Source: an uncultured Thermococci archaeon (GTDB lineage: Archaea > Methanobacteriota_B > Thermococci > Methanofastidiosales > B48-G16). From it: 64,000 nt of DNA. Location: NCBI GenBank assembly GCA_964595645.1, contig CAZQQT010000002.1, positions 1-64,000 on the forward strand. Direction: 5' to 3'. The notes under the pieces were generated by a model. The model saw only the letters and a list, made by a program, of their open reading frames with translations, was not told the origin of the DNA and searched no databases. Position numbers and translations under genes: made by a program. Below are positions 1 through 64,000 of this stretch, piece by piece (the first letter of the stretch is position 1; the number at the start of each line of letters is the position of its first letter).

Positions 1-55
1 TGGAGTGTCCGGGTGCACCGCCTACATCTGCCTTGATTACTGATACAGTGACCAT
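1..55 (-). CDS. fbp: Bifunctional fructose-1,6-bisphosphate aldolase/phosphatase (class V FBPase), 5' end only; runs off the window
   Basis: Manual translation from ATG at 55: MVTVSVIKADVGGAPGHS, the SVIKADxGGxxGH N-terminal signature; GGTGA SD and TTTTATA box upstream. Confidence 0.85.
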   Translation of the reverse strand, partial: MVTVSVIKADVGGAPGHS

Positions 56-145
56 TGATTTCACCAAAGTGATCTCTTTTTAGAGGTATAAAAGGTTACG
101 TATCGAAAGTGTTTTTAAGGAAAGATACGAGGAGATACTATAGAG

Positions 146-219
146 GGGCCCGTGGTCTAGTTGGTTATGACGTCGCCCTTACAAGGCGGAGGTCCTGAGT
201 TCAAATCTCAGCGGGCCCA
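146..219 (+). tRNA. tRNA-Val (anticodon TAC), no intron, no encoded CCA
   Basis: GGGCCCG/CGGGCCC acceptor stem; anticodon arm TCGCC-CTTACAA-GGCGG; T-loop GTTCAAATC. Confidence 0.96.
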
Positions 220-228
220 CTGTCTTAC

Positions 229-1101
229 TTATGATCCCCTAATAGGACAGTAAAGATCCAAAATCAATTCTTCTTCGGAAGCCTCTGGATCATGTGCTTT
301 CTCTAAACACTGATGGCTGCCCATTGTATATTTACTGGATTCAACCCAGTCAACAAGCCTTTTCCATGACTCGAGATATCCTTTTTCCTTGAAAAACTCT
401 GATTGCAGTTCTTCTTTCAAATTACATGTAGTAACAGCGTAGAGACCTCCGCCAAAATCTTTGATCGTTACTTCATCGCTTTTCATTTCGGCATCAACAC
501 GTATCCAGAACTCGTATCCGTACTCTTTTTTGTTAGGTGACGGATCTGGGTTATTAAAACCGAAGACAGGATGATCCTTCAAGTCCTCCAACAATCCCCT
601 TGGCTCAGCCCACGCACGCATCTTTTCCCATGCGTCATGTTCAGGTGACTCACTGATAGCTTGAACACTGGCAACACGCATAGGAGGAAGTTCCACAATT
701 TTAACAGTAAATTCTTTCATGTCTTTTCCCTCCTTGCTGTGAATTTTTTGGATGTATTTCGCTCTTTTCGCTGATTCTCGTTCTTTCCTTCTCTTAGATT
801 CGGCATATGCCACTCCAATAACCTTCAGAAGTTCTCTCCCGTCACGACTCAGTTTATAGTGTCCTCTCTTCACATGGTTCAAAACATCTGCCTTCACGAG
901 AAGTCCAAGATGGTGTGCCAGTGCAGTCTTGCCCAGTTCTGTGGCCTCTTGTAGTTCACTGAAGGTTCTAGGTCTTTTCAGAAGCGAAGTGAGTATCTGG
1001 AGTCTTTTGGTGTTGCCAAGAGTGTTCAAAATGAAAGCGATGTCATTATCATAGGTACGTAGAGTCTTGTTGATCATTTCATTTGAGCGGCTCGCATCCA
1101 T
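229..1101 (-). CDS. ArsR-type winged-helix regulator fused to a GyrI-like effector-binding domain
   Basis: N-half LGNTKRLQILTSL...LAHHLGLL (ArsR HTH); C-half VKIVELPPMRVAS...GGLYAV...DLYCPI (GyrI-like). Confidence 0.8.
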   Translation of the reverse strand: MDASRSNEMINKTLRTYDNDIAFILNTLGNTKRLQILTSLLKRPRTFSELQEATELGKTALAHHLGLLVKADVLNHVKRGHYKLSRDGRELLKVIGVAYAESKRRKERESAKRAKYIQKIHSKEGKDMKEFTVKIVELPPMRVASVQAISESPEHDAWEKMRAWAEPRGLLEDLKDHPVFGFNNPDPSPNKKEYGYEFWIRVDAEMKSDEVTIKDFGGGLYAVTTCNLKEELQSEFFKEKGYLESWKRLVDWVESSKYTMGSHQCLEKAHDPEASEEELILDLYCPIRGS

Positions 1102-1267
1102 GGACTATCCTTCTACCTTTCTTTTATAAATGTTTTGATTATTATTGAACAGTAGTTCTAATTTCACTGAATAAATATACTATACGTTCCTCCTACTCCC
1201 GTTGCCTGTGATAAAAAAAGCTCCCACTTCACGTCAATTTTTCGGCGTTTTTAATATTGTGACGGTA

Positions 1268-1714
1268 TTAGTCTTCTTCCTCCATGTCGACGACAAGCAC
1301 AGGAACAGGTGCGTGTCGTACTACCTTCTCGGTCACGCTTCCCAGAAGAAGTGATACAATCCCACTTCTGCCGAGGGTCCCCATCACGATAAGATCGTGT
1401 TTTTTGGCCTCCTCGAGTATTTTGTTGGTGGGGTGTCCTACCACTACTTTCGGTACCACCTCTACTCCTATTTCCTTCCCTTGTTCTACGACCTGTTTCA
1501 CGATCTCCTCCCCAGCTTCTTTATGATCCTCTATTTGCTCTTCCGTAACCGATGGAGGAACGGTGCTCATTGGTGGGGTGTACAACACCTCTACCTCCGT
1601 CACATACAGTGCAGTGACCGTAGCTCCTAGTTCTTTGGCCAGCGTGAGCCCATGATCCACCGCCTTTTCCGAGTGTTTTGATCCATCTGTGGCAATTAAG
1701 ATTTTATTATACAT
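1268..1714 (-). CDS. Universal stress protein (UspA family)
   Basis: YNKILIATDGS start; DLIVMGTLGRSG...LLGSVTEKVVRHAPVPVLVV. Confidence 0.93.
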   Translation of the reverse strand: MYNKILIATDGSKHSEKAVDHGLTLAKELGATVTALYVTEVEVLYTPPMSTVPPSVTEEQIEDHKEAGEEIVKQVVEQGKEIGVEVVPKVVVGHPTNKILEEAKKHDLIVMGTLGRSGIVSLLLGSVTEKVVRHAPVPVLVVDMEEED

Positions 1715-1769
1715 CTATAAAATATCTCTCATGAAGATATAAATAATTTTCTGGACTCTCGGATCTGAT

Positions 1770-2653
1770 CTATCTACCCATTGGAAGAGAAATATCTACT
1801 TTTTTTAATATTTCAGTACTTGGCATCTTCGTGAGTGTGCATATATCATTACCTTCGCCAATAAGACGTTCGATAAGTCGTGATCCCACATAGTACGCCA
1901 TTTTTGCAGGGGTGTTGTTGATCCACCCCGTTGGAGTACCAGAAAAATATTATTTCATTAACACTGGTGTCACAGGATCCTCCCATACCTGACCCACTTT
2001 TTCATATATTCCTTCTCATTCTTATAACAGTACTCTCCCACGTCTTTCGGCATCATGCCTGCTTCTACAACAGAAAGAGGTGTTATCTCCTTACCTTTAA
2101 GTAACAGCGGGAAAAGCGTGCCAAGTCCTTCCATTATTGTGAGCTGTTTGCATTTCACTGTGGTGATTTCCTCAAACACCTCTGGAAGCGCAGTCATCCG
2201 CACAAGATGGTTGTACTCATGGGGTACGAAATACTCCAACTGCTCTAGAGAACGGTACATTTCAAGTCCAAAGTACAGGACCGGGCCTTCTTCCAACGGG
2301 AGCGATGTTCCATCGATTGATCCGAAACCTATAAGAAAGTACACATCAAAATCGTTATCTGCATCACAGCTATTCCTACAAGAGGCTAACAGTTCACGTG
2401 TTTTGTTCATGCCCTTATCCTTTATGAACTTATTCGCGTTAACCAGAAATCGATCGAAATCCATCGCTTCTACCATGTCCCTCGCTTCATCGACATTTTT
2501 TCTCCAAAATATATGAAGCATTGCGGAAAAAACATTCTGATAGTGTGGGAAGTAGTAATTACGCCATGAATACCATTTCCCCTCTTTTTTCATACGGTTA
2601 AGGCATTGTGTAAATTTTTCTATGCCTACTGTGTACGTAATGTCCCCTTCCAT
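1770..2653 (-). pseudogene. DUF2268-like putative Zn-dependent protease, disrupted
   Basis: HEYNH...EGLG zinc motif in ORF 1970-2653; C-terminus continues in another frame after ~2005 (YEKVGQVWEDP...MK*YFSG...MAYYVGSRLIE...EILKK) with an internal TAA at 1950-1952, ending at TAG 1770. Confidence 0.7.
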
Positions 2654-2741
2654 ACATAATACTTCGTGTTCTTCATAAAAACGTTTTTACTCATGAAAAA
2701 AACCGATCCCTTTATAAACGCTTTTTTCACTAATATTATTA

Positions 2742-3701
2742 ATGAAAAAAATCGTTGCGACGACAAAAAAAGAGGATATGGACAAAATAACACCTCTCTT
2801 GAAGGAAAAAGTCTATTTTACCAGAGAGGAGAACTCATTAGTGAGAATCATCATTTACGTCCGCGACGAGGATCTCGATGAGTTAATAGAAAATCTCAAG
2901 AAATGTATCGACCTCCGGTACAAAGAAACAATGATCGAGGTATACACTCCTGATTTTATCGTCTCTCCCGTCCTCGCCCGTGATAAAGAAGAGAAGGAGC
3001 GAAGAAAGAAAACACCCGTTGAAGAACTTATAGACTCCACGCGCCCTCACTTAGAACTTGATATCAGCAAGATAGCTCTCACTTCTGTCGCCGGTATTAT
3101 CGCATTAACGGGCCTTTTTATGAATAGTGTCGCGATAATCATCGGCGCCATGCTCCTCGCCCCTCTACTAGGTCCGATTTATGCATTCGCCATCAGCACA
3201 GCAGTAGGAAAAGTAAAAAACGCCGTGAAAGGTATCGTGAATATAGGCGTACTCGTCTCGATGGTGATAATGTTCTCCTTTTTAAGTACCGTAGCAATCT
3301 CCTCCTTTATTGACCTCTCCCTCACCCCAGAAATTCAGAGTAGAATGGACGCCAATCCCATCTACATGATCATGGCCATCCTCCTTGGGTTCGCCTCTGT
3401 CTTCGCTATCTCCAGAAACATCCCAGAGAGCATTGCAGGAATCGCTATTGCCGCTGCACTTCTTCCTCCAGCCGTAGTTACCGGGATTTCCTTCGCGTTA
3501 TACCTCTCTCAGGCCACACAGCCTCTCCTCCTCACCTTTGAAAACATTCTTGGATTGATGGCGGGAAGTCTGTTTGCCACCTTACTTCTAGGTGTTGAAC
3601 CGCGGTATAGAAAGGCTGCTGCCCGGCGATCGATCCTTCGGACCATCGTGATCCTCGTCTCGCTGCTCTTTCTCATTTATCTATCATACCAGCTGCTGTA
3701 G
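2742..3701 (+). CDS. DUF389 (TIGR00341-type) membrane protein
   Basis: AIIIGAMLLAPLLGP and GIAIAAALLPPA motifs; several TM segments after a soluble N-domain. Confidence 0.85.
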   Translation: MKKIVATTKKEDMDKITPLLKEKVYFTREENSLVRIIIYVRDEDLDELIENLKKCIDLRYKETMIEVYTPDFIVSPVLARDKEEKERRKKTPVEELIDSTRPHLELDISKIALTSVAGIIALTGLFMNSVAIIIGAMLLAPLLGPIYAFAISTAVGKVKNAVKGIVNIGVLVSMVIMFSFLSTVAISSFIDLSLTPEIQSRMDANPIYMIMAILLGFASVFAISRNIPESIAGIAIAAALLPPAVVTGISFALYLSQATQPLLLTFENILGLMAGSLFATLLLGVEPRYRKAAARRSILRTIVILVSLLFLIYLSYQLL

Positions 3702-3826
3702 CACTACTCCATCTCCAATGCGGGCTCTCCCAGAAATTAATAAGAATAAGTAACCTTCTCATGATTCTCTATATCTTGTTCCAAAAAAGATAGAAAAAAA
3801 GAGTGATAGTATTTTATTCCTTTATC

Positions 3827-4030
3827 TTATCTCTTTACCTTAAAAGCAATCTTTACCTGAGCCTTATACCGTACAATCTCGTTGTTCTCTACCACTGCCT
3901 TATGACCCACAACATCTATTCCCACAATGTTATTCACCGTTTTTGCGGCATCGTTCAGTGCATTTTCCACGGCATCTTCCCAACTTTCTTCAGAGCTCCC
4001 CACGAGCTCAATTATTTTAACCGTACTCAT
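3827..4030 (-). CDS. Dodecin (flavin-binding)
   Basis: KIIELVGSSEESWEDAVENA...YKAQVKIAF, 67 aa; GGTGAG SD. Confidence 0.92.
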   Translation of the reverse strand: MSTVKIIELVGSSEESWEDAVENALNDAAKTVNNIVGIDVVGHKAVVENNEIVRYKAQVKIAFKVKR

Positions 4031-4096
4031 CTTTACTCACCTATATCACTATATGTTCTCACCATTAATATACTTTTCCTTCGGCTCTCTATTTCC

Positions 4097-5263
4097 TTAA
4101 CCACTGCAGAAATCGATCGTTGTTTTTGCGAGAATTTCAGCGAGTGTTACGACAGAATCGATTTCTACATACTCAACAGCTGCATGGAGCCCTTTTCCTC
4201 TGGATCCAAAGAGCACTGCCGGAATTCCCGCATCATCTAACAATCCAGCGTCTGTCCAGAAACTCATCCCTGTGAACCTTGGATCCTTATGAAACGTATG
4301 AGCGTACACTCCCTTTAGTGATTTTATGATTTGTTCCTTTTTAGAGGTTTCGAGAGGTGTACGATGAAAAAAAACATCGAAATCAGCGTTAAAGTTTTCA
4401 TCGCCACTTGAAATCTTTTTTATAATATTTTTCATATCATTTATAATGGTTTCATGTGTTTCTCCAGGTAAAATCCGTCTCTCCAGCACTATTTTGCAAT
4501 GATCGGGGTAACTGCTGAGACCTATCCCTCCTTCAATTAAGGAGGCATGGATTGAAGCCGGACCGAGAAGAGGATGGTTTTTTTCATTCTGGAGCTGTTG
4601 GTCCATTTTCTCTATTTCTGTGAGGAATTTTCCAGCCTTCATAATTGCGTCGACACCTTCATTGGGTCTGCTCCCGTGGGCCGCCTTTCCGAAGGTCTCC
4701 ACATTGATCCACGCAAATCCTTTGTGTGCAACTCCAATCGTCAGATCGGTGGGCTCACAGACGATAGCTGCATCGGCGGTGTACGTCTCTACCAACGCCT
4801 CTGTTCCGATACTCTTATGTTCCTCATCCACCACAAATGCAAGAATGAGATCTCCCTGAAGTTCAATATTGGTATCACGTATTGCCTTCGCCGCCATGAT
4901 CATTGCTGCCAGTGCCGCTTTCATATCGATACTCCCTCTCCCGTACAGCCTTCCCTTTTCACAGACAGGGATAAAGGGATCGATCTCCATTCCTTCTGTA
5001 CTCACTGTATCAGTATGGCCGTTGAGCATGAGTGTTCTCCCATCACCTGTTCCCTGAATAATGCCAATCACATTTCTTCTCCCAGGAGCCACCTCTTGAG
5101 TTTCTACATTGAGTCCTATTTCCTTCAGTTTTTTTTCGAGGTACGTAGCAATCTCCGCCTCCCCCGCTCCTCCCTCAACGAGTGAAGGGTTCGTTGAATC
5201 TATTCTCACCAGATCTTTCGCCAGTTCCACCAACGATTCCTCATCGATCATAATATCCTTCAT
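4097..5263 (-). CDS. M20 family amidohydrolase (ArgE/DapE-like deacylase)
   Basis: LNGHTDTV, GRGSIDMK, VDEE, CEPT, GLHAAVE motifs; start reassigned to ATG 5263 (or 5251). Confidence 0.88.
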   Translation of the reverse strand: MKDIMIDEESLVELAKDLVRIDSTNPSLVEGGAGEAEIATYLEKKLKEIGLNVETQEVAPGRRNVIGIIQGTGDGRTLMLNGHTDTVSTEGMEIDPFIPVCEKGRLYGRGSIDMKAALAAMIMAAKAIRDTNIELQGDLILAFVVDEEHKSIGTEALVETYTADAAIVCEPTDLTIGVAHKGFAWINVETFGKAAHGSRPNEGVDAIMKAGKFLTEIEKMDQQLQNEKNHPLLGPASIHASLIEGGIGLSSYPDHCKIVLERRILPGETHETIINDMKNIIKKISSGDENFNADFDVFFHRTPLETSKKEQIIKSLKGVYAHTFHKDPRFTGMSFWTDAGLLDDAGIPAVLFGSRGKGLHAAVEYVEIDSVVTLAEILAKTTIDFCSG

Positions 5264-5348
5264 AGTCTCGTTTCTCTGGTCAGTGATAAAAACATTTTGT
5301 CCAAAAATGCCAAAGCCTTTAAATAGTATTACAAGAAAAACGGTATAA

Positions 5349-6272
5349 ATGATGGAGAAGAGAAAGCTAGGCATTGTGCTCTTGTTTGTTGTGCTCACAA
5401 GTATTTTATGGATTGGAAACTCACAGTATCCTCATATATATCTTAAAAGGGGGTTTCGTACACTTTTTGTGCTTACAATCATCTATTTTATCTTTAAATG
5501 TGTATTTGAAGAGATTGTAAGTAGGAGAATAGAAGATGCAAAAACACAGTACACGTTTAAGAAAACAATCTCGATTCTCTACGTGGCCTTTGTCCTGCTT
5601 GCAGTAGTACGAATATGGGTGGAAGAAACGCAGACATTGCTGGTGACATACGGACTGGTCGCCACGGGTATTGCAATCTCATTACAGGACTTTTTTAAAA
5701 ATTTCGCCGGAGGAATCATCATCTTTTCCACCGGTATCTATAGGATCGGGGATAGAATAGAGGTTGATTCAACGTACGGTGATGTGATCGACATCAGTAT
5801 TCTCTACACTACACTTCTCGAGATGAAAAAAGGAGGAGGGGATCAGGCAACGGGGGGACTCACCATCGTCCCCAACGGATACGTGCTCTCCAAGATGATA
5901 GATAACTACACAAAGGACAACAGCTTTGTCTGGGACGAAATAGAGATCCCTCTCACCTATGAGAGTAACAAAGAAAAGGCAATTACAAAAATACTCGATA
6001 TCGCAAAAAAAGAGACAGTAGATATGAGTGAAAAAGCGAAAAGAGAACTTCTAGATCTAAAATCAAAATACTACCTCGCTGAGAAAGATGTAGAACCTAC
6101 AGTGTATACAACGATGGGTGAGGAACAAGTAACAATCGTCCTCCGCTATATTACAGATATCAAGGAGCGAGGATCGGTTCGAAGTAAACTCACGCAATTA
6201 ATTTTTGAGGAGATTCATCGTTCAAAGGATCTCTCATTGGCCGTTCCTCCTGAAACGATCCAAAAGAAATAA
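5349..6272 (+). CDS. Small-conductance mechanosensitive channel (MscS family)
   Basis: GIAISLQDFFKNFAGG TM3; YRIGDRIEV...GDVIDI; IVPNG. Confidence 0.88.
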   Translation: MMEKRKLGIVLLFVVLTSILWIGNSQYPHIYLKRGFRTLFVLTIIYFIFKCVFEEIVSRRIEDAKTQYTFKKTISILYVAFVLLAVVRIWVEETQTLLVTYGLVATGIAISLQDFFKNFAGGIIIFSTGIYRIGDRIEVDSTYGDVIDISILYTTLLEMKKGGGDQATGGLTIVPNGYVLSKMIDNYTKDNSFVWDEIEIPLTYESNKEKAITKILDIAKKETVDMSEKAKRELLDLKSKYYLAEKDVEPTVYTTMGEEQVTIVLRYITDIKERGSVRSKLTQLIFEEIHRSKDLSLAVPPETIQKK

Positions 6273-6323
6273 TTCTTTATGAAAGTCTAAAGATATTTAT
6301 ATTTCCTCTTCCTCAGTGATCAC

Positions 6324-7547
6324 ATGGACCATATACTCATTCAAAAATTCCTCATTTCCATTGCACTAGGTGCACTCCTCGGTACAGAACGGGAGATATC
6401 GAAATCACGTTCGGGAGAAAAAGTAGCTGGTGTGCGAACTTTCTCACTTATCGCTCTTCTCGGTACCACTCTCGCCCATCTATCGCAGGAGTATACCTTT
6501 CTCCTCATCGTAGGAACTGCCGTTTTCGGTCTTTTGATCGTGGCAGGCTACTGGATAATCGGAAGAGAGGACGTGGGGATGACGACGGAGGTTGGATCAC
6601 TGATTACCTTCTTCTTGGGAATCCTCTGCTACACGGAAACAGGAGTGACAGTGATCCTCGCTATCTTCGTGGGAATTATATTCGCCGTCAAACAACACCT
6701 TCACAGGATCATCCAGAAAATCAGTGAAGAAGAACTGATGGATATCTTCAAATTTGCACTGATCGCGCTTGTTATCCTCCCCTTTCTTCCGAATAAACCG
6801 ATCGATCCTTTCAATGTTCTAAATCCATACAAAGTATGGCTCCTTGTCGTCTTTGTTTCTGGAATCGGATTTGTGGGATATTTCCTCATAAAGATTTTCG
6901 GTGCGAAAAGCGGGATAGAGCTCACAGGCGTTCTCGGCGGTCTCGTGTCCAGTACCGCGGTCACTGCAACAATGTCCAATCGCTCGAAGGAGTCCTCTGA
7001 AATTCTCTTCCCCGCAGTGTTCGCCACCATCATCGCCAATGCGATTATGTTTCCACGGATTCTCGTGGAGATCTTCGTGGTAAACCGTACGCTTCTTCAC
7101 GATCTCATCGCCCCCATGGTCGCGATGGGCCTTACAGGGATAGCATGTGCCCTATACTTCTGGAACAAGAAAGTTCCTTCAAAAATTGATGTGGATCTGA
7201 AGGATCCCTTCACATTATCACCGGCATTAAAATTTGGTGCCTTCTTCGCATTTATTCTTATGGTATCAAAACTTGCATCTTCCTACTTTGGGAATATAGG
7301 TGTCTACGCCACTAGCGCACTCTCCGGTCTCGCCGATGTCGACGCCATCACGCTCTCTATGGCCACACTGGCAGAAGAAGAAATTTCTCATGGTACTGCG
7401 ATTAATGCTATTATTCTCGCGGCTATCTCTAATATAGTAACAAAGACTGGGATAGCACTTCTTTTTGGTTCAAAAGAGTTTAAAAAACGTATTGTATTAA
7501 GTTCTTTAGCAGTAATTATAGTAGGTGTTCTGGTAATACTATTGTAA
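6324..7547 (+). CDS. MgtC/SapB family protein with C-terminal DUF4010-type domain
   Basis: LLGTERE...AGVRTF; GMTTE; GGLVSSTAVT; SGLADVDAI. Confidence 0.88.
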   Translation: MDHILIQKFLISIALGALLGTEREISKSRSGEKVAGVRTFSLIALLGTTLAHLSQEYTFLLIVGTAVFGLLIVAGYWIIGREDVGMTTEVGSLITFFLGILCYTETGVTVILAIFVGIIFAVKQHLHRIIQKISEEELMDIFKFALIALVILPFLPNKPIDPFNVLNPYKVWLLVVFVSGIGFVGYFLIKIFGAKSGIELTGVLGGLVSSTAVTATMSNRSKESSEILFPAVFATIIANAIMFPRILVEIFVVNRTLLHDLIAPMVAMGLTGIACALYFWNKKVPSKIDVDLKDPFTLSPALKFGAFFAFILMVSKLASSYFGNIGVYATSALSGLADVDAITLSMATLAEEEISHGTAINAIILAAISNIVTKTGIALLFGSKEFKKRIVLSSLAVIIVGVLVILL

Positions 7548-7591
7548 CTCTGATGGAAAAGATTTTAAGAAAAGAATTACTTATATATAGT

Positions 7592-8017
7592 ATGAGTATT
7601 ATCGATCCCATGAGTCCCATTTACTTAGGAAGAATCCTGCTCTCTATATTGCTTGGGGGGATAGTAGGGTTCGAACGAGAAGTCACCAAGAAACCGGCAG
7701 GAGTGAGAACGCATATGCTTGTGTGTATGGGATCATGTCTGTTCACCATCTCTTCTTTCTACCTGATACCCTCCCCAGAACACGCATTGACCACGGCAGA
7801 TATGACAAGAATCGCGGCGGCGATAGTTGCGGGGATTGGATTTATCGGTGCAGGCAGTATTATTGCCAGAAGAGAACGTGTCAAAGGATTGACCACGGCA
7901 GCGAGCCTCTGGGTTGTTGCTGCAGTAGGACTCATGGTGGGAATTGGGGAGTACGTGATCTCTTCCATTGCAGCGGTACTTGCCTTCATTATCCTGGAAC
8001 TGGGGAGATTGGAGTAG
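7592..8017 (+). CDS. MgtC/SapB family protein (short form)
   Basis: GFERE...AGVRTH; RIAAAIVAGIGFIGAG; GLTTAASLW; start 7592 or 7610. Confidence 0.88.
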   Translation: MSIIDPMSPIYLGRILLSILLGGIVGFEREVTKKPAGVRTHMLVCMGSCLFTISSFYLIPSPEHALTTADMTRIAAAIVAGIGFIGAGSIIARRERVKGLTTAASLWVVAAVGLMVGIGEYVISSIAAVLAFIILELGRLE

Positions 8018-8051
8018 GTTTAAATATCCTAAAGTACTTGGGAAAAGTAAT

Positions 8052-8966
8052 ATGCCATCAGATGTAACACCATTCGTAAAATGGGCTGGAGGAAAAACAC
8101 AGTTGCTAAATGAACTTGTCCAAAGACTTCCACTATCCATCCATAAAACAAAAACTATAGAACAATACATTGAGCCCTTTGTGGGTGGGGGTGCAATGTT
8201 CTTCTATTTAAAAAGTAACTTTACTGTGAAACACTCCTTTCTATTCGATATAAACAGAGAACTCATTGTTGGTTACAAAGTCATAAAAAATAATCCAAAG
8301 AAACTAATAAAAGGATTAAAAGAAATTGAAGAGGATTATATAAATAAATCGGAAGAAAAAAGGGAAATCTTCTACTATAAAATGAGAGATAAATACAATG
8401 AACAAATGAACGATTTTGACTACCAAATCTACAGTAACGCATGGATAAAAAGAGCAAAATTCCTTATTTTCCTTAATAAAACATGTTACAATGGGCTCTT
8501 CAGACAGAATAAAAAGGGAGAATTTAATGTGCCCTTTGGGAGATATGAAAATCCGACCATCTGTGATGCAGAAAATATCGGTGAAGTGCATAGAGCACTC
8601 ACGGATACAAAAGTATTCTGCAGTGATTTCGCTGAATCTGAGCAGTATATAGAAAAAGGAAGTTTTGTATATCTTGATCCGCCGTACCGTCCAATAAGTA
8701 ATACCTCGAACTTTACCAGCTACGCGAAGGAAGACTTCAATGATGAAGATCAAGAAAGATTAGCCGTATTCTTCAAAAAAATGGATAAAAAAGGCGCGTG
8801 CCTCCTATTGAGCAACTCGGATCCGAAAAACGAAGATCTTGAAGATGATTTTTTCGATGACCTCTACGCTGACTATACTATTGAACGTGTTTCCGCAAAA
8901 CGACATATCAACTGTGATGCATCGAACAGGGGGGAGATCAACGAACTCTTGGTACGAAATTATTAG
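8052..8966 (+). CDS. Dam/D12-class N6-adenine DNA methyltransferase, no adjacent endonuclease
   Basis: PFVKWAGGK, EPFVGGGA, NKTCYNGLFRQN...FNVPFG, DPPY; start reassigned to ATG 8052. Confidence 0.92.
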   Translation: MPSDVTPFVKWAGGKTQLLNELVQRLPLSIHKTKTIEQYIEPFVGGGAMFFYLKSNFTVKHSFLFDINRELIVGYKVIKNNPKKLIKGLKEIEEDYINKSEEKREIFYYKMRDKYNEQMNDFDYQIYSNAWIKRAKFLIFLNKTCYNGLFRQNKKGEFNVPFGRYENPTICDAENIGEVHRALTDTKVFCSDFAESEQYIEKGSFVYLDPPYRPISNTSNFTSYAKEDFNDEDQERLAVFFKKMDKKGACLLLSNSDPKNEDLEDDFFDDLYADYTIERVSAKRHINCDASNRGEINELLVRNY

Positions 8967-8967
8967 C

Positions 8968-10188
8968 TTAAGTTCCCTCTTCCCACGACGCCAGGTATTT
9001 TTTCTGTATTTCGGTTAATTCATCTATAGATACACCAAGAGCGTCGAGTTTTATTCGTGCCACGCGATAATCTATCTTTTTCGGCACGTTGTGTACCTTC
9101 GGTGTGAGATCGTGCTCGAGAATATACGCTGCAGAGAGTGCCTGAATACCGAAGCTCATATCCATGATCTCGATGGCATGGCCATCGGCACAGGCGAGGT
9201 TAACAAGTCTTCCCTCACCCAGAAGATGGAGATATTTCCCCTTGTATTTGTATGTAGTAATATTTTTCCGTGACTCTTCTTTCGGGTAGTTTTCCAAGGT
9301 TTCCACATCTATTTCTATATTGAAGTGTCCAGAGTTGCAGAGAATGGCGTTATCCTTCATGAGGTTAAAGTGATCCTCGGTAACCACATCCCGGCAGCCC
9401 GTGGCAGTAACAAAAATATCACCAATTTTCGCCGCTTCTGCCATGGACATGACTCTGAACCCATCCATATGCGCCTCCAAAGCTTTTATCTCATCGACCT
9501 CAGTCACGATCACATCTGCACCCATTCCTCTCGCCCGCAGTGCGATGCCTCTGCCAACCCAACCGTATCCTGCAACGACGAAATTTTTTCCGGCAAGAAT
9601 GACATTGGTGGTTCGCATTATCCCATCCAATGTGGACTGACCGGTACCATGTCTATTATCGAAGAGATGTTTGCAGTATGCATCGTTCACATTGATCACA
9701 GGAAATTGAAGTTTGCCTTCCTTCTCTAATGCCTTTAATCGTATTACGCCCGTCGTTGTCTCCTCACATCCTCCTTGAGGGTGAACATCTTCTTTATGTG
9801 CGTACGCAATCATATCCGCACCATCATCAATGATAATGTCCGGTGAAAACGCCATCACTGTCTCAAGGTTTTCGTAGTACTCCTCCTCGTTGAGCCCGTG
9901 CCATGCGTACACATCCACTCCCTTCTTTACCAATGCTGCACAAACATCGTCCTGTGTGGACAATGGATTGCTCCCGGTAATCCGTACGTCGGCGCTACCT
10001 GCATAAAATGTCTCTGCTAAAAAGGCTGTTTTTGCCTCAAGATGGAGACACATCCCAATTTTTATATTTTTAAAGGGTTTTTTATCTTCAAATTCGTTTT
10101 TAATGGTGTTCAGAATCGGCATGAACGTTGAAGCCCACTCTATTTTTCTTTTGCCCTCCTCCGCTAATGAGATATCTTTGATGTTCAT
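8968..10188 (-). CDS. ahcY: Adenosylhomocysteinase
   Basis: [40 protein letters not shown]; start reassigned to 10188. Confidence 0.96.
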
Positions 10189-10943
10189 ACTGCTCCCTCT
10201 AACGCATTTCCACACTGACATGTCCTCTCTTCTGGGATTTTCTCAATGACTTTTAAAAGTAACGTCCTCACATTCTCTCTATTCTCATCCATGGCTTCCT
10301 TTACCTCGGTATGGGTGAGCTTTTCCTTCGTGATACCCGCGGCCATGTTCGTCACCATGGCGATAGTGCAGTAACAAATTTCCGCCTCTCGAGCGAAAAT
10401 TACTTCGGGAACATTGGTCATTGAGACAACGTCTGCGCCCAGCTTTTTGAACATCTGTATTTCTGCTGGAGTCTCGAATCGTGGGCCCTCTGTACAGACG
10501 TACGTTCCTTCGTAGACGGTGATTCCTTCCTTTTTTCCTGTATCCTTCACAATATTCCGCAGTTCTGGACAGTACGGTTCTGAGAGATCGACATGAACGA
10601 CTCTATCGTCGTAAAGCGTGTAGTTTCGTTTCTTAGTAAAATCAATGAACTGGGTCAGCACCACGAAATCTCGAGGGGAGAACTTTGGGTTCAATGATCC
10701 TACTGCTGTGGTAGCAAGAATTCGTGAAACTCCTAATTTTCTTAAGGCGAGGATATTTGCTCTGTAATTTATTTTATGAGGGGGTATCGAATGGTTTTCT
10801 CCGTGTCGTGCCAGAAATGCGACATCCTCTCCATCTATCTCCGCAATTTTTAGCTCTACTTCTCCATAACGTGTCTTCACATGCTGTGATTCGGCAGTGT
10901 TGAAAAGACGGTACACTCCTGAACCGCCGATAACTCCTATCAT
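10185..10943 (-). CDS. mtnP: 5'-methylthioadenosine / purine nucleoside phosphorylase
   Basis: [33 protein letters not shown]; stop overlaps the ahcY start. Confidence 0.9.
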
Positions 10944-11015
10944 GCCTTCTTCTCTCCTTTCCACCTTTTATCTTTATGGGTAAAATTTTTATGTTTCACT
11001 CGCGTGATTGTTGTA

Positions 11016-11381
11016 ATGGTGTGTTTCGTTATTTTTCGGACGGACTCAATTAAAAAGGCCCTGACAGCGTTGACAGATCTCGGGCGGTACGGAAAGGTAC
11101 AGGTCTACGATCCGAAGATCATCCCCTCGGAGACCGTGAAGGAGATAATGTCCGATCTCTGTGGAGGAATAAAGAATCCTAAGAGTGTGAACATTATCGC
11201 TAAAACAAAAGAAAGAGGAGGGAAGGTAATCGCATCACTCAAGAGAATTCATCCCCCGGCACACCTCATCGTCGTCACACCCCGATATGAGATATTCACT
11301 GAACTCCTCACTGAGTTTGCGGAATACCGATCACTCCAAGGGTTCAACCCACCAAAAAAAATACTTGGATCCATGGGATAG
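11016..11381 (+). CDS. DUF356 family archaeal protein
   Basis: ALTDLGRYG...RIHPPAHLIVV pattern. Confidence 0.7.
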   Translation: MVCFVIFRTDSIKKALTALTDLGRYGKVQVYDPKIIPSETVKEIMSDLCGGIKNPKSVNIIAKTKERGGKVIASLKRIHPPAHLIVVTPRYEIFTELLTEFAEYRSLQGFNPPKKILGSMG

Positions 11382-11396
11382 AAAGTTTCCCTCCAT

Positions 11397-12701
11397 TCAT
11401 TCAAGCAATCTTCGTACGATCTCCTCTGCGGATCCCGTGTAATTCCTTGGATCAAGTGCACTCTCTATCTCTTCTTCGCTAAGATACTTTTTTACAGTCT
11501 CATTTTTCATCAGGGCGTCTTTAAAATCTTCTTTTTTATGTGTGATTGTCCTTAGAAGCTCATGTGCCTCCTGTCTCCCACACCCCTTCTCAACGAGTCT
11601 GATCATCACCGCTTCTGCCATGTTTCTCCCTTTGAGGAGATTGAGATTTTTCTCAATGTTTTCCGGATAAAATACAACATTTCTAAGAACTCTTGTTGTC
11701 CCTTTCAATATTTCGTCCAAGAGAATAAATGTTTCAGGGAGTATTGCCCGCTCACATGAGGAGTTCGTGAGATCCCGCTCGTGCCATAGGGGATTATTAA
11801 GTAACGCAGGCATCACATTCGCGTAGATAATCCGTGCGAGACCACATATCTTCTCTGAAGTGATGGGATTCTTTTTGTGAGGCATCGTTGAGGATCCCAC
11901 CTGTTTTTTTCCGAAAGATTCGGCAATTTCCAGTATTTCTGTTCGTTGGAGGTTTCTGATCTCCAATGCAATTTTATTGAGTGTTGAAGCGAGGATCGCC
12001 AGTGAAGAAATTATTTCTGCGTAAGTATCACGTTGGACAAGCTGGTTAGATATTCTTGCCATTGGTATTTCTAAATCCTCCCCCACCATTTTCTGAAGCT
12101 CTGGTCCATCCTTAAAAGATGCCATGGTCCCCACTGCGCCAGCCATTTTCCCGAAAACGCGTGTTTTCGCGTTTTGAATCCTTTCAATGTTTCTCCTCGT
12201 CTCATCGAGAAAAATCCCGAACTTCATGCCGTAGGTGGTAGGGATAGAGTGCTGGCCATGAGTTCTCCCAATACATACCCTGCTTATGTTCTCTTCAGTG
12301 AGATCTGCGAGAATCGACTCTAATTCCTTTAGATCTTTTAATACAATGACTAACGCTTTTTTCAGCTGGAGGGCGGTGGTAGTATCGATGATATCATTAG
12401 AGGTCGCACCCAAATGAACATACCCCCCATGGTCGCACTGTTCTGCAAGTGCCTTCACCACTGCCATGATATCATGCTTAATTTCGTCTTCTATCTCCGT
12501 TACCCTTCTCACTGTGACATAATCAGTACTCGCCTTCCGGGAGATTTCATCCGCCGCCTCCTGTGGTATATGACCTAGTTTCGCATGGGCACGGACAAGT
12601 GCCGCCTCCACATCTAACATGAACTGGAGCTTCGTTTCCTCCTCAAATACCTCTCTCATTTCATTACTGCCATACCGATAATCTATTGGATGTGTCGCCA
12701 T
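11397..12701 (-). CDS. purB: Adenylosuccinate lyase
   Basis: HPIDYRYG, HLGATSND, GRTHGQH, GSSTMPHKKNP. Confidence 0.96.
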   Translation of the reverse strand: MATHPIDYRYGSNEMREVFEEETKLQFMLDVEAALVRAHAKLGHIPQEAADEISRKASTDYVTVRRVTEIEDEIKHDIMAVVKALAEQCDHGGYVHLGATSNDIIDTTTALQLKKALVIVLKDLKELESILADLTEENISRVCIGRTHGQHSIPTTYGMKFGIFLDETRRNIERIQNAKTRVFGKMAGAVGTMASFKDGPELQKMVGEDLEIPMARISNQLVQRDTYAEIISSLAILASTLNKIALEIRNLQRTEILEIAESFGKKQVGSSTMPHKKNPITSEKICGLARIIYANVMPALLNNPLWHERDLTNSSCERAILPETFILLDEILKGTTRVLRNVVFYPENIEKNLNLLKGRNMAEAVMIRLVEKGCGRQEAHELLRTITHKKEDFKDALMKNETVKKYLSEEEIESALDPRNYTGSAEEIVRRLLE

Positions 12702-12782
12702 TTTTTCACCTACAGTATCCTATATGTGATACTACTTTCTTATAAATTCTTTAAAAGTTTTGCCGGATATATCCGGATGTTC

Positions 12783-13556
12783 CTACCTCCCAAAGATAGA
12801 AGAGATAAATCGCTGTACGATACCTTCTCTCTTATACTCGAATTTTTCGCCCACGAGATCCGCAGCGAGCTTTTTATACGCAATTGCAGCTGTACTGTTC
12901 GGATTTGAGATCACCACAGGACTTCGTTCCTCCACAGAGGTTATTACCGATGGATCTTCTGGGATTTGTGCCACCACGTCGAGATCGAATACCTTTTCCA
13001 CCTTTTCCTTTGTTACTTTCCCCCCGTTTTCTCTTACTCTATTGAGAACTATCCCACGAATGGCAGTCTCAATGGTCTCCGCCATGAGTTTTATTTTCAG
13101 TCCATCGGACACAGAGGATACTTCAGGATTCAGTACCAGCAGTATCTCATCTGCAATAGCCATGGGAATAATTCCATCCTTTCCCAATCCTGCAGGTGCA
13201 TCAATTAATAGAAATTCGGCCTCCTCCAAAAGTCCCATAAGCACCTCCTGGAGTTTCTCCGGGTGCGATTTCTGGAAACCTGCAAGTGAGATCCCGCAGG
13301 GGACGATCGTGACACCCTTCGGGCCCTGGTACATTGCTTCCTTTATATCCTTCTCTCCAGCAAGGACATCGTGCAGCGTCACCTCCACCTCCTCCATCCC
13401 AAGGAGGAGCGCAAGGTTTGCCATAGCAATATCAGCATCCAAAATTATTGTTTTTCTACCAATTTCTGAGAGAGCAATACCCAAATTGACAGTAGTCGTT
13501 GTCTTCCCTGTACCTCCTTTGCCCGACGCTACTGTGATGACCTTTATGTTCTGCAT
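12783..13556 (-). CDS. minD: MinD-family ATPase with C-terminal amphipathic helix
   Basis: Deviant Walker A KGGTGKTT; DADIAMANL; IDAPAG; tail GIVQRFISSIFGR. Confidence 0.9.
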   Translation of the reverse strand: MQNIKVITVASGKGGTGKTTTTVNLGIALSEIGRKTIILDADIAMANLALLLGMEEVEVTLHDVLAGEKDIKEAMYQGPKGVTIVPCGISLAGFQKSHPEKLQEVLMGLLEEAEFLLIDAPAGLGKDGIIPMAIADEILLVLNPEVSSVSDGLKIKLMAETIETAIRGIVLNRVRENGGKVTKEKVEKVFDLDVVAQIPEDPSVITSVEERSPVVISNPNSTAAIAYKKLAADLVGEKFEYKREGIVQRFISSIFGR

Positions 13557-13626
13557 ACCAATAATTAGAAAGAAAGTTTTATAAAGTTTTGTTTATTAAA
13601 AATAAAAAGTATGAAAAGGTGACGAA

Positions 13627-14682
13627 ATGCCCTTTGGTCTTTCTGAAGAAGATAAAGAAACGTTGGAGTATATAAAAGAACAGGTATCTACCTATAAAGA
13701 GCTTGTAGAAAAAGCAATTAAAAATGCAAAAACAGTAGAGAAGCATCAAAAAATAGCTGAAAAAATAGAAAATTCTGTTGAAGGCTATTTAGAAGAACTT
13801 CAGAGACACAGAGACACCCTAGAAAGTAGAGAAGAAAATATAAAGGAACTTGAAGAGCTTCTGTCCTCGCGGAAGGAGGACGTGGAAGAACATGAAACAT
13901 CTCTATCCTCGCTTATTGAAAAAATAAATGACAATATTGAAGAGATCGCCAGTTCACACAGTAAAACCTTGGATCTTGAAGAAAGGATCTTCGCAGAGAG
14001 AGATGATCTGATAAAGGAAAAACAAGAATTAGGAAAAAGAGAAAAGAGATTGGAGGAAAAAAAGCAAAAATTAGATGAAAAAATCGAAACACTGCCGCAA
14101 TTGAAGGAAAAGAAAAAAAGCCTGCAAAAAGACATAGAAGAACTTGAAACAAAGAAAGATAATCTGGTGCAGAGAGTAGAAGAACTCGCTGAGAGAGAAA
14201 AAAAGCTCAATGAACATGAAAAAGAGTTACTTGACAGAGAAGCAACACTGAATGAGAGAGAATCAAAACTTAACAAAAAAGAGAGCTCTCTAGAAGACTG
14301 GAAAAGGGAGCTTCTCGAAAAAGAAAATGAATATAAAGATATTGAAGAAAGAAGAGAAGAAATAATCGAAAAAGAGGCAGTATTTGAAGAACTAAAAGAA
14401 AAGATTGATACTCTCGAGAGTCATGTCGAAACGATGAAAAAAAGAAAAGAAGAACTGGAGAAAGAGCTAGAAGAAGCGGAGTACAATACAGAAATAAAAA
14501 ATAAAAAGCTTGAAAGCATTACACAAACGTTGGAGGAGAGAGAACAGAAGAAAGATAGCTTGGAAAAAAGAACTACTGCTCTTGAGGAACACAAAAATAA
14601 AATAAAAGCTGAAATAAAGGATCTAAAAAGCAAAAAAATGCAACTTGAGACCGATGTAAAGGCTCTAAGAAAAGAAATTTAA
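13627..14682 (+). CDS. Long E/K-rich coiled-coil protein of unknown function
   Basis: 351 aa of near-continuous heptad pattern; no TM segment, no Walker motifs. Confidence 0.75.
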   Translation: MPFGLSEEDKETLEYIKEQVSTYKELVEKAIKNAKTVEKHQKIAEKIENSVEGYLEELQRHRDTLESREENIKELEELLSSRKEDVEEHETSLSSLIEKINDNIEEIASSHSKTLDLEERIFAERDDLIKEKQELGKREKRLEEKKQKLDEKIETLPQLKEKKKSLQKDIEELETKKDNLVQRVEELAEREKKLNEHEKELLDREATLNERESKLNKKESSLEDWKRELLEKENEYKDIEERREEIIEKEAVFEELKEKIDTLESHVETMKKRKEELEKELEEAEYNTEIKNKKLESITQTLEEREQKKDSLEKRTTALEEHKNKIKAEIKDLKSKKMQLETDVKALRKEI

Positions 14683-15140
14683 TCATTGGCTAAGAAATCC
14701 ATATCTTCTTTCTGGAGTATCTTTTTTATTTCGTCCTTCGACGGAGTACTGATCCCCAGTTCTTCCATGACTTTTATTCTCTCTACATCTTCCTTCCTCA
14801 GTGCTTCTTTCTTTGTGGGTCTCCACGATACCAACGGCGCTTTTTTTACATCGGTGTACCAGTGGTATGTATAGGCAGCCCGTTCCTTCTCCAGAAAATA
14901 GACACGTACCACGCCTTCTGCTTTCAAGATCTCTTTTACCGCCTCATTCCCTGCTATTTCCTCCCACGTAGCACAAAATGGTGGTCCATCAATAAGAAGA
15001 AGTTCACCATGAGTATTCTTCCCCTCCACCTCGACGACTCCTGTAAATCCATCCTCCATTAAAAAGAATATATACGATTCTAAGTCAAACTCTCCAGTCT
15101 TAAACTGCTCCTTTTTCTCGCCCACAGGGAATCGCATCAT
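14679..15140 (-). CDS. DUF2226-like protein
   Basis: GFTGVVEV...GELLLIDG domain and C-terminal MEELGISTPSKDEIKKIL, resembling the DUF2226 tail as recalled. Confidence 0.55.
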   Translation of the reverse strand: MMRFPVGEKKEQFKTGEFDLESYIFFLMEDGFTGVVEVEGKNTHGELLLIDGPPFCATWEEIAGNEAVKEILKAEGVVRVYFLEKERAAYTYHWYTDVKKAPLVSWRPTKKEALRKEDVERIKVMEELGISTPSKDEIKKILQKEDMDFLAND

Positions 15141-15181
15141 TGTTTCCTTTTTCTTTTGTACCTTAAAAAGTATTGCGCATA

Positions 15182-16723
15182 CTACTTAAAATTTGTTATC
15201 ATTGTTTTGTGGGTCTTTAAGTTAAAGATAGGAACCTTGCAGGGGGTAGGGACCATATTTCGAAGTACCTGATACTCTGTCTGTGCCTGCCATGTGCCAG
15301 AGTTTATCAACGTCGTGCCCCGGTAAATCTCATGTCCGTAGACATGGACGTGCCCCGTATGGAAAAGGTCTGGTACATCCTCTATAAGGAGATAATCCTC
15401 CCTTTCGGGGACAATCCCTGTTTTTTTTCCATATATTGGCCCTAAGTGCCTTTTTTTAAACATCTGAATCATCGGTGATACCACATCGTCCTGTGGTACT
15501 CCCATAGTTTCAACCATATCAAAAATCGTGTCTCCATGATATACAAGTGTTTTCACTCCATGCATCGAGAAAAATGCTGGGTTGCTCACCATACACACGT
15601 TGTCCATCCCACATATCTCTGGGGCGAACTCCTCGGTAAGCGGAGGCTGAGGAACGCCTGATCTCACGGCATCGTGATTCCCGGGGGAAAGGATGATCTG
15701 AATATAATCAGGCACGAGGGAAAGGAATTCATATAATCTTTGATACTGTTTGTGTATGCTCATGATCTCGAGATCCTTCTGTTGGTTGGGATACACCCCG
15801 ATTCCCTCCACGAGATCACCTGCAACAACAAGATACTTTACTTTAGATGCAGTATGCTGCTGTTTTTCGTTTCCAGTTTTTAAATTGAGCCATTTTAGAA
15901 ACCGTAAAAACTCCTTTTCCAAGAAATTTTTGCTTCCCACATGTATATCGGATATTAACACTGAATAGAGCTCAATATTACTTCTACTCACTTCCCGACC
16001 AGTGGGCACATCAGGAAATTCAATGTTCCTCGCAAAGATGATATCTCCACCGCACTTTCCCTCCACGTAGAGTACCTCATCCTCAAAGATGAGATGTGTG
16101 TTGATATTAGATTTTTTTGAGATAAAGACCTTCGTGACACCTGAAGGATCCTCTATTGTAAGTATCGTATTTTTCGTACGCGCACGAAATTTCTCCCGGA
16201 CCATCCCAACGACCTTGACATTGTCTCCTTCCTTAATCGTGTTGATATGTTGGAAATCCCGTAATGTGGCTCTTTCCTTAAAAATTTTAGAAATCTTTTC
16301 GTATCGATCCTTGAAGGTTTCCAAGAAATCCTCAAATGTTCCCTCACTATCTGTCTTCATCTCTTTTAATATGCGAAAATCGGCATCCGCGTCCTTTGCT
16401 GGAATGTCTCTGCTTGTTTTCGCAGACTCCTCTATATCTTTTTTTGTTAGTTTATCAAGCATTTTTTCTTCTTTTTTAAACGTGAAATCCTTTTCTTCCA
16501 TTTGCGGTAAAAATAGATCTAGGAGTGTTGATTTTTCCGCTATCGTTATGTCTTCCTTCTTTAGATAATCAATATACTTCTTTAACGTTTCTGTATCAAT
16601 GCCCTCTTCATGAATATACTCATATGCATCCTCTGCTAACACAATACCATTAGTATAGAACAGTGAAACTATATTCTCCTCTGGTACAGTTACAGCTTTC
16701 CTTCTCTGTGCTTCCGCTTCCAT
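15182..16723 (-). CDS. DNA polymerase D small subunit DP1 (proofreading exonuclease)
   Basis: OB fold plus SDIHVGS, GDLVEG.GVYP.Q, PGNHD, YHG, HTGHVH, NSGTWQ; start reassigned to 16723, just after the cdc6 stop. Confidence 0.95.
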   Translation of the reverse strand: MEAEAQRRKAVTVPEENIVSLFYTNGIVLAEDAYEYIHEEGIDTETLKKYIDYLKKEDITIAEKSTLLDLFLPQMEEKDFTFKKEEKMLDKLTKKDIEESAKTSRDIPAKDADADFRILKEMKTDSEGTFEDFLETFKDRYEKISKIFKERATLRDFQHINTIKEGDNVKVVGMVREKFRARTKNTILTIEDPSGVTKVFISKKSNINTHLIFEDEVLYVEGKCGGDIIFARNIEFPDVPTGREVSRSNIELYSVLISDIHVGSKNFLEKEFLRFLKWLNLKTGNEKQQHTASKVKYLVVAGDLVEGIGVYPNQQKDLEIMSIHKQYQRLYEFLSLVPDYIQIILSPGNHDAVRSGVPQPPLTEEFAPEICGMDNVCMVSNPAFFSMHGVKTLVYHGDTIFDMVETMGVPQDDVVSPMIQMFKKRHLGPIYGKKTGIVPEREDYLLIEDVPDLFHTGHVHVYGHEIYRGTTLINSGTWQAQTEYQVLRNMVPTPCKVPIFNLKTHKTMITNFK

Positions 16724-16727
16724 TTCA

Positions 16728-18023
16728 TTACCCAAGTTTATGCTGAACCGAGGGAACGTACGAAGACACTCTTTCAACTTTGTAATCCTCTTCAAGCTCT
16801 GTTTTTATTTGATTCACAGGTGCACCCAGTTTTATTTCTTTTGTTCTTCCATATCTTCCCTTATTCACAATCTGTGCATTGATAATTCCGAGCATGTCCA
16901 GCTCCGAGACGAGATCGGATACCCTCCGCTGTGTCAGTATATCCTGACCTGAAATTCTACATAAATCTTTGTATACTGAGTACACATCGCCTGTAATAAT
17001 AGTTGAGGTGTTGTACTGCTCTAGGAGTACTACCGCATAAAGCACTAATTTACTCTGTGTAGGGAGTGTCCGTATCACCTCAATTACTCTGTCACTCTCA
17101 ATTTTCACTTTCGCTTCTTTCACATGTCGCTCCTCTACCCTTTTCGCATTTTCACGCTCTGTGAGTTCCGCCGAAGTTCGCAGGAGATCGAGTGCCCTCC
17201 TCGCATCCCCGTGTTCCTGCGCGGCGAGGGCAGCACATAACTCAACAACGCCGGATCCCACAGTCTCGGGATAAAAAGCCTCGGATATTCTCTGTTTGAG
17301 AATATCTACAAGCTGCACAGCATCGTAAGGTGGAAATATCAACTCCTCCTCACCCAAAGAACTTCTTATTCGAGGATCAAGGAATTCTATAAAGTTTAAA
17401 TCGTTAGAGATACCGATAACACTTATCTTTGCATTATGAAGATCTGTATTCATTCTCGTCAGATTGTACAGTATATCTTCACTGGATTTTTTGAGGAGCC
17501 TATCGATCTCATCAAGTACAACGACGACAAGACGTTCTGAACTATCCAGCGCGTTAAAAAATGTATCATATACTTTATCTGTGGGCCATCCTGTAAGCGG
17601 AACGGATTCACCGAGGTACTCACAAAGCTTTGCGAGCATCCGGTACTGGGTGTCAACAACTTCACAGTTCACGTAGATACAGTATACTGGGATATTTCCA
17701 TTATTGTTCTTTTCAAAGTTCGGTTTTCTTCCATTAGTATAAGAACTTGAATAGAATTTTCCTCCTATTTTCTCTACGAGTGCTTTACCAACGTACTTTA
17801 CTACAGCAGTTTTTCCTGTACCCGTTTTTCCATAAACAAGTACGTTTGAAGGTGTTTCTCCCCTGAACGTCGACATGAGTGGTAACACCAGATCCTCTAC
17901 CTGATCGTCCCGGTGAGGAAGTACTTCTGGCATGTACGTATGCCGTAGTTTATCTTTATTTTTGATGACTGATTTCTTATTGATACACCGATCAAACAGT
18001 TCTTCAAGACTATGTTGCTTCAT
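16728..18023 (-). CDS. cdc6: Orc1/Cdc6 replication initiator
   Basis: LPHRDDQ, Walker A GKTGTGKT, Walker B LDEID, GDARRALDLLR, wH tail GRYGRT; start reassigned to ATG 18023 because the longer ORF start lies inside an ORB box. Confidence 0.96.
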   Translation of the reverse strand: MKQHSLEELFDRCINKKSVIKNKDKLRHTYMPEVLPHRDDQVEDLVLPLMSTFRGETPSNVLVYGKTGTGKTAVVKYVGKALVEKIGGKFYSSSYTNGRKPNFEKNNNGNIPVYCIYVNCEVVDTQYRMLAKLCEYLGESVPLTGWPTDKVYDTFFNALDSSERLVVVVLDEIDRLLKKSSEDILYNLTRMNTDLHNAKISVIGISNDLNFIEFLDPRIRSSLGEEELIFPPYDAVQLVDILKQRISEAFYPETVGSGVVELCAALAAQEHGDARRALDLLRTSAELTERENAKRVEERHVKEAKVKIESDRVIEVIRTLPTQSKLVLYAVVLLEQYNTSTIITGDVYSVYKDLCRISGQDILTQRRVSDLVSELDMLGIINAQIVNKGRYGRTKEIKLGAPVNQIKTELEEDYKVERVSSYVPSVQHKLG

Positions 18024-18045
18024 CTCTATGTGTGTAAGACTGGGC

Positions 18046-18060
18046 CTATAAAAGGTTTTA
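18046..18060 (-). promoter_or_regulatory. cdc6 promoter (BRE + TATA)
   Basis: Minus strand TAAAACC-TTTTATAG, ~23 nt upstream of ATG 18023. Confidence 0.7.
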
Positions 18061-18064
18061 CCCG

Positions 18065-18251
18065 ACCCCTCTGTTTCCACTGGAGAAAGTTTATTTTTAG
18101 CGGTTGTGAAGAAATTCGACGATTCTCGGTCCGTTTCTCTCTATGGTAAATCATATATACCTGTAATAAGAGAAGCTTTGAGGTCTATTATCATTTATTA
18201 TTATTTAAACTCATAGGAAATTATCAATAGTTCCAGTAGAAATACTGGGGT
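18065..18251. other. oriC: Replication origin oriC: two inverted ORB elements flanking a spacer with an AT-rich tract
   Basis: ORB1 (minus, 18065-18085) CTCCAGTGGAAACAGAGGGGT; ORB2 (plus, 18231-18251) TTCCAGTAGAAATACTGGGGT; 16/21 identical; AT tract ~18186-18229; immediately upstream of cdc6. Confidence 0.85.
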
Positions 18252-18333
18252 GGGTCTTCATCATCTTCAGAAGTGTTATAGAGAAAATATTAAAAGAAAG
18301 ACTTAAAAAGTGACTATTCCCTATAAGTAGACA

Positions 18334-18407
18334 GGGCCGTTAGCTCAGTCTGGTAGAGCAGCAGGCTCTTAACCTGCTAGCCGGGGGTTCGAATCCCTCA
18401 CGGCCCG
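18334..18407 (+). tRNA. tRNA-Lys (anticodon CTT)
   Basis: GGGCCGT/ACGGCCC acceptor stem; GCAGG-CTCTTAA-CCTGC anticodon arm; GTTCGAATC. Confidence 0.95.
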
Positions 18408-18422
18408 TTTCTTATGTGTTAT

Positions 18423-18944
18423 TCAATATACTATTTTTACTTTCCAGACGGTATACTCGTATGTATCGTAGTAAATATTCCGAAAGAAGAAATAATTGAG
18501 AAGTTTCTCAGATTTCTCAAAATAGTAATTCACTCTCACACCCTCTCCAGGACCGAGAGAGGACGGTTCATCAGGGATCTGGGATGAAGTTCGCCAGATG
18601 ATTTCATACTTTTTGAGAGCGAGCACATTTCCCCCTCTATCTTCTATAAATACATCAGTTAAGGTTATCGGCCGGGTAATATCTGAGATGTTCTTGAAGA
18701 ATACGTTCATTCCTGTTGAGTTTGTTTCTGTGAAGGTATAATGTGTTGTTACTCCAATTCTCCCATCATCTGTGTAGTCCTTTAACTCACATTCGATTCT
18801 CTTCCCCTCAAGTTGCACCTTAGTTTCTTGTGGAGGTTCAGTTTTTGTGCTGTTCGTCGTTGTTTCCGGGGTTTCTGGAAAGAAAAGTAACCCAACAACA
18901 ATGAGTGCAGCAATACAGATCGTGAGTATCACAGCATTTCTCAT
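18423..18944 (-). CDS. Hypothetical membrane-anchored/secreted protein
   Basis: N-terminal hydrophobic helix, P/E/T linker, beta-rich domain with NxS/T sequons. Confidence 0.6.
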   Translation of the reverse strand: MRNAVILTICIAALIVVGLLFFPETPETTTNSTKTEPPQETKVQLEGKRIECELKDYTDDGRIGVTTHYTFTETNSTGMNVFFKNISDITRPITLTDVFIEDRGGNVLALKKYEIIWRTSSQIPDEPSSLGPGEGVRVNYYFEKSEKLLNYFFFRNIYYDTYEYTVWKVKIVY

Positions 18945-19034
18945 ACTTCCTATAGGATCTCTCTCTTTAAAAATTCTTTCTCATTCTTAAGAAACACCAT
19001 TAATTTTTTAAATTACATAAAAATATAAGTACAC

Positions 19035-20183
19035 ATGGAAAATAAGCAATTGGTGTGGGTGGCGCTGACAGCATCTGCAATTGGTCTGATATCCCTTTTA
19101 ATACTCTCTGTTACAATGGAACCGGAGATAGTCTCCTCCCATCCTGAGGAACATGTGGGTGAGTATGTTGTACTTCAGGGTGTTGTTTCTCACACGTACG
19201 AGAAGTTCTTTGTGGTACATGGTGTGGAAGTATTTTCGGTGGACGAGATAGAAAGAGGAGATTATGTGGTTGTGAGAGGAACCTTAGAAAACACACCGAA
19301 AAAGTATGTAGATCGAGGTTTTCCTAAGTACCAACTGTACCCTGAGGATCTTGAGCATTATGTTCGTGGCATTTCGTTTTTTCCATGCTACGTAGAAAAC
19401 CATACTGTGAGTACAGTTAATGGAAGGTTTCAGTTTGATCGTTCCTTCTCATTTACCGGGTTTGGCGGAGTTCTTGGAGAATTAAAGGATAAAAATTTAA
19501 TTATAAGAGATATATTTCCTCTTCAGTCTGCGTTCATTGAAGGAAAAGTAAGAAAAGACGATGATCAATTTTATATTGGTGATACAAGACTTGTTCTCCC
19601 AGAAAACATTACTCCAGAATTTGGAGATAACCTCAAATGCTACGGATTAGCAGATGAAGAATTCCTCTGCCTCTACTGTCAGAACACAGGAAAATCGATA
19701 GAGAAAATATCCAATTTCATACCCCATAACGTCTACACAGTCAAAGGAGGGGTGGTGTCAAGGAGGTATTACTATGACGGGCACTTGATTACTCTTGAAG
19801 ATGCTACGGGAAAGGTCACTGCCTTCGTGGAGACTCCGGTATATTATGGGTACACTGTTGAAGTTTCTGGCATTTATGAAGAGTTCCGTGGGACATACAT
19901 GCTTCGAGGGGAGGCTACGGTGATCTCCAATAAGATCCACCGCTACGATCTTGCTGAAGAACTACCACAAGGTACTTTCTGGGCGAAGGGAACGGTAAAA
20001 AAGGTAGAAGATGTGCGAGGGCACCTCTATTTATATATGGAGGGACACAAAATATCTGTGTATGCTGACACTGTAAAGGACCTTCAGGACCATGGAATCG
20101 ATCTCTTCAATTCTCGAGGATCAACGCTCACTGTACTCCTCGAACATTCCGACGACCTGATCCTTGTGGACGTGAGAAAATGA
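19035..20183 (+). CDS. Membrane-anchored protein with multiple OB-fold-like repeats
   Basis: N-terminal TM; repeats such as GEYVVLQGVV, GDYVVVRGTL, YTVKGGV...LEDATGKV...GYTVEVSGIYEEFRG. Confidence 0.6.
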   Translation: MENKQLVWVALTASAIGLISLLILSVTMEPEIVSSHPEEHVGEYVVLQGVVSHTYEKFFVVHGVEVFSVDEIERGDYVVVRGTLENTPKKYVDRGFPKYQLYPEDLEHYVRGISFFPCYVENHTVSTVNGRFQFDRSFSFTGFGGVLGELKDKNLIIRDIFPLQSAFIEGKVRKDDDQFYIGDTRLVLPENITPEFGDNLKCYGLADEEFLCLYCQNTGKSIEKISNFIPHNVYTVKGGVVSRRYYYDGHLITLEDATGKVTAFVETPVYYGYTVEVSGIYEEFRGTYMLRGEATVISNKIHRYDLAEELPQGTFWAKGTVKKVEDVRGHLYLYMEGHKISVYADTVKDLQDHGIDLFNSRGSTLTVLLEHSDDLILVDVRK

Positions 20184-20524
20184 AACAGGTTATCGTTATC
20201 AGAATGGATTTAACACTTGGCAAGGGAAAAACAGCAGCCCAAGCAGCCCATGCATCGTTGCAGTCCGCAGAAAAATGCAGGAAGCGGCATCCCGATGTGT
20301 ATAAAAAATGGGAGTGGGAGGGACAGAAAAAGGTTGTCCTCGAAATAGAAACAGAGGAGGAACTTTTACATCTTTATGAACAGGTAAAAAGCAAAATTCC
20401 AGCAGCACTTGTGAAGGATGCAGGACTGACGCAGGTTCCACCAGAAACTGTAACGTGTGTGGGAATTGGACCGTGGGAGGATGAGGAGATCGATCGATAC
20501 ACCGGTGACCTACGCCTCTTATAA
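20180..20524 (+). CDS. pth2: Peptidyl-tRNA hydrolase, archaeal/Pth2 type
   Basis: KQVIVIRMDL..GKGK.AAQAAHA; GQKKVVL; DAGLTQ; GIGP. Confidence 0.95.
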   Translation: MKQVIVIRMDLTLGKGKTAAQAAHASLQSAEKCRKRHPDVYKKWEWEGQKKVVLEIETEEELLHLYEQVKSKIPAALVKDAGLTQVPPETVTCVGIGPWEDEEIDRYTGDLRLL

Positions 20525-20659
20525 TCCTGTGAGAGTATCTATTCCTTTTACTCCCTGCCTTAATGAAACAACCCATGAACAATAGATAGTATCTTCCGTG
20601 TTTCTTCTTGGGAGCATTCCACAAAGGAGAGATCACGGTGTGCTATAAATCAATTACGG

Positions 20660-21130
20660 TTATATCAGCTCTACCACCTTCTCGAACGTCGTGGCTTCCC
20701 GTGCTCGGAGGATCTTCTCGCAGAGATCTAGTATCTTTTTATGATTGAACTTCTTCCCTTTTCCTATCCCCTTACAGCTTTCATCTACATAAAGATATAC
20801 TTCTTTCCCATTTTTTAGATAGTAAGGTACATTTTTCTCTAGAATAGGGATTTCTGAGAATGCGATTGGGTACAATCTACATAAAAGGGGTTTTATCTTA
20901 TGAATTTTACATTTAGTATCGTGGAGGAACACACATCCGTTATCCCACTCCCGCCGATCGATTACAAGCTTTTTATTATTCCAGATAAGGAGCACGTCTT
21001 CTGCCGGTGTTTTTTCATTGATTTGAAGAATATCTCTCAATGTTAATGGTACCCATCTGTTCTTACAGCACTCCCCACATACCTGACATTGAAACCGTTG
21101 ATCCTTTAATGGTACTAGTTTTTCTTTCAT
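20660..21130 (-). CDS. YkgJ family cysteine-cluster protein
   Basis: CQVCGECC...CVFL...CKIH..KPLLCRLYP. Confidence 0.85.
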   Translation of the reverse strand: MKEKLVPLKDQRFQCQVCGECCKNRWVPLTLRDILQINEKTPAEDVLLIWNNKKLVIDRREWDNGCVFLHDTKCKIHKIKPLLCRLYPIAFSEIPILEKNVPYYLKNGKEVYLYVDESCKGIGKGKKFNHKKILDLCEKILRAREATTFEKVVELI

Positions 21131-21991
21131 CTACAGTATAACTCTCAATTCTTCCTTGATGAGAGGAGCGACACTAATCGTTGCGTACTTATGCGGGATT
21201 GTATCAGTCCCAATGATCTTGTCTATTCCTGCTTCTTCGAACTTCTCTTCTGCGTTACCTACCATCAGGAGATGGGTGGCAGCGGCCAGTACCTTTCGTG
21301 TACCTTCTTTCTTCAGAATTTCACACGCCTTTATCATCGTCCCTCCGGTTGATATCATATCGTCGACTATCACTACATCTCTTCCCGTTGTGTCGATGTT
21401 TTTTGGTTTTGTCTCTACCTCTTCTCCAGAAATTCTCTTTTTCTCGAGATAGTCATACTCATAGCCCAGAATTTCTGCCACTCTCTCTGCAATGTCTATA
21501 GCTCCCTTATCCGGTGAAATAATCACAGGTTCTCTCAAATCCTCTTTTTTAAGGTGTCTTCCAATGACTGAGGTGGCTGTTACGTTTTTTGCCTCTGTCT
21601 TGATGTGTCTCAGCAGTTTTTCTTCGTGAACGTTGACAGTATAAAAACTTTTTAACTTAAATGAGTTGATAATTCGCAGGATTGTTTTTGAGGATACGCA
21701 CTCATACTCTTTGAACCGTTTGTCTTGACGTGCGTAGGCGAGGTACGGCACGAACAGATGAATATCCACCCCAAGTTCTCTACAGGCATCAAGCATAAAG
21801 AAAAGTTGCATTAAATGTTTATCCTGTGGCGAGTAGAGAGATTGAACGATAAGGATCTCTTCGATCTGCTTGATTTTTTCTTCAAATCTGATATACATCT
21901 CTCCATCAGGAAACTCTTGATACTCTATCCCTATTCTTTCGTACGGCAGTTTTTCGATTATCGAGTCTGAGGAGATTCCAGCTACATACAT
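21131..21991 (-). CDS. prs: Ribose-phosphate pyrophosphokinase
   Basis: FPDGE, PYLAYARQD, SPDKGA, VDDMISTGGT. Confidence 0.95.
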   Translation of the reverse strand: MYVAGISSDSIIEKLPYERIGIEYQEFPDGEMYIRFEEKIKQIEEILIVQSLYSPQDKHLMQLFFMLDACRELGVDIHLFVPYLAYARQDKRFKEYECVSSKTILRIINSFKLKSFYTVNVHEEKLLRHIKTEAKNVTATSVIGRHLKKEDLREPVIISPDKGAIDIAERVAEILGYEYDYLEKKRISGEEVETKPKNIDTTGRDVVIVDDMISTGGTMIKACEILKKEGTRKVLAAATHLLMVGNAEEKFEEAGIDKIIGTDTIPHKYATISVAPLIKEELRVIL

Positions 21992-22033
21992 ATTCTACAC
22001 CAGCCCTTACTATTGAATAATGTATTAATAAAT

Positions 22034-22663
22034 TTATCCCTTCTCTTCCAGTAAGCTTTTTACTCTTTTTCTCCTGAAAAAGTCCTCCCTCTCCCTCTCT
22101 TCTAACTGAAACTGGATAAACTTTTTTTGCCGCTTTAGTTTAGGGAGTATTACATACTCCAGCGCATTTACCCTCCTATTTGTCTTTTCAATTTCTTTCG
22201 CCAAGAGTTTTACCGACTTCTCTATTTCTCCAAGTCTCACTATTTTCTCTAATATGTCCTTAAATGCATCGTAGGTTTCATCTAAAAGCGTGGAGGAGGT
22301 ATAGAGGTTGTAGCCCCGTTCGGTGAGATCTTCATTCATTCCTTTCAGATTGATCAGCGGAACGGTCACCCCCATAATATTTTTCTCCTTTACCTCGATT
22401 TTCGGTTCTTGGGTATCAGGAAGTACCGATGCTAGATCTTCTACATTTCTATCTACCATTTTTAGTTTCATGTAGAGGGTGAAGGCATCGTTGAGTTCCC
22501 TGTTTACCTCTCTCCGTAAATACTTTTGATCCTCGTAAATACTGAAGAACTCCATCACGAGCACTTCTCTTTTTTCTTTGAGGATCCTATGTCCTCTTTC
22601 CGCTAATGAAATTCTCCTATTCAGTTTTAAAAGGGCTGAACGTGTCGGTTTTACCTCTTTCAA
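22034..22663 (-). CDS. atpD: A/V-type ATP synthase subunit D
   Basis: [30 protein letters not shown]; TTG start overlapping the atpB stop. Confidence 0.93.
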
Positions 22664-24039
22664 TGCGTTTCACCTTTATAGTACTTATCAATATGCTCAG
22701 GATCAATTCTTTTCAGATTTGACTCGGGGAACTCCGAGAGCAGGTTCCAGCCAAGCTCCAGGGTCTCTTCGATTGTTCTATCTTCTTCTTTCCCTTGATT
22801 CACAAAGTTCTCTTCAAACTTATCTGCAAATTCGAGGTATTTCTTATCAGATTTACTTAGGGCTTCTTCCCCCACCACGGCAACGAGATCTCGTAGCTCC
22901 TTCCCTTCGGCATAAGCGGCAAAAAGCTGTGACGCAAGATCGGAGTGGTCCTCTCTTGTTCTCCCTTCACCAATTCCTTTCTGCATCAATCGAGAGAGTG
23001 AGAGTGATACCTCAATAGGAGGGTAAATTCCCTTTCTATGGAGGTCTCGAGAGAGAATTGTCTGCCCTTCTGTGATATATCCGGTAAGATCGGGAATGGG
23101 ATGGTTGATGTCGTCATCAGGCATGGTGAGTATCGGCATCTGCGTGATACTCCCTTTCTTTCCCTTGATCCTCCCGGCACGCTCATAAATAGACGCTAGG
23201 TCGGTGTACATGTACCCAGGATATCCTCGTCGTGCAGGTATCTCCTCTCGTGCTGCAGAGATCTCCCGTAAGGCCTCACAGTAGTTGGTCATATCGGTGA
23301 GAATGACGAGTACATGCATATCCTTTTCAAATGCGAGATACTCCGCACAGGTCAGAGCGGTTCGCGGAGTGATGAACCGCTCGATAGTGGGATCATCGGC
23401 TAGATTCAGGAACATTATTACACGTTCCAGTGCCCCTGTTTTTTCGAAGTTATCGGTGAAGAAATTCGCCTCTTCAAAGGTAATACCCATTGCCGCGAAT
23501 ATTACACTGAATTCCTCCTCCTGACCGAGTACCTTTGCCTGTCGGGCTATCTGTGCAGCGACTTCATTATGAGGAAGTCCAGATCCCGAGAAGATAGGGA
23601 GTTTCTGTCCCCGGACAAGGGTGTTCATTCCATCGATAGTGGAGATTCCGGTCTGGATAAAATCTCGTGGATATTCCCGGGCGTAGGGGTTAATAGGTGC
23701 CCCGTTGATATCTCGTTCCTCTTCAGGGATTATCTCAGGACCTTCAATCGGCTTTCCTGTTCCTGTGAATACTCTTCCAAGCATATCTTCAGACACAGGG
23801 AGCTTTATCGGTTCTCCAGTGAATCTTACACGCGTACTATCTGTGTCAAGGCCTGTCGTCCCTTCAAATACCTGTATGACAGCTGTATCAGTGGAGGTCT
23901 CCAGGACCTGGCCAAGTCGCGTCTCACCGTCGGAGACGACGATCTCGACTACCTCTCCGTATCCCACGTTTTCCACCTTTTCAACGACCATCAACGGTCC
24001 CGAGATCTCTTTTATGGTTGAATACTCCTTGAGCTTCAT
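22660..24039 (-). CDS. atpB: A/V-type ATP synthase subunit B
   Basis: [52 protein letters not shown]. Confidence 0.96.
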
Positions 24040-24102
24040 GGTGATCACTTTCTCATACTGTGGCTCGTATAAAAAGGTTTTCTCGCTGTTTTAAGATTCT
24101 CC

Positions 24103-25053
24103 TTAAGGAAGCTGTACGCACTGGAGGATCTCTCCTAGAGTATAAGTGACCGCAATTGAAATGAAAAATGCTGATATCCATGCCCCTCCAGTAAAGATCA
24201 GTTTCCTTTTCCCTATATTTTTTTTACCGATTACCAGTCCACTACCAATAATTGACATGATTATCGCTTCATTGAAGGATATTGGTATACCGAAGAAGAT
24301 CCCAATCTGTGCCAAAATCGCCGCCGTTCCAAGGGCTGCTACCGATCTTCGAGGACCTATATTTGAATATTCAAAGGATACTGCATCAATAATTTTAGGA
24401 GAAAAGACTAAGGCACCAACGAGAATTGAAGCCCCACCCATAACCAGAAGAATAATCATGGGACTGTCAAGTGATTGAAGAGGACCTACTGCGAGGCCCA
24501 CAGAGTTAGCACCAGAGGTATATGCTACGAAAAGTCCCATCATCAAGGTAAGATATTTTATCGGGGTTTTTGTTTTTTCTTTATCGAGAAAATACCTTAG
24601 ACTCTTTGAAAAAATATAGCTGATTCCCAGGGCTAAAAAGGGGATCAATATCCAATAAAGTACTATTGTTCGAACTGACAAAACTTGTATCGAATTTCCA
24701 AAGCTAAGCGCACTACCTATCACTGCTCCCACTATAGTAAACGCAGTTGGCATGGGATACTTTGTAATTACACTTGCGATAACTAATATAGATGATACTA
24801 ATAAAATAGCAAAAGCTTGAAGCGTAGATATACCTCCATAGACAATACCTGAACTAATTGTAGTTGTTACGTTGCTGCCCTGCAGGATTGCTCCTAGTGC
24901 AGCGGCTAGTCCGGCCAGCAAAGCAGACCGTAATACCCCTGAGGATCTAGATGATGTGACTGGACCGAAGGCCGGAGGCGCTGCAGAAGCACCAATTGAA
25001 ATACTCATAAAAATAGCAGTTATAATGGCTAACACTGCAATTAAATCGATCAT
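24103..25053 (-). CDS. PiT-family (inorganic phosphate/anion) transporter, divergent
   Basis: Two-repeat TM architecture; SGANSVG, GIPISFNE, GAVIG. Confidence 0.7.
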   Translation of the reverse strand: MIDLIAVLAIITAIFMSISIGASAAPPAFGPVTSSRSSGVLRSALLAGLAAALGAILQGSNVTTTISSGIVYGGISTLQAFAILLVSSILVIASVITKYPMPTAFTIVGAVIGSALSFGNSIQVLSVRTIVLYWILIPFLALGISYIFSKSLRYFLDKEKTKTPIKYLTLMMGLFVAYTSGANSVGLAVGPLQSLDSPMIILLVMGGASILVGALVFSPKIIDAVSFEYSNIGPRRSVAALGTAAILAQIGIFFGIPISFNEAIIMSIIGSGLVIGKKNIGKRKLIFTGGAWISAFFISIAVTYTLGEILQCVQLP

Positions 25054-25622
25054 CAGGCATCTTCCTTCAATTTTTCTTTTATCTTCTTCCTCATTCTTTC
25101 ATTTGAGATGTTCATAGTTAACGTGTAGCTTTCTCCCTTTTTCTTCTCTAAATTCACTGAAAATTCTTCCGTATCAAAATAATATGGATTGAATTTTAGC
25201 ATAAATTTCTCATAAATGATTTTTTCCATCTTTCTTATCACCCTCAGTGATTTAGTACTCATTATCCTCCCAACATTCATTGAAGCCCCCTTTAGATCGT
25301 TAAAAGGAGTTTTACCATCGTTTATACACTTTGCTGAATTGACAATACTTCTAGAAGCTTCTTTTAACTCTTTTTTAGTTCCTTTGTACTCTTTTTCTAC
25401 TTTTTTTGGGCCGATACTCGCTTCTTCAGCTGTTTTCTTGATTATTTCATTTTCTTCTTCATCTTTTCTCGGTCTCCATCTGCTGAAGTTATCGACGCAC
25501 CCATTGTTGTTTATCGATGCATTTATCATTTTTTCTATTTTCCGACAAAATTCACAGATTTCCTTCCAGTCATCGGTGATCTTTACCCCTGCATTCGTCA
25601 GCTCCATTGTTTTATTATTCAT
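25053..25622 (-). CDS. DUF5828-like protein
   Basis: W.EI.E...WRPR....I.KKTAEEASI and YEKFML.FNPYYFD.E pattern recalled from a haloarchaeal family. Confidence 0.55.
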   Translation of the reverse strand: MNNKTMELTNAGVKITDDWKEICEFCRKIEKMINASINNNGCVDNFSRWRPRKDEEENEIIKKTAEEASIGPKKVEKEYKGTKKELKEASRSIVNSAKCINDGKTPFNDLKGASMNVGRIMSTKSLRVIRKMEKIIYEKFMLKFNPYYFDTEEFSVNLEKKKGESYTLTMNISNERMRKKIKEKLKEDA

Positions 25623-25875
25623 ATTGAGTTAGGCAAACTTCCTTCCCTTTATAAAAGTTATGGTTAAAAGAGCATGATACTACGCTTTTATTCCCTTTCT
25701 CGCGACTAATGATGCATCTTTTTATTATGCAGAGAAAACTATAAAACTTACTAAAATTTTATTAAAATATATTAGTTATGTATTTTTAAGGATCTGCGAT
25801 ACTAGACGCCCTTTTGTTTTTCCCCGACTCTTCCTTCCAGAAAAATCTTTATAACCTTCCACCCTTATACGTATC

Positions 25876-26583
25876 ATGCCCGTGATACAGGCGACAGATC
25901 TTGACAAATCTTACGGTCCAGTCCACGCGCTGAAGGAACTCAGCTTCGAGGTAGAAAAAGGGGAGTTCTTTGGTTTTTTAGGGGTGAACGGTGCGGGGAA
26001 AACGACGACAATCAAGATTCTCACCGGACAGCTCTCTCCAGACAAGGGGAGTGCAGAGGTGCTGGGCATGGATATACAGCATCCACGAAAAATAAAAGAG
26101 TCTGTGGGCATTGTTCCGGAAATAACATCTCTCCCTAGCTTTCTTACATCATACGAGTACCTTGAGTTCGTATGTAGGGTACGGGGTGTGGATACGGAGC
26201 GTATTTCCTTTTGGCTGGACTTTCTCAACCTCACCGATAAGAAGGACGATCTCTGTAGGGATCTCAGCAAAGGGATGAAACAGAAACTTTCCTTTGCGGC
26301 TGCATTTATTCACGAACCTCGGCTTGTCTTTCTCGATGAGCCGTTCAATGATATCGATCCGCTCATGCAGCGTACAATGAAAACATTTCTGAAAGAGTAT
26401 GTGGGGGACGGAGGCACGATCTTTCTTTCCACACATATTCTCGAGATCGCAGAAAAACTCTGTTCCTCCGCAGCAATCATTCATCACGGATCACTTCTCC
26501 AGAGAGGAACACTCCATGAGTTCTTGGAAGAACGAGAATCACTCGAAGAGGCCTTTATTTCACTGGTGGAATCTAATGATTAA
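25876..26583 (+). CDS. ABC transporter ATP-binding protein
   Basis: GVNGAGKTT, LSKGMKQK, FLDEP, STH. Confidence 0.93.
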   Translation: MPVIQATDLDKSYGPVHALKELSFEVEKGEFFGFLGVNGAGKTTTIKILTGQLSPDKGSAEVLGMDIQHPRKIKESVGIVPEITSLPSFLTSYEYLEFVCRVRGVDTERISFWLDFLNLTDKKDDLCRDLSKGMKQKLSFAAAFIHEPRLVFLDEPFNDIDPLMQRTMKTFLKEYVGDGGTIFLSTHILEIAEKLCSSAAIIHHGSLLQRGTLHEFLEERESLEEAFISLVESND

Positions 26584-27946
26584 ACGACTGTTGAACCTTC
26601 AAATAAAGGAAGAATGGCGGATGATGACTGCCTATTTCAGTTCAAAAGCGCTTATTCTCTTTCCGATTGTTCTTTTCGGAGCTGGGGTTTTTATGGGGAG
26701 ACTAATACCTATTATGGAGCAATCTTTCGATATGCACCAGTTCTATAGTATGGTACATCTTCTTCTAATACTCTATGGGATATTTGTTGGAGGATTTGGA
26801 TTTTTTGCGGAGGCAGTAGTGGAAACATGGTTTGGCGAGGCACGGTTGCTTATTCAAACCTACGATATTCTTCCTATTTCTTTCACACGGCTGTTCTCAT
26901 TGTTCTACCTAAAAGATATCATATATTACATGGTGCTCACTCTACTTCCCATTTTTTCTGGATTGTTTTTCTCGTTCAGTATCTCCTCCTCCCTTTTTCT
27001 TACCCTCCTTATTTCACTTACACTCGCTTTTCTCCTCGGTATCTCAACGAGCTTTTTCCTTTCTTCTCTCTACGTACGAAACCGATGGAGCGTTCTTCCG
27101 CCGCTCGTTCTCCTTGGGTATTGGGGTACTACCGGTTCCTACGAGACGCTCCCACCACTCGCCTTTTTCTTCCAACGAGATCTTTTCCATGCACTGAGTT
27201 CGGTCATACTGTTTTTCGTGTTTTCTGCGATTTCTCTCTACATTTCTATACCCATAGAACGATATAGAATGCACAACTTTTCGCCTTCTACCTTATTCTC
27301 CCGTATCGATACCCTTCTTGCGAAGGAGATCGTTGAGGTGCGGAGGAGTGGGACGTGGCGCATACTCCTTACAGCATACCTCTTTCCACTTCTTTTCCTC
27401 TACAGTATTTTCCACTTCTCCGGAAAACTTCTTCAGATCCAGTTTACGCTTCCACTCCCCTTCTACGCTGTTTTCATCGGATACCTGAGTACACTGGTTT
27501 ACAGCTGGCTCAACAACATCGATACACCTGCACACCTCCATACACTCCCCATTACCGTGTCTGCAGTAATCAAACGAAAACTTGCACTGTTAGCAGTTGT
27601 TTCCTTCTCTGTTGGAACAGGCTATCTTCTCTTCCTCGGCTATACACTCAACGATTTCACAGCCGTGCCTATCTCGCTTTTTGCCATGGTTGCCGTCACT
27701 CTCTACGTTGCGCTGGTTACTGCCTATCTCTGCGGCCTTCACCCCAACACGTACCTTTTCAACGGTGTGATATTGATGAAGTATCTTGCTACGACACTCC
27801 CTGTGCTCATTACACTCACCCTCCTTTCTCTCATGAACGAGTCCGTCGCGCTTGTACTTCTCTCTGGTGGCATCTTCCTTCTCGCAGCTCCGATCTATCG
27901 TGGACTGGAGATCAAGTATGGCGTGTCAGAGGGATTTCAGAAATAG
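26576..27946 (+). CDS. ABC transporter permease (multi-TM)
   Basis: About 12 hydrophobic segments; start reassigned to ATG 26576, overlapping the ATPase stop. Confidence 0.75.
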   Translation: MIKRLLNLQIKEEWRMMTAYFSSKALILFPIVLFGAGVFMGRLIPIMEQSFDMHQFYSMVHLLLILYGIFVGGFGFFAEAVVETWFGEARLLIQTYDILPISFTRLFSLFYLKDIIYYMVLTLLPIFSGLFFSFSISSSLFLTLLISLTLAFLLGISTSFFLSSLYVRNRWSVLPPLVLLGYWGTTGSYETLPPLAFFFQRDLFHALSSVILFFVFSAISLYISIPIERYRMHNFSPSTLFSRIDTLLAKEIVEVRRSGTWRILLTAYLFPLLFLYSIFHFSGKLLQIQFTLPLPFYAVFIGYLSTLVYSWLNNIDTPAHLHTLPITVSAVIKRKLALLAVVSFSVGTGYLLFLGYTLNDFTAVPISLFAMVAVTLYVALVTAYLCGLHPNTYLFNGVILMKYLATTLPVLITLTLLSLMNESVALVLLSGGIFLLAAPIYRGLEIKYGVSEGFQK

Positions 27947-28004
27947 CGTATCTGCTTGATTCGTATAAAAGAATATTTTTATATCCTTCTCCTGAAGGTT
28001 GCAC

Positions 28005-28616
28005 ATGACGGAACATCAGATACCCTCCTCTCTTGCGTGTATTATTTTTGACAGTGTACGGGAGCAGATGGGAGAAAATGGATTAAAGCTACTGTTGCGG
28101 CAGGCAGGACTGGAACGATATATTGATAATCCCCCGGAGGATAATGATTCCCCCTCCATTGCCATGGACGAATTTAAACGTGCATTTCGTGCGGTACATC
28201 GTGTGTTTGGGGAGAAAGCTGCACGACCTCTTCTTTTGCGGTGGGGGGAGCTGACATTTACCTACGCTTTAGAGAATAAGCCGCGTTTGTTTGGTCTTGT
28301 TGGGCCGGTAACAAAACTTATGACACAGGAACAGAAAGAACGTTTTATCCTGAAACGAGTTCTTAAAGAATCCGAAAATCTCTACAATGTGCCACATATT
28401 ATGACAGAGGACAGTGAATATTTTTATGTGGAGATACAGAACTGCTTTTACTGTGGTGATATGGATACTGACATACCGATATGTCACTCTCCAAAGGGAT
28501 CCTGGCTTGCCATGATGAGATGGATTACGGGGAAAGAGCACGAGATTACCGAGATCGCATGTCAGGCTATGGGAGATGAGTCGTGCACATTCAGAATCAA
28601 GAAGGAAGGCACATAG
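28005..28616 (+). CDS. Stand-alone V4R (4-vinyl reductase) domain protein
   Basis: NCFYC...PICH...ITEIACQAMGDESCTF. Confidence 0.85.
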   Translation: MTEHQIPSSLACIIFDSVREQMGENGLKLLLRQAGLERYIDNPPEDNDSPSIAMDEFKRAFRAVHRVFGEKAARPLLLRWGELTFTYALENKPRLFGLVGPVTKLMTQEQKERFILKRVLKESENLYNVPHIMTEDSEYFYVEIQNCFYCGDMDTDIPICHSPKGSWLAMMRWITGKEHEITEIACQAMGDESCTFRIKKEGT

Positions 28617-28667
28617 AAAGGCCCCCTGTTTAAATAAGTGCGTTGCTCATACTATAGACTGTGATAT

Positions 28668-29927
28668 ATGAGGAAATACTCAATGAATGATGAGAAACAA
28701 AACATTCTCATGGTTTCTGTTCATGGTGATCCTGCAGCAGAGATCGGATCCGAGGAGCAGGGTGGCCAACCTATCTACATAAAAAACATTTCTAGACTCC
28801 TCTCCGACGAGTACATGATTGATATTTTTACCCGAAAGAAAAAGGAATCTGAAGACACTGTGACTCCCCTGTCCCCTGATGTGAACGTAGTGAGAATAGA
28901 GGCTGGTCCTGTTGAGTTTGTACCTAAAAAAGAGCTCTATACACACATCAATGAGTTTTTTATGGGGGTAGTACGATGGAGCAAAGAGCACGATAAGCGA
29001 TACTCCTTAATCCACTCACACTACTGGTACTCCGGTATTGTTGCACTCAAACTGCGGGACGCACTGGAATTTCCTGTAGTTCACAACTGTCATTCGCTTG
29101 GAAGAATAAAGTATGATGTGCTGAACAAGAAAAAGCCCCCGTATGCTGATATGCGGCTGTTGGAAGAGGAAGTAATACTGAAAAGAGCTAATGCAATAGT
29201 CGCATCGACACCCCAAGAGGTAAAGAACATTCTCGATCTTTACGATGTAAGCGGAGAGAACATCGAATTAATACGTGCAGGCGTGGACAAAAGCCTTTTT
29301 AAACCAATAAATAAGGAAAAAGCAGTTGAAAAGACAGGAATGGATTTTGAGAACATTCTTCTCTTTGTTGGGAGAATCACCAAGGCGAAGGGGCTCTCCA
29401 TACTCGTTAAAGCATTAGAAAAAGTTAAAAAACAATTTGATAGTGAGGTAAAACTTCTTGTCGCGGGAGGCGATGTTTCTGGTGTGATGCATTCAGAGGA
29501 AGAAGAACGACAAAAACAGAAACTGAAAAAGATGCTTACGGAGCTGGAACTTGAAGACAATGTGAAATTTTTGGGACCTGTGGAACGGGAGGAACTCCCA
29601 TACTATTACTCGCTGGCAGATGTATGTGTGGTTCCCTCACGGTACGAAACCTTTGGTCTTGTTGCAGTGGAAGCCATGGCTTGCGGTGTGCCGGTGGTTG
29701 CATCGAAGGTGGGAGGTCTCGAGCACACGATTAAACATGGATACTCTGGACTCCATTTTGTTCCCGGAAAGGCGGATTCTCTGGCTGAATCAATATTGAA
29801 TCTTCTAAAAAACTCTCAAAAATTAAAAAAGATGCGAATGAATGCTCGAAAAAGAGCGGCTAGACGATTTAGTTTGGAGAGGACAGTGGAACAGATAAAG
29901 AAATTGTATAGATCCTTAATTTTCTGA
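28668..29927 (+). CDS. GT4 glycosyltransferase, sucrose-phosphate-synthase-like (GT-domain-only type)
   Basis: SVHGDPAAEIGSEEQGGQ, HSHYW, HSLG, ASTPQE, VGRITKAKG, PSRYETFGLVAVEAMACG; adjacent SPP-like gene. Confidence 0.72.
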   Translation: MRKYSMNDEKQNILMVSVHGDPAAEIGSEEQGGQPIYIKNISRLLSDEYMIDIFTRKKKESEDTVTPLSPDVNVVRIEAGPVEFVPKKELYTHINEFFMGVVRWSKEHDKRYSLIHSHYWYSGIVALKLRDALEFPVVHNCHSLGRIKYDVLNKKKPPYADMRLLEEEVILKRANAIVASTPQEVKNILDLYDVSGENIELIRAGVDKSLFKPINKEKAVEKTGMDFENILLFVGRITKAKGLSILVKALEKVKKQFDSEVKLLVAGGDVSGVMHSEEEERQKQKLKKMLTELELEDNVKFLGPVEREELPYYYSLADVCVVPSRYETFGLVAVEAMACGVPVVASKVGGLEHTIKHGYSGLHFVPGKADSLAESILNLLKNSQKLKKMRMNARKRAARRFSLERTVEQIKKLYRSLIF

Positions 29928-29935
29928 GGTATGCG

Positions 29936-30631
29936 ATGGAGTATATTCTTATCTGCGATCTGGATGGCACTCTTACCGGTGACAGAGATGCGATCCTGGA
30001 GTTCAATAGGGTACTCTCTTCCTACCGTGGAGAGTTCTATCTGGTGTACGCTAGTGGAAGGTACAAGAAATCGATGATCTCGCTTATACATGAGGAGGAT
30101 CTGCTGGTACCGGATGCAATTGTCGCGAATGTGGGCACTGAAATTTATTATGCGCCTCACTGGACACCGGATCGTGCCTGGGAGAAGAGACTCGCCGATC
30201 AGTGGTCCGAGGACGAGATCGTCCAAGTCCTCACACAGTTTGAGATACAGCCCCAGTTGTATACCAAACGGTTTGTACTATCTTACTACGTTGACGACAG
30301 GGACAAGGTAGAGGAAATAGAAAAAAGCATGCGAGACTACGAAGTAAACGTTATCTATACAAAAGGGCACTGTCTTGATGTACTTCCTGTGGCTGCAGGG
30401 AAAGGATCCGCCGCGATGTATTTAAAACATAAGCTTTCTCTCCCAACCATCTGCTGTGGAGATTCTGAAAATGATGTGAGCATGTTGAAGAAAGGGGATC
30501 ATGGTATTCTAGTAGGAAACGCAGCTGAAACGATAAAGGAAACAATGAGAGCCTATTCTCATGTGTGCATCTCGGATTCGTGTCATGCGCATGGTGTCCT
30601 TGAAGGATTACAGCACCACGGTATCCTCTAG
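29936..30631 (+). CDS. HAD-IIB phosphatase, sucrose-phosphate-phosphatase-like
   Basis: DLDGTLTGD, LVYASGR, PDAIVANVGTEIY, LDVLP..AGKG, CGDSEND, VGNA. Confidence 0.8.
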   Translation: MEYILICDLDGTLTGDRDAILEFNRVLSSYRGEFYLVYASGRYKKSMISLIHEEDLLVPDAIVANVGTEIYYAPHWTPDRAWEKRLADQWSEDEIVQVLTQFEIQPQLYTKRFVLSYYVDDRDKVEEIEKSMRDYEVNVIYTKGHCLDVLPVAAGKGSAAMYLKHKLSLPTICCGDSENDVSMLKKGDHGILVGNAAETIKETMRAYSHVCISDSCHAHGVLEGLQHHGIL

Positions 30632-32214
30632 GCCTCGTACCGCAGGATCTTATATATTTCAATATCGTTATCTCGGTATACCGGCTCAAAGTACTCTTCA
30701 TTTCTGAACTTTTCATGGTTTACAGACACGCCAAACTCATTATTTGATTTGTACGCACCAAACCAGCCGGAGGATTCCATATTTCGAGAGATAAATATAT
30801 GAGTGATCCCATATCGTTCTGCGATTTGGAGGGTCTGTTCCATGTCATCAACAGCGTAGAGATCGTAGATATCATCCTGTACCTGTGCTGGTGCCTCGAT
30901 GTACTCGTTGAAGTCGATATTCCGCAGGGGGAATAGGCCGCCGAGCAATGCATTTCCGCCGCAGACACCAGCAAACATCTGTGCAGTGTAGTAATCCGCC
31001 ACTATCCGCGCATCAGGGCCCGTATTATTCCTGAACCATTCTGCAGCTCTGTACTCCCGTTCATTCACCCCTGCATTCGTCAGTTTCCACTCAATATTGT
31101 ATGATGGGAGACCTATCAGTGAAATAAGTATCATCCCGGTGATAATGACCACTTCCAGTACTTCTCTGTCCAGATCCTTCCGTATTTTGTCCAGAAAGAG
31201 CGCGGAGACCAGCGAAAATGGCATGGCCAGGAAGATGTAGAACCGATATCCTTCCAACGGTCTTACCATGGTGGACCACATCAGATCGTGCCTGTTGAGT
31301 ATTGCGAGGATGTTCTCTGAAAATACCTCGTAGAAGAGGAATACAGACCAGAGAACAATGAAGGTTTTGTAGTTGAACTTCTTCACACAGAAGTAAACAA
31401 ACCCAATAAATCCGAGGATCATGAAAGGGGCACCGTAGAACTCCAGATGTCCGGAGATCCCCTGTAAAAGTGTGGAGGTCGAGATATGGAATATCCACCA
31501 TTTGAAGAGGTTGTCCGGTACCCACCACCACGCTGTCATCCCGAGGCTGATGCCGGTGCTTATCAGGAAGAACTTTACCTTCTCTTTGATGGGATGTTTA
31601 TCGATTTTTTCAGCGATAATGTAGAGGAGCAACGTGACAAGCGTGACAAAGTAGGAAAGATGGAAGAGAAAGTTTATTCCCAGAAGTACTCCTAGAATAA
31701 TTGCTCGTTTATGACTATATTCTCCTGAGAAGAGGAGCAGCGCCACGGGAATAATCCAGAGTGTGAATATCTGAAGATCCGCGATTCCCGTTAAATAGAT
31801 GAATGAGGGAGTAAGCGCGAGAATGAGGACGGAGATTCTCCCTATTTGATCTGAGTACCACTTTTTAATCAGGAAGTAGAAGGGAATTGGTGTGAACGCT
31901 TCAAAAAAAGGCACAATGCGTGTACACACAGTGGCAAGATCCAGTGTCGAGATCTTTGACAAGAACGCTAGAAATGCGGGAGAAAGTGGAGGATACCAGA
32001 GGGGGACATACCCATAGGCCAGATATCGGATATCAGGGATGGGAAGAGATCCGTGATCCAGCATGTACTGTGCCATACAGATCCTGTACCACACATCCCC
32101 GAGAAACGAAGGAAGGTGAGGGCTGACCGTTAATTTTGGATACAGCCGTATGATAAGACCTAGAAGATACACGCAGCTCAGGAATGCGATCTCAAATTTT
32201 CTCTCTTTTTCCAT
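30628..32214 (-). CDS. GT-C-fold polytopic membrane glycosyltransferase
   Basis: About 11 TM helices; GDVWY and WYPPL in the first loop; soluble C-domain (AAEWFRNNT...YGITHIF). Confidence 0.65.
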   Translation of the reverse strand: MEKERKFEIAFLSCVYLLGLIIRLYPKLTVSPHLPSFLGDVWYRICMAQYMLDHGSLPIPDIRYLAYGYVPLWYPPLSPAFLAFLSKISTLDLATVCTRIVPFFEAFTPIPFYFLIKKWYSDQIGRISVLILALTPSFIYLTGIADLQIFTLWIIPVALLLFSGEYSHKRAIILGVLLGINFLFHLSYFVTLVTLLLYIIAEKIDKHPIKEKVKFFLISTGISLGMTAWWWVPDNLFKWWIFHISTSTLLQGISGHLEFYGAPFMILGFIGFVYFCVKKFNYKTFIVLWSVFLFYEVFSENILAILNRHDLMWSTMVRPLEGYRFYIFLAMPFSLVSALFLDKIRKDLDREVLEVVIITGMILISLIGLPSYNIEWKLTNAGVNEREYRAAEWFRNNTGPDARIVADYYTAQMFAGVCGGNALLGGLFPLRNIDFNEYIEAPAQVQDDIYDLYAVDDMEQTLQIAERYGITHIFISRNMESSGWFGAYKSNNEFGVSVNHEKFRNEEYFEPVYRDNDIEIYKILRYEA

Positions 32215-32286
32215 ACCATAACATTAGATCGTTCTTTAAAAAAGTTACTAGGTAAATTATAAAAACATGAGAGGTGACCCTCTTGT

Positions 32287-32928
32287 ATGAATATAGAAGA
32301 GCGGGTACGTGAGATTGCGGGATCGGATTTTAAGACGCCCCTGATCATCGTACTTACCACAGGTGTGGTTGCAGGTGTTGTCGGCTGGGTAGTGTCGTTG
32401 AAGATAGAGTATATATGGCCTGAGAGCCTGCCTTTTGGACAGCACTGGGAACTAATAATGGGGGGTTCTACATTATTTAGTGCGATTGTTACCTCTGTTG
32501 TTACATGGCTGCTTATTTTCGGTGCAGTTCATGTGATTTCCGGATTTTTTGGAGGAAACGCCGAGGCACAGCAAATTTTTAAGGTGGGAGGCTACATATT
32601 TCTGATACTCCTGATTGGAAACATTGTTGCTGCCGTTGCAGTGCCATTGATTCCCGAAACAACGATAGACCTCTCCCAGATAGAAGAGGAGGAAATGGCT
32701 GTGAGCGAGGTGATAAAACAGACACAGGACTACCAGCGTTCATTTGGGTATCTCCTCTACGAGGCGATCATTACTATATTTAAAGGTGGCGCCATGATTG
32801 CTACCATACTCGTTGCAGAAGTACTTTATGGGTACTCACGGAGTCGAGCGGCTATTGCCTGTGGAATCCCTTATATCGTCTATATACTGATACCAATTTT
32901 CACAATAATGTTGACCCTGAGCCTCTAA
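32287..32928 (+). CDS. Yip1-like membrane protein
   Basis: About 5 TM helices; HVISGFFGGNA..QQIFKVGGY; YSRSRAAI. Confidence 0.6.
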   Translation: MNIEERVREIAGSDFKTPLIIVLTTGVVAGVVGWVVSLKIEYIWPESLPFGQHWELIMGGSTLFSAIVTSVVTWLLIFGAVHVISGFFGGNAEAQQIFKVGGYIFLILLIGNIVAAVAVPLIPETTIDLSQIEEEEMAVSEVIKQTQDYQRSFGYLLYEAIITIFKGGAMIATILVAEVLYGYSRSRAAIACGIPYIVYILIPIFTIMLTLSL

Positions 32929-33596
32929 TTATCATTATCTTCTTCAGCTTCTTCAAGGCTTTCCACAAACTCAACGTCTTTTATTTTAGGGATATACTTT
33001 TTTACAGCGTCTATGAGATTTTCTTTTTGTTTTTCTTCTATTTCTTCTCCCTCTTTTACTCTCAACGTTCCGTCCGTATATTGGTATTCCAACTCTGTAC
33101 CAATATTCAGTTTTATGAGGATTTCTATCTTTTCATCCAGATCTTCAATTTTTTCGTTGACTTTGATATTGTAAATCACTGTTTTTCCGGCTAAAAAATG
33201 ATTGAAATCTAGACTCACTCGTCCAGAGGTCACATTTCGGACTGTGGCCCATCGTCCATTTACCTCCATCCGTAATCCGGGTCGCGGTGTCACATCGTGT
33301 TTTTTAAACTCTTTCAGCGGCACTTTTACCATGAGTTTGGGGTCTCTTTTGCCGTATCCTTTCTCCGGTGGGACCTCTACCGTTTTTTCCTCTCCCACAT
33401 TTATATCGAGCAGTGCATCATCCATCCCTTCTACCACGTAGCCTGCACCGACCACTGTGTGTATTGGTTCATATATGTAATTTTCTTTGTAAATATCGTA
33501 CTCTTTCGCCTTTTCTTCCATTGTCGTGTCAAATACCTTGTCCTTTCCTGCCATCTTCGCGACATAGTCTATCTCTACGAAGTCTCCTTTCTGCAT
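32925..33596 (-). CDS. FKBP-type peptidyl-prolyl isomerase (archaeal long type)
   Basis: GDFVEIDY, FDTT, PPEKGYG.RD, DFNH.LAGK. Confidence 0.92.
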   Translation of the reverse strand: MQKGDFVEIDYVAKMAGKDKVFDTTMEEKAKEYDIYKENYIYEPIHTVVGAGYVVEGMDDALLDINVGEEKTVEVPPEKGYGKRDPKLMVKVPLKEFKKHDVTPRPGLRMEVNGRWATVRNVTSGRVSLDFNHFLAGKTVIYNIKVNEKIEDLDEKIEILIKLNIGTELEYQYTDGTLRVKEGEEIEEKQKENLIDAVKKYIPKIKDVEFVESLEEAEEDNDN

Positions 33597-33698
33597 ACAA
33601 CCACTCTATGTTTATGAGAACTTTTATGAGTATAAAAGGGTTTTGCCAGATACTTACCGAAAATATTTTTAAAGAGAATCTCCTCTACTCATATAGAG

Positions 33699-33772
<74 letters not shown>

Positions 33773-33844
33773 CTTACCTCGTTCATTTCTTTATGAAGAA
33801 GATCATGCATTGGAGCATATAATATTTTGGTCGAAACAAACAGG

Positions 33845-34276
33845 TTAGTTTGCGTTGTCCAAGTTCTCAAGCACCCTCTCTAGATAGCCTCTGAACTGTG
33901 CTTTTTCATCTTCATCAAACCCCCTCATCATCACTTTTTCAGCTCTTTCATCTATCTCCTCGATGATTTCTTCGATCTCCTTCTCTTTTTCAGTGAGGTA
34001 TATTCTCGTCACTCTCCTATCTTCTCGATCTTTTTCTTTCCTTACGTAACCCTTCTCGACCAGACTGTTGATTACCTTCGAGGTAGTTGATTTGGAGATG
34101 AATAACATCTCACATATCTCTTTCTGGGTCACGCCATCACCCTTCTTGATCAACTTGAAGAGGAGGGGGAACTCGCCGCGATTGAAGTCGTAAGGCCTCA
34201 ACTTCTCTTTGATAAACTTTATAAGTTTCTTGTGGGCAATCTGATACAATTTGTGTATGGTCTCTTTTTCACCCAT
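33845..34276 (-). CDS. MarR family regulator
   Basis: GVTQKEI...SKSTTSKVINSLVEKGYV...DREDRR. Confidence 0.92.
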   Translation of the reverse strand: MGEKETIHKLYQIAHKKLIKFIKEKLRPYDFNRGEFPLLFKLIKKGDGVTQKEICEMLFISKSTTSKVINSLVEKGYVRKEKDREDRRVTRIYLTEKEKEIEEIIEEIDERAEKVMMRGFDEDEKAQFRGYLERVLENLDNAN

Positions 34277-34312
34277 GGTATTCCCTCACTACATAGTATG
34301 TATACCTATCTA

Positions 34313-35770
34313 TTACTTAGTAACGGGCACTTTCGCCTTTTGTTCTATCACCTTTTCTTTCCACGACCCTAGTGAATATACGAATAGTGCGATACCAGCT
34401 GCGATTACATTACTCAGTGCCATTCCCAGCCATACACCCGTTGCGTTCATCTGGAGGTATATGGCAAATATGAAGATCAAGGGGAGTCTGATACCCCAGA
34501 GTCGACTAAGACTCAACGCCATCTGCTGCCGTGTATGTCCAGACCCTCCCAAGATAGAGGTGACACCTCTAAATATGCCGAAGAAGGGCATGGACAGAGC
34601 GAAGATGGTGAGGAAGGTGGCTCCTGCATCGATCACTTCCGTATTCCCCGGCATAAAAAGGCCGATGAGCACATTTCTCAACAGGAAGAGACCGATGGCA
34701 AAAACACCCATGAGTAGGGTGATAGATAAGAGGCCTTTCTTCGTGACGTCTACCGCTCTTTCTTTGTCATCGGCTCCTAAACTTTGACCCACCATAGTAC
34801 TCATCGCCATGGCTAGCCCCCCCATTACTAAAAAGGTGATATTCAAAATTCTGTTGCCAACGCTGTAGGCTCCACCTGCAACCTCTGGATTTGGTAACCT
34901 GTATATTATTGCCCATAGGATTATGAATCCTATCGAACTGCCAAAGCGTCCAGCTGATGCGGGGATACCAATATTAAGGAATTTCTTGATCTTGGATATA
35001 TCTGGTTTCAGATATGACAAATCCACACTTATACCTAGTTTTCCATTGAACAGCAGGTACAGTCCATATATGGTCCCTACTCCCCGGGTCGTTACCGTTG
35101 CGATTGCAGCACCTCGTATACCGAGCATTGGAAACGGCCCCATACCGAAGATGAGGATCGGGTCAACTATCATATTTAATATGACAGAGATGGCGGTGAT
35201 CTTCATTGGAGTGATGGTATCTCCCCAGCCCCTCAATACGAAGATGAACGCGAAGAACAGGAACATGAATGGAAGACCTAGAAAGATGATCTGGAGGTAC
35301 ATCGTTCCGTAATGTGCCAGTTCCTGGCCAGATTGACCAGATCCAGTGAGCAAATTAAGGAAATGGGGGGTCATGAAATATCCTATAATGCCGACTGTCA
35401 CCGAAAAAATAGTAGAGATAATCAATAACTGTCCGGCATCCCTTTCCGCTTCTTCGTAGTTCTTAGAGCCGGTATGTTGGGAGACAAGTGCGAGAGCTGC
35501 CACACCAAACCCTATCCCGATAGAGAGCATCATGAAAACGACGGTCCATGCTTGTCCTACTGCGGTCACAGATAACCGAGCAACATCCCTATCCGGGATA
35601 TGACCGAGCCAAAACGTATCTACAAGATTGTATAAGGTTCTCAACAGTGTGGCTATCATTATAGGCCAACCGAGTTTGAAAAGGATGGAAATGACATTCC
35701 CCTCTATTATCTCATCTTTCTCGGGTCGACCCATTTTTTCTTGTAAATACTCAACCAACTTTACAGCCAT
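34313..35770 (-). CDS. MATE family efflux transporter
   Basis: LYNLVDTFWLG, RGWGDTITPM, LNMIVDPILIFG...GIRGAAIAT; start 35770 or 35734. Confidence 0.92.
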   Translation of the reverse strand: MAVKLVEYLQEKMGRPEKDEIIEGNVISILFKLGWPIMIATLLRTLYNLVDTFWLGHIPDRDVARLSVTAVGQAWTVVFMMLSIGIGFGVAALALVSQHTGSKNYEEAERDAGQLLIISTIFSVTVGIIGYFMTPHFLNLLTGSGQSGQELAHYGTMYLQIIFLGLPFMFLFFAFIFVLRGWGDTITPMKITAISVILNMIVDPILIFGMGPFPMLGIRGAAIATVTTRGVGTIYGLYLLFNGKLGISVDLSYLKPDISKIKKFLNIGIPASAGRFGSSIGFIILWAIIYRLPNPEVAGGAYSVGNRILNITFLVMGGLAMAMSTMVGQSLGADDKERAVDVTKKGLLSITLLMGVFAIGLFLLRNVLIGLFMPGNTEVIDAGATFLTIFALSMPFFGIFRGVTSILGGSGHTRQQMALSLSRLWGIRLPLIFIFAIYLQMNATGVWLGMALSNVIAAGIALFVYSLGSWKEKVIEQKAKVPVTK

Positions 35771-35774
35771 TAGT

Positions 35775-35815
35775 AGTTTCAAATGAAACTTTATTAAATA
35801 GTTTCGGGTGAAACA
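35775..35815. promoter_or_regulatory. Two GTTTC-N4-GAAAC palindromes flanking the MATE TATA box (putative MarR operators)
   Basis: AGTTTCAAATGAAACT (35775-35790) and AGTTTCGGGTGAAACA (35800-35815), with TTATTAAAT between. Confidence 0.7.
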
Positions 35816-35944
35816 AATTGGTATTATCCCGAAGAAAAACAGATACTTTTTAAGAGAGGGCAGGTCACACACATACGAGGAGAAGCGATGACCATTCATA
35901 GTACTTTTTATACTCTTTCTCCGCATACTCTATCTGGTGTTACG

Positions 35945-37018
35945 ATGAAGACTCCAGAAGTAGGTATTACGATAGGGGCGTTTGATCATGGAGAGAGAAA
36001 TACCATCGCCGATGTTGCAGGGGTCAGAATTGGCCATGTCACATGCATAGAAGGCACAGGAAAACTTAATCCTGGAAAAGGACCTGTGAGGACAGGAGTA
36101 ACTGCAGTGCTTCCCCACCGTGGCAACATCTTTAAAGAAAAGCTCCTCGCCAATGCGCACGTAATAAATGGATACGCTAAACCCATAGGACTAATCCAGC
36201 TCTGGGAACACGGTGTGATAGAAACGCCAATTATTCTCACCAATACATTGAGTGTCGGGACAGCGGCAGAAGGACTAATTCGGTACATGATTACTCAGAA
36301 TGAAGAGATAGGGGCGGAGACGGGAACAGTGAATCCGGTAGTACTGGAGTGTAACGATGCATATCTGAATGATATCCGTGGATTGCATATCACTAAAGAC
36401 CATGTGCGAGAGGCAATAGAACGTGCGAGCAAGGATTTCGATGAAGGAGCAGTAGGCGCAGGGACGGGAATGAGTGCCTTTGAACTCAAGTCCGGGATCG
36501 GATCCTCCTCACGAATCGTTGAGATTGAGGGTAATAAGTATACCCTCGGTGCACTGGTACTGAGTAACTTTGGAAAACGGGAGGATCTTACCATTGCCGG
36601 CGTGCCTGTGGGGAAAGAGCTCATGCACATTCCTGGGGGAAGTGAAGTGAGCGATGGAAGTATCATTATGATAGTAGCAACGGATGCTCCTCTGAGTGTA
36701 CGGCAACTCGGGAGAGTTGCGAAACGATCTACAGCGGGATTGGCGCGCACGGGAGGGCACTCTTCTGATGGGAGCGGTGATATCGCGCTGGTGTTCTCCA
36801 CAGCACAGCAAATCCGTTATGAACGAAAAGCACCGTTTACAGTCAACATCCTACCAGATAGTACCCTCACTCCCTTATTCAAAGCGACGACGGATGTTAT
36901 TGAGGAGGCGATAGTGAACGCTCTTCTCGAAGCAGAGACTATGGAAGGGAGAGATTCTCATGTGAGGAACGCACTTCCTCTGGAGGAACTGAGAGAGATC
37001 CTGGATTTGAAGAGATAA
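35945..37018 (+). CDS. DmpA/P1-family aminopeptidase
   Basis: DVAGVRIGH, RTGVTAVLP, TNTLSVG, ECNDAYLND, GAVGAGTGM, autocleavage DG|SII. Confidence 0.9.
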   Translation: MKTPEVGITIGAFDHGERNTIADVAGVRIGHVTCIEGTGKLNPGKGPVRTGVTAVLPHRGNIFKEKLLANAHVINGYAKPIGLIQLWEHGVIETPIILTNTLSVGTAAEGLIRYMITQNEEIGAETGTVNPVVLECNDAYLNDIRGLHITKDHVREAIERASKDFDEGAVGAGTGMSAFELKSGIGSSSRIVEIEGNKYTLGALVLSNFGKREDLTIAGVPVGKELMHIPGGSEVSDGSIIMIVATDAPLSVRQLGRVAKRSTAGLARTGGHSSDGSGDIALVFSTAQQIRYERKAPFTVNILPDSTLTPLFKATTDVIEEAIVNALLEAETMEGRDSHVRNALPLEELREILDLKR

Positions 37019-37060
37019 AGAACCTCCTACTTTTTTATATCTATGGAGAGACATGTACGT

Positions 37061-37855
37061 ATGAAACTCGCACGGATCGTTCATCAGAGAGAGATAACTG
37101 TCGCTGTTGTAAAGGAAGGAAACGTATACCCAATCGATGTAGAAAGTGTATTGGATACAGCGCATGAAGATTTTGAAAGAGAAGTCTCAGTTGAACCCGA
37201 TAAATGGCTTCCACCGGTCAAGCCGAGTAAAATTATCTGTCTCGGATTAAACTATCGGGATCACGCCGAAGAGGTAGGGAAAGAGATACCGGATCATCCA
37301 ACACTTTTCTCTAAAGCGGTTTCCTCGCTGATAGGGCATAGAGATCCAATCATTCATCCGTTGGGAGATACCCAGGTGGATTATGAGGTCGAGCTTGCCC
37401 TTGTGATTGGAAAAAAAGGAAAGAAGATAGAAAGGGGCAATGCAATGGAGTATATCGGTGGGTACACGATTCTCAACGATGTATCAGAGAGAACAGCGCA
37501 GTTTGAGGATGGACAGTGGTTCCGGGGGAAGAGTTTCGATACGTTCTGTCCTCTGGGTCCGTATCTTGTGACGCCAGATGAACTCCCCGATCCGCACGAT
37601 CTGACAGTGGAAACACGGGTTAATGGTGAACTGCGGCAGTCCTCAACAACAAAAAATCTTATCGCCACCATTCCAGAGATTCTTTCCTTCTGTTCGGCGA
37701 GCATGACATTGTATCCCGGCGATGTCATCGCCACCGGCACACCTGGAGGCGTAGGCGTGTTCTACGATCCGCCTAAACTTCTGAAGCCCGGTGACACAGT
37801 GACACTGACGATAGAACGGATCGGTACGCTTGAGAACCCTGTCACCGCCGGATGA
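37061..37855 (+). CDS. Fumarylacetoacetate hydrolase family protein
   Basis: GLNYRDHA, DYEVEL, NDVSER, KSFDTFCPLGP, TGTPGGVG. Confidence 0.93.
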   Translation: MKLARIVHQREITVAVVKEGNVYPIDVESVLDTAHEDFEREVSVEPDKWLPPVKPSKIICLGLNYRDHAEEVGKEIPDHPTLFSKAVSSLIGHRDPIIHPLGDTQVDYEVELALVIGKKGKKIERGNAMEYIGGYTILNDVSERTAQFEDGQWFRGKSFDTFCPLGPYLVTPDELPDPHDLTVETRVNGELRQSSTTKNLIATIPEILSFCSASMTLYPGDVIATGTPGGVGVFYDPPKLLKPGDTVTLTIERIGTLENPVTAG

Positions 37856-38744
37856 TTACGAGCCCGCTCGCGATGAGGACCAACGCTCCCCCGAAGATTG
37901 TGAGGGTGTCCACATACTCACCAAGAATGAAGTATCCGTAGATGACACCGGATATCGGCTCGATTAACATAATCACTCCTGTAGAGACAACGGACACGTG
38001 TTTTACCGAGGTGTAGAAAAGGATCATCCCTAAAAACATGGGAACAAATGCGAACAGAAGAATAAGTCCCCAGAGTTGTAAGGGAAGCGAAAGGGTGAAA
38101 CTCGTGATGATCTCGTTGTTCGTGATACTCCTTGAGAGATACCCGAACAGTACGGTGAATATACTCCTGAAGAGGTAAAACCAGAAAATTGAGATGAGAA
38201 AGTACCGTTTCTGGATAGAGAGTTCCCGTATCATGATGAACTCCACGGAGAGAAGGACACCGCAGATAAGGGAGAGTGAGACACCGACGTAGTTCAACGT
38301 GGAGACATTCCACACCTTGCTAATGAGAACAATCCCGAGAAAGGCGAGCGGCACAGCAATTTTTTTCAACGTGTTGATTCTCTCCGCGAAAAATACCTTT
38401 CCGAAGATGGTGGTCCAGATCGGCTGCGTGTACAGGAGGAGTACTACCACCGCCACCGGTGTCCCGACTGCCACAGCGGAATTCTCAAAGAATCCGAGTG
38501 CTCCCATCACAAGACCGAGAAGGGCGTAGTACCGCAATTCTCGGATATTTATCAAAAAATCCGTTTTTTTGTAGTAGAAAATTATTAAAATATATAACAG
38601 GGCGATAAAACATCGTAAAAATGATTGTTGGAATGAAGATACACCGTGATCCCGTAGCACTGCAGAGAAAGTAGAGATAGTACCAAAACAACATCCAGCG
38701 AGCATAAGAAGGATGTGGTGTTTCAGCGTGTCTGACATAGACAT
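37842..38744 (-). CDS. EamA/DMT family transporter
   Basis: About 10 TM helices; LLYTQPIW, AERI, IEPISG; start reassigned to 38744. Confidence 0.85.
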   Translation of the reverse strand: MSMSDTLKHHILLMLAGCCFGTISTFSAVLRDHGVSSFQQSFLRCFIALLYILIIFYYKKTDFLINIRELRYYALLGLVMGALGFFENSAVAVGTPVAVVVLLLYTQPIWTTIFGKVFFAERINTLKKIAVPLAFLGIVLISKVWNVSTLNYVGVSLSLICGVLLSVEFIMIRELSIQKRYFLISIFWFYLFRSIFTVLFGYLSRSITNNEIITSFTLSLPLQLWGLILLFAFVPMFLGMILFYTSVKHVSVVSTGVIMLIEPISGVIYGYFILGEYVDTLTIFGGALVLIASGLVIIRR

Positions 38745-38832
38745 GGTAAGATCCTCGTCTTTATATGGATTTGCTAGAGAATTCATAATACTTATAAGAC
38801 TTTTAAGAGACGATAGTTTTTTCATTATAAAA

Positions 38833-39171
38833 TTATCTGATCATCGTCAAGAATATCTTGCATCGGGTTACTGCTTCTACTGCATGGGGAACATCAGCAG
38901 GCATGACGATAGTTTCGGCTTCTTGCAACTCGTATTTTTCACCATCAATTATCACATTTACAATTCCATCGAGGACCTGAAGAATTGCGTTGTGAGGTGT
39001 GGTGTGTTCACTCAGAGTTTGAGTTTCGTCGAATGCGAACACGGTCAGCGTAACCGTATCTTTGTCTACCAGTGTTCTGCTGACGATGGCTCCTTTCTGG
39101 TAGTCTATCAGTTCTTTCAGTTTGAAGACAGAGGTTTGAATTTCATCAAGATGATCTTTATCTTTCTTCAT
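38833..39171 (-). CDS. Cupin domain protein
   Basis: IVSRTL...FAFD...LSEHT...MPADVPHAV. Confidence 0.88.
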   Translation of the reverse strand: MKKDKDHLDEIQTSVFKLKELIDYQKGAIVSRTLVDKDTVTLTVFAFDETQTLSEHTTPHNAILQVLDGIVNVIIDGEKYELQEAETIVMPADVPHAVEAVTRCKIFLTMIR

Positions 39172-39343
39172 CGTACACCACTCTTATGTGGTAGATAAAA
39201 TGTTTTTCCGCCCTTTGTCAGTATACTCATTGAGTGGACAACTACAACTAGGCTTCCGCAGATGGGATTTCCTCTCTTGGTTTCCCTCACCTCATGTCTG
39301 TTTCTGGTCATGATACGCATAGATCGAAGGGAAGCTTTATAAA

Positions 39344-39365
39344 AGTAAGTGAACGTTAACTAACT
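39344..39365. promoter_or_regulatory. Putative TetR operator between TATA box and start codon
   Basis: Imperfect palindrome AGTAAGTGAACGTTAACTAACT directly after TTTATAAA and directly before ATG 39366. Confidence 0.65.
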
Positions 39366-39965
39366 ATGGATAGGAATTGTTCGAGGTTAAACGAGAGGCA
39401 AAAAGGAATCCTCAACGCGTCCTTACAAATACTACAGAATGAAGCGTATACGAACTTGACGATCAGAAACATCAGTGAGAAAATCGGTCTATCTGAAGCA
39501 GCAATCTACAAACATTTTGATAGTAAGGAAGAACTCGTTCGTACTCTCGTGGAATGGATTGTAAAAGAGAATGAGGCATCTCTTAACTTCAGTGAAGAAG
39601 CCAATGAATTCGACATACTGGAAGCGGTCATGAAGAATACATTTACCATACTGGAAGTCCATCCTTCTTTTACCGCGGTCTTGTTCCACGATGAACTCTT
39701 TAGAGAGTACAGCTCAGTAAAAGATCTGTTCGATACTCATCGGAAGAAAAAAGAACAGTTTTTGACAACAATTGTAGAACGAGGAATTAAAAAAGGAATT
39801 TTTTCCAAAGATATAAATCCGCAAGTTTTTGTGTCGCTGTATATGGGCGCGGTACGTATCACAGTGTTAAACTGGAGATACAAGAATTTTTCCTTTTCTT
39901 TGACAGATCAAGCCGATCCTCTACTACAGGAGTTATTCAAACTTTTAAAGAGAGGTGATAAATAA
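39366..39965 (+). CDS. TetR/AcrR family regulator
   Basis: LTIRNISEKIGLSEAAIYKHFDSKEEL. Confidence 0.93.
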   Translation: MDRNCSRLNERQKGILNASLQILQNEAYTNLTIRNISEKIGLSEAAIYKHFDSKEELVRTLVEWIVKENEASLNFSEEANEFDILEAVMKNTFTILEVHPSFTAVLFHDELFREYSSVKDLFDTHRKKKEQFLTTIVERGIKKGIFSKDINPQVFVSLYMGAVRITVLNWRYKNFSFSLTDQADPLLQELFKLLKRGDK

Positions 39966-40591
39966 TGAAATCAAAAAAATATCTTCGAATGGGCAGTCAA
40001 CTATTTTTCTTCTCTCTATTTGCTACATTGATATATCTCAATAGACTGCAGTTATGGATACTGGTTTTCATTATTGGGGTGGTGGTATCCATCGGTTTCA
40101 GCAGATTTTATTGTGGCTGGGCATGTCCAATAACCACCCTGTCACGACCATTCATATGGTTAACGGACAAGTTTTCTATCGAGAGAGTGAATGTTCCAAA
40201 AAAATTACAATCAATGAAAATTCGACTAACAATCCTTATTCTGTTTTTGGGACTGATGATTGTTTTGAGAAGGTTAACCATAGACTTTCCAGTACTTCTT
40301 CTCATTGCTCTGATCGGTGTAGCCTTTATGTCGGTGTTCGATGAAGAGCTCTTTCATAAGTATCTCTGTCCTTACGGAGCTATACTGAGTTTTGTCTCTA
40401 AACGTGCGGTATACAGGCTTGTGATAGATCCTGAAGAATGTGTAGCGTGTGGAAAATGTCAAAGCGTATGTCCAAACAACACGATAGACACATTAAACTC
40501 TGGAAAAAGAAGCATTGTAAAGAAAGAGTGTCTTCATTGCTTTAAATGTCAAGACGTTTGTCCCGTCCAATGCATAGATTATAAAAAGTAA
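39965..40591 (+). CDS. Membrane-bound 4Fe-4S protein (NapH/MauN-like, short)
   Basis: RFYCGWACP, KYLCPYG, two CxxCxxCxxxCP motifs, 4 TM helices. Confidence 0.85.
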   Translation: MKSKKYLRMGSQLFFFSLFATLIYLNRLQLWILVFIIGVVVSIGFSRFYCGWACPITTLSRPFIWLTDKFSIERVNVPKKLQSMKIRLTILILFLGLMIVLRRLTIDFPVLLLIALIGVAFMSVFDEELFHKYLCPYGAILSFVSKRAVYRLVIDPEECVACGKCQSVCPNNTIDTLNSGKRSIVKKECLHCFKCQDVCPVQCIDYKK

Positions 40592-40608
40592 AAAAGTTGT
40601 TGTACAAC

Positions 40609-41241
40609 ATGCCAAAAACAGCGGTGTTCGACAGGAATGTCAGGAGGTACGATTCGTGGTTTGAGCAGCACCGTGCGGTGTATGAATCGGAGGTACTCGC
40701 CGTCAGACGGATGCTACCGGGAGGAGTCGGCGTGGAAGTGGGCGTGGGCACAGGACGATTTGCGTCGCCGCTGAATATTCAGTATGGGATCGAGCCCTCA
40801 CTGGAAATGGGAAAGGTTGCCATGAGAAGGGGAGTCGCTGTGGTACGAGGCGTGGCCGAAAGACTCCCGCTCAAACACACACTGTTTGATTTTGTCGCAA
40901 TGATTGTCACTGTATGTTTTCTCGATGATATCCACGCATCGTTCCTGGAAGCGTACAGGGTCTTGAAGCCTTCAGGACATCTAATACTGGGAATCATTGA
41001 TAAAGAAAGTTTTCTCGGAAGAATATATCAGAAAAGCAGCAGTCCCTTTTACGAAGAAGCCACTTTTTACTCTCCCGATGAATTGATCACTCTTCTGAGA
41101 GACAGCGGCTTTACTCATTTTACCTATGTTCAGACGCTTTTTCACAAATTAGATGAGATTACCACCCCTGAGCAAGTGAAAGAAGGACACGGTGAGGGAT
41201 CTTTCGTGGTAATTGATGCTGTAAAAGAAGAGAAGACATGA
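40609..41241 (+). CDS. Class I SAM-dependent methyltransferase
   Basis: YDSWF, EVGVGTGRF, AERLP, EAYRVLKPSG. Confidence 0.9.
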   Translation: MPKTAVFDRNVRRYDSWFEQHRAVYESEVLAVRRMLPGGVGVEVGVGTGRFASPLNIQYGIEPSLEMGKVAMRRGVAVVRGVAERLPLKHTLFDFVAMIVTVCFLDDIHASFLEAYRVLKPSGHLILGIIDKESFLGRIYQKSSSPFYEEATFYSPDELITLLRDSGFTHFTYVQTLFHKLDEITTPEQVKEGHGEGSFVVIDAVKEEKT

Positions 41242-41448
41242 GAGCGTTTGGTCCGCTCCATCACGTGTTTGGACAGAGCGTTGAAACTAATAACATTCCA
41301 TCAAAAAGAGTGTATCCTTCTCTGTCTACTGCATGGATCAATCAAACTTGTTTCAAACATTCTAGAACCACTTGCTGCCCCTTCTCCTCCGTTTTATCCG
41401 CTCCTTTTATAGCAATTGTCTGGGGCATATCCAAATCTCAATCTTTTT

Positions 41449-41985
41449 TCATGCGATACCCTCCCCACCTGTCTTCTCCATGATCAATTCTATGAGAAGG
41501 CCCATTACACCAACAAAAATGATGGTGAGAGATAACCTCGTCAGCATGAACGTTGGTCCTAGGAACTGGAGCTCCACCATCTCCTGCGGTATCTTGATGC
41601 AGGCCCACGCTGAAAGAAATACAACGATATTCGATATTCTGGCGCCTTTTTTTATTAAGGTTGATGCCATAGGGAAAGCGACATAGAGAGGGCCTGTAGG
41701 TAACGTACCGAATAGGAGTGCCAGGAAAAAACCTTTGACACCTGAGGCTTTCCCAAGGTGTTTTACCACTGTTTTTGAGGGGATGAAAACTGCGAAGAGG
41801 CCCATCAAGATCATTACTGCGGGGAGGATGTATATCATCTCATTTAGATAATCAAAGGATGCGGACATCACCGGTTCACGCTTTCCCGGATAAAAATAGA
41901 GCAGGACAGACGCCACCCCTAACACCACAAATAGTAATAACAAGTCTCTTATCATCTTCTTTTTCTGTTCTTCCTTTTTCTTCAC
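41449..41985 (-). CDS. Half-size ArsP/DUF318-like permease
   Basis: HLGKASG, GTLPTGPLYVAFP, KKGA, KIPQEMVE. Confidence 0.7.
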   Translation of the reverse strand: MKKKEEQKKKMIRDLLLLFVVLGVASVLLYFYPGKREPVMSASFDYLNEMIYILPAVMILMGLFAVFIPSKTVVKHLGKASGVKGFFLALLFGTLPTGPLYVAFPMASTLIKKGARISNIVVFLSAWACIKIPQEMVELQFLGPTFMLTRLSLTIIFVGVMGLLIELIMEKTGGEGIA

Positions 41986-42464
41986 AGCAGCACCCCCATT
42001 ATGAGAGCTATAATCACTGCGATAACGAAACTTAGACCGTTCCTTAGAAGAGCGAATTTCTTACCGAGTTTCTTTATCTCTAGTGGTAAGGTGACCATAC
42101 CTATCATTGTCAAAGTGGTGATGAAGGCAGCCACTGCCGTGATCGTTGCACCGCTGTCTAATATCGAAGCCGCCAAAGGGAAGGAGATGAGTGCTGGGAT
42201 ATGCAGGATAGAGCCCACCACCGCCACCAAAAGAACCCCGAATATTCCTGATTGTTCTCCAATGAATCTAGAGATCTCTGCAGGAGGCACGAACCCAAGC
42301 ATCAATCCAATGATCACGATTATAATGAGGACTGTAGGCAATATCCTAACGAAGGAGACCGCGGCTTTCTTCAACGACTGGATAGCTTTCTTTTTGCTTT
42401 TGCAAAAAGCGTATATCAAGCACACCAGTGCGAAGAGATTGATAAAAATAGCTGTTATGCTCAT
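41982..42464 (-). CDS. Half-size ArsP/DUF318-like permease
   Basis: IGEQSG, ISFPLAASIL..GA, TLPLE...LGKKFALLRN. Confidence 0.7.
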   Translation of the reverse strand: MSITAIFINLFALVCLIYAFCKSKKKAIQSLKKAAVSFVRILPTVLIIIVIIGLMLGFVPPAEISRFIGEQSGIFGVLLVAVVGSILHIPALISFPLAASILDSGATITAVAAFITTLTMIGMVTLPLEIKKLGKKFALLRNGLSFVIAVIIALIMGVLL

Positions 42465-42468
42465 CCAT

Positions 42469-42759
42469 TCACCCTGAGATCTGTATCCCTAACATTTTTA
42501 CGCCTTTTTTTGTCTTCATGGATAAGGTCGCCGGCGCTGTCACTAGGCACTGACCGTCCTTCAAATTTACTTCTTCATCGTTCACCGTTACGTCTACCTC
42601 TCCGTTGATGACGTTGAATATCACGTAAGAGGACATCTTGCAGGGCGGGATCTTCCCTTCTTCAGGGAGTTGAATATGTCTTATTTTGAACTCATCTCGT
42701 TCAAAGATCTGTTTTTTTCCTTCCATCTTTTTCAAATTGAATACTTCCATATTTCTCAT
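42469..42759 (-). CDS. Cupin-fold protein
   Basis: LPEEGKIPPC...VINGEVDVTVN...LKDGQCLV. Confidence 0.65.
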   Translation of the reverse strand: MRNMEVFNLKKMEGKKQIFERDEFKIRHIQLPEEGKIPPCKMSSYVIFNVINGEVDVTVNDEEVNLKDGQCLVTAPATLSMKTKKGVKMLGIQISG

Positions 42760-42764
42760 CTCCT

Positions 42765-43151
42765 TTATTCATTGTCTCCAAATTCTTCTTCATAAAAACT
42801 GGTCATCTTCTCCATCATCCTTTTTCGCTCTTTAATTATCTCCAACCAATTTTTTAGGTGTTCTCTTCCCTTTACAGTTATATCGTAAACCCTTTTATTT
42901 GGACCAGACTCACTTTCCCTCCACTCCGATTTTAAAAGCCCTTCTTTTTCCATTCTTCTGAGGGTGGTGTACATAGTTCCGGATTTAATTACGTGTCTTC
43001 CTTCACTCAACTCTTCGATTTTCTTCGTTATCCCATATCCGTGGATCGGTTCCTCACAGACAACACGCAGTATCAAGAACTGTATCCATCGGCGCTCTGG
43101 ATAACCTGAGTGGCTATGGCAGCCGGGCTCTGGTTTTCTGCACATCACCAT
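42765..43151 (-). CDS. PadR family regulator with Cys/His N-terminal arm
   Basis: HGYGI, GTMYTTLRRMEKEGL, KRVYDITVKG; start reassigned to 43151 (or 43145). Confidence 0.88.
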   Translation of the reverse strand: MVMCRKPEPGCHSHSGYPERRWIQFLILRVVCEEPIHGYGITKKIEELSEGRHVIKSGTMYTTLRRMEKEGLLKSEWRESESGPNKRVYDITVKGREHLKNWLEIIKERKRMMEKMTSFYEEEFGDNE

Positions 43152-43271
43152 ACTATGTAACATTGTTATATAAAAGGTTTTGGGAGGCAGAACTATCGAT
43201 GAAATAAAAAAAGTAAAAACATGCATAGTACGGGTAAACGATTTTTCATCTCAATTCTTCGATGTGTTCTT

Positions 43272-43592
43272 TTACTGCCACCTTTCAGGGCCTTTTTCTA
43301 ATTCTCTTTCTACTATCTCTTCTATCTTTTCCTTTGGAGGGACTTCGTCTGAAGTAACTTTCTTTCCGTTCACATAGGCGGACGGGACCTTACGTCTTTT
43401 ACCATCAGGGTCCTTCTGATATCCATCAGTCGGTACGTTACTCATCTTGGAGCCTGCATAATAAATATCAAGTCGGATCCTATCGGGAAACGATCCTACA
43501 AACTCTTCCATCATACTTATCAATTTCTTACATTTTGATGTGGGAGGTGAAGCAACCAACAGCTCTATCCTCATCATCTTGTCTTCACTCAT
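43272..43592 (-). CDS. Thioredoxin-fold-like protein with a single Cys (TSKC)
   Basis: IELLVASPPTSKCKKL and KVPSAYVNGK (cis-Pro-like); overlaps the ligase stop. Confidence 0.55.
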   Translation of the reverse strand: MSEDKMMRIELLVASPPTSKCKKLISMMEEFVGSFPDRIRLDIYYAGSKMSNVPTDGYQKDPDGKRRKVPSAYVNGKKVTSDEVPPKEKIEEIVERELEKGPERWQ

Positions 43593-44625
43593 ATCTTTCC
43601 ACCGCCTTATCTATCAGGTTTTTCAGATCTTCTTTTAGATGGTCTTCTAAGGAGCAATTCTCGATTATTTTGACACAACTAGAATATGTTGTATTAGAAA
43701 GAGCCCTCCTGACGCGATCAAGCTCTTTTTGATCCGCAACCAGAAAATCCCCTCTGATAGAAACATTTTTAAAGACATCTCCTTCTGTATCTGCTGAGAG
43801 GACTATAACTCCGCTTTTTCCTTTGGTGGATACGGTCATCGACCTGGATTCGTGTTCTTGGTAAGTCCATTTATCCAACGAATATTTATCTTCATACAGT
43901 TGTTCTGCTTCTTTCCTCTCATCGGCTGATAATACTCCTTCCTGGAACTCGATATTTAGACCACTTGATATATTGCTTTTCAAGTGTTCCATCACATCAT
44001 CAACTTTAACTGTATCATCGACCAACTCCGATAGATTCACGACTCTGTGCATTATATCGTTCTCTTCTTTGTCCTCAAATTTCAATTTTTTGGGGTTAAG
44101 AGTGTCATTAAGAGCATCTTTATCCACATCTATAAGGAACGTTCCGCTGTGTACCATACCAGAATACCATTCTATCTGGGCAGAACCGTATATCTTTTTA
44201 CCATTTACAGTAACATCGTTTGCTCCGCTGATCTCAGCCTTCACATCGTATTCTTTGAGTGTTTTTATGACCACCTCTCCCAATAATTCATACATCTCTG
44301 AAGGATTTTCTATATTCAATTTTGAAAAGAGAGGTTTCTTTCTGAAAAATAAGGAGTAACAAAATGTACCTTCATCCTGATAAACTGCACCACCGGGATT
44401 CGGTCTACGGATCACGGGGATGTCATTCTTATCACAGAACTCTAGGTCTACTTCCTCATCAGCATCCTGGTATATACCTATGAATACTGAGGGGTCTACC
44501 CTCCTCAATCTCAGGGTGTTTGGACTCCTACCCTCATCTACCCTCCTTAAAAGTGTTTCTTCCACTGCAAAATGCATCTTGGGTTCTTTGATATCCTCCT
44601 TCAGTGATCTCCAGATATCAGTCAT
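43585..44625 (-). CDS. Lipoate-protein ligase A family protein (catalytic + C-terminal domain), motif-divergent
   Basis: AVEE.LL, PSVFIG..Q, RRPNPGGAVYQD, NDV..NGKKIYGSAQ, HSGTFL, C-terminal I.GDF. Confidence 0.85.
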   Translation of the reverse strand: MTDIWRSLKEDIKEPKMHFAVEETLLRRVDEGRSPNTLRLRRVDPSVFIGIYQDADEEVDLEFCDKNDIPVIRRPNPGGAVYQDEGTFCYSLFFRKKPLFSKLNIENPSEMYELLGEVVIKTLKEYDVKAEISGANDVTVNGKKIYGSAQIEWYSGMVHSGTFLIDVDKDALNDTLNPKKLKFEDKEENDIMHRVVNLSELVDDTVKVDDVMEHLKSNISSGLNIEFQEGVLSADERKEAEQLYEDKYSLDKWTYQEHESRSMTVSTKGKSGVIVLSADTEGDVFKNVSIRGDFLVADQKELDRVRRALSNTTYSSCVKIIENCSLEDHLKEDLKNLIDKAVERYE

Positions 44626-45301
44626 AAAAGGGGCACCTTTCTCCCTTACAATCCTCTACATCTTCGGAAAAAGGACATCTGTTATCGGTCAACTTTGGTA
44701 ATTTGTATCTCTCTTTTAATATGGAATATCCTTCCTCTATCGAGGCATATACGCTCTGTTTGCAGCACCGTGGACCCCCCATCTCAGCGATAGCTTTTAA
44801 AGAATTTGAAGTTGCTCTCAATGCGGCACTTCTTTCTTCATCGGATCGGAAAGTCGCATCGGTGATCAACGATACGGCAGTACCGGCTGATTCGCAGGCT
44901 CCACAAGCACCACGGCTCCCACATGCACCGTACGGTATATCTTTCACTCGGTTCATAGCAGTCTTTATCTTTTTTAAAGAGATATCAACACCCGAGTTCT
45001 TACATACAGTCAGAATAACCGGAGCAACCAAAAGATGGTGCTCTATACCGTGAGGATTGAAGGAAGAATGCTTCATTATCAGATCTGCCAGTTCAAAGGG
45101 ATCAGTTCCATCATGGTTATCGCATGTTCTTTCTATGATCTCCTGTGGATCAGATAATCTGCAGGATTCACACTGAAAGTGTCCTTCTGGACAGATGAAG
45201 TTAGTTTCTTCTTTTTTTCCACAGTACATACACTCAGCAGCAGTGGCATGCTTTTCCAATATAGTCCCACAGATAGGGCAGGGGAATTCTCTTTCGGTCA
45301 T
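44618..45301 (-). CDS. DUF5714-like cysteine-rich protein
   Basis: CPICG, CMYCG, CPEGHFQCESC, HGIEHH, GACGSRGACGA, GGPRCCK, C-terminal CPF. Confidence 0.75.
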   Translation of the reverse strand: MTEREFPCPICGTILEKHATAAECMYCGKKEETNFICPEGHFQCESCRLSDPQEIIERTCDNHDGTDPFELADLIMKHSSFNPHGIEHHLLVAPVILTVCKNSGVDISLKKIKTAMNRVKDIPYGACGSRGACGACESAGTAVSLITDATFRSDEERSAALRATSNSLKAIAEMGGPRCCKQSVYASIEEGYSILKERYKLPKLTDNRCPFSEDVEDCKGERCPFYD

Positions 45302-45403
45302 CTCGTTATTCTCCGATATATCTTTTCGTTCCTTTTAATATCTGCTCTATCAACTATCCTACTTGAAGATGGAAGGCTTAATAGCAAAATAACTCTTCTA
45401 ATC

Positions 45404-45640
45404 CTACTCTTTCAACAGTTTTTTGATCTGTTCCGGATTCAGGACCTTTCCTGTAGCCTTCACTTCTCCATCCACTGCCAATCCAGGAGTACTCATGACT
45501 CCTCTTGAACTGATCTCCTGTAGATCCTGTACCTCTTCTACTTCTGCATCTATGCCCAATTCCTTAACAGCTTTCTTTGCGTTCTTTTCCAATCTCTGGC
45601 ATTTTGCACATCCGGTTCCCAATATCTCTATCTTTTTCAT
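45404..45640 (-). CDS. Small redox-active disulfide protein (MTH895-type thioredoxin family)
   Basis: KIEILGTGCAKC, GVMSTPGLAVDG. Confidence 0.9.
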   Translation of the reverse strand: MKKIEILGTGCAKCQRLEKNAKKAVKELGIDAEVEEVQDLQEISSRGVMSTPGLAVDGEVKATGKVLNPEQIKKLLKE

Positions 45641-45663
45641 ATATACTCACCTCTAAATTTCGT

Positions 45664-46035
45664 TTATTCTTTTTGAAGCCTATCCACTAAATCTTCAACA
45701 TCATCTATAATCTTATCTAATTTTTCTTCACTTTTAAAATCCTTATTCTTTTTTATATCGTATCTTTCAGATATAACGATTTCTTCATTCACAGGTATAT
45801 CAGCACTCTCAAGAGCTTTTGTTGCACACCTAACTTTACAGCCGTTCAGTCCGATATATCCATCGCTGCTTTTACCGTTCTCTATGATTCCTTCTATACC
45901 CAAAGGTAATCCGAGGGCACAAACGAAATCTGTGTTCTCCTTTTCCTCCAATGTGTTCACTACCGCTTTCGTCGAAAGCATTCCTACGTTACATGCCCCT
46001 GAGCAGGGCAATATTCCTATCTTTTTCATTTTCAT
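45664..46035 (-). CDS. DGC-domain putative zinc-binding protein
   Basis: PCSGACNVG and LNGCKVRCA (NGC variant). Confidence 0.8.
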   Translation of the reverse strand: MKMKKIGILPCSGACNVGMLSTKAVVNTLEEKENTDFVCALGLPLGIEGIIENGKSSDGYIGLNGCKVRCATKALESADIPVNEEIVISERYDIKKNKDFKSEEKLDKIIDDVEDLVDRLQKE

Positions 46036-46054
46036 CCTTCTCCTATATTAATCT

Positions 46055-46801
46055 TTAATTTTCCATCCTTTCGCTTAACTCTTGAAACGCAACTTTACTC
46101 TTAGCTCGGGGAATAGCCTGTTGATCCAGCAATTCCAAATTATGGATTATTTTATTGAAACTCTTTTGAGGGATTCCTATCAATGCTTCTCCAGAGTTTA
46201 CATCTGTCGCTTCTCTACATCCAAAACAGCCTAAACTCGTGTTTATTTTTTTCGTTAAAAAAGGAACAACTGTAGAATCAACACATGTGGCTTGAAAGAT
46301 AGAAGAATTAAATTCAAGTCTACCACCTTCGTCATAATATGAAGCTAAAGCTAGCCACATAATATCTTCAACTTTAGATTCGATAACAATTACATCTACG
46401 GGATAATTCACATCATTCAAAGGTCCTAAAGCCACGCCTTGATATTTACCCAACTCTAACCTCGGGATCGCATCCATTGTATTACTAGCTGCATCTTTAT
46501 CTTTAAATAAACCCATCTTATCCAACACTTCGCCTGTTCGAAGTTTATCTGCTAAAGGCTTAAAACCAAAAGCAGCAGTTGATGCAGGACATGTGATATT
46601 TTCTTTAGTCAAAACTACTTTCTCTCCCTCTCCTGCTCTCATTAATGCTTGACAATACCTACCCCTAAAATCTCTGTCGTATCCCTCCTTAACTATTTTA
46701 GCTATTCTATCCTTTGACTCAAAGAACTTGATACCTACAGGTTTTCTTTCCAATTCAAGTATTTCCATCAAAGTATCTACCATATTTTTTAATTTTTTCA
46801 T
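46055..46801 (-). CDS. DUF169 family protein
   Basis: KPVGIKF, RYCQAL, CPAS..AFG, QATC, SLGCFGCR. Confidence 0.85.
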   Translation of the reverse strand: MKKLKNMVDTLMEILELERKPVGIKFFESKDRIAKIVKEGYDRDFRGRYCQALMRAGEGEKVVLTKENITCPASTAAFGFKPLADKLRTGEVLDKMGLFKDKDAASNTMDAIPRLELGKYQGVALGPLNDVNYPVDVIVIESKVEDIMWLALASYYDEGGRLEFNSSIFQATCVDSTVVPFLTKKINTSLGCFGCREATDVNSGEALIGIPQKSFNKIIHNLELLDQQAIPRAKSKVAFQELSERMEN

Positions 46802-46817
46802 ATTGGTTGCCTCCCTA

Positions 46818-47897
46818 TCAAACTATCATTCCATATGTGAACCCCATCAAAGTTGAAAGTATCACAACGATCGCGATATAAGCGACCCACTGCTTGAATT
46901 TCATGATCCTGAACAGGACTATCATGTTGGGTAAGCTAAGCGATGGACCGGCGAGTAACAAACTCAAGGCTGGGGCGTCTCCCATGATACCCGCCGTATA
47001 ACCAAAAGTCGTTCCGATAATCGGGACCTCTAAAAGAGTGGGCATGTAGAGTATCGCTCCGATTATTGAACCTAGGAAGGATGCCAGTAGGCTATCGTTC
47101 CCAAGATATGGCCTAAAGGTCTCCGGAGGTAAAAAGTATGCTATCACTCCTACTATAAAGGTACCCACGATTAATATAGGAAATATCTTTTTCGTTAGAT
47201 CCCATGTTTCATATCCCCATTCCGTCACTTCACTTTTTTTGTAGTAATAGATGAGGACGGTAGCAAGGAAAACGGTTGCTATATATACGATTGCCAATTT
47301 TGGTACCCACGGAATACCAGCTGCTCCTACGACCAAGATTACTATCAACGATCCAAAGAACCCTAATTTCACCCATATAGACCTCTCAGGACTGTCATCG
47401 GGCATCGTATTGTCCATGTTATTCTTACTCGTCTCTTCATCATGTGTCTTGAATATAGTTGATATCACGAACGCTATCACGAATGCCATGGCAACGGCGG
47501 CGATCGCCCTAGCGAGCCCCAGTTCATAACCCAAAACGTTGGCAGTATACACGATGGCTAAAATATTGATAGCTGGCCCAGAATACAAGAAAGCGGTAGC
47601 CGGACCTACTCCACTCCCCTTTTTATACAATCCCGCGAACATGGGAAGTATCGTACAGCTGCACACCGCCAATATTGCACCGGAGACAGAAGCTATAGGA
47701 TAGGATATGGTTTTTTTAACATCCGGTCCGAGATACTCCAATATGGCATCTTTCTTGATGAAAGATGCGATAGCTCCAGCTATGAAGAATGCGGGCACCA
47801 AACATGTAAGAACATGTTCTGATAGGTAGCTATAGACGTTGAGCAGACCGCTCATCAGGACCTCGTAGAGTATTTCTATCATATCTTTCAACACCAT
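46818..47897 (-). CDS. ArsP/DUF318 family permease
   Basis: HVLTCLVPAFFIAGAI, LAVCSCTILPMF, FLYSGPAIN, MPTLLEVP, GPSLSLP. Confidence 0.88.
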   Translation of the reverse strand: MVLKDMIEILYEVLMSGLLNVYSYLSEHVLTCLVPAFFIAGAIASFIKKDAILEYLGPDVKKTISYPIASVSGAILAVCSCTILPMFAGLYKKGSGVGPATAFLYSGPAINILAIVYTANVLGYELGLARAIAAVAMAFVIAFVISTIFKTHDEETSKNNMDNTMPDDSPERSIWVKLGFFGSLIVILVVGAAGIPWVPKLAIVYIATVFLATVLIYYYKKSEVTEWGYETWDLTKKIFPILIVGTFIVGVIAYFLPPETFRPYLGNDSLLASFLGSIIGAILYMPTLLEVPIIGTTFGYTAGIMGDAPALSLLLAGPSLSLPNMIVLFRIMKFKQWVAYIAIVVILSTLMGFTYGMIV

Positions 47898-47965
47898 TTC
47901 AACTTTTTTTGAAATGCATTATGTTGTACCTTTATAAAGGTTTCGGTTTCAAAAATATTTGAAAC
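47895..47965. promoter_or_regulatory. Promoter with palindromic TATA flanked by two TTTCAA-N6-TTGAAA operators
   Basis: TTTCAACTTTTTTTGAAA (47897-47914), ACCTTTATAAAGGT (47928-47941), TTTCAAAAATATTTGAAA (47947-47964). Confidence 0.72.
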
Positions 47966-48029
47966 ACTGGTATTAAGATACAACCTTTCTACAATATAAA
48001 AAATAAAATGCTTTTTCTATACTGGGGGC

Positions 48030-48162
48030 ATGGATGAATATCTGCTATTTTTGAATAAGGGGGGAGGATACATTATCTGTTATCGATATCAAAAATAAAA
48101 AGACCATAAGAAAACTGGAAACAGATCATAATTTTCTGATAAATAGCCTATTGAAGAAGTGA
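48030..48162 (+). pseudogene. 5' fragment of a YncE/YVTN beta-propeller gene, frameshifted
   Basis: Removing one G from the G6 run at 48059-48064 gives MDEYLLFLNKGEDTLSVIDIKNKKTIRKLETDHN, a YVTN-type blade. Confidence 0.55.
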
Positions 48163-48257
48163 TCTTGTGAGCTGCAGAAAACTAAATATAGATTTTAATT
48201 TATCATATGCCTCTCACTATGAATAAAATACTATTTCTCTTCCTAAAAAGTGATTGA

Positions 48258-48431
48258 ATGTTAAATATTATTAAAAAACTTAAGAATGAAGGAATATTCA
48301 TTCGGGATCTCTTTCATCATCTTCCATCCAGCTGGATTAGGGTATCCATTGGTACTAGGAATGAGAATGATCTTCTTTTATCAGCTCTCCGTACCCTTCA
48401 CCCATATGATAACCAAAACTCATTTAAGTAG
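48258..48431 (+). pseudogene. 3' fragment of a HisC-like PLP aminotransferase
   Basis: LKNEGIFIRD...WIRVSIGTRNENDLLLSAL, the class I/II aminotransferase C-terminal motif; 57 codons only. Confidence 0.65.
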
Positions 48432-48451
48432 TTATACCGTACCTATGGTAG

Positions 48452-49303
48452 ATGGTACTCATGAAGGAATCGGTTACTCAATCCAGAGAAGAGCGAGTTG
48501 AGAAGCTCAATGCGACTGCACGCACGATCCGACGACACATTATTCGCGACATTTACGAAGCAGGTTCAGGGCACCCAGGCGGTTCTCTTTCTTCAACGGA
48601 GATTATTACAGCTCTCTATTTTCATCTCATGAACCATGATCCCGATAACCCTGATTGGGAGGAGAGAGATCGGTTTGTGTTGAGTAAAGGACACAGCTGT
48701 CCGGCGCTGTATGCTGCATTAGCAGAGGCTGGGTATTTTAATGTGGACGATCTCTTGGCGCTGAGAAAGCTCGGTTCACATCTTCAGGGTCATCCCTCGA
48801 TGAGAACACCAGGCATCGATATCTGCACGGGTTCGTTGGGACAGGGACTCTCGATTGCCGTGGGCATGGCACTCGGCCTTCGTCTTGACAGCAAGCTCTC
48901 CAGAGTCTACGTGCTTTTGGGGGATGGAGAGATGCAGTGCGGCCAGGTGTGGGAAGCTGCGATGGCAGCTGCTCATTACAATTTGGGCAATATCACCGCC
49001 TTTATTGATAGGAACAGACTCCAGATCGATGGGAGCAGTGAGCGTGTCATGTCGTTAGAACCGTTAGGGTTTAAGCTGAAGTCATTCGGATGGCACGTGA
49101 CGGAGATCAACGGCCACAATTTCAATGAGATCATCGATGCTGTGGAGAAGGGGAAGAAGATCAATGGAGAACCAAAGGCGATAATCGCCCATACAACCAA
49201 AGGAAAGGGAGTTTCGTTCATGGAAGGATCCGTTGCCTTCCATGGGAAACCCCCGAACGATGAAGAATTCGAGCGGGCAATGAAGGAACTGGGAGGCGAG
49301 TGA
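48452..49303 (+). CDS. Transketolase, N-terminal subunit
   Basis: [38 protein letters not shown] motif. Confidence 0.95.
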
Positions 49304-50248
49304 ATGTTTGACGAGTACAAGTATCCACGGGTAGCGTACGGAGAAACACTCCGCGAACTGGGGAGAGAAAGAAAGAATATCGTTGTACTTGATGCCGATC
49401 TTTCTGCATCCACAAAAACGAAGTTTTTTGGCAATATGTTTCCCGATAGATTCTTCAATATGGGTGTGGCTGAACAGAACATGATGTGTGTGGCAGCAGG
49501 TCTCGCTACCACAGGAAAAACGGTGTTTGCCTCGTCCTTTGCAATGTTTGCGACGGGTCGAGTGTACGATCAGATACGACAGTCCATTGCGTATCCGAAA
49601 CTCAATGTGAAGATTGTAACTACTCACGCAGGAATCACGGTGGGTGGCGATGGTGCGTCTCACCAGATGACCGAGGATATCGCCCTGATGTCTGCACTTC
49701 CCAATATGCGTGTCGTCGTTCCTGCAGATTATCAAGCCACAGGAAAGATCATCAGGACACTCGCGGACGAGGATGGACCAGCATACGTGCGAATGGGGAG
49801 AAGTAAGGTGCCTACCATCTACGATGATTCTTACGAGTTTTCTGTTGGGAATGCAACGGTGGTGAGGGAGGGTGACGACATCTCTCTTATCGCAATTGGC
49901 ATTATGGTTTCTGAGGCCCTTATCGCGGCGGAACAATTAAAAGAGAAGGATATCTCCGCACGCGTTATCGATATGAGCACGGTGAAACCCGTTGATCAGG
50001 CGTGCATTCTGGAGGCTGCCAGAGAAACAGGTGCCATTGTGACTGCAGAGGAACACAACACCACGATGGGCATGGGATCTATCATTTCCTCTGTACTTGC
50101 CGAGAACTACCCGGTGCCGCTGATTAAATGTGGCATTCCCGACGTGTTCGGTGAAAGCGGTGAGTATCGTGAGTTAATGGAAGCATACGGATTAACTGCG
50201 GATAATATTGTCACGCAGACCATGAAAATACTCAAACGAAAGGAGTGA
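49304..50248 (+). CDS. Transketolase, C-terminal subunit
   Basis: DADLSAST, GVAEQNM, DGASHQ, AEEH, DVFGESG. Confidence 0.95.
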   Translation: MFDEYKYPRVAYGETLRELGRERKNIVVLDADLSASTKTKFFGNMFPDRFFNMGVAEQNMMCVAAGLATTGKTVFASSFAMFATGRVYDQIRQSIAYPKLNVKIVTTHAGITVGGDGASHQMTEDIALMSALPNMRVVVPADYQATGKIIRTLADEDGPAYVRMGRSKVPTIYDDSYEFSVGNATVVREGDDISLIAIGIMVSEALIAAEQLKEKDISARVIDMSTVKPVDQACILEAARETGAIVTAEEHNTTMGMGSIISSVLAENYPVPLIKCGIPDVFGESGEYRELMEAYGLTADNIVTQTMKILKRKE

Positions 50249-50253
50249 GAAGC

Positions 50254-51147
50254 ATGAAAATTTTTATTGATACGGCAAAATTGGATGAAATCCAGGAGGC
50301 GAACTCATGGGGGATTGTGGATGGCGTGACCACTAATCCCTCATTGATTAAGAAGGCCATGGATGCACTGGACGAGCCGGTCGCCATGGAGGAGTATATC
50401 GCGTCGATATGCGCTGAAGTAGACGGGCCGGTGAGTCTGGAGACAATGAGCAGGACAACTGAGATGATGGTAGACGAAGCGGAAACGCTGTACGAGACGT
50501 TTAACGATGTGCACAACAACGTGGTGGTGAAGATCCCCGTGAACACTGCCATGGAAGAGGACCATGAGAACTACGAAGGAGTGAAGGCAATAAAAATCCT
50601 GGAAGACGAGGGAATCCCCATTAATGCCACGCTGGTGATGTCGCCGAACCAGGCACTGCTCGCCGCCAAGGCAGGTGCTTCCTACGTCAGTCCCTTCTTG
50701 GGAAGAGTCGATGACTATATACGGAGTAGAATGGGACTGGAACGTGGCGAGGACTACGCGAAGACGGCGTACTTCGATGAAGATATCTTTGAGACCATCA
50801 GGGTAGAAAAAAGACGGGATATGCTCCGAAAGAGACCTCACGAGCAGTTAGGGAAGTTATATCTCGATGAAAGGATTACCCCGCTTCCCACTGAGGTGAA
50901 CAGCGGTGTGGATCTCGTGCGAAAAACAAAAAGAATTTTTGAAAATTACGAATTTTCTACTGCCATCATTGCTGCGAGCATCCGGAACGCACGCCAGGTG
51001 GTGGAGGTTGCAGAAATCGGCGCCGAGATCGCGACCATCCCATTTAACGTGATCTCCGATATGATCTGGCACTACAAAACGAGGGAAGGAATGAAGGCAT
51101 TCACAGAGGATGTCATTCCCGAGTATAAAGTACTGTTCGAGGAATAA
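50254..51147 (+). CDS. tal: Transaldolase (TalC/Fsa family) with a large insertion
   Basis: FIDTA, GVTTNPSL, VSLE (Glu), VVVKIP (Schiff-base Lys), YVSPF (Phe), AASIR. Confidence 0.88.
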   Translation: MKIFIDTAKLDEIQEANSWGIVDGVTTNPSLIKKAMDALDEPVAMEEYIASICAEVDGPVSLETMSRTTEMMVDEAETLYETFNDVHNNVVVKIPVNTAMEEDHENYEGVKAIKILEDEGIPINATLVMSPNQALLAAKAGASYVSPFLGRVDDYIRSRMGLERGEDYAKTAYFDEDIFETIRVEKRRDMLRKRPHEQLGKLYLDERITPLPTEVNSGVDLVRKTKRIFENYEFSTAIIAASIRNARQVVEVAEIGAEIATIPFNVISDMIWHYKTREGMKAFTEDVIPEYKVLFEE

Positions 51148-51148
51148 T

Positions 51149-51817
51149 ATGGTACAGATTGCTCCCTCTATCCTCTCTGCAGATTTCTCCCGTCTCGGCG
51201 ACGAGGTGAGAGACGCGGAGCGTGGAGGTGCGGACATGATCCACATCGACGTCATGGACGGTCACTTTGTCCCCAACCTCACCATCGGACCCGTGGTGGT
51301 AGAGGCCATTGCGCCTCTTGTTACTATTCCGATCGATATCCATCTTATGATCGAGCACCCGCAGAATACCATCGACGAGTTCATCGATGCATTGGGGGAC
51401 CGAGATGTGTCCAACGATTATCTCTCTATCCACGCGGAGTCGTGTATCCATCTGGACCGATTGGTGCACATGGTGAAGGATCGTGGGGTGAAGGTTGGTG
51501 TCGCGTTGAATCCGTCTACGTCGTTGTCAATGATCGAGTGGCTTCTCGACGAGATCGATCTCATCGTGATCATGACTGTCAACCCGGGGTACAGCGGACA
51601 GTCGTTCATTGAGGGGATGCTGCCGAAGATACGGAGAACGCGGGAACTCGTAGGAGATAAGGAGATCGAGATTCTTGTCGACGGAGGAGTGAAGGCCCAC
51701 AACGCGAAGCGTATCGTCGAGGCTGGCGCGTCGATTCTGGCCGCGGGCTCGGCAGTGTTTAACAAAGAAGCATCTGTAGAACATAATATCCGAGGAATCC
51801 GGGAAGCTGCGAAATAA
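51149..51817 (+). CDS. rpe: Ribulose-phosphate 3-epimerase
   Basis: IAPSILSADF, HIDVMDGHFVPN, DIHLM, MTVNPG, VDGG. Confidence 0.96.
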   Translation: MVQIAPSILSADFSRLGDEVRDAERGGADMIHIDVMDGHFVPNLTIGPVVVEAIAPLVTIPIDIHLMIEHPQNTIDEFIDALGDRDVSNDYLSIHAESCIHLDRLVHMVKDRGVKVGVALNPSTSLSMIEWLLDEIDLIVIMTVNPGYSGQSFIEGMLPKIRRTRELVGDKEIEILVDGGVKAHNAKRIVEAGASILAAGSAVFNKEASVEHNIRGIREAAK

Positions 51818-51992
51818 TTCTTCATCCAAGGAATATTTCTCTACGTGTTTCGAGGGACTTCAAAAATAAGAACCTTTTTTTTAGTTCACCACCCATAACC
51901 TTTCTTAACGATAGTATCTATGGGAGTACAAAAAGCTACGTTGGAAAAATATTTATAAATCGTGTCATCATAGAAGAAATGAGGAGACATGA

Positions 51993-52424
51993 ATGAATGA
52001 GAGCAGAATAAAACGATATAGAGATAAAATCAATCTTATTACAAAAAGACGTGAGGAGATAAACGAATGGATAGGGATAGGTTCCCACGACTTTGTGAAG
52101 GATGAAAAAACGAAACTCGCAACGTACAAGGCGTTCCAAGAAGCAGTTGAAGCATGCATGGACATCGTTGCAATGATGTGCAAAGATTCTGCTATCACAC
52201 CGAAAGATGATTATACCAACATTGATACCTTGGCAGAAGAAATGGATCTCTACAGCACGGAAAAATCACTGAAAGAGGCAAATGGGTTACGAAATAGACT
52301 TGTTCACAGGTACAATACAATGGATGACCTCCTCGCGTATGAGAGTATCAATAATCTTCTTCCAGAGATTGCACAATTTACTGAGCGGGTGTCACAATGG
52401 ATGAGAGAGAGATTGAACAAATAA
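51993..52424 (+). CDS. HepT-like HEPN ribonuclease toxin (DUF86)
   Basis: Intact RNRLVHRY (RX4HXY). Confidence 0.88.
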   Translation: MNESRIKRYRDKINLITKRREEINEWIGIGSHDFVKDEKTKLATYKAFQEAVEACMDIVAMMCKDSAITPKDDYTNIDTLAEEMDLYSTEKSLKEANGLRNRLVHRYNTMDDLLAYESINNLLPEIAQFTERVSQWMRERLNK

Positions 52425-52768
52425 AAGAGGATTTCGAGCTTTTATGTGAGAGCGTCCTCGGTATACTTATCTATGGCTCCAAGGCCACAGGAGAAGAGAC
52501 GGAGAGAAGCGATACTGATGTCTGTGTTGTGGCACCAGGCAAGGAACGAGAGATCTATCGGGAGACACTTTCTCTCCCCTACGATGTCAGGATATTCGAG
52601 CTCATGCCACTGTACTTACAAATCGAAGTGATAGAACACCACATCCTCCTCTGTACGACGGATCGCTATGAACTCTACGAGTACTTCTATTCTTTTAGAA
52701 AGCGCTGGAAGGACCAAGCACAGAGGCAGAAACTCACAACGAAAGAAGCGCTGGAACTCTTCAAATAA
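52397..52768 (+). CDS. Minimal nucleotidyltransferase (MNT) antitoxin
   Basis: YGSKATGEETERSDTDVC (GSX10DXD); overlaps the HEPN gene. Confidence 0.88.
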   Translation: MDEREIEQIKEDFELLCESVLGILIYGSKATGEETERSDTDVCVVAPGKEREIYRETLSLPYDVRIFELMPLYLQIEVIEHHILLCTTDRYELYEYFYSFRKRWKDQAQRQKLTTKEALELFK

Positions 52769-52867
52769 GATGACGTAGATGTAGTGCTCATGAACAACGC
52801 CCCTATTTTTTCTCGTGCATTAATTCAACTGAAAAATTATTTATATCCACAGAAAAAAAGTACAGTA

Positions 52868-53251
52868 ATGCACATACAGGAACGGTACAGAAAAGCGGTG
52901 GACGAGTTTGTGCGAAGGGCGAAAGAGCAGTATGGGGATAGAATAGAAAAAATCATCTTATTTGGATCTGTCGCACGAGCAGAGGCACGAGCAGAGTCTG
53001 ATATCGATCTACTAGTGATAGGCGATGTAAGTGTAGAGGAATTAGTAGATCTATCCTTTCCAATCTTACTAAAACATGGCGAATTTATCTCAGCAAAAGA
53101 TATGAAAAAAAATCAATTTGAATTGTTAGCGAGAGAAAAATACTCATTTGTAAAAAATATTTTGGAAGAGGGGGTAGTGTTGTATGAAAGAGTGGAAGAA
53201 GCATCTGGAGAGGGCAGAAGAGAAGCTAAGATCAGCAAATATTTTATTTGA
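52868..53251 (+). CDS. Minimal nucleotidyltransferase (MNT)
   Basis: FGSVARAEARAESDIDLL; start reassigned to 52868. Confidence 0.88.
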   Translation: MHIQERYRKAVDEFVRRAKEQYGDRIEKIILFGSVARAEARAESDIDLLVIGDVSVEELVDLSFPILLKHGEFISAKDMKKNQFELLAREKYSFVKNILEEGVVLYERVEEASGEGRREAKISKYFI

Positions 53252-53550
53252 GAACAATATGGCCACTGACTCTATAAGTGAGGCGTACTACGTTATGTTT
53301 CATGCTGCAAAAGCGTTACTCGCATTGAAAAACATTTATCCAAAAACACATAGGGAGAGGGTTACAATTTGTCACTGAGGGACTTATTGAGGAACTATAT
53401 GCAAAGAGCTTGACAAAGGCAGAAATAAAGCGTGAAAAAGCAGATTATAATATTTACTACGAGCCGTCTAAAGAAGAGGCAGCATCCGTTGTAGAAGATG
53501 CAGAGAGATTTTTAGAGAGGATAAAGAGAGCGATAGAGGAAATAGAATAA
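53184..53550 (+). pseudogene. HEPN domain protein, frameshifted by a short deletion
   Basis: AYYVMFHAAKALL...PKTHR, then a frame change at ~53355-53359 to GLQFVTEG...KREKADY...AERFL..., stop at 53550. Confidence 0.8.
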
Positions 53551-53757
53551 GTTTCAGTGACGAACTTACGTTACACGTTTCTCCATTCTTATGGCAGTGT
53601 GAGTTCGTGAGTGTGCATCTATTGGAAAAGCGGTGGAGTGATTATCTTTTCTTCCCCTTGTTCCACATCAAATCGAAGTACTGTTTGAACCCATAGGAGA
53701 GACTGTGGTTTCGTGAGAGTACTATGTACATGAAGACAAAAAGTTTCATGAAATGCT

Positions 53758-55299
53758 TTAAATTTCTTCTCTTTCTTTTAACCCATCTATCATTTCTTTG
53801 AGTTTCTCTTTCTCACTTTTCTTTCTATATTGTATTGCTTTTGTTGCGAATATCGAATCTCCCTTGAAAATTTCCATACGTACCCTCCCATCTATATATA
53901 AGGGGATAGGAACATCAAATATGTGGAGAATTGTGGGAACAATATCAACGATCTCTGCGGTAACCTCTCTTCCTTCCACAATCTCTTTTCCGTACGCGAA
54001 GAAGACACCATGTTGCCTATGACCCGGTTGCGCTATTAGGTTCTTTCTTTTTTCGCTAATACCGTGTTCTTTCACTGTTACTATCAGATCTGGAAGTGCA
54101 GGATTCTGAATTGAATATAGTTCTTCTTTAGAGAAAATTTCTTTTATACTTTCTTCTTCAGATAATTTTTCTATGATTTCATTTCTAATTTCTCTATACT
54201 CAGATGTATCATCCTTTATTACTTCTTTATTAATGTATATATAAGAAGGGAATCCAACAGAATACGCCTGGGTACGTGACCAGTCAATACTATCATAAGA
54301 GAGAGTAGTACGCGCAGTTGAGAATTTTTTTAATCTTTTTATAATTGTTCTGGGTAAAAGTTTTACCAACTGGTGCAACCTTAGCGTTGTAGAGAGTTTT
54401 AACATAGTAGATTTATCAAGTCGAGATGTTTTCTCTTCTTTACTTTTTAAAAATCCATTTTCTGACAGCCATTTATTAAATGAAGGTATGAGTTCTAGAA
54501 GCCCGAACCCATGATCGGATACGATAAACAGTATCGTCTCTTCATCGATGTGCCGGAGGATCTGCCCCACAATATCATCTATTTTCATATATAGTCGTTC
54601 AATAGAATTGTTCAAGGTATTATTTTTTTCATATCCTATGTAGCGATCGTCCCAAAAACACCAGAAATTATGCTGGATCTTATCTGGATTTTGAAACTGA
54701 ACGATGTAGATATCACATTCCTTTTCTTCTAACACATGGAGGAATATCTCTTTCCTCTTCTCCATCGCCTGTAAAAGATGATCAAAAGAATAGATATTCA
54801 ACTGTTCCATTCCTTCTCCGTGGATCCCCTCATGCTCATGAAATGGATATTTTCCACAATTTTTTTCGATTTCCTCCAATAACGAAGAGGGATAGAACGC
54901 TTTACGTTTATCAGCGGTGAAGGGAAATCCGCTTATAAAGTAGCCGTTTATTTTCGGTGCGGGAAAGGACATTGGCAGGTTCATGACACATGACCTATAG
55001 TTGCTTAACAGATCCCACAGTGGAGGAACCTTGGAATCTTTCAATGTGCAGAGTCTCGTGCCACCATGATCTTTTTTTTCCTTTACGAAATCGTGAATCC
55101 TATGTTTATCTGAGTACACGCCGGTAAAAAAAGAGGGCCATGCAGGAGCTGTAAACGGGGGAATGGTCGATCGGAGAGGACCACTCACACCACCTTTCAT
55201 CACCTTTTCGAAATTTTTTAGCAGTCCCTTTGACACGAAATGGTGTATCAATTCAATATCTGCCGCATCTACTCCGATGACGACCACTCTTTTTTTCAT
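53758..55299 (-). CDS. Alkaline-phosphatase-superfamily protein (nucleotide pyrophosphatase/phosphodiesterase type)
   Basis: IGVDAA, STIPPFTAPAWPSFFTG, DKIQH, SDHGF, GHRQHG, DIVPTIL. Confidence 0.85.
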   Translation of the reverse strand: MKKRVVVIGVDAADIELIHHFVSKGLLKNFEKVMKGGVSGPLRSTIPPFTAPAWPSFFTGVYSDKHRIHDFVKEKKDHGGTRLCTLKDSKVPPLWDLLSNYRSCVMNLPMSFPAPKINGYFISGFPFTADKRKAFYPSSLLEEIEKNCGKYPFHEHEGIHGEGMEQLNIYSFDHLLQAMEKRKEIFLHVLEEKECDIYIVQFQNPDKIQHNFWCFWDDRYIGYEKNNTLNNSIERLYMKIDDIVGQILRHIDEETILFIVSDHGFGLLELIPSFNKWLSENGFLKSKEEKTSRLDKSTMLKLSTTLRLHQLVKLLPRTIIKRLKKFSTARTTLSYDSIDWSRTQAYSVGFPSYIYINKEVIKDDTSEYREIRNEIIEKLSEEESIKEIFSKEELYSIQNPALPDLIVTVKEHGISEKRKNLIAQPGHRQHGVFFAYGKEIVEGREVTAEIVDIVPTILHIFDVPIPLYIDGRVRMEIFKGDSIFATKAIQYRKKSEKEKLKEMIDGLKEREEI

Positions 55300-55387
55300 A
55301 GTGTTCCCTTCATTCTTTTCTTTTTAATGATATCCTTACTGTGATAAGAGAAATCCTTAAAAACATGTGAGTATAGAACGACAATAC

Positions 55388-56641
55388 ATGAACATCTCAA
55401 TCATTGGTACAGGCTACGTCGGGCTCGTGACGGGAGCGTGTCTTGCCAATCTCGGCCATACCGTAATCTGTGTTGATATCATACAAGAGAAGGTGGATCT
55501 TATTAATGATAAACAGTCACCAATTTACGAAGAGGGACTGGAGGAAATCCTGCAGGAGACAGTAGGGACAACGCTGTCAGCCACCACGGACCTCAAAAAA
55601 GCTGTCCTTCAGTCTGATATCACGTTTATTTGTGTAGGCACGCCCTCAAAGGAAGATGGATCCATCGATGTCACGGATGTAGCACGCGCTGCAGGGCAGG
55701 TAGGTGCTGCACTCACAGAAAAGAAGAAATACCATCTTGTTGTGGCAAAATCCACGGTTGTTCCGGGAACAACAGAGAAAATAAAAAAAATCATAGAAGA
55801 AACCTCAGGAAACCAACACTTCGGCATCTGTATGAATCCCGAGTTTCTTAGAGAGGGAAAAGCAGTCCACGATTTTATGCATCCCGATCGGATTATAATC
55901 GGCGCCGATGAGAAAAAAAGCGGCGATATGCTCGGCGAACTCTACAAAGATTTTTCATGCCCGATCCTCCGCGTTGATATACGAACGGCAGAGATGATAA
56001 AGTACGCGTCCAACGCGTTTCTCGCAACGAAAATCTCGTTTATCAATGAGATCGGGAACATCTGCAAGAAACTTGGTATTGAAGTGTACGATGTCGCCGA
56101 AGGTATGGGGTTAGACTCGCGGATCTCGCCGAAGTTCCTCCGAGCGGGCTGTGGATTCGGTGGATCATGTTTTCCTAAGGATGTGAAGGCACTGATCGCG
56201 AGAGCGAAGGAGCTGAACTACGATCCCACGCTCCTCGAAAGTGTGATGGACGTGAATGAACGGCAGCCGTTGCGCATGATCGAGCTGCTGAAAAAGAAAA
56301 TTGGATCGCTTGAACATAAAAATATCGGTGTGTTGGGCCTCGCTTTCAAGCCCGAGAGCGACGATATCAGAGAATCCCCCGCGATCCCAATCATCCAGAA
56401 GTTAATAGGCGAACATGCGAATGTCTACGCGTACGATCCTAAAGCGATGGACAATATGAAGGAATATTTCCCAAACATCATGTATAAAGAGAACGCGCAG
56501 AGCGTGATAAACAAAACTGAGGATGTGTTAATAGTTACAGCATGGCAGGAGTTTAAAAATCTCGATTATAAAAAGAAAATAGTAATCGATGGTAGAAAAG
56601 TCCTCGAGAAAAGAAACAACTACGAGGGGATATGTTGGTGA
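55388..56641 (+). CDS. ugd: UDP-glucose 6-dehydrogenase
   Basis: GTGYVG, CVGTP, NPEFLREG, KYASNAFLA, GFGGSCFPKD, AFKP. Confidence 0.93.
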   Translation: MNISIIGTGYVGLVTGACLANLGHTVICVDIIQEKVDLINDKQSPIYEEGLEEILQETVGTTLSATTDLKKAVLQSDITFICVGTPSKEDGSIDVTDVARAAGQVGAALTEKKKYHLVVAKSTVVPGTTEKIKKIIEETSGNQHFGICMNPEFLREGKAVHDFMHPDRIIIGADEKKSGDMLGELYKDFSCPILRVDIRTAEMIKYASNAFLATKISFINEIGNICKKLGIEVYDVAEGMGLDSRISPKFLRAGCGFGGSCFPKDVKALIARAKELNYDPTLLESVMDVNERQPLRMIELLKKKIGSLEHKNIGVLGLAFKPESDDIRESPAIPIIQKLIGEHANVYAYDPKAMDNMKEYFPNIMYKENAQSVINKTEDVLIVTAWQEFKNLDYKKKIVIDGRKVLEKRNNYEGICW

Positions 56642-56645
56642 GACG

Positions 56646-57500
56646 ATGAAAGCGGTCATTCCTGCGGCGGGGCTGGGCACGCGGTTTCTTCCCGCAACAA
56701 AGGCAATGCCCAAGGAGATGCTCCCTGTGGTGGACAAACCGACGATCCAGTACGTGGTAGAGGAGGCCATCGCCTCGGACATTGGGGATATCCTCATTAT
56801 CACGGGGAGAGGGAAACGGGCCATCGAGGATCACTTCGATAAAAGCTTTGAGCTGGAGTATATTCTTGGGGAGAGAAACGAGATCGATCTGTTAACCAAA
56901 GTAAAAAATATCTCAGATCTCGCAGATATCCACTACATCCGACAGAAAGAACAGAAAGGCTTAGGAGATGCGGTCTACTGTGCACGGAAGTTCATCGATA
57001 ACGAACCCTTCGCCGTCCTCCTCGGTGATGATATCGTCCACGCTCCAACACCGTGCACACATCAATTGCTGGATGTATACAGGAAGTACCACACGTCAGT
57101 GGTAGCGCTGGAGGAAGTACCGAAGGAGCAAGTATCACAGTATGGAATAGTACAAGCTGAGAAGGTAAACGATAGACTCTACAAGCTTCAGGATGTAATA
57201 GAGAAACCTACCATGGAAGAAGCGCCGTCCACGCTCTCCGTTCCTGGACGTTACATCCTCACACCCACAATTTTTGAGTGCATCGAGAAAACGACCCCGG
57301 GGAAAGGCAATGAGATCCAGCTCACCGATGCATTGCGATTATTGCTGGATCAGGAAGAGATCTATGGATACACATTTGAGGGAAGACGGTACGACGTGGG
57401 AAATAAGGTTGGGTATATCAAAGCGACACTCGAACTCGCGCTGGAACGGGAGGAGTTAGGAGAAAAGGTAAGAGAGTATTTGGAGGAAATAAAAAAGTAG
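56646..57500 (+). CDS. galU: UTP-glucose-1-phosphate uridylyltransferase
   Basis: KAVIPAAGLGTRFLPATKAMPKEMLP, EKP, EIQLTDA. Confidence 0.95.
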   Translation: MKAVIPAAGLGTRFLPATKAMPKEMLPVVDKPTIQYVVEEAIASDIGDILIITGRGKRAIEDHFDKSFELEYILGERNEIDLLTKVKNISDLADIHYIRQKEQKGLGDAVYCARKFIDNEPFAVLLGDDIVHAPTPCTHQLLDVYRKYHTSVVALEEVPKEQVSQYGIVQAEKVNDRLYKLQDVIEKPTMEEAPSTLSVPGRYILTPTIFECIEKTTPGKGNEIQLTDALRLLLDQEEIYGYTFEGRRYDVGNKVGYIKATLELALEREELGEKVREYLEEIKK

Positions 57501-57515
57501 GATTTTATTGAAGGA

Positions 57516-58586
57516 TCACAACTCTACTTGAGAATTATCCCCTAGTATCAACTTATGCCCCTTTGGGAGAGTATTGGATGAAGAGTTGATCTCACACCCG
57601 CTTCCAATCAAACTATCAAAAATTCGTTTGCCATCAATGATTTTTGTGTTATTCATCACGATTGACGATTCAACTTCAGTCTCTTGTATCGTCACGTTGT
57701 TGCCGATGGAAGTATATGGGCCAATGTATGCGTTAGGACCAACAGTACAATTTTTCCCAATAACACACGGGCCGCTCAGCACGCACCCCTCTTTTATCAC
57801 GCTTCCTTTTCCTAGGGATACTCTTCCCCTTATTTTTACTCCTTCTTCTACCATCCCATTATTAGTTGTCGAAATCCCATCCAGTATCAAATGATTTGCC
57901 TCCAGAATATCCTCAGGTTTGCCAGTGTCTTTCCACCAGTGTTCTGTGATAGACGCATTGATACTATGACCATGATCCATCAGCCACTGGATTGCATCGG
58001 TAATTTCTAACTCATCGCGCCATGAGGGGGAGATATTGTTTACCGCCTCGAAAACAGGTGCTCGGAATGCGTAGATCCCCACCAACGCTAAATCTGAAGG
58101 AGGGTCCTTCGGTTTCTCGATGAGTTGGACAACATTTCCATTATCATCTAGCTTTGCGACGCCGAACTGCTGCGGATTTCTCACATGGGTGAGAAGAATG
58201 TTCGCTGCACATCCTGAACGCTCAAACTCCTGCACGAACTGTTGGATTCCCTCTTTCAGTAAGTTATCGCCTAGGTACATCACGAAGGGATCGTCTTGGA
58301 TAAATTCTTGTGAGATTAACACTGCATGAGCCAGTCCCTTCGGGTATTTCTGTTCGATGTACGTGATACTCACTCCCCATCGTTCTCCATTGCCGATAGT
58401 CTCCATCACCTGCTCCTTGTTGGGGCCGTATACAACGCCAATATCGGTGATTCCAGCCTCGACAAGATCTTCTATTGCGTAGAATACTATTGGTTTGTTG
58501 GCGACCGGTATCAGCTGTTTTTGACTTGTGTGTGTGATCGGTCGTAGTCGTGTACCAAATCCTCCTGTGAGTACTAACCCTTTCAT
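57516..58586 (-). CDS. rmlA: Glucose-1-phosphate thymidylyltransferase (long form with left-handed beta-helix tail)
   Basis: GGFGTRLRPIT...KQLIPVANKP, ELEITDAI, WKDTG, hexapeptide repeats. Confidence 0.9.
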   Translation of the reverse strand: MKGLVLTGGFGTRLRPITHTSQKQLIPVANKPIVFYAIEDLVEAGITDIGVVYGPNKEQVMETIGNGERWGVSITYIEQKYPKGLAHAVLISQEFIQDDPFVMYLGDNLLKEGIQQFVQEFERSGCAANILLTHVRNPQQFGVAKLDDNGNVVQLIEKPKDPPSDLALVGIYAFRAPVFEAVNNISPSWRDELEITDAIQWLMDHGHSINASITEHWWKDTGKPEDILEANHLILDGISTTNNGMVEEGVKIRGRVSLGKGSVIKEGCVLSGPCVIGKNCTVGPNAYIGPYTSIGNNVTIQETEVESSIVMNNTKIIDGKRIFDSLIGSGCEINSSSNTLPKGHKLILGDNSQVEL

Positions 58587-59401
58587 GCTCTCATCCTCTG
58601 TAATCCTTTCTCTATCCCTACTAGATCTGTGTCTATTTTATTTTTAATTTTTTCTATCGAAAGTGACGAGTCCCGTGGTCTTCTTGCTATTTGATCTAAC
58701 TCTTCACTGATAATAGGTGTAATTAAACCTTTATCTAGGTCAAAAACTTCGGCAATTTTTAACGTGAAATCGTGTCTATTAACTCTTTCACTTCCTGCAG
58801 TGTGGTGCACACCGTGGAGGTTGTTCTCAGCGATTTCTAATAATACTTCCGCTAGATTATCTGCCGATGTGGGCGAGGTGTACTGATCTGTTACAATTTG
58901 TATCTTGTCATTCTTTTTTAGTTGTTTGATAACCCATGTGACGAAGTTCAGTCGTTCATGCCATCCATAGAGGACACTCGTCCGTGCGATCACATAGTCT
59001 TCACAAATTTCTTTGACTTTACGTTCTCCTTCTAGTTTCGTCTTTCCGTAGTAGTTGATAGGATGTGGTTCATCCGTTTCTTTGTACATCCCATTCTCCC
59101 CATCGAAAACGTAGTCTGTGGAGACGTAGATCATTCTAGCATCTACTTCCTGGCACGCCTTCGCAACATTCTCGGTTCCCTTCACGTTGACGTTCCACGC
59201 CTTTTCTTTCTCTACCTCACACCCATCGACATCTGTGAAGGCAGCACAGTGAATCACGACATCAGGGTTACTCCTACGAATGGATCTTCTAATTTTTTCT
59301 GTTGTAATGTCCACCCATCCCTGTGGGTAGACTTTACTATTCGAACAGTGAACAATTTTACTTCCTAAAAGTCCTGTCTGCCCAGTAACGAAGAGCTTCA
59401 A
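58583..59401 (-). CDS. rmlD: dTDP-4-dehydrorhamnose reductase
   Basis: TG..GLLG, HCAAFTDVDGCE, STDYVFDG, YGKTK; TTG start after a GGTGA SD. Confidence 0.92.
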   Translation of the reverse strand: MKLFVTGQTGLLGSKIVHCSNSKVYPQGWVDITTEKIRRSIRRSNPDVVIHCAAFTDVDGCEVEKEKAWNVNVKGTENVAKACQEVDARMIYVSTDYVFDGENGMYKETDEPHPINYYGKTKLEGERKVKEICEDYVIARTSVLYGWHERLNFVTWVIKQLKKNDKIQIVTDQYTSPTSADNLAEVLLEIAENNLHGVHHTAGSERVNRHDFTLKIAEVFDLDKGLITPIISEELDQIARRPRDSSLSIEKIKNKIDTDLVGIEKGLQRMRA

Positions 59402-59467
59402 TTGATCACCTACAATACTATGAGAGTAAAATATTTAAGTATTATCTCATTGTATATAGTGATTTTT

Positions 59468-59935
59468 ATGATAGAAGGTGTTGAAACAAAGAAATTAAAG
59501 GTAATTCCTGATGAACGCGGTTGGCTCATGGAGATTTTACGCTGTGATGATGATCTTTTCGAGAAGTTCGGCCAGGTGTACATTACCACTGCGTACCCTG
59601 GCATAGTCAAAGCGTGGCACTACCATAAGAAGCAGACCGACAACTTCACCTGTGTAAAGGGAATGATGAAGGTCGCCCTTTGCGATGGACGGGAGGATTC
59701 ATCCACATACAACGAGGTAAACGAGTTCTTTGTGGGAGAGAAAAATCCTCTGATGATAAAAGTTCCGCCCTTTGTGTACCATGGATTCAAAGCTATTGGA
59801 AATGAGACTGCGTATTTCTTAAGCGTCCCCACACTTCCGTACAACTACGAGGAGCCAGATGAGTACAGACTACCTCCCGACACCGATGAGATCCCCTACA
59901 ACTGGATCCTAGATCCCCATAAAAAACACGGGTGA
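59468..59935 (+). CDS. rmlC: dTDP-4-dehydrorhamnose 3,5-epimerase family
   Basis: DERGWLME, KAWHYH, VPP.VYHGF; start reassigned to 59468. Confidence 0.88.
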   Translation: MIEGVETKKLKVIPDERGWLMEILRCDDDLFEKFGQVYITTAYPGIVKAWHYHKKQTDNFTCVKGMMKVALCDGREDSSTYNEVNEFFVGEKNPLMIKVPPFVYHGFKAIGNETAYFLSVPTLPYNYEEPDEYRLPPDTDEIPYNWILDPHKKHG

Positions 59936-59939
59936 GACG

Positions 59940-60893
59940 GTGAAGCTTTTAGTGACTGGTGGCGCAGGATTTATCGGGAGTAATTTCATCCGATACATGC
60001 TCGATACGTATCCTGATTATGAAATCATCAATTTGGATAAGCTCACCTACGCAGGGAACCTGGACAACTTACGGGATGTGGAGGATGATCCACGGTACAC
60101 GTTCATTAAAGGCGATATCTGTGATAAAACAGTTGTGAAGAAAGCAATGAGAGATTGCGATGTTGCGATCAATTTCGCTGCTGAAAGCCATGTCGATAGG
60201 AGCATTGAAGGACCAGAGCCATTTATCAACACAGACGTCTTCGGTACCTTCGTCTTACTCGAAATGGCAAAAAAGTATGAACTAGAAAAATACGTTCAAA
60301 TTTCTACTGATGAAGTCTACGGTTCGATTCGAGAAGGATCCTTTAAAGAAACGGATCCACTCAAACCAAACTCACCATACTCGGCCTCAAAGGCTTCCGC
60401 CGATCTCTTGGCGAGGTCGTACTATGAAACCTACGGACTACCCGTAGTAATCACTCGTTCCAGCAACAACTACGGTCCGTACCAGTATCCAGAAAAGCTG
60501 ATCCCTTTGTTCACGATCAACGCGCTGAATAATGAGCCACTCCCTGTGTACGGTACCGGAGAGAACGTGAGGGACTGGCTCTACGTTCTTGATAATTGTT
60601 CGGGAATTGATACCGTTTTACATAAGGGAAAAGTTGGCGAAGTATATAATATCGGAGGCAACACAGAAAAAACGAACTTTGAAATCACTCGCTTCATTCT
60701 CGAAGAATTGGATAAACCCGAATCACTGATAGAGTTTGTGGAGGATAGACAGGGGCATGACTTCCGCTATGCGCTCGATACAACAAAAATCGAGCACATA
60801 GGGTGGGAACAGAAACATGAATTTGAAGATGCGATAAAGGAGACCATCGAGTGGTACAAAGCGAACGAGTGGTGGTGGAGAAAGGTAGTATAG
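59940..60893 (+). CDS. rmlB: dTDP-glucose 4,6-dehydratase
   Basis: TGGAGFIG, DKLTYAGN, AAESHVDRS, STDEVYG, YSASK, PEKLIP. Confidence 0.95.
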   Translation: MKLLVTGGAGFIGSNFIRYMLDTYPDYEIINLDKLTYAGNLDNLRDVEDDPRYTFIKGDICDKTVVKKAMRDCDVAINFAAESHVDRSIEGPEPFINTDVFGTFVLLEMAKKYELEKYVQISTDEVYGSIREGSFKETDPLKPNSPYSASKASADLLARSYYETYGLPVVITRSSNNYGPYQYPEKLIPLFTINALNNEPLPVYGTGENVRDWLYVLDNCSGIDTVLHKGKVGEVYNIGGNTEKTNFEITRFILEELDKPESLIEFVEDRQGHDFRYALDTTKIEHIGWEQKHEFEDAIKETIEWYKANEWWWRKVV

Positions 60894-60899
60894 GGATTT

Positions 60900-62300
60900 T
60901 CATAATTTCCCTTGCTTTTTCAGCTGCTCAATTTTTCCTCCGATCTTAATTTTCTCTATTTCTAATTTTTTTCCTGTTTCAAGATCTTCTAATTTTTTTA
61001 ATAGCTCTTTTCTAAGTTTTTCTACCTTTCCCATTCTTTCTGAGGATATATCTCTAATTTCTCTTGGATCTTCTTTTAAATCATAAAGTTCCATCTTTTT
61101 ACCCTTACAAATTAGTTTATAACGATCTGTTCTGTAACAATGCAACGTTATACCATTTTTAAAGGATTTTTTCTGATTGGGGTATGTACATTGAATTCCT
61201 TGAGAAAGCACAGTAGTTTTAGAAGAATTTTTTGATACAGAATTACCCATAAAATCAGATGATTTTTCTATATCAAGTATATCCATAAGTGTGGGAGCTA
61301 TATCAATCAGTCCAACTTGGGTTTTGAATTCTCTTTCATTCGAAATACGAGTTAGAATGTCTTTTGACTTACTCCAAAAAATTAAGGGGATATGTATTAG
61401 TTCATCAAAGAAATTAATTGGCATGTTTCTACCACCGTGACCATAATATTCTCTTTCACCTAGTGCTTGACCGTGATCTGCTGTAATAATTAGGAGGGTT
61501 TTCTTAAGATCACATAATTTCTCTAATTTTTCCATTAGTTCTCTTATTTTTTCATTTACACACCTAATTTCATTATCATAGAGATCAATGATCTTTTTTC
61601 TTCCTTTCAACGATAGACTATTAGGATCGTGTATTGTTTTATCCATAAGCTCTTTAATTTTCTCTTTCGGAATTTTTTCCCCAAAAAAAATCTTTTTAGG
61701 GATATATGGTTCGTGCACATCCATGTAATGGATCCAAAGGTAGAATCTTTTTTTTAATCGGTTTTCTAGAGAAGAAATAACTTCTTCATTAATTCTATCG
61801 GCACTGCTATATGGAGGGACTATCTTTTTTTCTCTAAAAACATCATATGCATTTTTAATAATATTATAAAATAAAGAATCTTTTTTAGTGTATCTCGTGA
61901 ATATTTTCTTTATTTTTGCCACACTCTTTCTTCGTACTCCAGTAATCAATGGATCTGTAAAAATTTCAAATCCCTTACTATAATTATACAGAGAAAAAAA
62001 GGGATTGGAATGAACTCCTATTGTGGAAAATCCTTCTTTATTTAGAGTTTCTGCGAGAGTAGTCCGTGTAGAAAGATCTGTATAATCACCTCCTCGAGTC
62101 AAAGGATACGTTGATGTTTGAAGGGAGGTAATTGATGCGGTGGTATAAGGGGCACTTGCTATAGCTTTTTTGAAAATAATACCCTCTCTAGCTAATCTAT
62201 CGATTGTTGGGCTAGTATTTCTTTTATAACCGTAGCAGCTCAGGTGATCTGCTCTTAAAGCGTCAATTGTGATCAAAATTATGTTTTCTATATCTTTCAC
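60900..62300 (-). CDS. Sulfatase-like hydrolase/transferase (no formylglycine motif)
   Basis: ITIDALRADHL, HYMDVHEPY, TADHG, HIPLI, ELYDL..DP.E. Confidence 0.85.
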   Translation of the reverse strand: MKDIENIILITIDALRADHLSCYGYKRNTSPTIDRLAREGIIFKKAIASAPYTTASITSLQTSTYPLTRGGDYTDLSTRTTLAETLNKEGFSTIGVHSNPFFSLYNYSKGFEIFTDPLITGVRRKSVAKIKKIFTRYTKKDSLFYNIIKNAYDVFREKKIVPPYSSADRINEEVISSLENRLKKRFYLWIHYMDVHEPYIPKKIFFGEKIPKEKIKELMDKTIHDPNSLSLKGRKKIIDLYDNEIRCVNEKIRELMEKLEKLCDLKKTLLIITADHGQALGEREYYGHGGRNMPINFFDELIHIPLIFWSKSKDILTRISNEREFKTQVGLIDIAPTLMDILDIEKSSDFMGNSVSKNSSKTTVLSQGIQCTYPNQKKSFKNGITLHCYRTDRYKLICKGKKMELYDLKEDPREIRDISSERMGKVEKLRKELLKKLEDLETGKKLEIEKIKIGGKIEQLKKQGKL

Positions 62301-62327
62301 TTTTACACCTATTATGTAGAGGTTTCA

Positions 62328-63728
62328 TCAAATTTTTCCCTCTCTTTTTAGCTTGTTTATCCCTGCACTGATCAATGATTTTTCTCCCTTTCTTTTTAAA
62401 TTGCTTACAAAATTAAGTAGGTCATTCTTATATCTATCGGCCAATCTAGGTTTTTCTTTCACAATGTTTTCCATTTCTTTCGGATCGCTTCCTAAGTCAT
62501 AAAGTTCTTCTCTTCCACCGTGGATCTTACCACAATATCTACAAAATGCCTTTTCGTCAGACTTTGAATAAATATACTTATGAGTTTTTGTACGTATGCA
62601 CATTTTTTTCTCTGTGTACGCTTCTTCTGCAAATATAAAGTCTCTAATTTTTTCTTTCCTTTTGATTAGGGGAAGCAAAGAAATTCCATCGACATTATTA
62701 CTTTTTCGTAGTCCCAGTATCTCCAAAATAGTTGGAAAAATATCCACGTGCTGGACGAATTCCTCTATTTCCATAGGATCAAATTTTTTTGGGCAAGAAA
62801 AAATCAAAGGTACCTTAATGCTTTCATCATAGAGCCCGTGGTGATCAAAATAAATACCATGTTCTGTCAGGCTTTCTCCATGATCTGAGGTTAGTATCAT
62901 AAGTGTATCATCAAAAATGTTGCAATTTTTTAGAGTTACCATTATTTCTTCGATTTTTTTGTCTATATACTTAATACACCCATCATATCTGGCCAACATT
63001 TCTGTAGTACTCTCTATTTCTTCTGTAAATTTTTTTAAGCGTTTTTTCCATTCACCATCTATTTCTTTTAGGATTTCATTTATATTGCGCTGTTCACGAT
63101 ATTTCGCTTTCAAAAAATTTCTAAAAAATTTTTTTGGAGGAGTATATGGAATGTGAGTATCCCAGTAATGGATAAAAAGAAAAAATGGATTTTCTCTGGT
63201 AGAGTGTTCCTTTATTTTGTTTATGGCAATCTTAGTATACATTTCCCCTAATTTTCTTCTTTTAGGAAAAATTTTTTTGTAGATTCTTCTTTCTATTTCC
63301 TTTAGAATTTGGGGTGATTTTTTATATACATTTTTGATAAAAGTCGAAAGGGTCTTTTCCTTGGGTAAATATTCCTTATAACCTTTTTTATGCCATCTAT
63401 TCAAAAAATCGATTCCTATTGTCTCGTATCCCTTTCTCTTGAGAATTTCTTGTAATAATACTGCTCCAGATCTTTCAAAAGTATTTATATGTTCCTTCCT
63501 TACTTTCTCTCCGTGAGTTTTTATACCGTGTGTGGAAGGATATTCTCCTGACAATATTGAAGTTATAGAAGAATCAGTTGCATTGGTAGTAGAAAAAGCA
63601 TTTTTAAAAAGAACTCCATTTTTAGCAAGTTCATCTATATTAGAACTCGTTGCTTTATCATATCCATAACAACCTAAATTTTTAGACCTTAAAGCATCTA
63701 TAATTATAATAATAATGTTCGGTCTCAT
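62328..63728 (-). CDS. Sulfatase-like hydrolase/transferase (no formylglycine motif)
   Basis: IDALR, HYWDTHIPY, SDHGE, DHHGLYDE, ELYDL..DP.E. Confidence 0.85.
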   Translation of the reverse strand: MRPNIIIIIIDALRSKNLGCYGYDKATSSNIDELAKNGVLFKNAFSTTNATDSSITSILSGEYPSTHGIKTHGEKVRKEHINTFERSGAVLLQEILKRKGYETIGIDFLNRWHKKGYKEYLPKEKTLSTFIKNVYKKSPQILKEIERRIYKKIFPKRRKLGEMYTKIAINKIKEHSTRENPFFLFIHYWDTHIPYTPPKKFFRNFLKAKYREQRNINEILKEIDGEWKKRLKKFTEEIESTTEMLARYDGCIKYIDKKIEEIMVTLKNCNIFDDTLMILTSDHGESLTEHGIYFDHHGLYDESIKVPLIFSCPKKFDPMEIEEFVQHVDIFPTILEILGLRKSNNVDGISLLPLIKRKEKIRDFIFAEEAYTEKKMCIRTKTHKYIYSKSDEKAFCRYCGKIHGGREELYDLGSDPKEMENIVKEKPRLADRYKNDLLNFVSNLKRKGEKSLISAGINKLKREGKI

Positions 63729-63819
63729 TTTTTTTACCTCTAAAATCTACACCTACATGTTTTTCTGTTAGATTTAAATATATTTCTAACTTCAAATTTT
63801 AAATTAAAATGGAAACAAT

Positions 63820-64000
63820 TTAATTAAATCTCAGATTATCATTGTTTATTTTATTTCTAAACAAAAAATTAATTCCGTCAAGAACACCACTTAGATACAT
63901 TTTAATTCCTTTTGAGTTCTCTATATTGATGAGGTGATATATCAATCTGAAGGTAAATTGCCCAAACATATATTCTAGAAGTTTTAATCCTGTTAATCTT
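63820..64000 (-). CDS. 3' end of a gene entering from beyond the window, possibly a GT2 glycosyltransferase
   Basis: Open frame RLTGLKLLEYMF...KMYLSGVLDGINFLF...FN*, stop at 63820; YL.G..DG tail and glycan-locus context. Confidence 0.45.
   Translation of the reverse strand, partial: RLTGLKLLEYMFGQFTFRLIYHLINIENSKGIKMYLSGVLDGINFLFRNKINNDNLRFN

What the first reader, a model, noticed from the sequence alone, without database searches (positions are those of the whole stretch)
28668..30631. Cyanobacterial-type sucrose-phosphate synthase + phosphatase operon in an archaeon
Seen: a GT4 gene starting SVHGDPAAEIGSEEQGGQ, followed 8 nt later by a HAD-IIB phosphatase with SPP-type motifs (DLDGTL.GD, LVYASGR, PD.I..NVGTEIY). 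Established: SPS+SPP make sucrose from NDP-glucose and fructose-6-P in plants, cyanobacteria and some other bacteria; the N-terminal motif resembles Nostoc/Anabaena GT-only SPS as I recall it. I know of no biochemically shown archaeal sucrose synthesis. galU and fbp in this window could supply both substrates. Inference: sucrose, or mannosylfructose via the related MfpsA/MfppA pair, as a compatible solute.
Basis: partly seen in the sequence, partly recalled or inferred. Interest (0 to 1): 0.78.

Follow-up and report, generated by a model that had tools for sequence, protein, structure and literature searches.

The report
Archaeal sucrose-type synthase–phosphatase gene pair
An uncultured sediment archaeon carries a tightly coupled two-gene cassette, a sugar-joining enzyme plus a sucrose-phosphatase-type enzyme, that is shared almost unchanged among anaerobic archaea and bacteria and most likely makes sucrose, though the sugar itself has not been shown.

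Summary
A 419-aa GT4 glycosyltransferase (28668-29927) is followed 8 nt later by a 231-aa HAD-IIB phosphatase of the sucrose-6-phosphatase family (29936-30631).

The pair is not a chance neighbourhood. In all 48 related loci that have downstream DNA, the phosphatase follows the GT directly, and no other neighbour is conserved.

The GT belongs to a very tight family, 52-87% identical across archaea and bacteria. That family is a deep lineage of its own. It is about 34-35% identical both to the characterised cyanobacterial GT-only SPS (TeSPS, 6KIH) and to MshA-like enzymes. Trees and AU tests cannot tell which is its sister, so "cyanobacterial-type" is not supported.

Four things favour sucrose:
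- The partner is SPP-type, with 6 of 7 sucrose-6-P-binding residues.
- The GT keeps the fructose-contacting GGQ motif, where MshA-like enzymes have GGM.
- The closest relatives carry a third gene, a GH100 (neutral invertase family) hydrolase with both catalytic residues.
- galU and a transketolase/transaldolase operon lie in the window.

Against this, family-invariant changes in the acceptor loop leave room for a different disaccharide.

I put sucrose at about 0.5 and a two-step glycoside-phosphate route at about 0.9. This scan has noted other archaeal SPS/SPP-like pairs before, on other DNA and in other families.

The parts
28629..28636 (+). TTTAAATA, a TATA-box-like element about 35 nt before the first ATG; candidate archaeal promoter of the operon
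   Evidence: Read directly from the sequence. Inference only; no archaeal promoter tool was available.
28668..29927 (+). GT4 retaining glycosyltransferase of the 'IGSEEQGGQP' family. Predicted NDP-hexose:sugar-phosphate glycosyltransferase, most likely a sucrose-phosphate synthase. The likely real start is 28683, preceded by GAGG.
   Evidence: Searches give the best PDB match, 6KIH TeSPS, at 256 bits. Catalytic and phosphate-binding residues H142, E327, E335, R236, K241, K87, Y119 and R163 are kept. Family tree.
29926..29930 (+). GAGGT Shine-Dalgarno sequence overlapping the GT stop codon, 5 nt before the phosphatase ATG; implies translational coupling
   Evidence: read directly from the sequence.
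29936..30631 (+). Unidomain HAD-IIB phosphatase of the sucrose-6-phosphatase (S6PP/SPP) subfamily. Predicted to dephosphorylate the GT product.
   Evidence: PF05116 scores 196 bits. TIGR01485 scores 154 (cut-off 183.65) and TIGR01482 scores 109.7 (cut-off 107.15). The best PDB match is 1S2O, Synechocystis SPP, at E 1.7e-28. D8, D10, T12, S40, G41, Q107, K156, D176, N179 and D180 are invariant in 34 orthologues.

Best explanation
This is a self-contained, translationally coupled two-gene operon for a non-reducing disaccharide, most probably sucrose.

Step 1 (inferred): the GT4 enzyme transfers glucose from an NDP-glucose onto fructose-6-phosphate, giving sucrose-6-phosphate. UDP-glucose is available through the galU in the window. 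Step 2 (inferred): the SPP-type HAD phosphatase removes the phosphate, which makes the synthesis irreversible.

The cassette was acquired horizontally. Within the host's phylum it is found only in the host's own genus. It circulates among anaerobic sediment archaea and bacteria, and the product probably serves there as a compatible solute or stress solute. In the closest relatives a GH100 invertase-family hydrolase completes a make-and-break module. This genome lacks that gene and any other recognisable sucrose-cleaving enzyme.

Shown here: gene structure, family membership at the fold and superfamily level, conserved catalytic and phosphate-binding residues, strict synteny, and distribution. 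Inferred: the identity of the donor, the acceptor and the product.
For: - Strict GT-phosphatase adjacency holds in 48 of 48 loci with downstream DNA, and no other neighbour is conserved.
- The phosphatase matches SPP models far better than any other HAD-IIB model: 154 and 143 bits, against 73 for the next. Among solved structures only Synechocystis SPP matches strongly.
- S6P-binding residues D11, T41(S), G42, Q107, K163 and N189 are kept (with residues from bioRxiv 10.64898/2026.09.11.751015). They are invariant in orthologues.
- The best solved-structure match of the GT is TeSPS, for which activity has been demonstrated (PMC7264703).
- The fructose-contacting Gln51 is kept as GGQ. It is Q in 100% of the family and 97% of cyanobacterial SPS, and M in 87% of the MshA-like group.
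- Genuine cyanobacterial GT-only SPS give the same NCBIfam profile as this protein (MshA model 292-309 bits, SPS_N 142-164), so the 'MshA best hit' is not evidence against SPS (anchor).
- Holding the family together with the cyanobacterial SPS group gives a slightly better likelihood than the free tree.
- A GH100-like gene follows the phosphatase by 8 nt in L018, and also lies directly downstream, on the same strand, in L014/15, L044 and L060. It appears to lie on the contigs of the closest GT relatives, judged by matching contig lengths. Its profile matches only GH100 invertases over the full length (E 1.3e-19). The residues aligned to the catalytic Asp and Glu are invariant (residues from PMC6995568).
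- galU and a transketolase/transaldolase operon are in the window.
- Sucrose was reported as the dominant disaccharide of an ANME-2 enrichment, with the producer unknown (PMC13597711). Family members are labelled Methanosarcinales.
Against: - The GT is no closer to SPS than to MshA-like proteins (34.7% against 34.2% median identity).
- It fails every curated cut-off.
- Its position in the tree is an unresolved polytomy, and sisterhood with the MshA-like group is not rejected (p 0.27).
- Of nine positions that separate cyanobacterial SPS from MshA-like proteins, the family is SPS-like at 2, MshA-like at 4 and different from both at 3.
- Family-invariant changes sit in or beside the acceptor loop and at sites conserved everywhere else: Q31 for Ala48, P35 for the near-universal Asn, A240 for Arg253, R203 for Pro, H363 for Leu, and a 3-residue insert.
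- The SPP residue Lys116 aligns to Val.
- The phosphatase is below the SPP equivalog cut-off.
- The genome has inositol-1-P synthase, so an inositol-phosphate acceptor is available.
- The GH100 gene is absent from this genome and from most family loci.
- There is no biochemical evidence for any member of the family.
Confidence: 0.52

Rival explanations
1. The route has the same two steps but a different product: an undescribed or rare glycoside. The GT would use another phosphorylated acceptor (another sugar phosphate, glycerate-P or glycerol-P) or another NDP-hexose. The SPP-like enzyme would be tuned to that product.
For: - The family is a separate deep clade with invariant substitutions in the acceptor loop (Q31, P35) and at otherwise universal sites (R203, H363, N73).
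- SPP Lys116 is not kept.
- All curated equivalog cut-offs are missed.
- Sister clades are fused to SIS isomerase domains, which points to diverse sugar-phosphate acceptors in this GT group.
- Unidentified hexose disaccharides dominate some archaeal alkane-oxidising cultures (PMC13597711).
Against: - The SPP-type partner keeps 6 of 7 S6P-binding residues.
- The GGQ motif is kept.
- A GH100 hydrolase sits in the closest relatives. From my recollection, all characterised GH100 enzymes are sucrose-specific.
- MPGP and phosphoglycolate phosphatase models score only 40-49 bits.
Confidence: 0.22
2. It is a mannosylfructose (or other hexosyl-fructose) pathway analogous to Agrobacterium MfpsA/MfppA: GDP-mannose plus fructose-6-P, then dephosphorylation.
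For: From my recollection, MfppA also belongs to the S6PP family and the logic of the pair is identical. The donor specificity of the GT cannot be read from its sequence.
Against: - The GT is remote from the TIGR02472/2R60-type SPS group, to which (from my recollection) MfpsA is related: 141 bits against a cut-off of 576, and 83 bits to 2R60.
- The GH100 partner in relatives points to an alpha-glucoside.
- No MfpsA sequence was available, so no direct comparison was made.
Confidence: 0.1
3. It is an MshA-like enzyme making GlcNAc-inositol-phosphate (or another glycosyl-inositol-P), which the phosphatase then dephosphorylates. The product could be a solute or a lipid head-group precursor.
For: - The best NCBIfam model is MshA at 299 bits.
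- The family is MshA-like at K87, H118, T181 and S/T328.
- Sisterhood with the MshA-like clade is not rejected.
- The genome has inositol-1-P synthase.
- JGI annotates many members as D-inositol-3-phosphate glycosyltransferase.
Against: - The score is below the MshA cut-off of 462.5. True cyanobacterial SPS give the same MshA score, while the MshA-like group scores 403-436.
- The motif is GGQ, not GGM.
- The tree places the family outside the 99/99-supported MshA-like clade.
- The partner is SPP-type.
- A GH100 gene sits in relatives.
Confidence: 0.07
4. The GT is an ordinary cell-envelope glycosyltransferase, and its adjacency to a HAD phosphatase has no functional meaning.
For: Generic annotations read 'glycosyltransferase involved in cell wall biosynthesis'. 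A PMT_2-like membrane protein lies convergent downstream.
Against: - The pair shows 48 of 48 synteny across domains, in unrelated surroundings.
- The two genes are translationally coupled.
- The phosphate-binding K, Y, S and R residues of phospho-acceptor GT4 enzymes are conserved.
- There is no membrane or lipid-carrier context.
Confidence: 0.03

Closest known systems
Unidomain (GT-only) cyanobacterial sucrose-phosphate synthase: Thermosynechococcus Tll1590/TeSPS (PDB 6KIH) and the Nostoc/Microcystis SPS group
   Same: It has the same GT-B GT4 architecture and size (about 420 aa) and the same N-terminal HGDP...GGQ..Y loop. The catalytic His, Glu and Glu, the GR....KG diphosphate motif and the basic phosphate-binding residues are conserved. 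TeSPS is the best solved-structure match (256 bits). Both work with a separate unidomain SPP.
   Different: Identity is only about 35%, no closer than to MshA-like proteins. The family forms a separate clade. It has family-invariant Q31, P35, N73, R203, A240 and H363 and a 3-residue insert where SPS and all other relatives are conserved. It occurs in anaerobic non-phototrophs of both domains. No activity has been shown.
Sucrose-6-phosphate phosphatase (Synechocystis SPP, PDB 1S2O; TIGR01485/PF05116)
   Same: It is a unidomain HAD-IIB enzyme with all HAD motifs and 6 of 7 S6P-binding residues. SPP is by far its best family and structure match.
   Different: It scores 154 bits against an equivalog cut-off of 183.65. 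Lys116 aligns to Val, although an invariant K111 and a K/R112 lie nearby. The Bathyarchaeota-type orthologues carry an insert of about 25 residues.
MshA, D-inositol-3-phosphate glycosyltransferase (C. glutamicum, PDB 3C48/3C4V; TIGR03449)
   Same: It shares the fold and the phosphate-binding positions (K78, Y110, T134, R154 correspond to K87, Y119, S143, R163). MshA is the highest-scoring NCBIfam model.
   Different: The score is below the cut-off. The motif is GGQ where MshA has GGM. The family lies outside the MshA-like clade, and its partner is an SPP-type phosphatase.
GH100 alkaline/neutral invertases (Anabaena InvA 5GOO and InvB 5Z73; Arabidopsis CINV1 6TTJ); relevant to the third gene found in related loci
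   Same: The profile matches these proteins only, over the full length. The residues aligned to the catalytic Asp and Glu are invariant.
   Different: The similarity is distant: the single sequence matches only at E 8e-9 and the profile at 1.3e-19. Substrate specificity is untested. The gene is absent from the window's genome.

Membership tests
Sucrose-phosphate synthase (EC 2.4.1.14), TeSPS/cyanobacterial unidomain type | GT-B GT4 fold with Glyco_transf_4 and Glycos_transf_1 domains | tested here: met
   Pfam PF00534 scores 172.6 bits and PF13439 scores 67.7 bits.
Sucrose-phosphate synthase (EC 2.4.1.14), TeSPS/cyanobacterial unidomain type | Catalytic His158 and Glu331, with Glu339 and Arg249 (PMC7264703) | tested here: met
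   They correspond to H142, E327, E335 and R236, mapped on the 6KIH alignment, and are conserved across all groups aligned.
Sucrose-phosphate synthase (EC 2.4.1.14), TeSPS/cyanobacterial unidomain type | Fructose-6-P contacts: Ala48 and Gln51 in the acceptor loop; Arg105, Arg178 and Arg253 on the phosphate | tested here: inconclusive
   Gln51 corresponds to Q34 and Arg178 to R163, both kept. Arg105 is Lys87. Ala48 is an invariant Gln31. Arg253 is an invariant Ala240, with K239 adjacent. The neighbouring Asn is an invariant Pro35.
Sucrose-phosphate synthase (EC 2.4.1.14), TeSPS/cyanobacterial unidomain type | Falls inside the clade of characterised SPS | tested here: inconclusive
   The family is a separate 100/100 clade in a polytomy. 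Held together with the SPS group, lnL is +0.47 and p-AU 0.56. Held together with the MshA-like group, lnL is -8.1 and p-AU 0.27.
Sucrose-phosphate synthase (EC 2.4.1.14), TeSPS/cyanobacterial unidomain type | Reaches the curated SPS model cut-off (TIGR02472) | tested here: not met
   It scores 141.5 bits against 576. The control cyanobacterial unidomain SPS also fail at 142-164 bits, so the model does not cover this SPS type.
Sucrose-phosphate synthase (EC 2.4.1.14), TeSPS/cyanobacterial unidomain type | Forms sucrose-6-P from NDP-glucose and fructose-6-P | not testable with these tools
   This needs an enzyme assay.
Sucrose-phosphate phosphatase (EC 3.1.3.24), S6PP / HAD-IIB | Pfam S6PP and NCBIfam SPP-subfamily cut-offs | tested here: met
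   PF05116 scores 196.4 against 20.3. TIGR01482 scores 109.7 against 107.15.
Sucrose-phosphate phosphatase (EC 3.1.3.24), S6PP / HAD-IIB | SPP equivalog cut-off (TIGR01485) | tested here: not met
   It scores 154.4 against 183.65.
Sucrose-phosphate phosphatase (EC 3.1.3.24), S6PP / HAD-IIB | HAD catalytic motifs I-IV | tested here: met
   D8-x-D10-x-T12, S40, K156 and GD176xxN179D180 are invariant in 34 orthologues.
Sucrose-phosphate phosphatase (EC 3.1.3.24), S6PP / HAD-IIB | S6P-binding residues Asp11, Thr41, Gly42, Gln107, Lys116, Lys163 and Asn189 (Synechocystis numbering) | tested here: inconclusive
   Six of seven are kept, counting Thr to Ser as kept. Lys116 aligns to Val114, with an invariant K111 and a K/R112 nearby.
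MshA (EC 2.4.1.250) | TIGR03449 equivalog cut-off | tested here: not met
   It scores 299.1 against 462.5. Representatives of the MshA-like clade score 403-436.
MshA (EC 2.4.1.250) | GGM(N) acceptor-loop motif and membership of the MshA-like clade | tested here: not met
   The family has GGQP where the MshA-like group has GGM in 87% of members. It lies outside the 99/99 clade, although the AU test does not reject sisterhood.
Mannosylfructose-phosphate synthase/phosphatase (MfpsA/MfppA) | Orthology to Agrobacterium MfpsA and MfppA | not tested
   No reference sequence could be obtained with the tools. There is indirect evidence only: the GT is remote from the TIGR02472/2R60 SPS type.

The most novel reading that the evidence does not exclude
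The 'IGSEEQGGQP' GT family, with its dedicated SPP-like phosphatase, may make a disaccharide or glycoside other than sucrose. Such a compatible solute would be undescribed and shared by horizontal transfer among Bathyarchaeia, Methanosarcinales, Hydrothermarchaeota, this lineage, Atribacterota, Omnitrophota and sulfate reducers of anoxic sediments. It could be one of the unidentified hexose disaccharides reported from archaeal alkane-oxidising cultures. The remodelled acceptor loop (Q31, P35) and the new basic residue R203 would then be the specificity determinants.
Probability: 0.2. Interest if true: 0.8.

Novelty: new variant of a known kind. Interest (0 to 1): 0.55.

Why it matters
To my knowledge, and as far as the literature searches here show, sucrose synthesis has not been demonstrated biochemically in any archaeon. 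A 2026 study found sucrose to be the main disaccharide of an ANME-2 methane-oxidising enrichment and could not name the producer or the genes (PMC13597711).

This cassette is a concrete, testable candidate. It is a third lineage of SPS-like enzymes that current annotation calls 'glycosyltransferase' or 'MshA', and the SPS and SPP equivalog models tested here score it below their cut-offs. It is widespread in anoxic sediment archaea and bacteria and is clearly exchanged between domains.

If it makes sucrose, the range of that sugar extends into the dark anaerobic biosphere, and a marker gene becomes available for it. If it makes something else, it defines a new compatible-solute pathway.

Tried and rejected
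Gene neighbourhoods of named MAG proteins could therefore not be fetched. I used a metagenome scan instead.
It returned only the congener plus unrelated GT4 genes, so no named cyanobacterial, actinobacterial or Agrobacterium reference loci could be obtained. No MfpsA/MfppA comparison was possible.
- The listing of cluster members works at 90% clusters and gave few names.
- The ESM Atlas returned only generic GT4 clusters.
- The analysis of specificity-determining positions and both AU tests were inconclusive about SPS or MshA affinity.
- The test 'no inositol-phosphate is available' failed, because the genome has an inositol-1-P synthase.
- Base composition gives no sign of recent transfer: GT GC 0.426, SPP 0.468, genome 0.432.
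- The InvA structure paper (PMC5207263) is not held, so sucrose-contact residues of GH100 beyond the two catalytic ones could not be checked.
- I did not run structure prediction. Fold-level matches to 6KIH or 3C4V would not separate the hypotheses, and model coordinates are not returned.
Full report
**What is there.** The first, 28668-29927 (+), encodes 419 aa with the quoted N-terminal motif. The second, 29936-30631 (+), encodes 231 aa with the quoted HAD motifs.

- The first gene has Glyco_transf_4 and Glycos_transf_1 domains. The second matches the Pfam S6PP family over its full length (196 bits).
- A TATA-like TTTAAATA lies about 35 nt upstream of the first gene.
- A second ATG at 28683, preceded by GAGG, matches the database gene call of 414 aa.
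- The GT stop codon overlaps a GAGGT Shine-Dalgarno sequence 5 nt before the phosphatase ATG.
- The phosphatase stop codon overlaps the end of a convergent gene.

This is therefore a two-gene, translationally coupled operon.

The host is an archaeon. The window has an A-type ATPase subunit and DUF5828, and the congener MAG is labelled 'Methanobacteriota archaeon'. The genome is 1.97 Mb and 99.96% complete, and no McrA was found.

**The pair is a conserved cassette.** A metagenome scan with a family alignment returned 55 loci of the same GT family, and a congener MAG locus adds one more.

- In all 48 loci with DNA downstream of the GT, the phosphatase orthologue follows at 8-24 nt. Two larger apparent gaps are frameshifted GT copies. 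The remaining 8 loci end at the contig edge.
- Clustering of all neighbouring ORFs shows that only these two genes are shared. The next most frequent neighbour, a universal stress protein, occurs in 9 loci.
- The GT is unusually conserved, at 66-73% identity to most loci. The phosphatase is less so, at 40-51%.

**Distribution.**

- At 50% clustering of 1.8 billion proteins the whole family collapses into one representative (642 bits). There is then a gap to 296 bits and 39% identity.
- Named members come from Bathyarchaeota, Methanosarcinales, Hydrothermarchaeaceae, Omnitrophota, Atribacterota and Desulfobacteraceae.
- In the host's own phylum (133 species genomes), only its own genus carries the cassette.
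- Composition is not atypical.

The cassette is thus mobile across domains, but it was not acquired recently here.

**What the GT is related to.** NCBIfam puts MshA first (299 bits, cut-off 462.5) and the SPS N-domain model third (141.5, cut-off 576).

That ranking is misleading. Cyanobacterial GT-only SPS homologues give the same profile: MshA 292-309 bits and SPS_N 142-164. These are a Microcystis protein that UniRef names sucrose phosphate synthase, and Nostoc alr3370, which matches TeSPS at 480 bits. Representatives of the MshA-like clade score 403-436 on the MshA model.

Against solved structures the order is as follows:
- TeSPS (6KIH): 256 bits
- C. glutamicum MshA: 206 bits
- H. orenii SPS (2R60): 83 bits

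TeSPS is a demonstrated SPS (PMC7264703). I mapped its residues on the printed alignment.

- His158, Glu331, Glu339, Arg249, Arg178 and the fructose-contacting Gln51 are all kept, as H142, E327, E335, R236, R163 and Q34.
- Arg105 is Lys87.
- Ala48 is Gln31, Arg253 is Ala240 and Pro332 is Thr328.
- The phosphate-binding set of MshA (K78, Y110, T134, R154) is also matched (K87, Y119, S143, R163).

I infer from this that the acceptor is phosphorylated, which fits the phosphatase partner.

**Phylogeny.** A 51-sequence IQ-TREE analysis (LG+C20 PMSF) gave these results.

- The family is a 100/100 clade.
- The 'GGM' MshA-like group is a 99/99 clade that excludes the family.
- The family sits in an unresolved polytomy with the cyanobacterial SPS group and several uncharacterised 'GGQ' clades.
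- One of those clades contains a GT fused to an S6PP domain. Another contains GTs fused to SIS sugar-phosphate isomerase domains.

Forcing the family together with the cyanobacterial SPS group gives a marginally better likelihood than the free tree (p-AU 0.56). Forcing it together with the MshA-like group costs 8.1 lnL units but is not rejected (p 0.27).

Median identity of the window protein is 34.7% to cyanobacterial SPS, 34.2% to MshA-like proteins and 34.7% to the other GGQ clades. At nine positions that separate SPS from MshA-like proteins, the family is SPS-like at 2 (including GGQ), MshA-like at 4 and different from both at 3.

The family also has invariant residues of its own at sites conserved everywhere else: P35, N73, R203, H363 and a three-residue insert. 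The GT alone therefore does not settle the acceptor. 'Cyanobacterial-type' overstates the relationship.

**The phosphatase.** Its two best NCBIfam models are the SPP equivalog (154.4, cut-off 183.65) and the SPP-like domain of bidomain SPS (143.2). It passes the SPP-subfamily model (109.7 against 107.15). The next unrelated model scores 73.

Synechocystis SPP is the only strong match among solved structures (E 1.7e-28; the next is 6e-9).

Of the seven S6P-binding residues listed from the SPP crystal structure (bioRxiv 10.64898/2026.09.11.751015), six are present and invariant in 34 distinct orthologues. Lys116 aligns to Val, with an invariant Lys111 and a Lys/Arg112 nearby. All HAD catalytic motifs are intact.

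**A third gene in the nearest relatives.** In L014/15, L018, L044 and L060, a roughly 415-aa gene follows the phosphatase on the same strand. In L018 the gap is 8 nt.

- It passes the Pfam GH100 alkaline/neutral invertase model (68.6 bits, cut-off 23.6).
- A 30-sequence profile matches only GH100 invertases over the full length (InvB 5Z73, E 1.3e-19). The next hit is a partial glycogen-debranching match at 1e-6.
- The residues aligned to the catalytic Asp (InvB D189) and Glu (E415) are invariant (D167, E382; catalytic residues as cited in PMC6995568).
- Members of this hydrolase cluster sit on contigs whose lengths match those carrying the closest GT relatives, at 71-75% identity.

GH100 enzymes are known as sucrose-specific. 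This is the most specific pointer to sucrose, but the similarity is distant. The window's genome lacks the gene. It also lacks sucrose synthase and any GH13 enzyme.

**Substrate supply.** galU is confirmed in the window at 56589-57500 (392.5 bits against 326.8), next to a UDP-glucose dehydrogenase. PF01950 is absent from the genome, and the IMPase/FBPase-type gene is on another contig. A split transketolase, a transaldolase and a ribulose-P epimerase at 48452-51817 can provide fructose-6-P. The genome also has inositol-1-P synthase, so substrate availability does not exclude an MshA-like reaction.

**Literature and earlier notes.** Full-text searches found no report of archaeal SPS/SPP biochemistry. 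PMC13597711 (2026) reports sucrose as the dominant disaccharide in an ANME-2a/2b/2c plus Seep-SRB1a enrichment. It states that the producers of such disaccharides are unknown.

Earlier notes of this scan describe other archaeal SPS/SPP-like modules in different families, and SPP-GH100-like fusions in bacteria. An archaeal SPS/SPP-like pair is therefore not unique, and the SPP-GH100 link has been seen independently. I treated those notes as leads only.

**Verdict.** The general mechanism is well supported (about 0.9): an NDP-sugar plus a phosphorylated acceptor gives a glycoside phosphate, which a dedicated SPP-type phosphatase then dephosphorylates. Sucrose as the product is the single most likely outcome (about 0.5). 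It rests mainly on the partner phosphatase, the GGQ motif and the GH100 neighbour.

The main alternative is a different glycoside made by a remodelled acceptor site (about 0.2). Mannosylfructose (0.1) and an MshA-like reaction (0.07) follow.

The family is a distinct, unannotated, cross-domain lineage. I class it as a new variant of a known kind, of moderate interest, and directly testable by expressing two small genes.

Noticed in passing
window 48452-51817 (+): This is a non-oxidative pentose-phosphate operon. It holds a split transketolase (N-terminal half at 48452-49303, C-terminal half at 49304-50248), a transaldolase/F6P-aldolase family gene (50245-51147) and a ribulose-phosphate 3-epimerase (51110-51817).
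   Followed up: partly
proteins P0144, P0215, P0229 (related GT4 clade, not in the window): A sister clade of the GT family consists partly of fusions of about 620 aa that join the MshA/SPS-like GT4 to a C-terminal SIS_2 (GmhA-like sugar-phosphate isomerase) domain. The function is unknown. The fusion suggests a glycosyltransferase that makes its own ketose- or aldose-phosphate acceptor.
   Followed up: partly
L018:5846-7102 and relatives P0397-P0516: A large family of distant GH100 (neutral invertase) relatives occurs in non-phototrophic bacteria (Desulfobacterales, Gammaproteobacteria, Polyangiales) and in archaeal or bacterial sediment contigs. The residues aligned to the catalytic Asp and Glu are invariant. 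Annotations vary between 'glycogen debranching enzyme' and 'GH100 family protein'.
   Followed up: partly
window 27999-28616 (+): A 205-aa protein with a C-terminal V4R domain (weak MsvR/BchJ-like matches) ends 51 nt upstream of the GT on the same strand. It could be a small-molecule-sensing regulator of the operon. It is not conserved in the other loci; several of those have an ArsR-type HTH gene plus a DUF2153 gene upstream instead.
   Followed up: partly
window 26399-27946 (+) and 19035-20183 (+): These are two long ORFs (515 aa and 382 aa) with no Pfam or NCBIfam match. The first overlaps the end of an ABC-transporter ATPase gene (25876-26583) and may be its permease.
   Followed up: no
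whole genome G000 (search tallies): The host's phylum in the genome collection has only 133 species, 97 of them in one family, and the host lacks McrA. This pattern fits the Thermococci/Methanofastidiosales-type phylum, with the host as a non-methanogenic sediment lineage. That is an inference from the counts only; the tools gave no names.
   Followed up: no
L052, L058, L049, L037: Several metagenomic copies of the cassette have the GT or the phosphatase split into two ORFs. These could be frameshifts or assembly errors, or occasional decay of the cassette.
   Followed up: no

Follow-up and report, generated by a model that had tools for sequence, protein, structure and literature searches.

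The closest described systems to the locus analysed here are the ars operons with thiol accessories (ArsR-ACR3/ArsP, ArsD, ArsE/ArsG), the LplA ligases (E. coli LplA; T. acidophilum LplA/LplB; PDB 8cri, 2ars, 1x2g) and the sHdr-LbpA systems with their own ligase sLpl(AB). ArsD hands As(III) to ArsA, and the Cys-rich small proteins of the present locus plausibly pass As(III) to a pump in a comparable manner. In E. coli LplA the pocket gatekeeper is Trp37, mutation of which sets the substrate range (PMC8229434). The sLpl(AB) enzyme serves a non-metabolic lipoyl carrier in a sulfur/thiol-chemistry gene cluster (Cao et al. 2018, PMC6067878), and is an earlier example of an additional LplA-type ligase with a dedicated role.

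In our locus, which belongs to an uncultured archaeon, a full-length ligase of the LplA clade, here termed LplX, is encoded between a DUF5714 protein and a small single-Cys protein of thioredoxin (Trx) fold, and the neighbours of this trio across genomes (ArsR, ACR3, ArsP_1, MTH895/ArsE thioredoxin, DsbD_TM/ArsG-like and ArsM-like genes) resemble those of ars operons. Unlike sHdr-LbpA, the locus has no Hdr-like, DsrE or TusA genes and its neighbours are arsenic genes, most trio loci lack a GcvH/LbpA-like carrier, and the DUF5714 and TxxC Trx-fold partners are not part of sHdr-LbpA. A literature search found no description of an ars operon with an LplA-family ligase, DUF5714 or the small Trx-fold family. 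The system is thus apparently undescribed and, with a trio that is near-invariant across phyla and whose parts are fused in nature, stays the candidate new system that the original prediction took it for.

Extent and content of the island

The seven genes first predicted at 43272-47897 were all recovered on the minus strand by ORF scanning and Pfam in the window, i.e. the whole stretch of 64,000 nucleotides analysed. That extent was too narrow, as four more co-directional genes follow downstream, and the seven are the first of an 11-gene island at 41449-47897 (Table 1). In the same-genus genome G015, and likewise in the relative G012, the conserved flanks are present without any of the 11 genes, and the cluster is best read as a horizontally acquired metalloid island.

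Table 1. Island genes and the upstream region, with the basis of each assignment
Feature	Position	Strand	Basis
ArsP_1-family permease, 359 aa, CSC motif, first island gene	46818..47897	-	Pfam PF03773 256 bits
DUF169 protein, 248 aa	46055..46801	-	Pfam PF02596 197 bits
DGC-domain Cys protein, 123 aa	45664..46035	-	Pfam PF08859 78 bits
CxxC thioredoxin-like, MTH895/ArsE family, 78 aa, CAKC	45404..45640	-	Pfam Thioredoxin_3 104 bits
DUF5714 Cys/His-rich protein, 227 aa, trio member 1	44618..45301	-	Pfam PF18978 171 bits
LplX, full-length LplA-clade ligase, 346 aa, trio member 2	43585..44625	-	Pfam PF21948 (LplA-B_cat) 165 bits
Single-Cys thioredoxin-fold subunit, 106 aa, trio member 3	43272..43592	-	Alignment A3, AF2 model
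PadR-family regulator	42765..43226	-	Pfam PF03551 79 bits
Small cupin-like protein, 96 aa	42469..42759	-	Weak Cupin_2 match
Two half-size ArsP_1-like membrane proteins, 160 + 178 aa, last island genes	41982-42464, 41449-41985	-	ArsP_1 37 bits, first half
AT-rich intergenic region upstream of first island gene; presumed promoter region	47898..48451	.	ORF scan

The CSC motif of the permease is visible in its translation; the protein scores about 90 bits against the NCBIfam SaoE and SO_0444 models, far under their cut-offs, and a paralogue with 68% DNA identity lies in an ArsR/ACR3 operon on contig C8. The DGC gene is the sole one of the genome, and the CxxC thioredoxin-like protein passes the cut-off of NCBIfam TIGR00412 (MTH895/ArsE; 105 bits, cut-off 62). 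The trio genes overlap by 8 bp at both of their junctions (DUF5714/LplA and LplA/small protein). Several of the remaining genes also accompany the trio elsewhere: DUF169 in L005, L008 and L014, a homologue of the cupin-like protein (49% identity) just upstream of it in L016, and the half-size pair, which is a split permease, upstream of it in L016 and downstream in L052. PadR is probably the local regulator of the island. Ahead of the first gene, 47898-48285 holds no ORF of at least 60 aa, and an inverted repeat TTTCAA...TTGAAA spans 47897-47964.

The DUF5714, LplX and Trx-fold trio

DUF5714, LplX and the small Trx-fold protein make up a fixed trio, found in 15 further genome or contig loci. 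All 11 genome loci with the small protein keep the same order as far as the contig reaches (in L007 it ends inside LplX), six further contexts agree with it, and among 56 unique metagenome loci 46 of 48 have DUF5714 next to LplX and 35 of 38 have the small protein there. The trio is spread over at least 10 archaeal and bacterial phyla, and natural fusions, taken together, link all three parts. The near-invariant synteny and the fusions bear out the predicted linkage of the ligase to its two small neighbours, and the best reading is that the three proteins form a ligase complex.

LplX has the two-domain architecture of LplA, aligns to the solved LplA 8cri over residues 12-318 and matches solved LplAs by sequence at E values of 1.7e-30 to 1.5e-15. 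It keeps the catalytic lysine K144 (E. coli K133), the RR motif R73/R74, the ND motif N136/D137, the adenylate loop and the C-terminal domain. It differs from LplA in being only 26-30% identical to the E. coli and canonical archaeal enzymes in alignment A7 and in having obligate gene partners, DUF5714 and the Trx-fold protein, in ars-type operons. It scores 210.6 bits against TIGR00545, below the cut-off of 280, and is monophyletic in the tree, as a separate clade of full-length LplA homologues. In comparison with E. coli LplA, the acyl pocket carries an invariant Arg, R41, in place of W37, Q83 in place of H79 and S160 in place of H149 (alignments A5, A7), and the SGGG loop has become NPGG (N76-P77). 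Because the pocket is remodelled, lipoate itself is not assured as the substrate and another is possible. Judged from its sequence, LplX is best read as an ATP-dependent LplA-type acyl ligase, additional to the housekeeping lipoylation enzymes.

In the DUF5714 protein an N-terminal part resembling a zinc ribbon holds four Cys pairs, and C127, C133, C179, C180, C209, C218, C223 and H89 are invariant in the helical core (alignments A4, A6, A8); the fold predicted by AF2 (pLDDT 94.6) has no clear structural match. It matches the N-terminal half of the model for MbdU, a metal-binding double selenoprotein, at E 8.6e-38, but reaches 130 bits against a cut-off of 600, is without selenocysteine, is half the length and stands in another gene context; the C_GCAxxG_C_C family, matched weakly, and MbdU are its relatives. 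K181, next to C179-C180, is invariant in 68 LplX-type DUF5714 sequences and is Gln or Ala in other subtypes. A natural DUF5714-LplX fusion was found (P0113), and in Bacteroidota (10 of 401 genomes) DUF5714 is fused to radical-SAM and ArsM-like methyltransferase domains with the seven core Cys kept. The Cys pattern together with these fusions suggests that DUF5714 may bind As(III).

The small protein has one Cys, in T18-S-K-C21, and lies below the Thioredoxin_3 cut-off, with K20, C21, K65 and P70 invariant in alignment A3. Its model (AF2 pLDDT 89) has a thioredoxin fold and all of the top 50 VIA-align rows are Trx-fold proteins (Z up to 9.5); ArsD resembles it only as Trx-fold proteins in general do (Foldseek rank 44). 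Among 1.84 billion representatives only 64 belong to the family; about 20 of these are fused C-terminally to an LplA catalytic domain, and in this fused sister family the small domain stands in place of the ligase C-terminal domain. K65 is conserved in both free and fused forms and C21 in nearly all, while K20 and K68 vary in the fused ones. The modelled complex with LplX scored 0.70 (best of three controls 0.02), a mark that 58 of 80 solved complexes attain, as do 2 of 110 mismatched pairs; these counts are only rough because our own alignments were used. At least 83% of contacts agree between runs and the partner pLDDT is at least 86. Strand 260-269 of the LplX C-terminal domain lies against strand 39-45 of the small protein, helix 25-37 also taking part; no Lys enters the active site, and the contacts placed with confidence do not include K65. 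The model supports the small protein binding the C-terminal domain as a stable subunit, and so speaks against the earlier proposal that it is the lipoyl acceptor.

Arsenic-type neighbours and lipoylation genes

Around the trio, ArsR, ACR3, ArsM-like or ArsP_1 genes (or Trx_3) were found in 22 of 32 long LplX loci and in none of five canonical-LplA control loci (0/5), an enrichment that agrees with the arsenic link first proposed. ArsR is present in 19/32, Trx_3 of MTH895/ArsE type in 12/32, ACR3 in 10/32 (TIGR00832 384-462 bits, cut-off 283), ArsP_1 in 9/32, DGC in 8/32 and ArsM-like genes in 7/32. ACR3 or ArsM-like genes occur in 14/32, often abutting the trio, and in L010 ACR3 overlaps DUF5714 by 4 bp. 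Further neighbours are CDF transporters (5/32) and Zip, FmdE and TauE genes. The expected recurrence of the trio with ArsP was therefore seen for the trio, but ArsP_1 is a frequent and not a fixed companion. The present window has PadR and not ArsR as regulator, and ACR3 is elsewhere, on C8.

As originally noted, the window has no GcvH or lipoyl domain; the single GcvH of this 99.96% complete genome lies on contig C3 in gcvT-gcvH. No gene product in the genome passes the LipA cut-off. Contig C10 encodes a housekeeping LplA catalytic subunit, C6 carries an LplB-like gene beside a radical-SAM gene, and LplX is an extra paralogue. Each of the 11 trio genomes tested has a GcvH. At most trio loci, as at the present one, no GcvH is nearby (4/32 long loci with one); GcvH followed by DGC occurs in 4/32 long metagenome loci and two genome loci, and lies within the trio operon or regulon in L084, L070, L094, L100 and L031, with DGC directly after GcvH in the first three.

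Possible role of the trio

The reading we favour, as one that may well hold, is that the ligase complex serves in arsenic stress, LplX charging GcvH-type carriers and its Cys partners handling As(III). Under such stress LplX would load lipoate or a close dithiol relative, either of them possibly reduced or As(III)-bound, onto these lipoyl carriers. The carrier would be a dedicated GcvH where the locus encodes one and, in the present genome, its only GcvH, that of glycine cleavage. DUF5714 and the single-Cys subunit would bind As(III) or strip it from the dithiol. From there Trx_3 and DGC, the thiol proteins encoded nearby, would relay it to the exporter, which is ArsP_1 in this island and ACR3 at other loci. 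It is the substrate and acceptor of LplX and the As(III)-handling role of its partners that we infer in this scheme. Repair of lipoylation by the ligase, a candidate role from the outset, fits the data because housekeeping LplA/LplB and GcvH are encoded elsewhere in the genome and GcvH-DGC is co-operonic in some loci.

An acceptor within the module, an option raised in the original prediction, appears distinctly unlikely: LplX would lipoylate either K65, beside C21 in the Trx-fold protein, or K181 of DUF5714, to form a three- or four-thiol As(III) trap feeding the pump. As(III) sites of known Ars proteins do use three thiols, GcvH is missing from most loci, and the conservation of K65 and C21 across free and fused forms and of K181 in LplX-type DUF5714 would agree with it. 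However, K65 lies outside the confident interface, in the fused family the small domain takes the place of an accessory C-terminal domain, as expected of a subunit, K20 and K68 vary in fused forms, K181 gives way to Gln or Ala in other subtypes, and both proteins are without the hairpin fold of known lipoyl acceptors. A role of LplX in activating some acid with a polar or anionic distal end in place of free lipoate, and in conjugating it to an amine for detoxification or biosynthesis, is unlikely, though the exchange of the gatekeeper Trp37 of E. coli (PMC8229434) for R41, the changes at Q83, S160 and N76-P77 (SG in E. coli) and the score under TIGR00545 favour it. The acid might be dihydrolipoate chelating As(III) or a carboxylic acid that carries arsenic, and DUF5714 would deliver the arsenical, as it may in its radical-SAM and ArsM-like fusions; ArsM-like genes in the long loci are also in line with this. 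Against it, no candidate acid or its biosynthetic genes appear among the fixed trio neighbours, GcvH-DGC in some loci points to protein lipoylation, and the rest of the LplA machinery is conserved, including the acceptor-facing C-terminal domain.

Members of the ArsP_1 and ArsR/SmtB families are used for Cu, Zn, Cd and further metals as well, and ArsP_1 relatives include Cu/Zn efflux pumps and SaoE (bioRxiv 10.1101/2022.07.06.499078). Along with the CDF, Zip, FmdE and TauE neighbours and the PadR regulator, this would suit a general island for thiol and soft-metal (Cu, Zn, Hg, Sb, Cd) homeostasis, where the complex would act in the redox repair of lipoyl proteins, whatever the source of thiophilic stress. 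We regard this as quite improbable, since arsenic-specific ACR3 (above its equivalog cut-off) and ArsM-like genes often abut the trio and DUF5714 is fused to an ArsM-like domain. An ordinary lipoate-salvage ligase, placed in the operon by chance, would explain the Pfam membership of LplX in the LplA family, but is disfavoured by the present data to the point of being very improbable indeed, given the near-invariant synteny with two specific partners in at least 10 phyla, the natural fusions, the separate clade and the housekeeping ligases in the same genomes.

The arsenic-stress ligase complex thus remains the preferred reading. Lipoic acid is a classic arsenic target, and as many anaerobes have the trio next to arsenic pumps and sensors, these organisms may possess dedicated lipoic-acid machinery for use under arsenic stress.

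Gene content and extent of the island

The original prediction of seven co-oriented genes was borne out, as open reading frames, Pfam and NCBIfam placed all of them on the minus strand as given. The operon limits claimed for them (43272-47897) were too narrow, as four more co-directional genes follow, encoding a PadR regulator, a cupin-like protein and two half-size ArsP_1-like permeases, and the gene run ends at 41449. When genomes of the family were searched at the DNA level, the flanks matching window 40607-41307 and 48415-51198 proved to lie only ~860 bp apart in G015, a genome of the same genus; the same two flanks are 7.1 kb apart in the window, and the genome G012 has the gap pattern of G015. 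As the flanks adjoin without them in both genomes, the 11 genes constitute one accessory island. Overlaps of 8 bp join DUF5714 to the LplA-family gene (LplX) and LplX to the gene of the small single-Cys protein, and these three are called the trio below. Of 133 genomes of the host's GTDB phylum just two carry DUF5714, and the island DGC gene is the sole DGC in the host genome. The PadR ORF carries an N-terminal extension with C-x6-C-H-S-H before its winged helix, a possible motif for metal(loid) sensing unless the true start lies further downstream. Besides, an inverted repeat at the 5' end of the ArsP_1 gene could be a candidate operator.

Features of the island and of the compared loci, with their positions
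Feature	Position	Strand	Basis or remark
ArsP_1 permease, CSC motif	46818-47897	-	PF03773 256 bits; CSC read in translation
DUF169	46055-46801	-	Pfam/NCBIfam
DGC	45664-46035	-	Pfam/NCBIfam
CxxC Thioredoxin_3 (Trx_3) protein, MTH895/ArsE family	45404-45640	-	Pfam/NCBIfam
DUF5714	44618-45301	-	PF18978 170.9 bits
LplA-family protein (LplX)	43585-44625	-	PF21948 165 bits
Single-Cys protein, 106 aa	43272-43592	-	
PadR	42765-43226	same strand	3' of trio
Cupin-like protein and two half-size ArsP_1-like permeases	after PadR, to 41449	same strand	
18-nt inverted repeat TTTCAA...TTGAAA	47897-47964		89% complementary
Second ars-type operon, host genome G000	C8:64140-69050 (= L147:2643-7544)		
LplB-like and radical-SAM ORFs, host genome	C6:2436-4031 (L123, L125)		98 aa and 320 aa
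Locus with two fusions, methanogen-like archaeon	L033:4540-9295 (also L034, L101, L115)		
LplX-clade gene without partners nearby	L060:6046-7074, L061:2328-3356		444 bits
Small Trx-fold gene twice in tandem after LplX	L084:9260-9872		metagenome
Radical-SAM/ArsM-like/DUF5714 proteins	L141:2639-5656 (G524), L142:2556-5639 (G436)		Bacteroidota

The island ArsP_1 has the ArsP_1 fold along with its CSC motif, and it matched the NCBIfam models of SaoE and SO_0444 below threshold only. It is a putative exporter of MAs(III)/roxarsone(III), as against Cu/Zn or other substrates of the family, and indirect support comes from its paralogue in an ArsR/ACR3 operon on contig C8 of the host. In that second operon a divergent ArsR is followed by ArsP_1, an unknown 221-aa protein, a DsbD_TM-like protein, Trx_3, ACR3 and an unknown 150-aa protein, and its Trx_3 is likewise a paralogue of the island copy. 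A classical ars operon, with ArsR and ACR3/ArsB in one operon, is absent from the island, where the regulator is PadR and the pump ArsP_1, whereas ArsR and ACR3 do share an operon in many of the related trio loci.

Recurrence of the trio and its arsenic neighbourhood

The association of DUF5714, an LplA-type protein and a Trx-like protein, for which recurrence together with ArsP across genomes had been proposed as a check, was recovered repeatedly as a trio. The nearest homologues of LplX (40-68% identity) came from MAGs labelled Thermoplasmatota, Asgard archaea, Actinobacteria, Acidobacteria, Bacteroidota, Omnitrophota, Coprothermobacterota, Myxococcales and spirochaetes, and all the contexts examined showed DUF5714, LplX and then a ~100-aa protein without a Pfam match. 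Starting from the small protein, a scan of genomes retrieved 11 loci in which the trio order is constant as far as the contig extends; starting from LplX, a scan of metagenomes retrieved 56 unique loci with a strong LplX. DUF5714 was adjacent on the same strand at 46 of the 48 metagenome loci with upstream room, and the small protein was adjacent at 35 of 38. The order was DUF5714-LplX-small in 39 cases and small-DUF5714-LplX in three. Exceptions were rare, the only clear one being the strong LplX-clade gene of L060 and L061, which has neither DUF5714 nor the small protein nearby. At the metagenome locus L084 the small Trx-fold gene is duplicated in tandem. No LplX-type gene was found on known plasmids, as tblastn against PLSDB returned canonical LplAs only, at 30% identity or less.

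Among the neighbours at the 32 unique LplX loci of at least 7 kb, ArsR/SmtB occurred at 19, Trx_3 at 12, ACR3 at 10, ArsP_1 at nine, DGC at eight, ArsM-like methyltransferase and DsbD_TM/ArsG-like proteins at seven each, and GcvH at four. Any of ArsR, ACR3, ArsM-like or ArsP_1 was present at 22 of these 32 loci, against none of the five canonical-LplA loci of the same scan. The ACR3 genes, at 462 and 384 bits, exceeded the equivalog threshold of 283; ACR3 overlaps the trio by 4 bp in L010, and in L036, L046, L051 and L053 the trio is directly adjoined by ArsR-ACR3 pairs in divergent orientation. There is firm evidence for a three-protein ligase complex that is conserved, mobile and part of arsenic-type operons, and within it the contact of LplX with the small protein is predicted by modelling.

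The ligase and its two partners

LplX carries the LplA/LipB catalytic domain (its PF21948 score stands against a cut-off of 27) and can be aligned from end to end with solved LplAs, covering residues 13-308 of 8cri. Over the C-terminal accessory (LplB-like) domain the alignment to 8cri extends to residue 318, and PF10437 matched with an E-value of 0.004 only. The catalytic lysine K144, equivalent to K133 of E. coli, is invariant in 74 LplX sequences, and R73/R74, N136/D137 and the adenylate-binding loop PSxLKF..VRxRV, which is present in LplX, are invariant or nearly so among the same members. As all of these are kept, LplX is very likely an active ATP-dependent ligase. The canonical lipoate-binding loop RRxxGGGxV(F/Y)HD is not kept and reads RRPNPGGAVYQD instead, where SGGG of the E. 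coli loop is replaced by NPGG; E. coli W37 corresponds to an invariant R41, H79 to Q83 and H149 to S160. Mutation of Trp37 is known to broaden the substrate range of E. coli LplA (PMC8229434). In a FastTree phylogeny of the catalytic domain all 28 LplX sequences, the fusion included, formed one clade on a long stem and with modest support (0.62), apart from the canonical LplA large subunits. LplX belongs to the LplA superfamily and would work in an LplA-like way, and it lies outside LplA proper both by the NCBIfam equivalog TIGR00545 (210.6 bits against 280) and by its pocket. C64 and C89 were considered as clade-specific cysteines and dropped, as E. coli and canonical archaeal LplAs have Cys at both positions.

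The small protein adopts a thioredoxin fold, with a model pLDDT of 89 and VIA-align Z of up to 9.5 (rmsd 2.5, 83 residues), and the top 50 VIA-align rows were Trx-fold proteins without exception. It has T18-S-K-C21 in place of a CxxC active site; its single C21 is invariant in the 18 free-standing small proteins aligned, as are K65 and a cis-Pro-like P70. A word-indexed search gave seven relatives only and a profile search was needed for the rest, which yielded only 64 among 1.84 billion representatives. About 20 of the 64 are fusions of ~346 aa, in which the small domain follows an LplA catalytic domain and stands where the usual C-terminal accessory domain would be; in these the adenylate loop is deleted and the catalytic Lys is missing in some copies. 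P0113 is a DUF5714-LplX fusion with its parts in gene order. The locus of the methanogen-like archaeon encodes DUF5714, two paralogous LplA-catalytic/Trx-fold fusions, an ACR3-like pump and a small SAM methyltransferase, with a canonical-type LplA divergent upstream and the catalytic Lys absent from one fusion in L033. The small protein was also considered as a duplicated LplB-like domain, which was rejected as hhalign of LplX, with its own C-terminal domain, against the small-protein profile gave no homology.

Complex prediction supports binding of the small protein by LplX, with a score of 0.70 against 0.02 for the best of three controls. Among solved complexes 58 of 80 came up to this mark, and among mismatched pairs 2 of 110, counts that are rough as our own alignments were used; contact agreement between runs was at least 83% and partner pLDDT at least 86. 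The predicted interface joins LplX strand 260-269 and the C-terminal tail with strand 39-45 and helix 25-37 of the small protein, and looks like a subunit contact rather than a lysine placed in the active site.

DUF5714 is well above its Pfam cut-off of 26.2 bits, and its seven core Cys and H89 do not vary among the subtypes aligned. Its model (pLDDT 94.6) has a zinc-ribbon-like N-terminus and a helical core, for which Foldseek against the PDB gave no match with E < 0.5. In a wide VIA-align search the best row was the cysteine desulfidase CyuA (9fsl_A, Z 6.3, rmsd 4.6, 142 residues), followed by other helical enzymes at Z 4-5; as Z 6.3 is too low for a helical protein, this is only a weak lead to an Fe-S/Cys-metal site. 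The MbdU model NF045648 gave 130.4 bits against a cut-off of 600 and covered positions 40-266 of 468 only, and an Atlas feature search returned nothing beyond DUF5714 clusters. A protein of 1005-1046 aa with radical-SAM and arsenite-methyltransferase-like domains (NF008823 E 3.6e-57, 194 bits, cut-off 263) ends in a C-terminal DUF5714 domain in 10 of the 401 Bacteroidota genomes sampled, and could be an undescribed organoarsenical-forming enzyme.

Lipoylation and the proposed role in arsenic stress

The prediction that the window has no GcvH or E2 lipoyl domain was borne out, and none of the 11 island genes encodes one. The host genome, 99.96% complete, has one lipoyl acceptor, the GcvH of a gcvT-gcvH pair on contig C3. 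A housekeeping LplA catalytic subunit (249 aa) is encoded on C10 and an LplB-like ORF lies beside a radical-SAM ORF on C6, which together are probably a housekeeping archaeal LplA/LplB plus LipS-type lipoylation route; as these exist, LplX is an extra paralogue. GcvH was found in all 11 trio-bearing genomes tested, and each of five trio-bearing genomes tested had three LplA/LipB-type genes. In L084, L070/L071 and L094 a GcvH-like gene and then DGC lie co-directionally upstream of Trx_3 and the trio, and in L100 and L031 ArsR and the trio point away from a divergent GcvH/DGC block.

Trivalent arsenicals kill mainly through chelation of the dihydrolipoyl arms of GcvH and the 2-oxoacid dehydrogenases, and we know of no described ars operon that directly addresses this target. 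For the trio we infer a mode of action in which LplX, as an arsenic-stress ligase, would charge GcvH-type carriers and its Cys partners would bind or strip As(III) and relay it toward the pump, a reading to which we give slightly less than even weight. The altered pocket bears on the idea that the substrate of LplX is a non-lipoate acid with an anionic or arsenical far end, which we hold to be rather unlikely. A lipoyl acceptor within the module itself appears less probable again. General soft-metal homeostasis would suit the Cu/Zn substrates known in the ArsP_1 family, and it is judged slightly more doubtful still; a salvage ligase placed there by chance, given the recurrence of the trio, is very improbable. 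The closest system-level precedent is sHdr-LbpA with its private ligase sLpl(AB) (PMC6067878). The LbpA carrier and Hdr-like genes of that system are not among the 11 island genes, and a counterpart of its carrier, a GcvH-like gene, was found in only 4 of 32 LplX loci.

LplX may instead, less probably than not, be something other than a lipoate-salvage enzyme for canonical carriers. In one version, LplX and its two obligate partners would build, either on a partner or on a private GcvH, a protein-bound site of dithiol plus cysteine that takes up As(III)/MAs(III) and delivers it to ACR3 or ArsP, so that lipoic acid would serve as the arsenic chaperone of the cell; in the other, LplX would ligate an arsenic-bearing acid. 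Either version, if true, would add to arsenic biology an enzymatic step that is new and to the LplA fold a use that is new, and new chemistry in this system has a substantial chance, well short of an even one. No publication was found on DUF5714, on a lipoate ligase in ars operons or on DUF169 with arsenic, and neither Haft's SAO preprint nor a 2026 preprint on ligase specificity mentions the module.

These analyses describe a three-gene module, widespread and horizontally mobile, that lies within the ars operons of anaerobes of both domains. Its components are an LplA clade of its own, a Cys protein of the DUF5714 family and a Trx-fold family that is new. They provide a first functional context for DUF5714 and for the small-protein family of 64 representatives, and a natural variant of LplA with Arg in place of Trp37, a hot-spot of engineering. 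The protection, rebuilding or exploitation of lipoyl groups under arsenic stress thereby becomes a directly testable idea.
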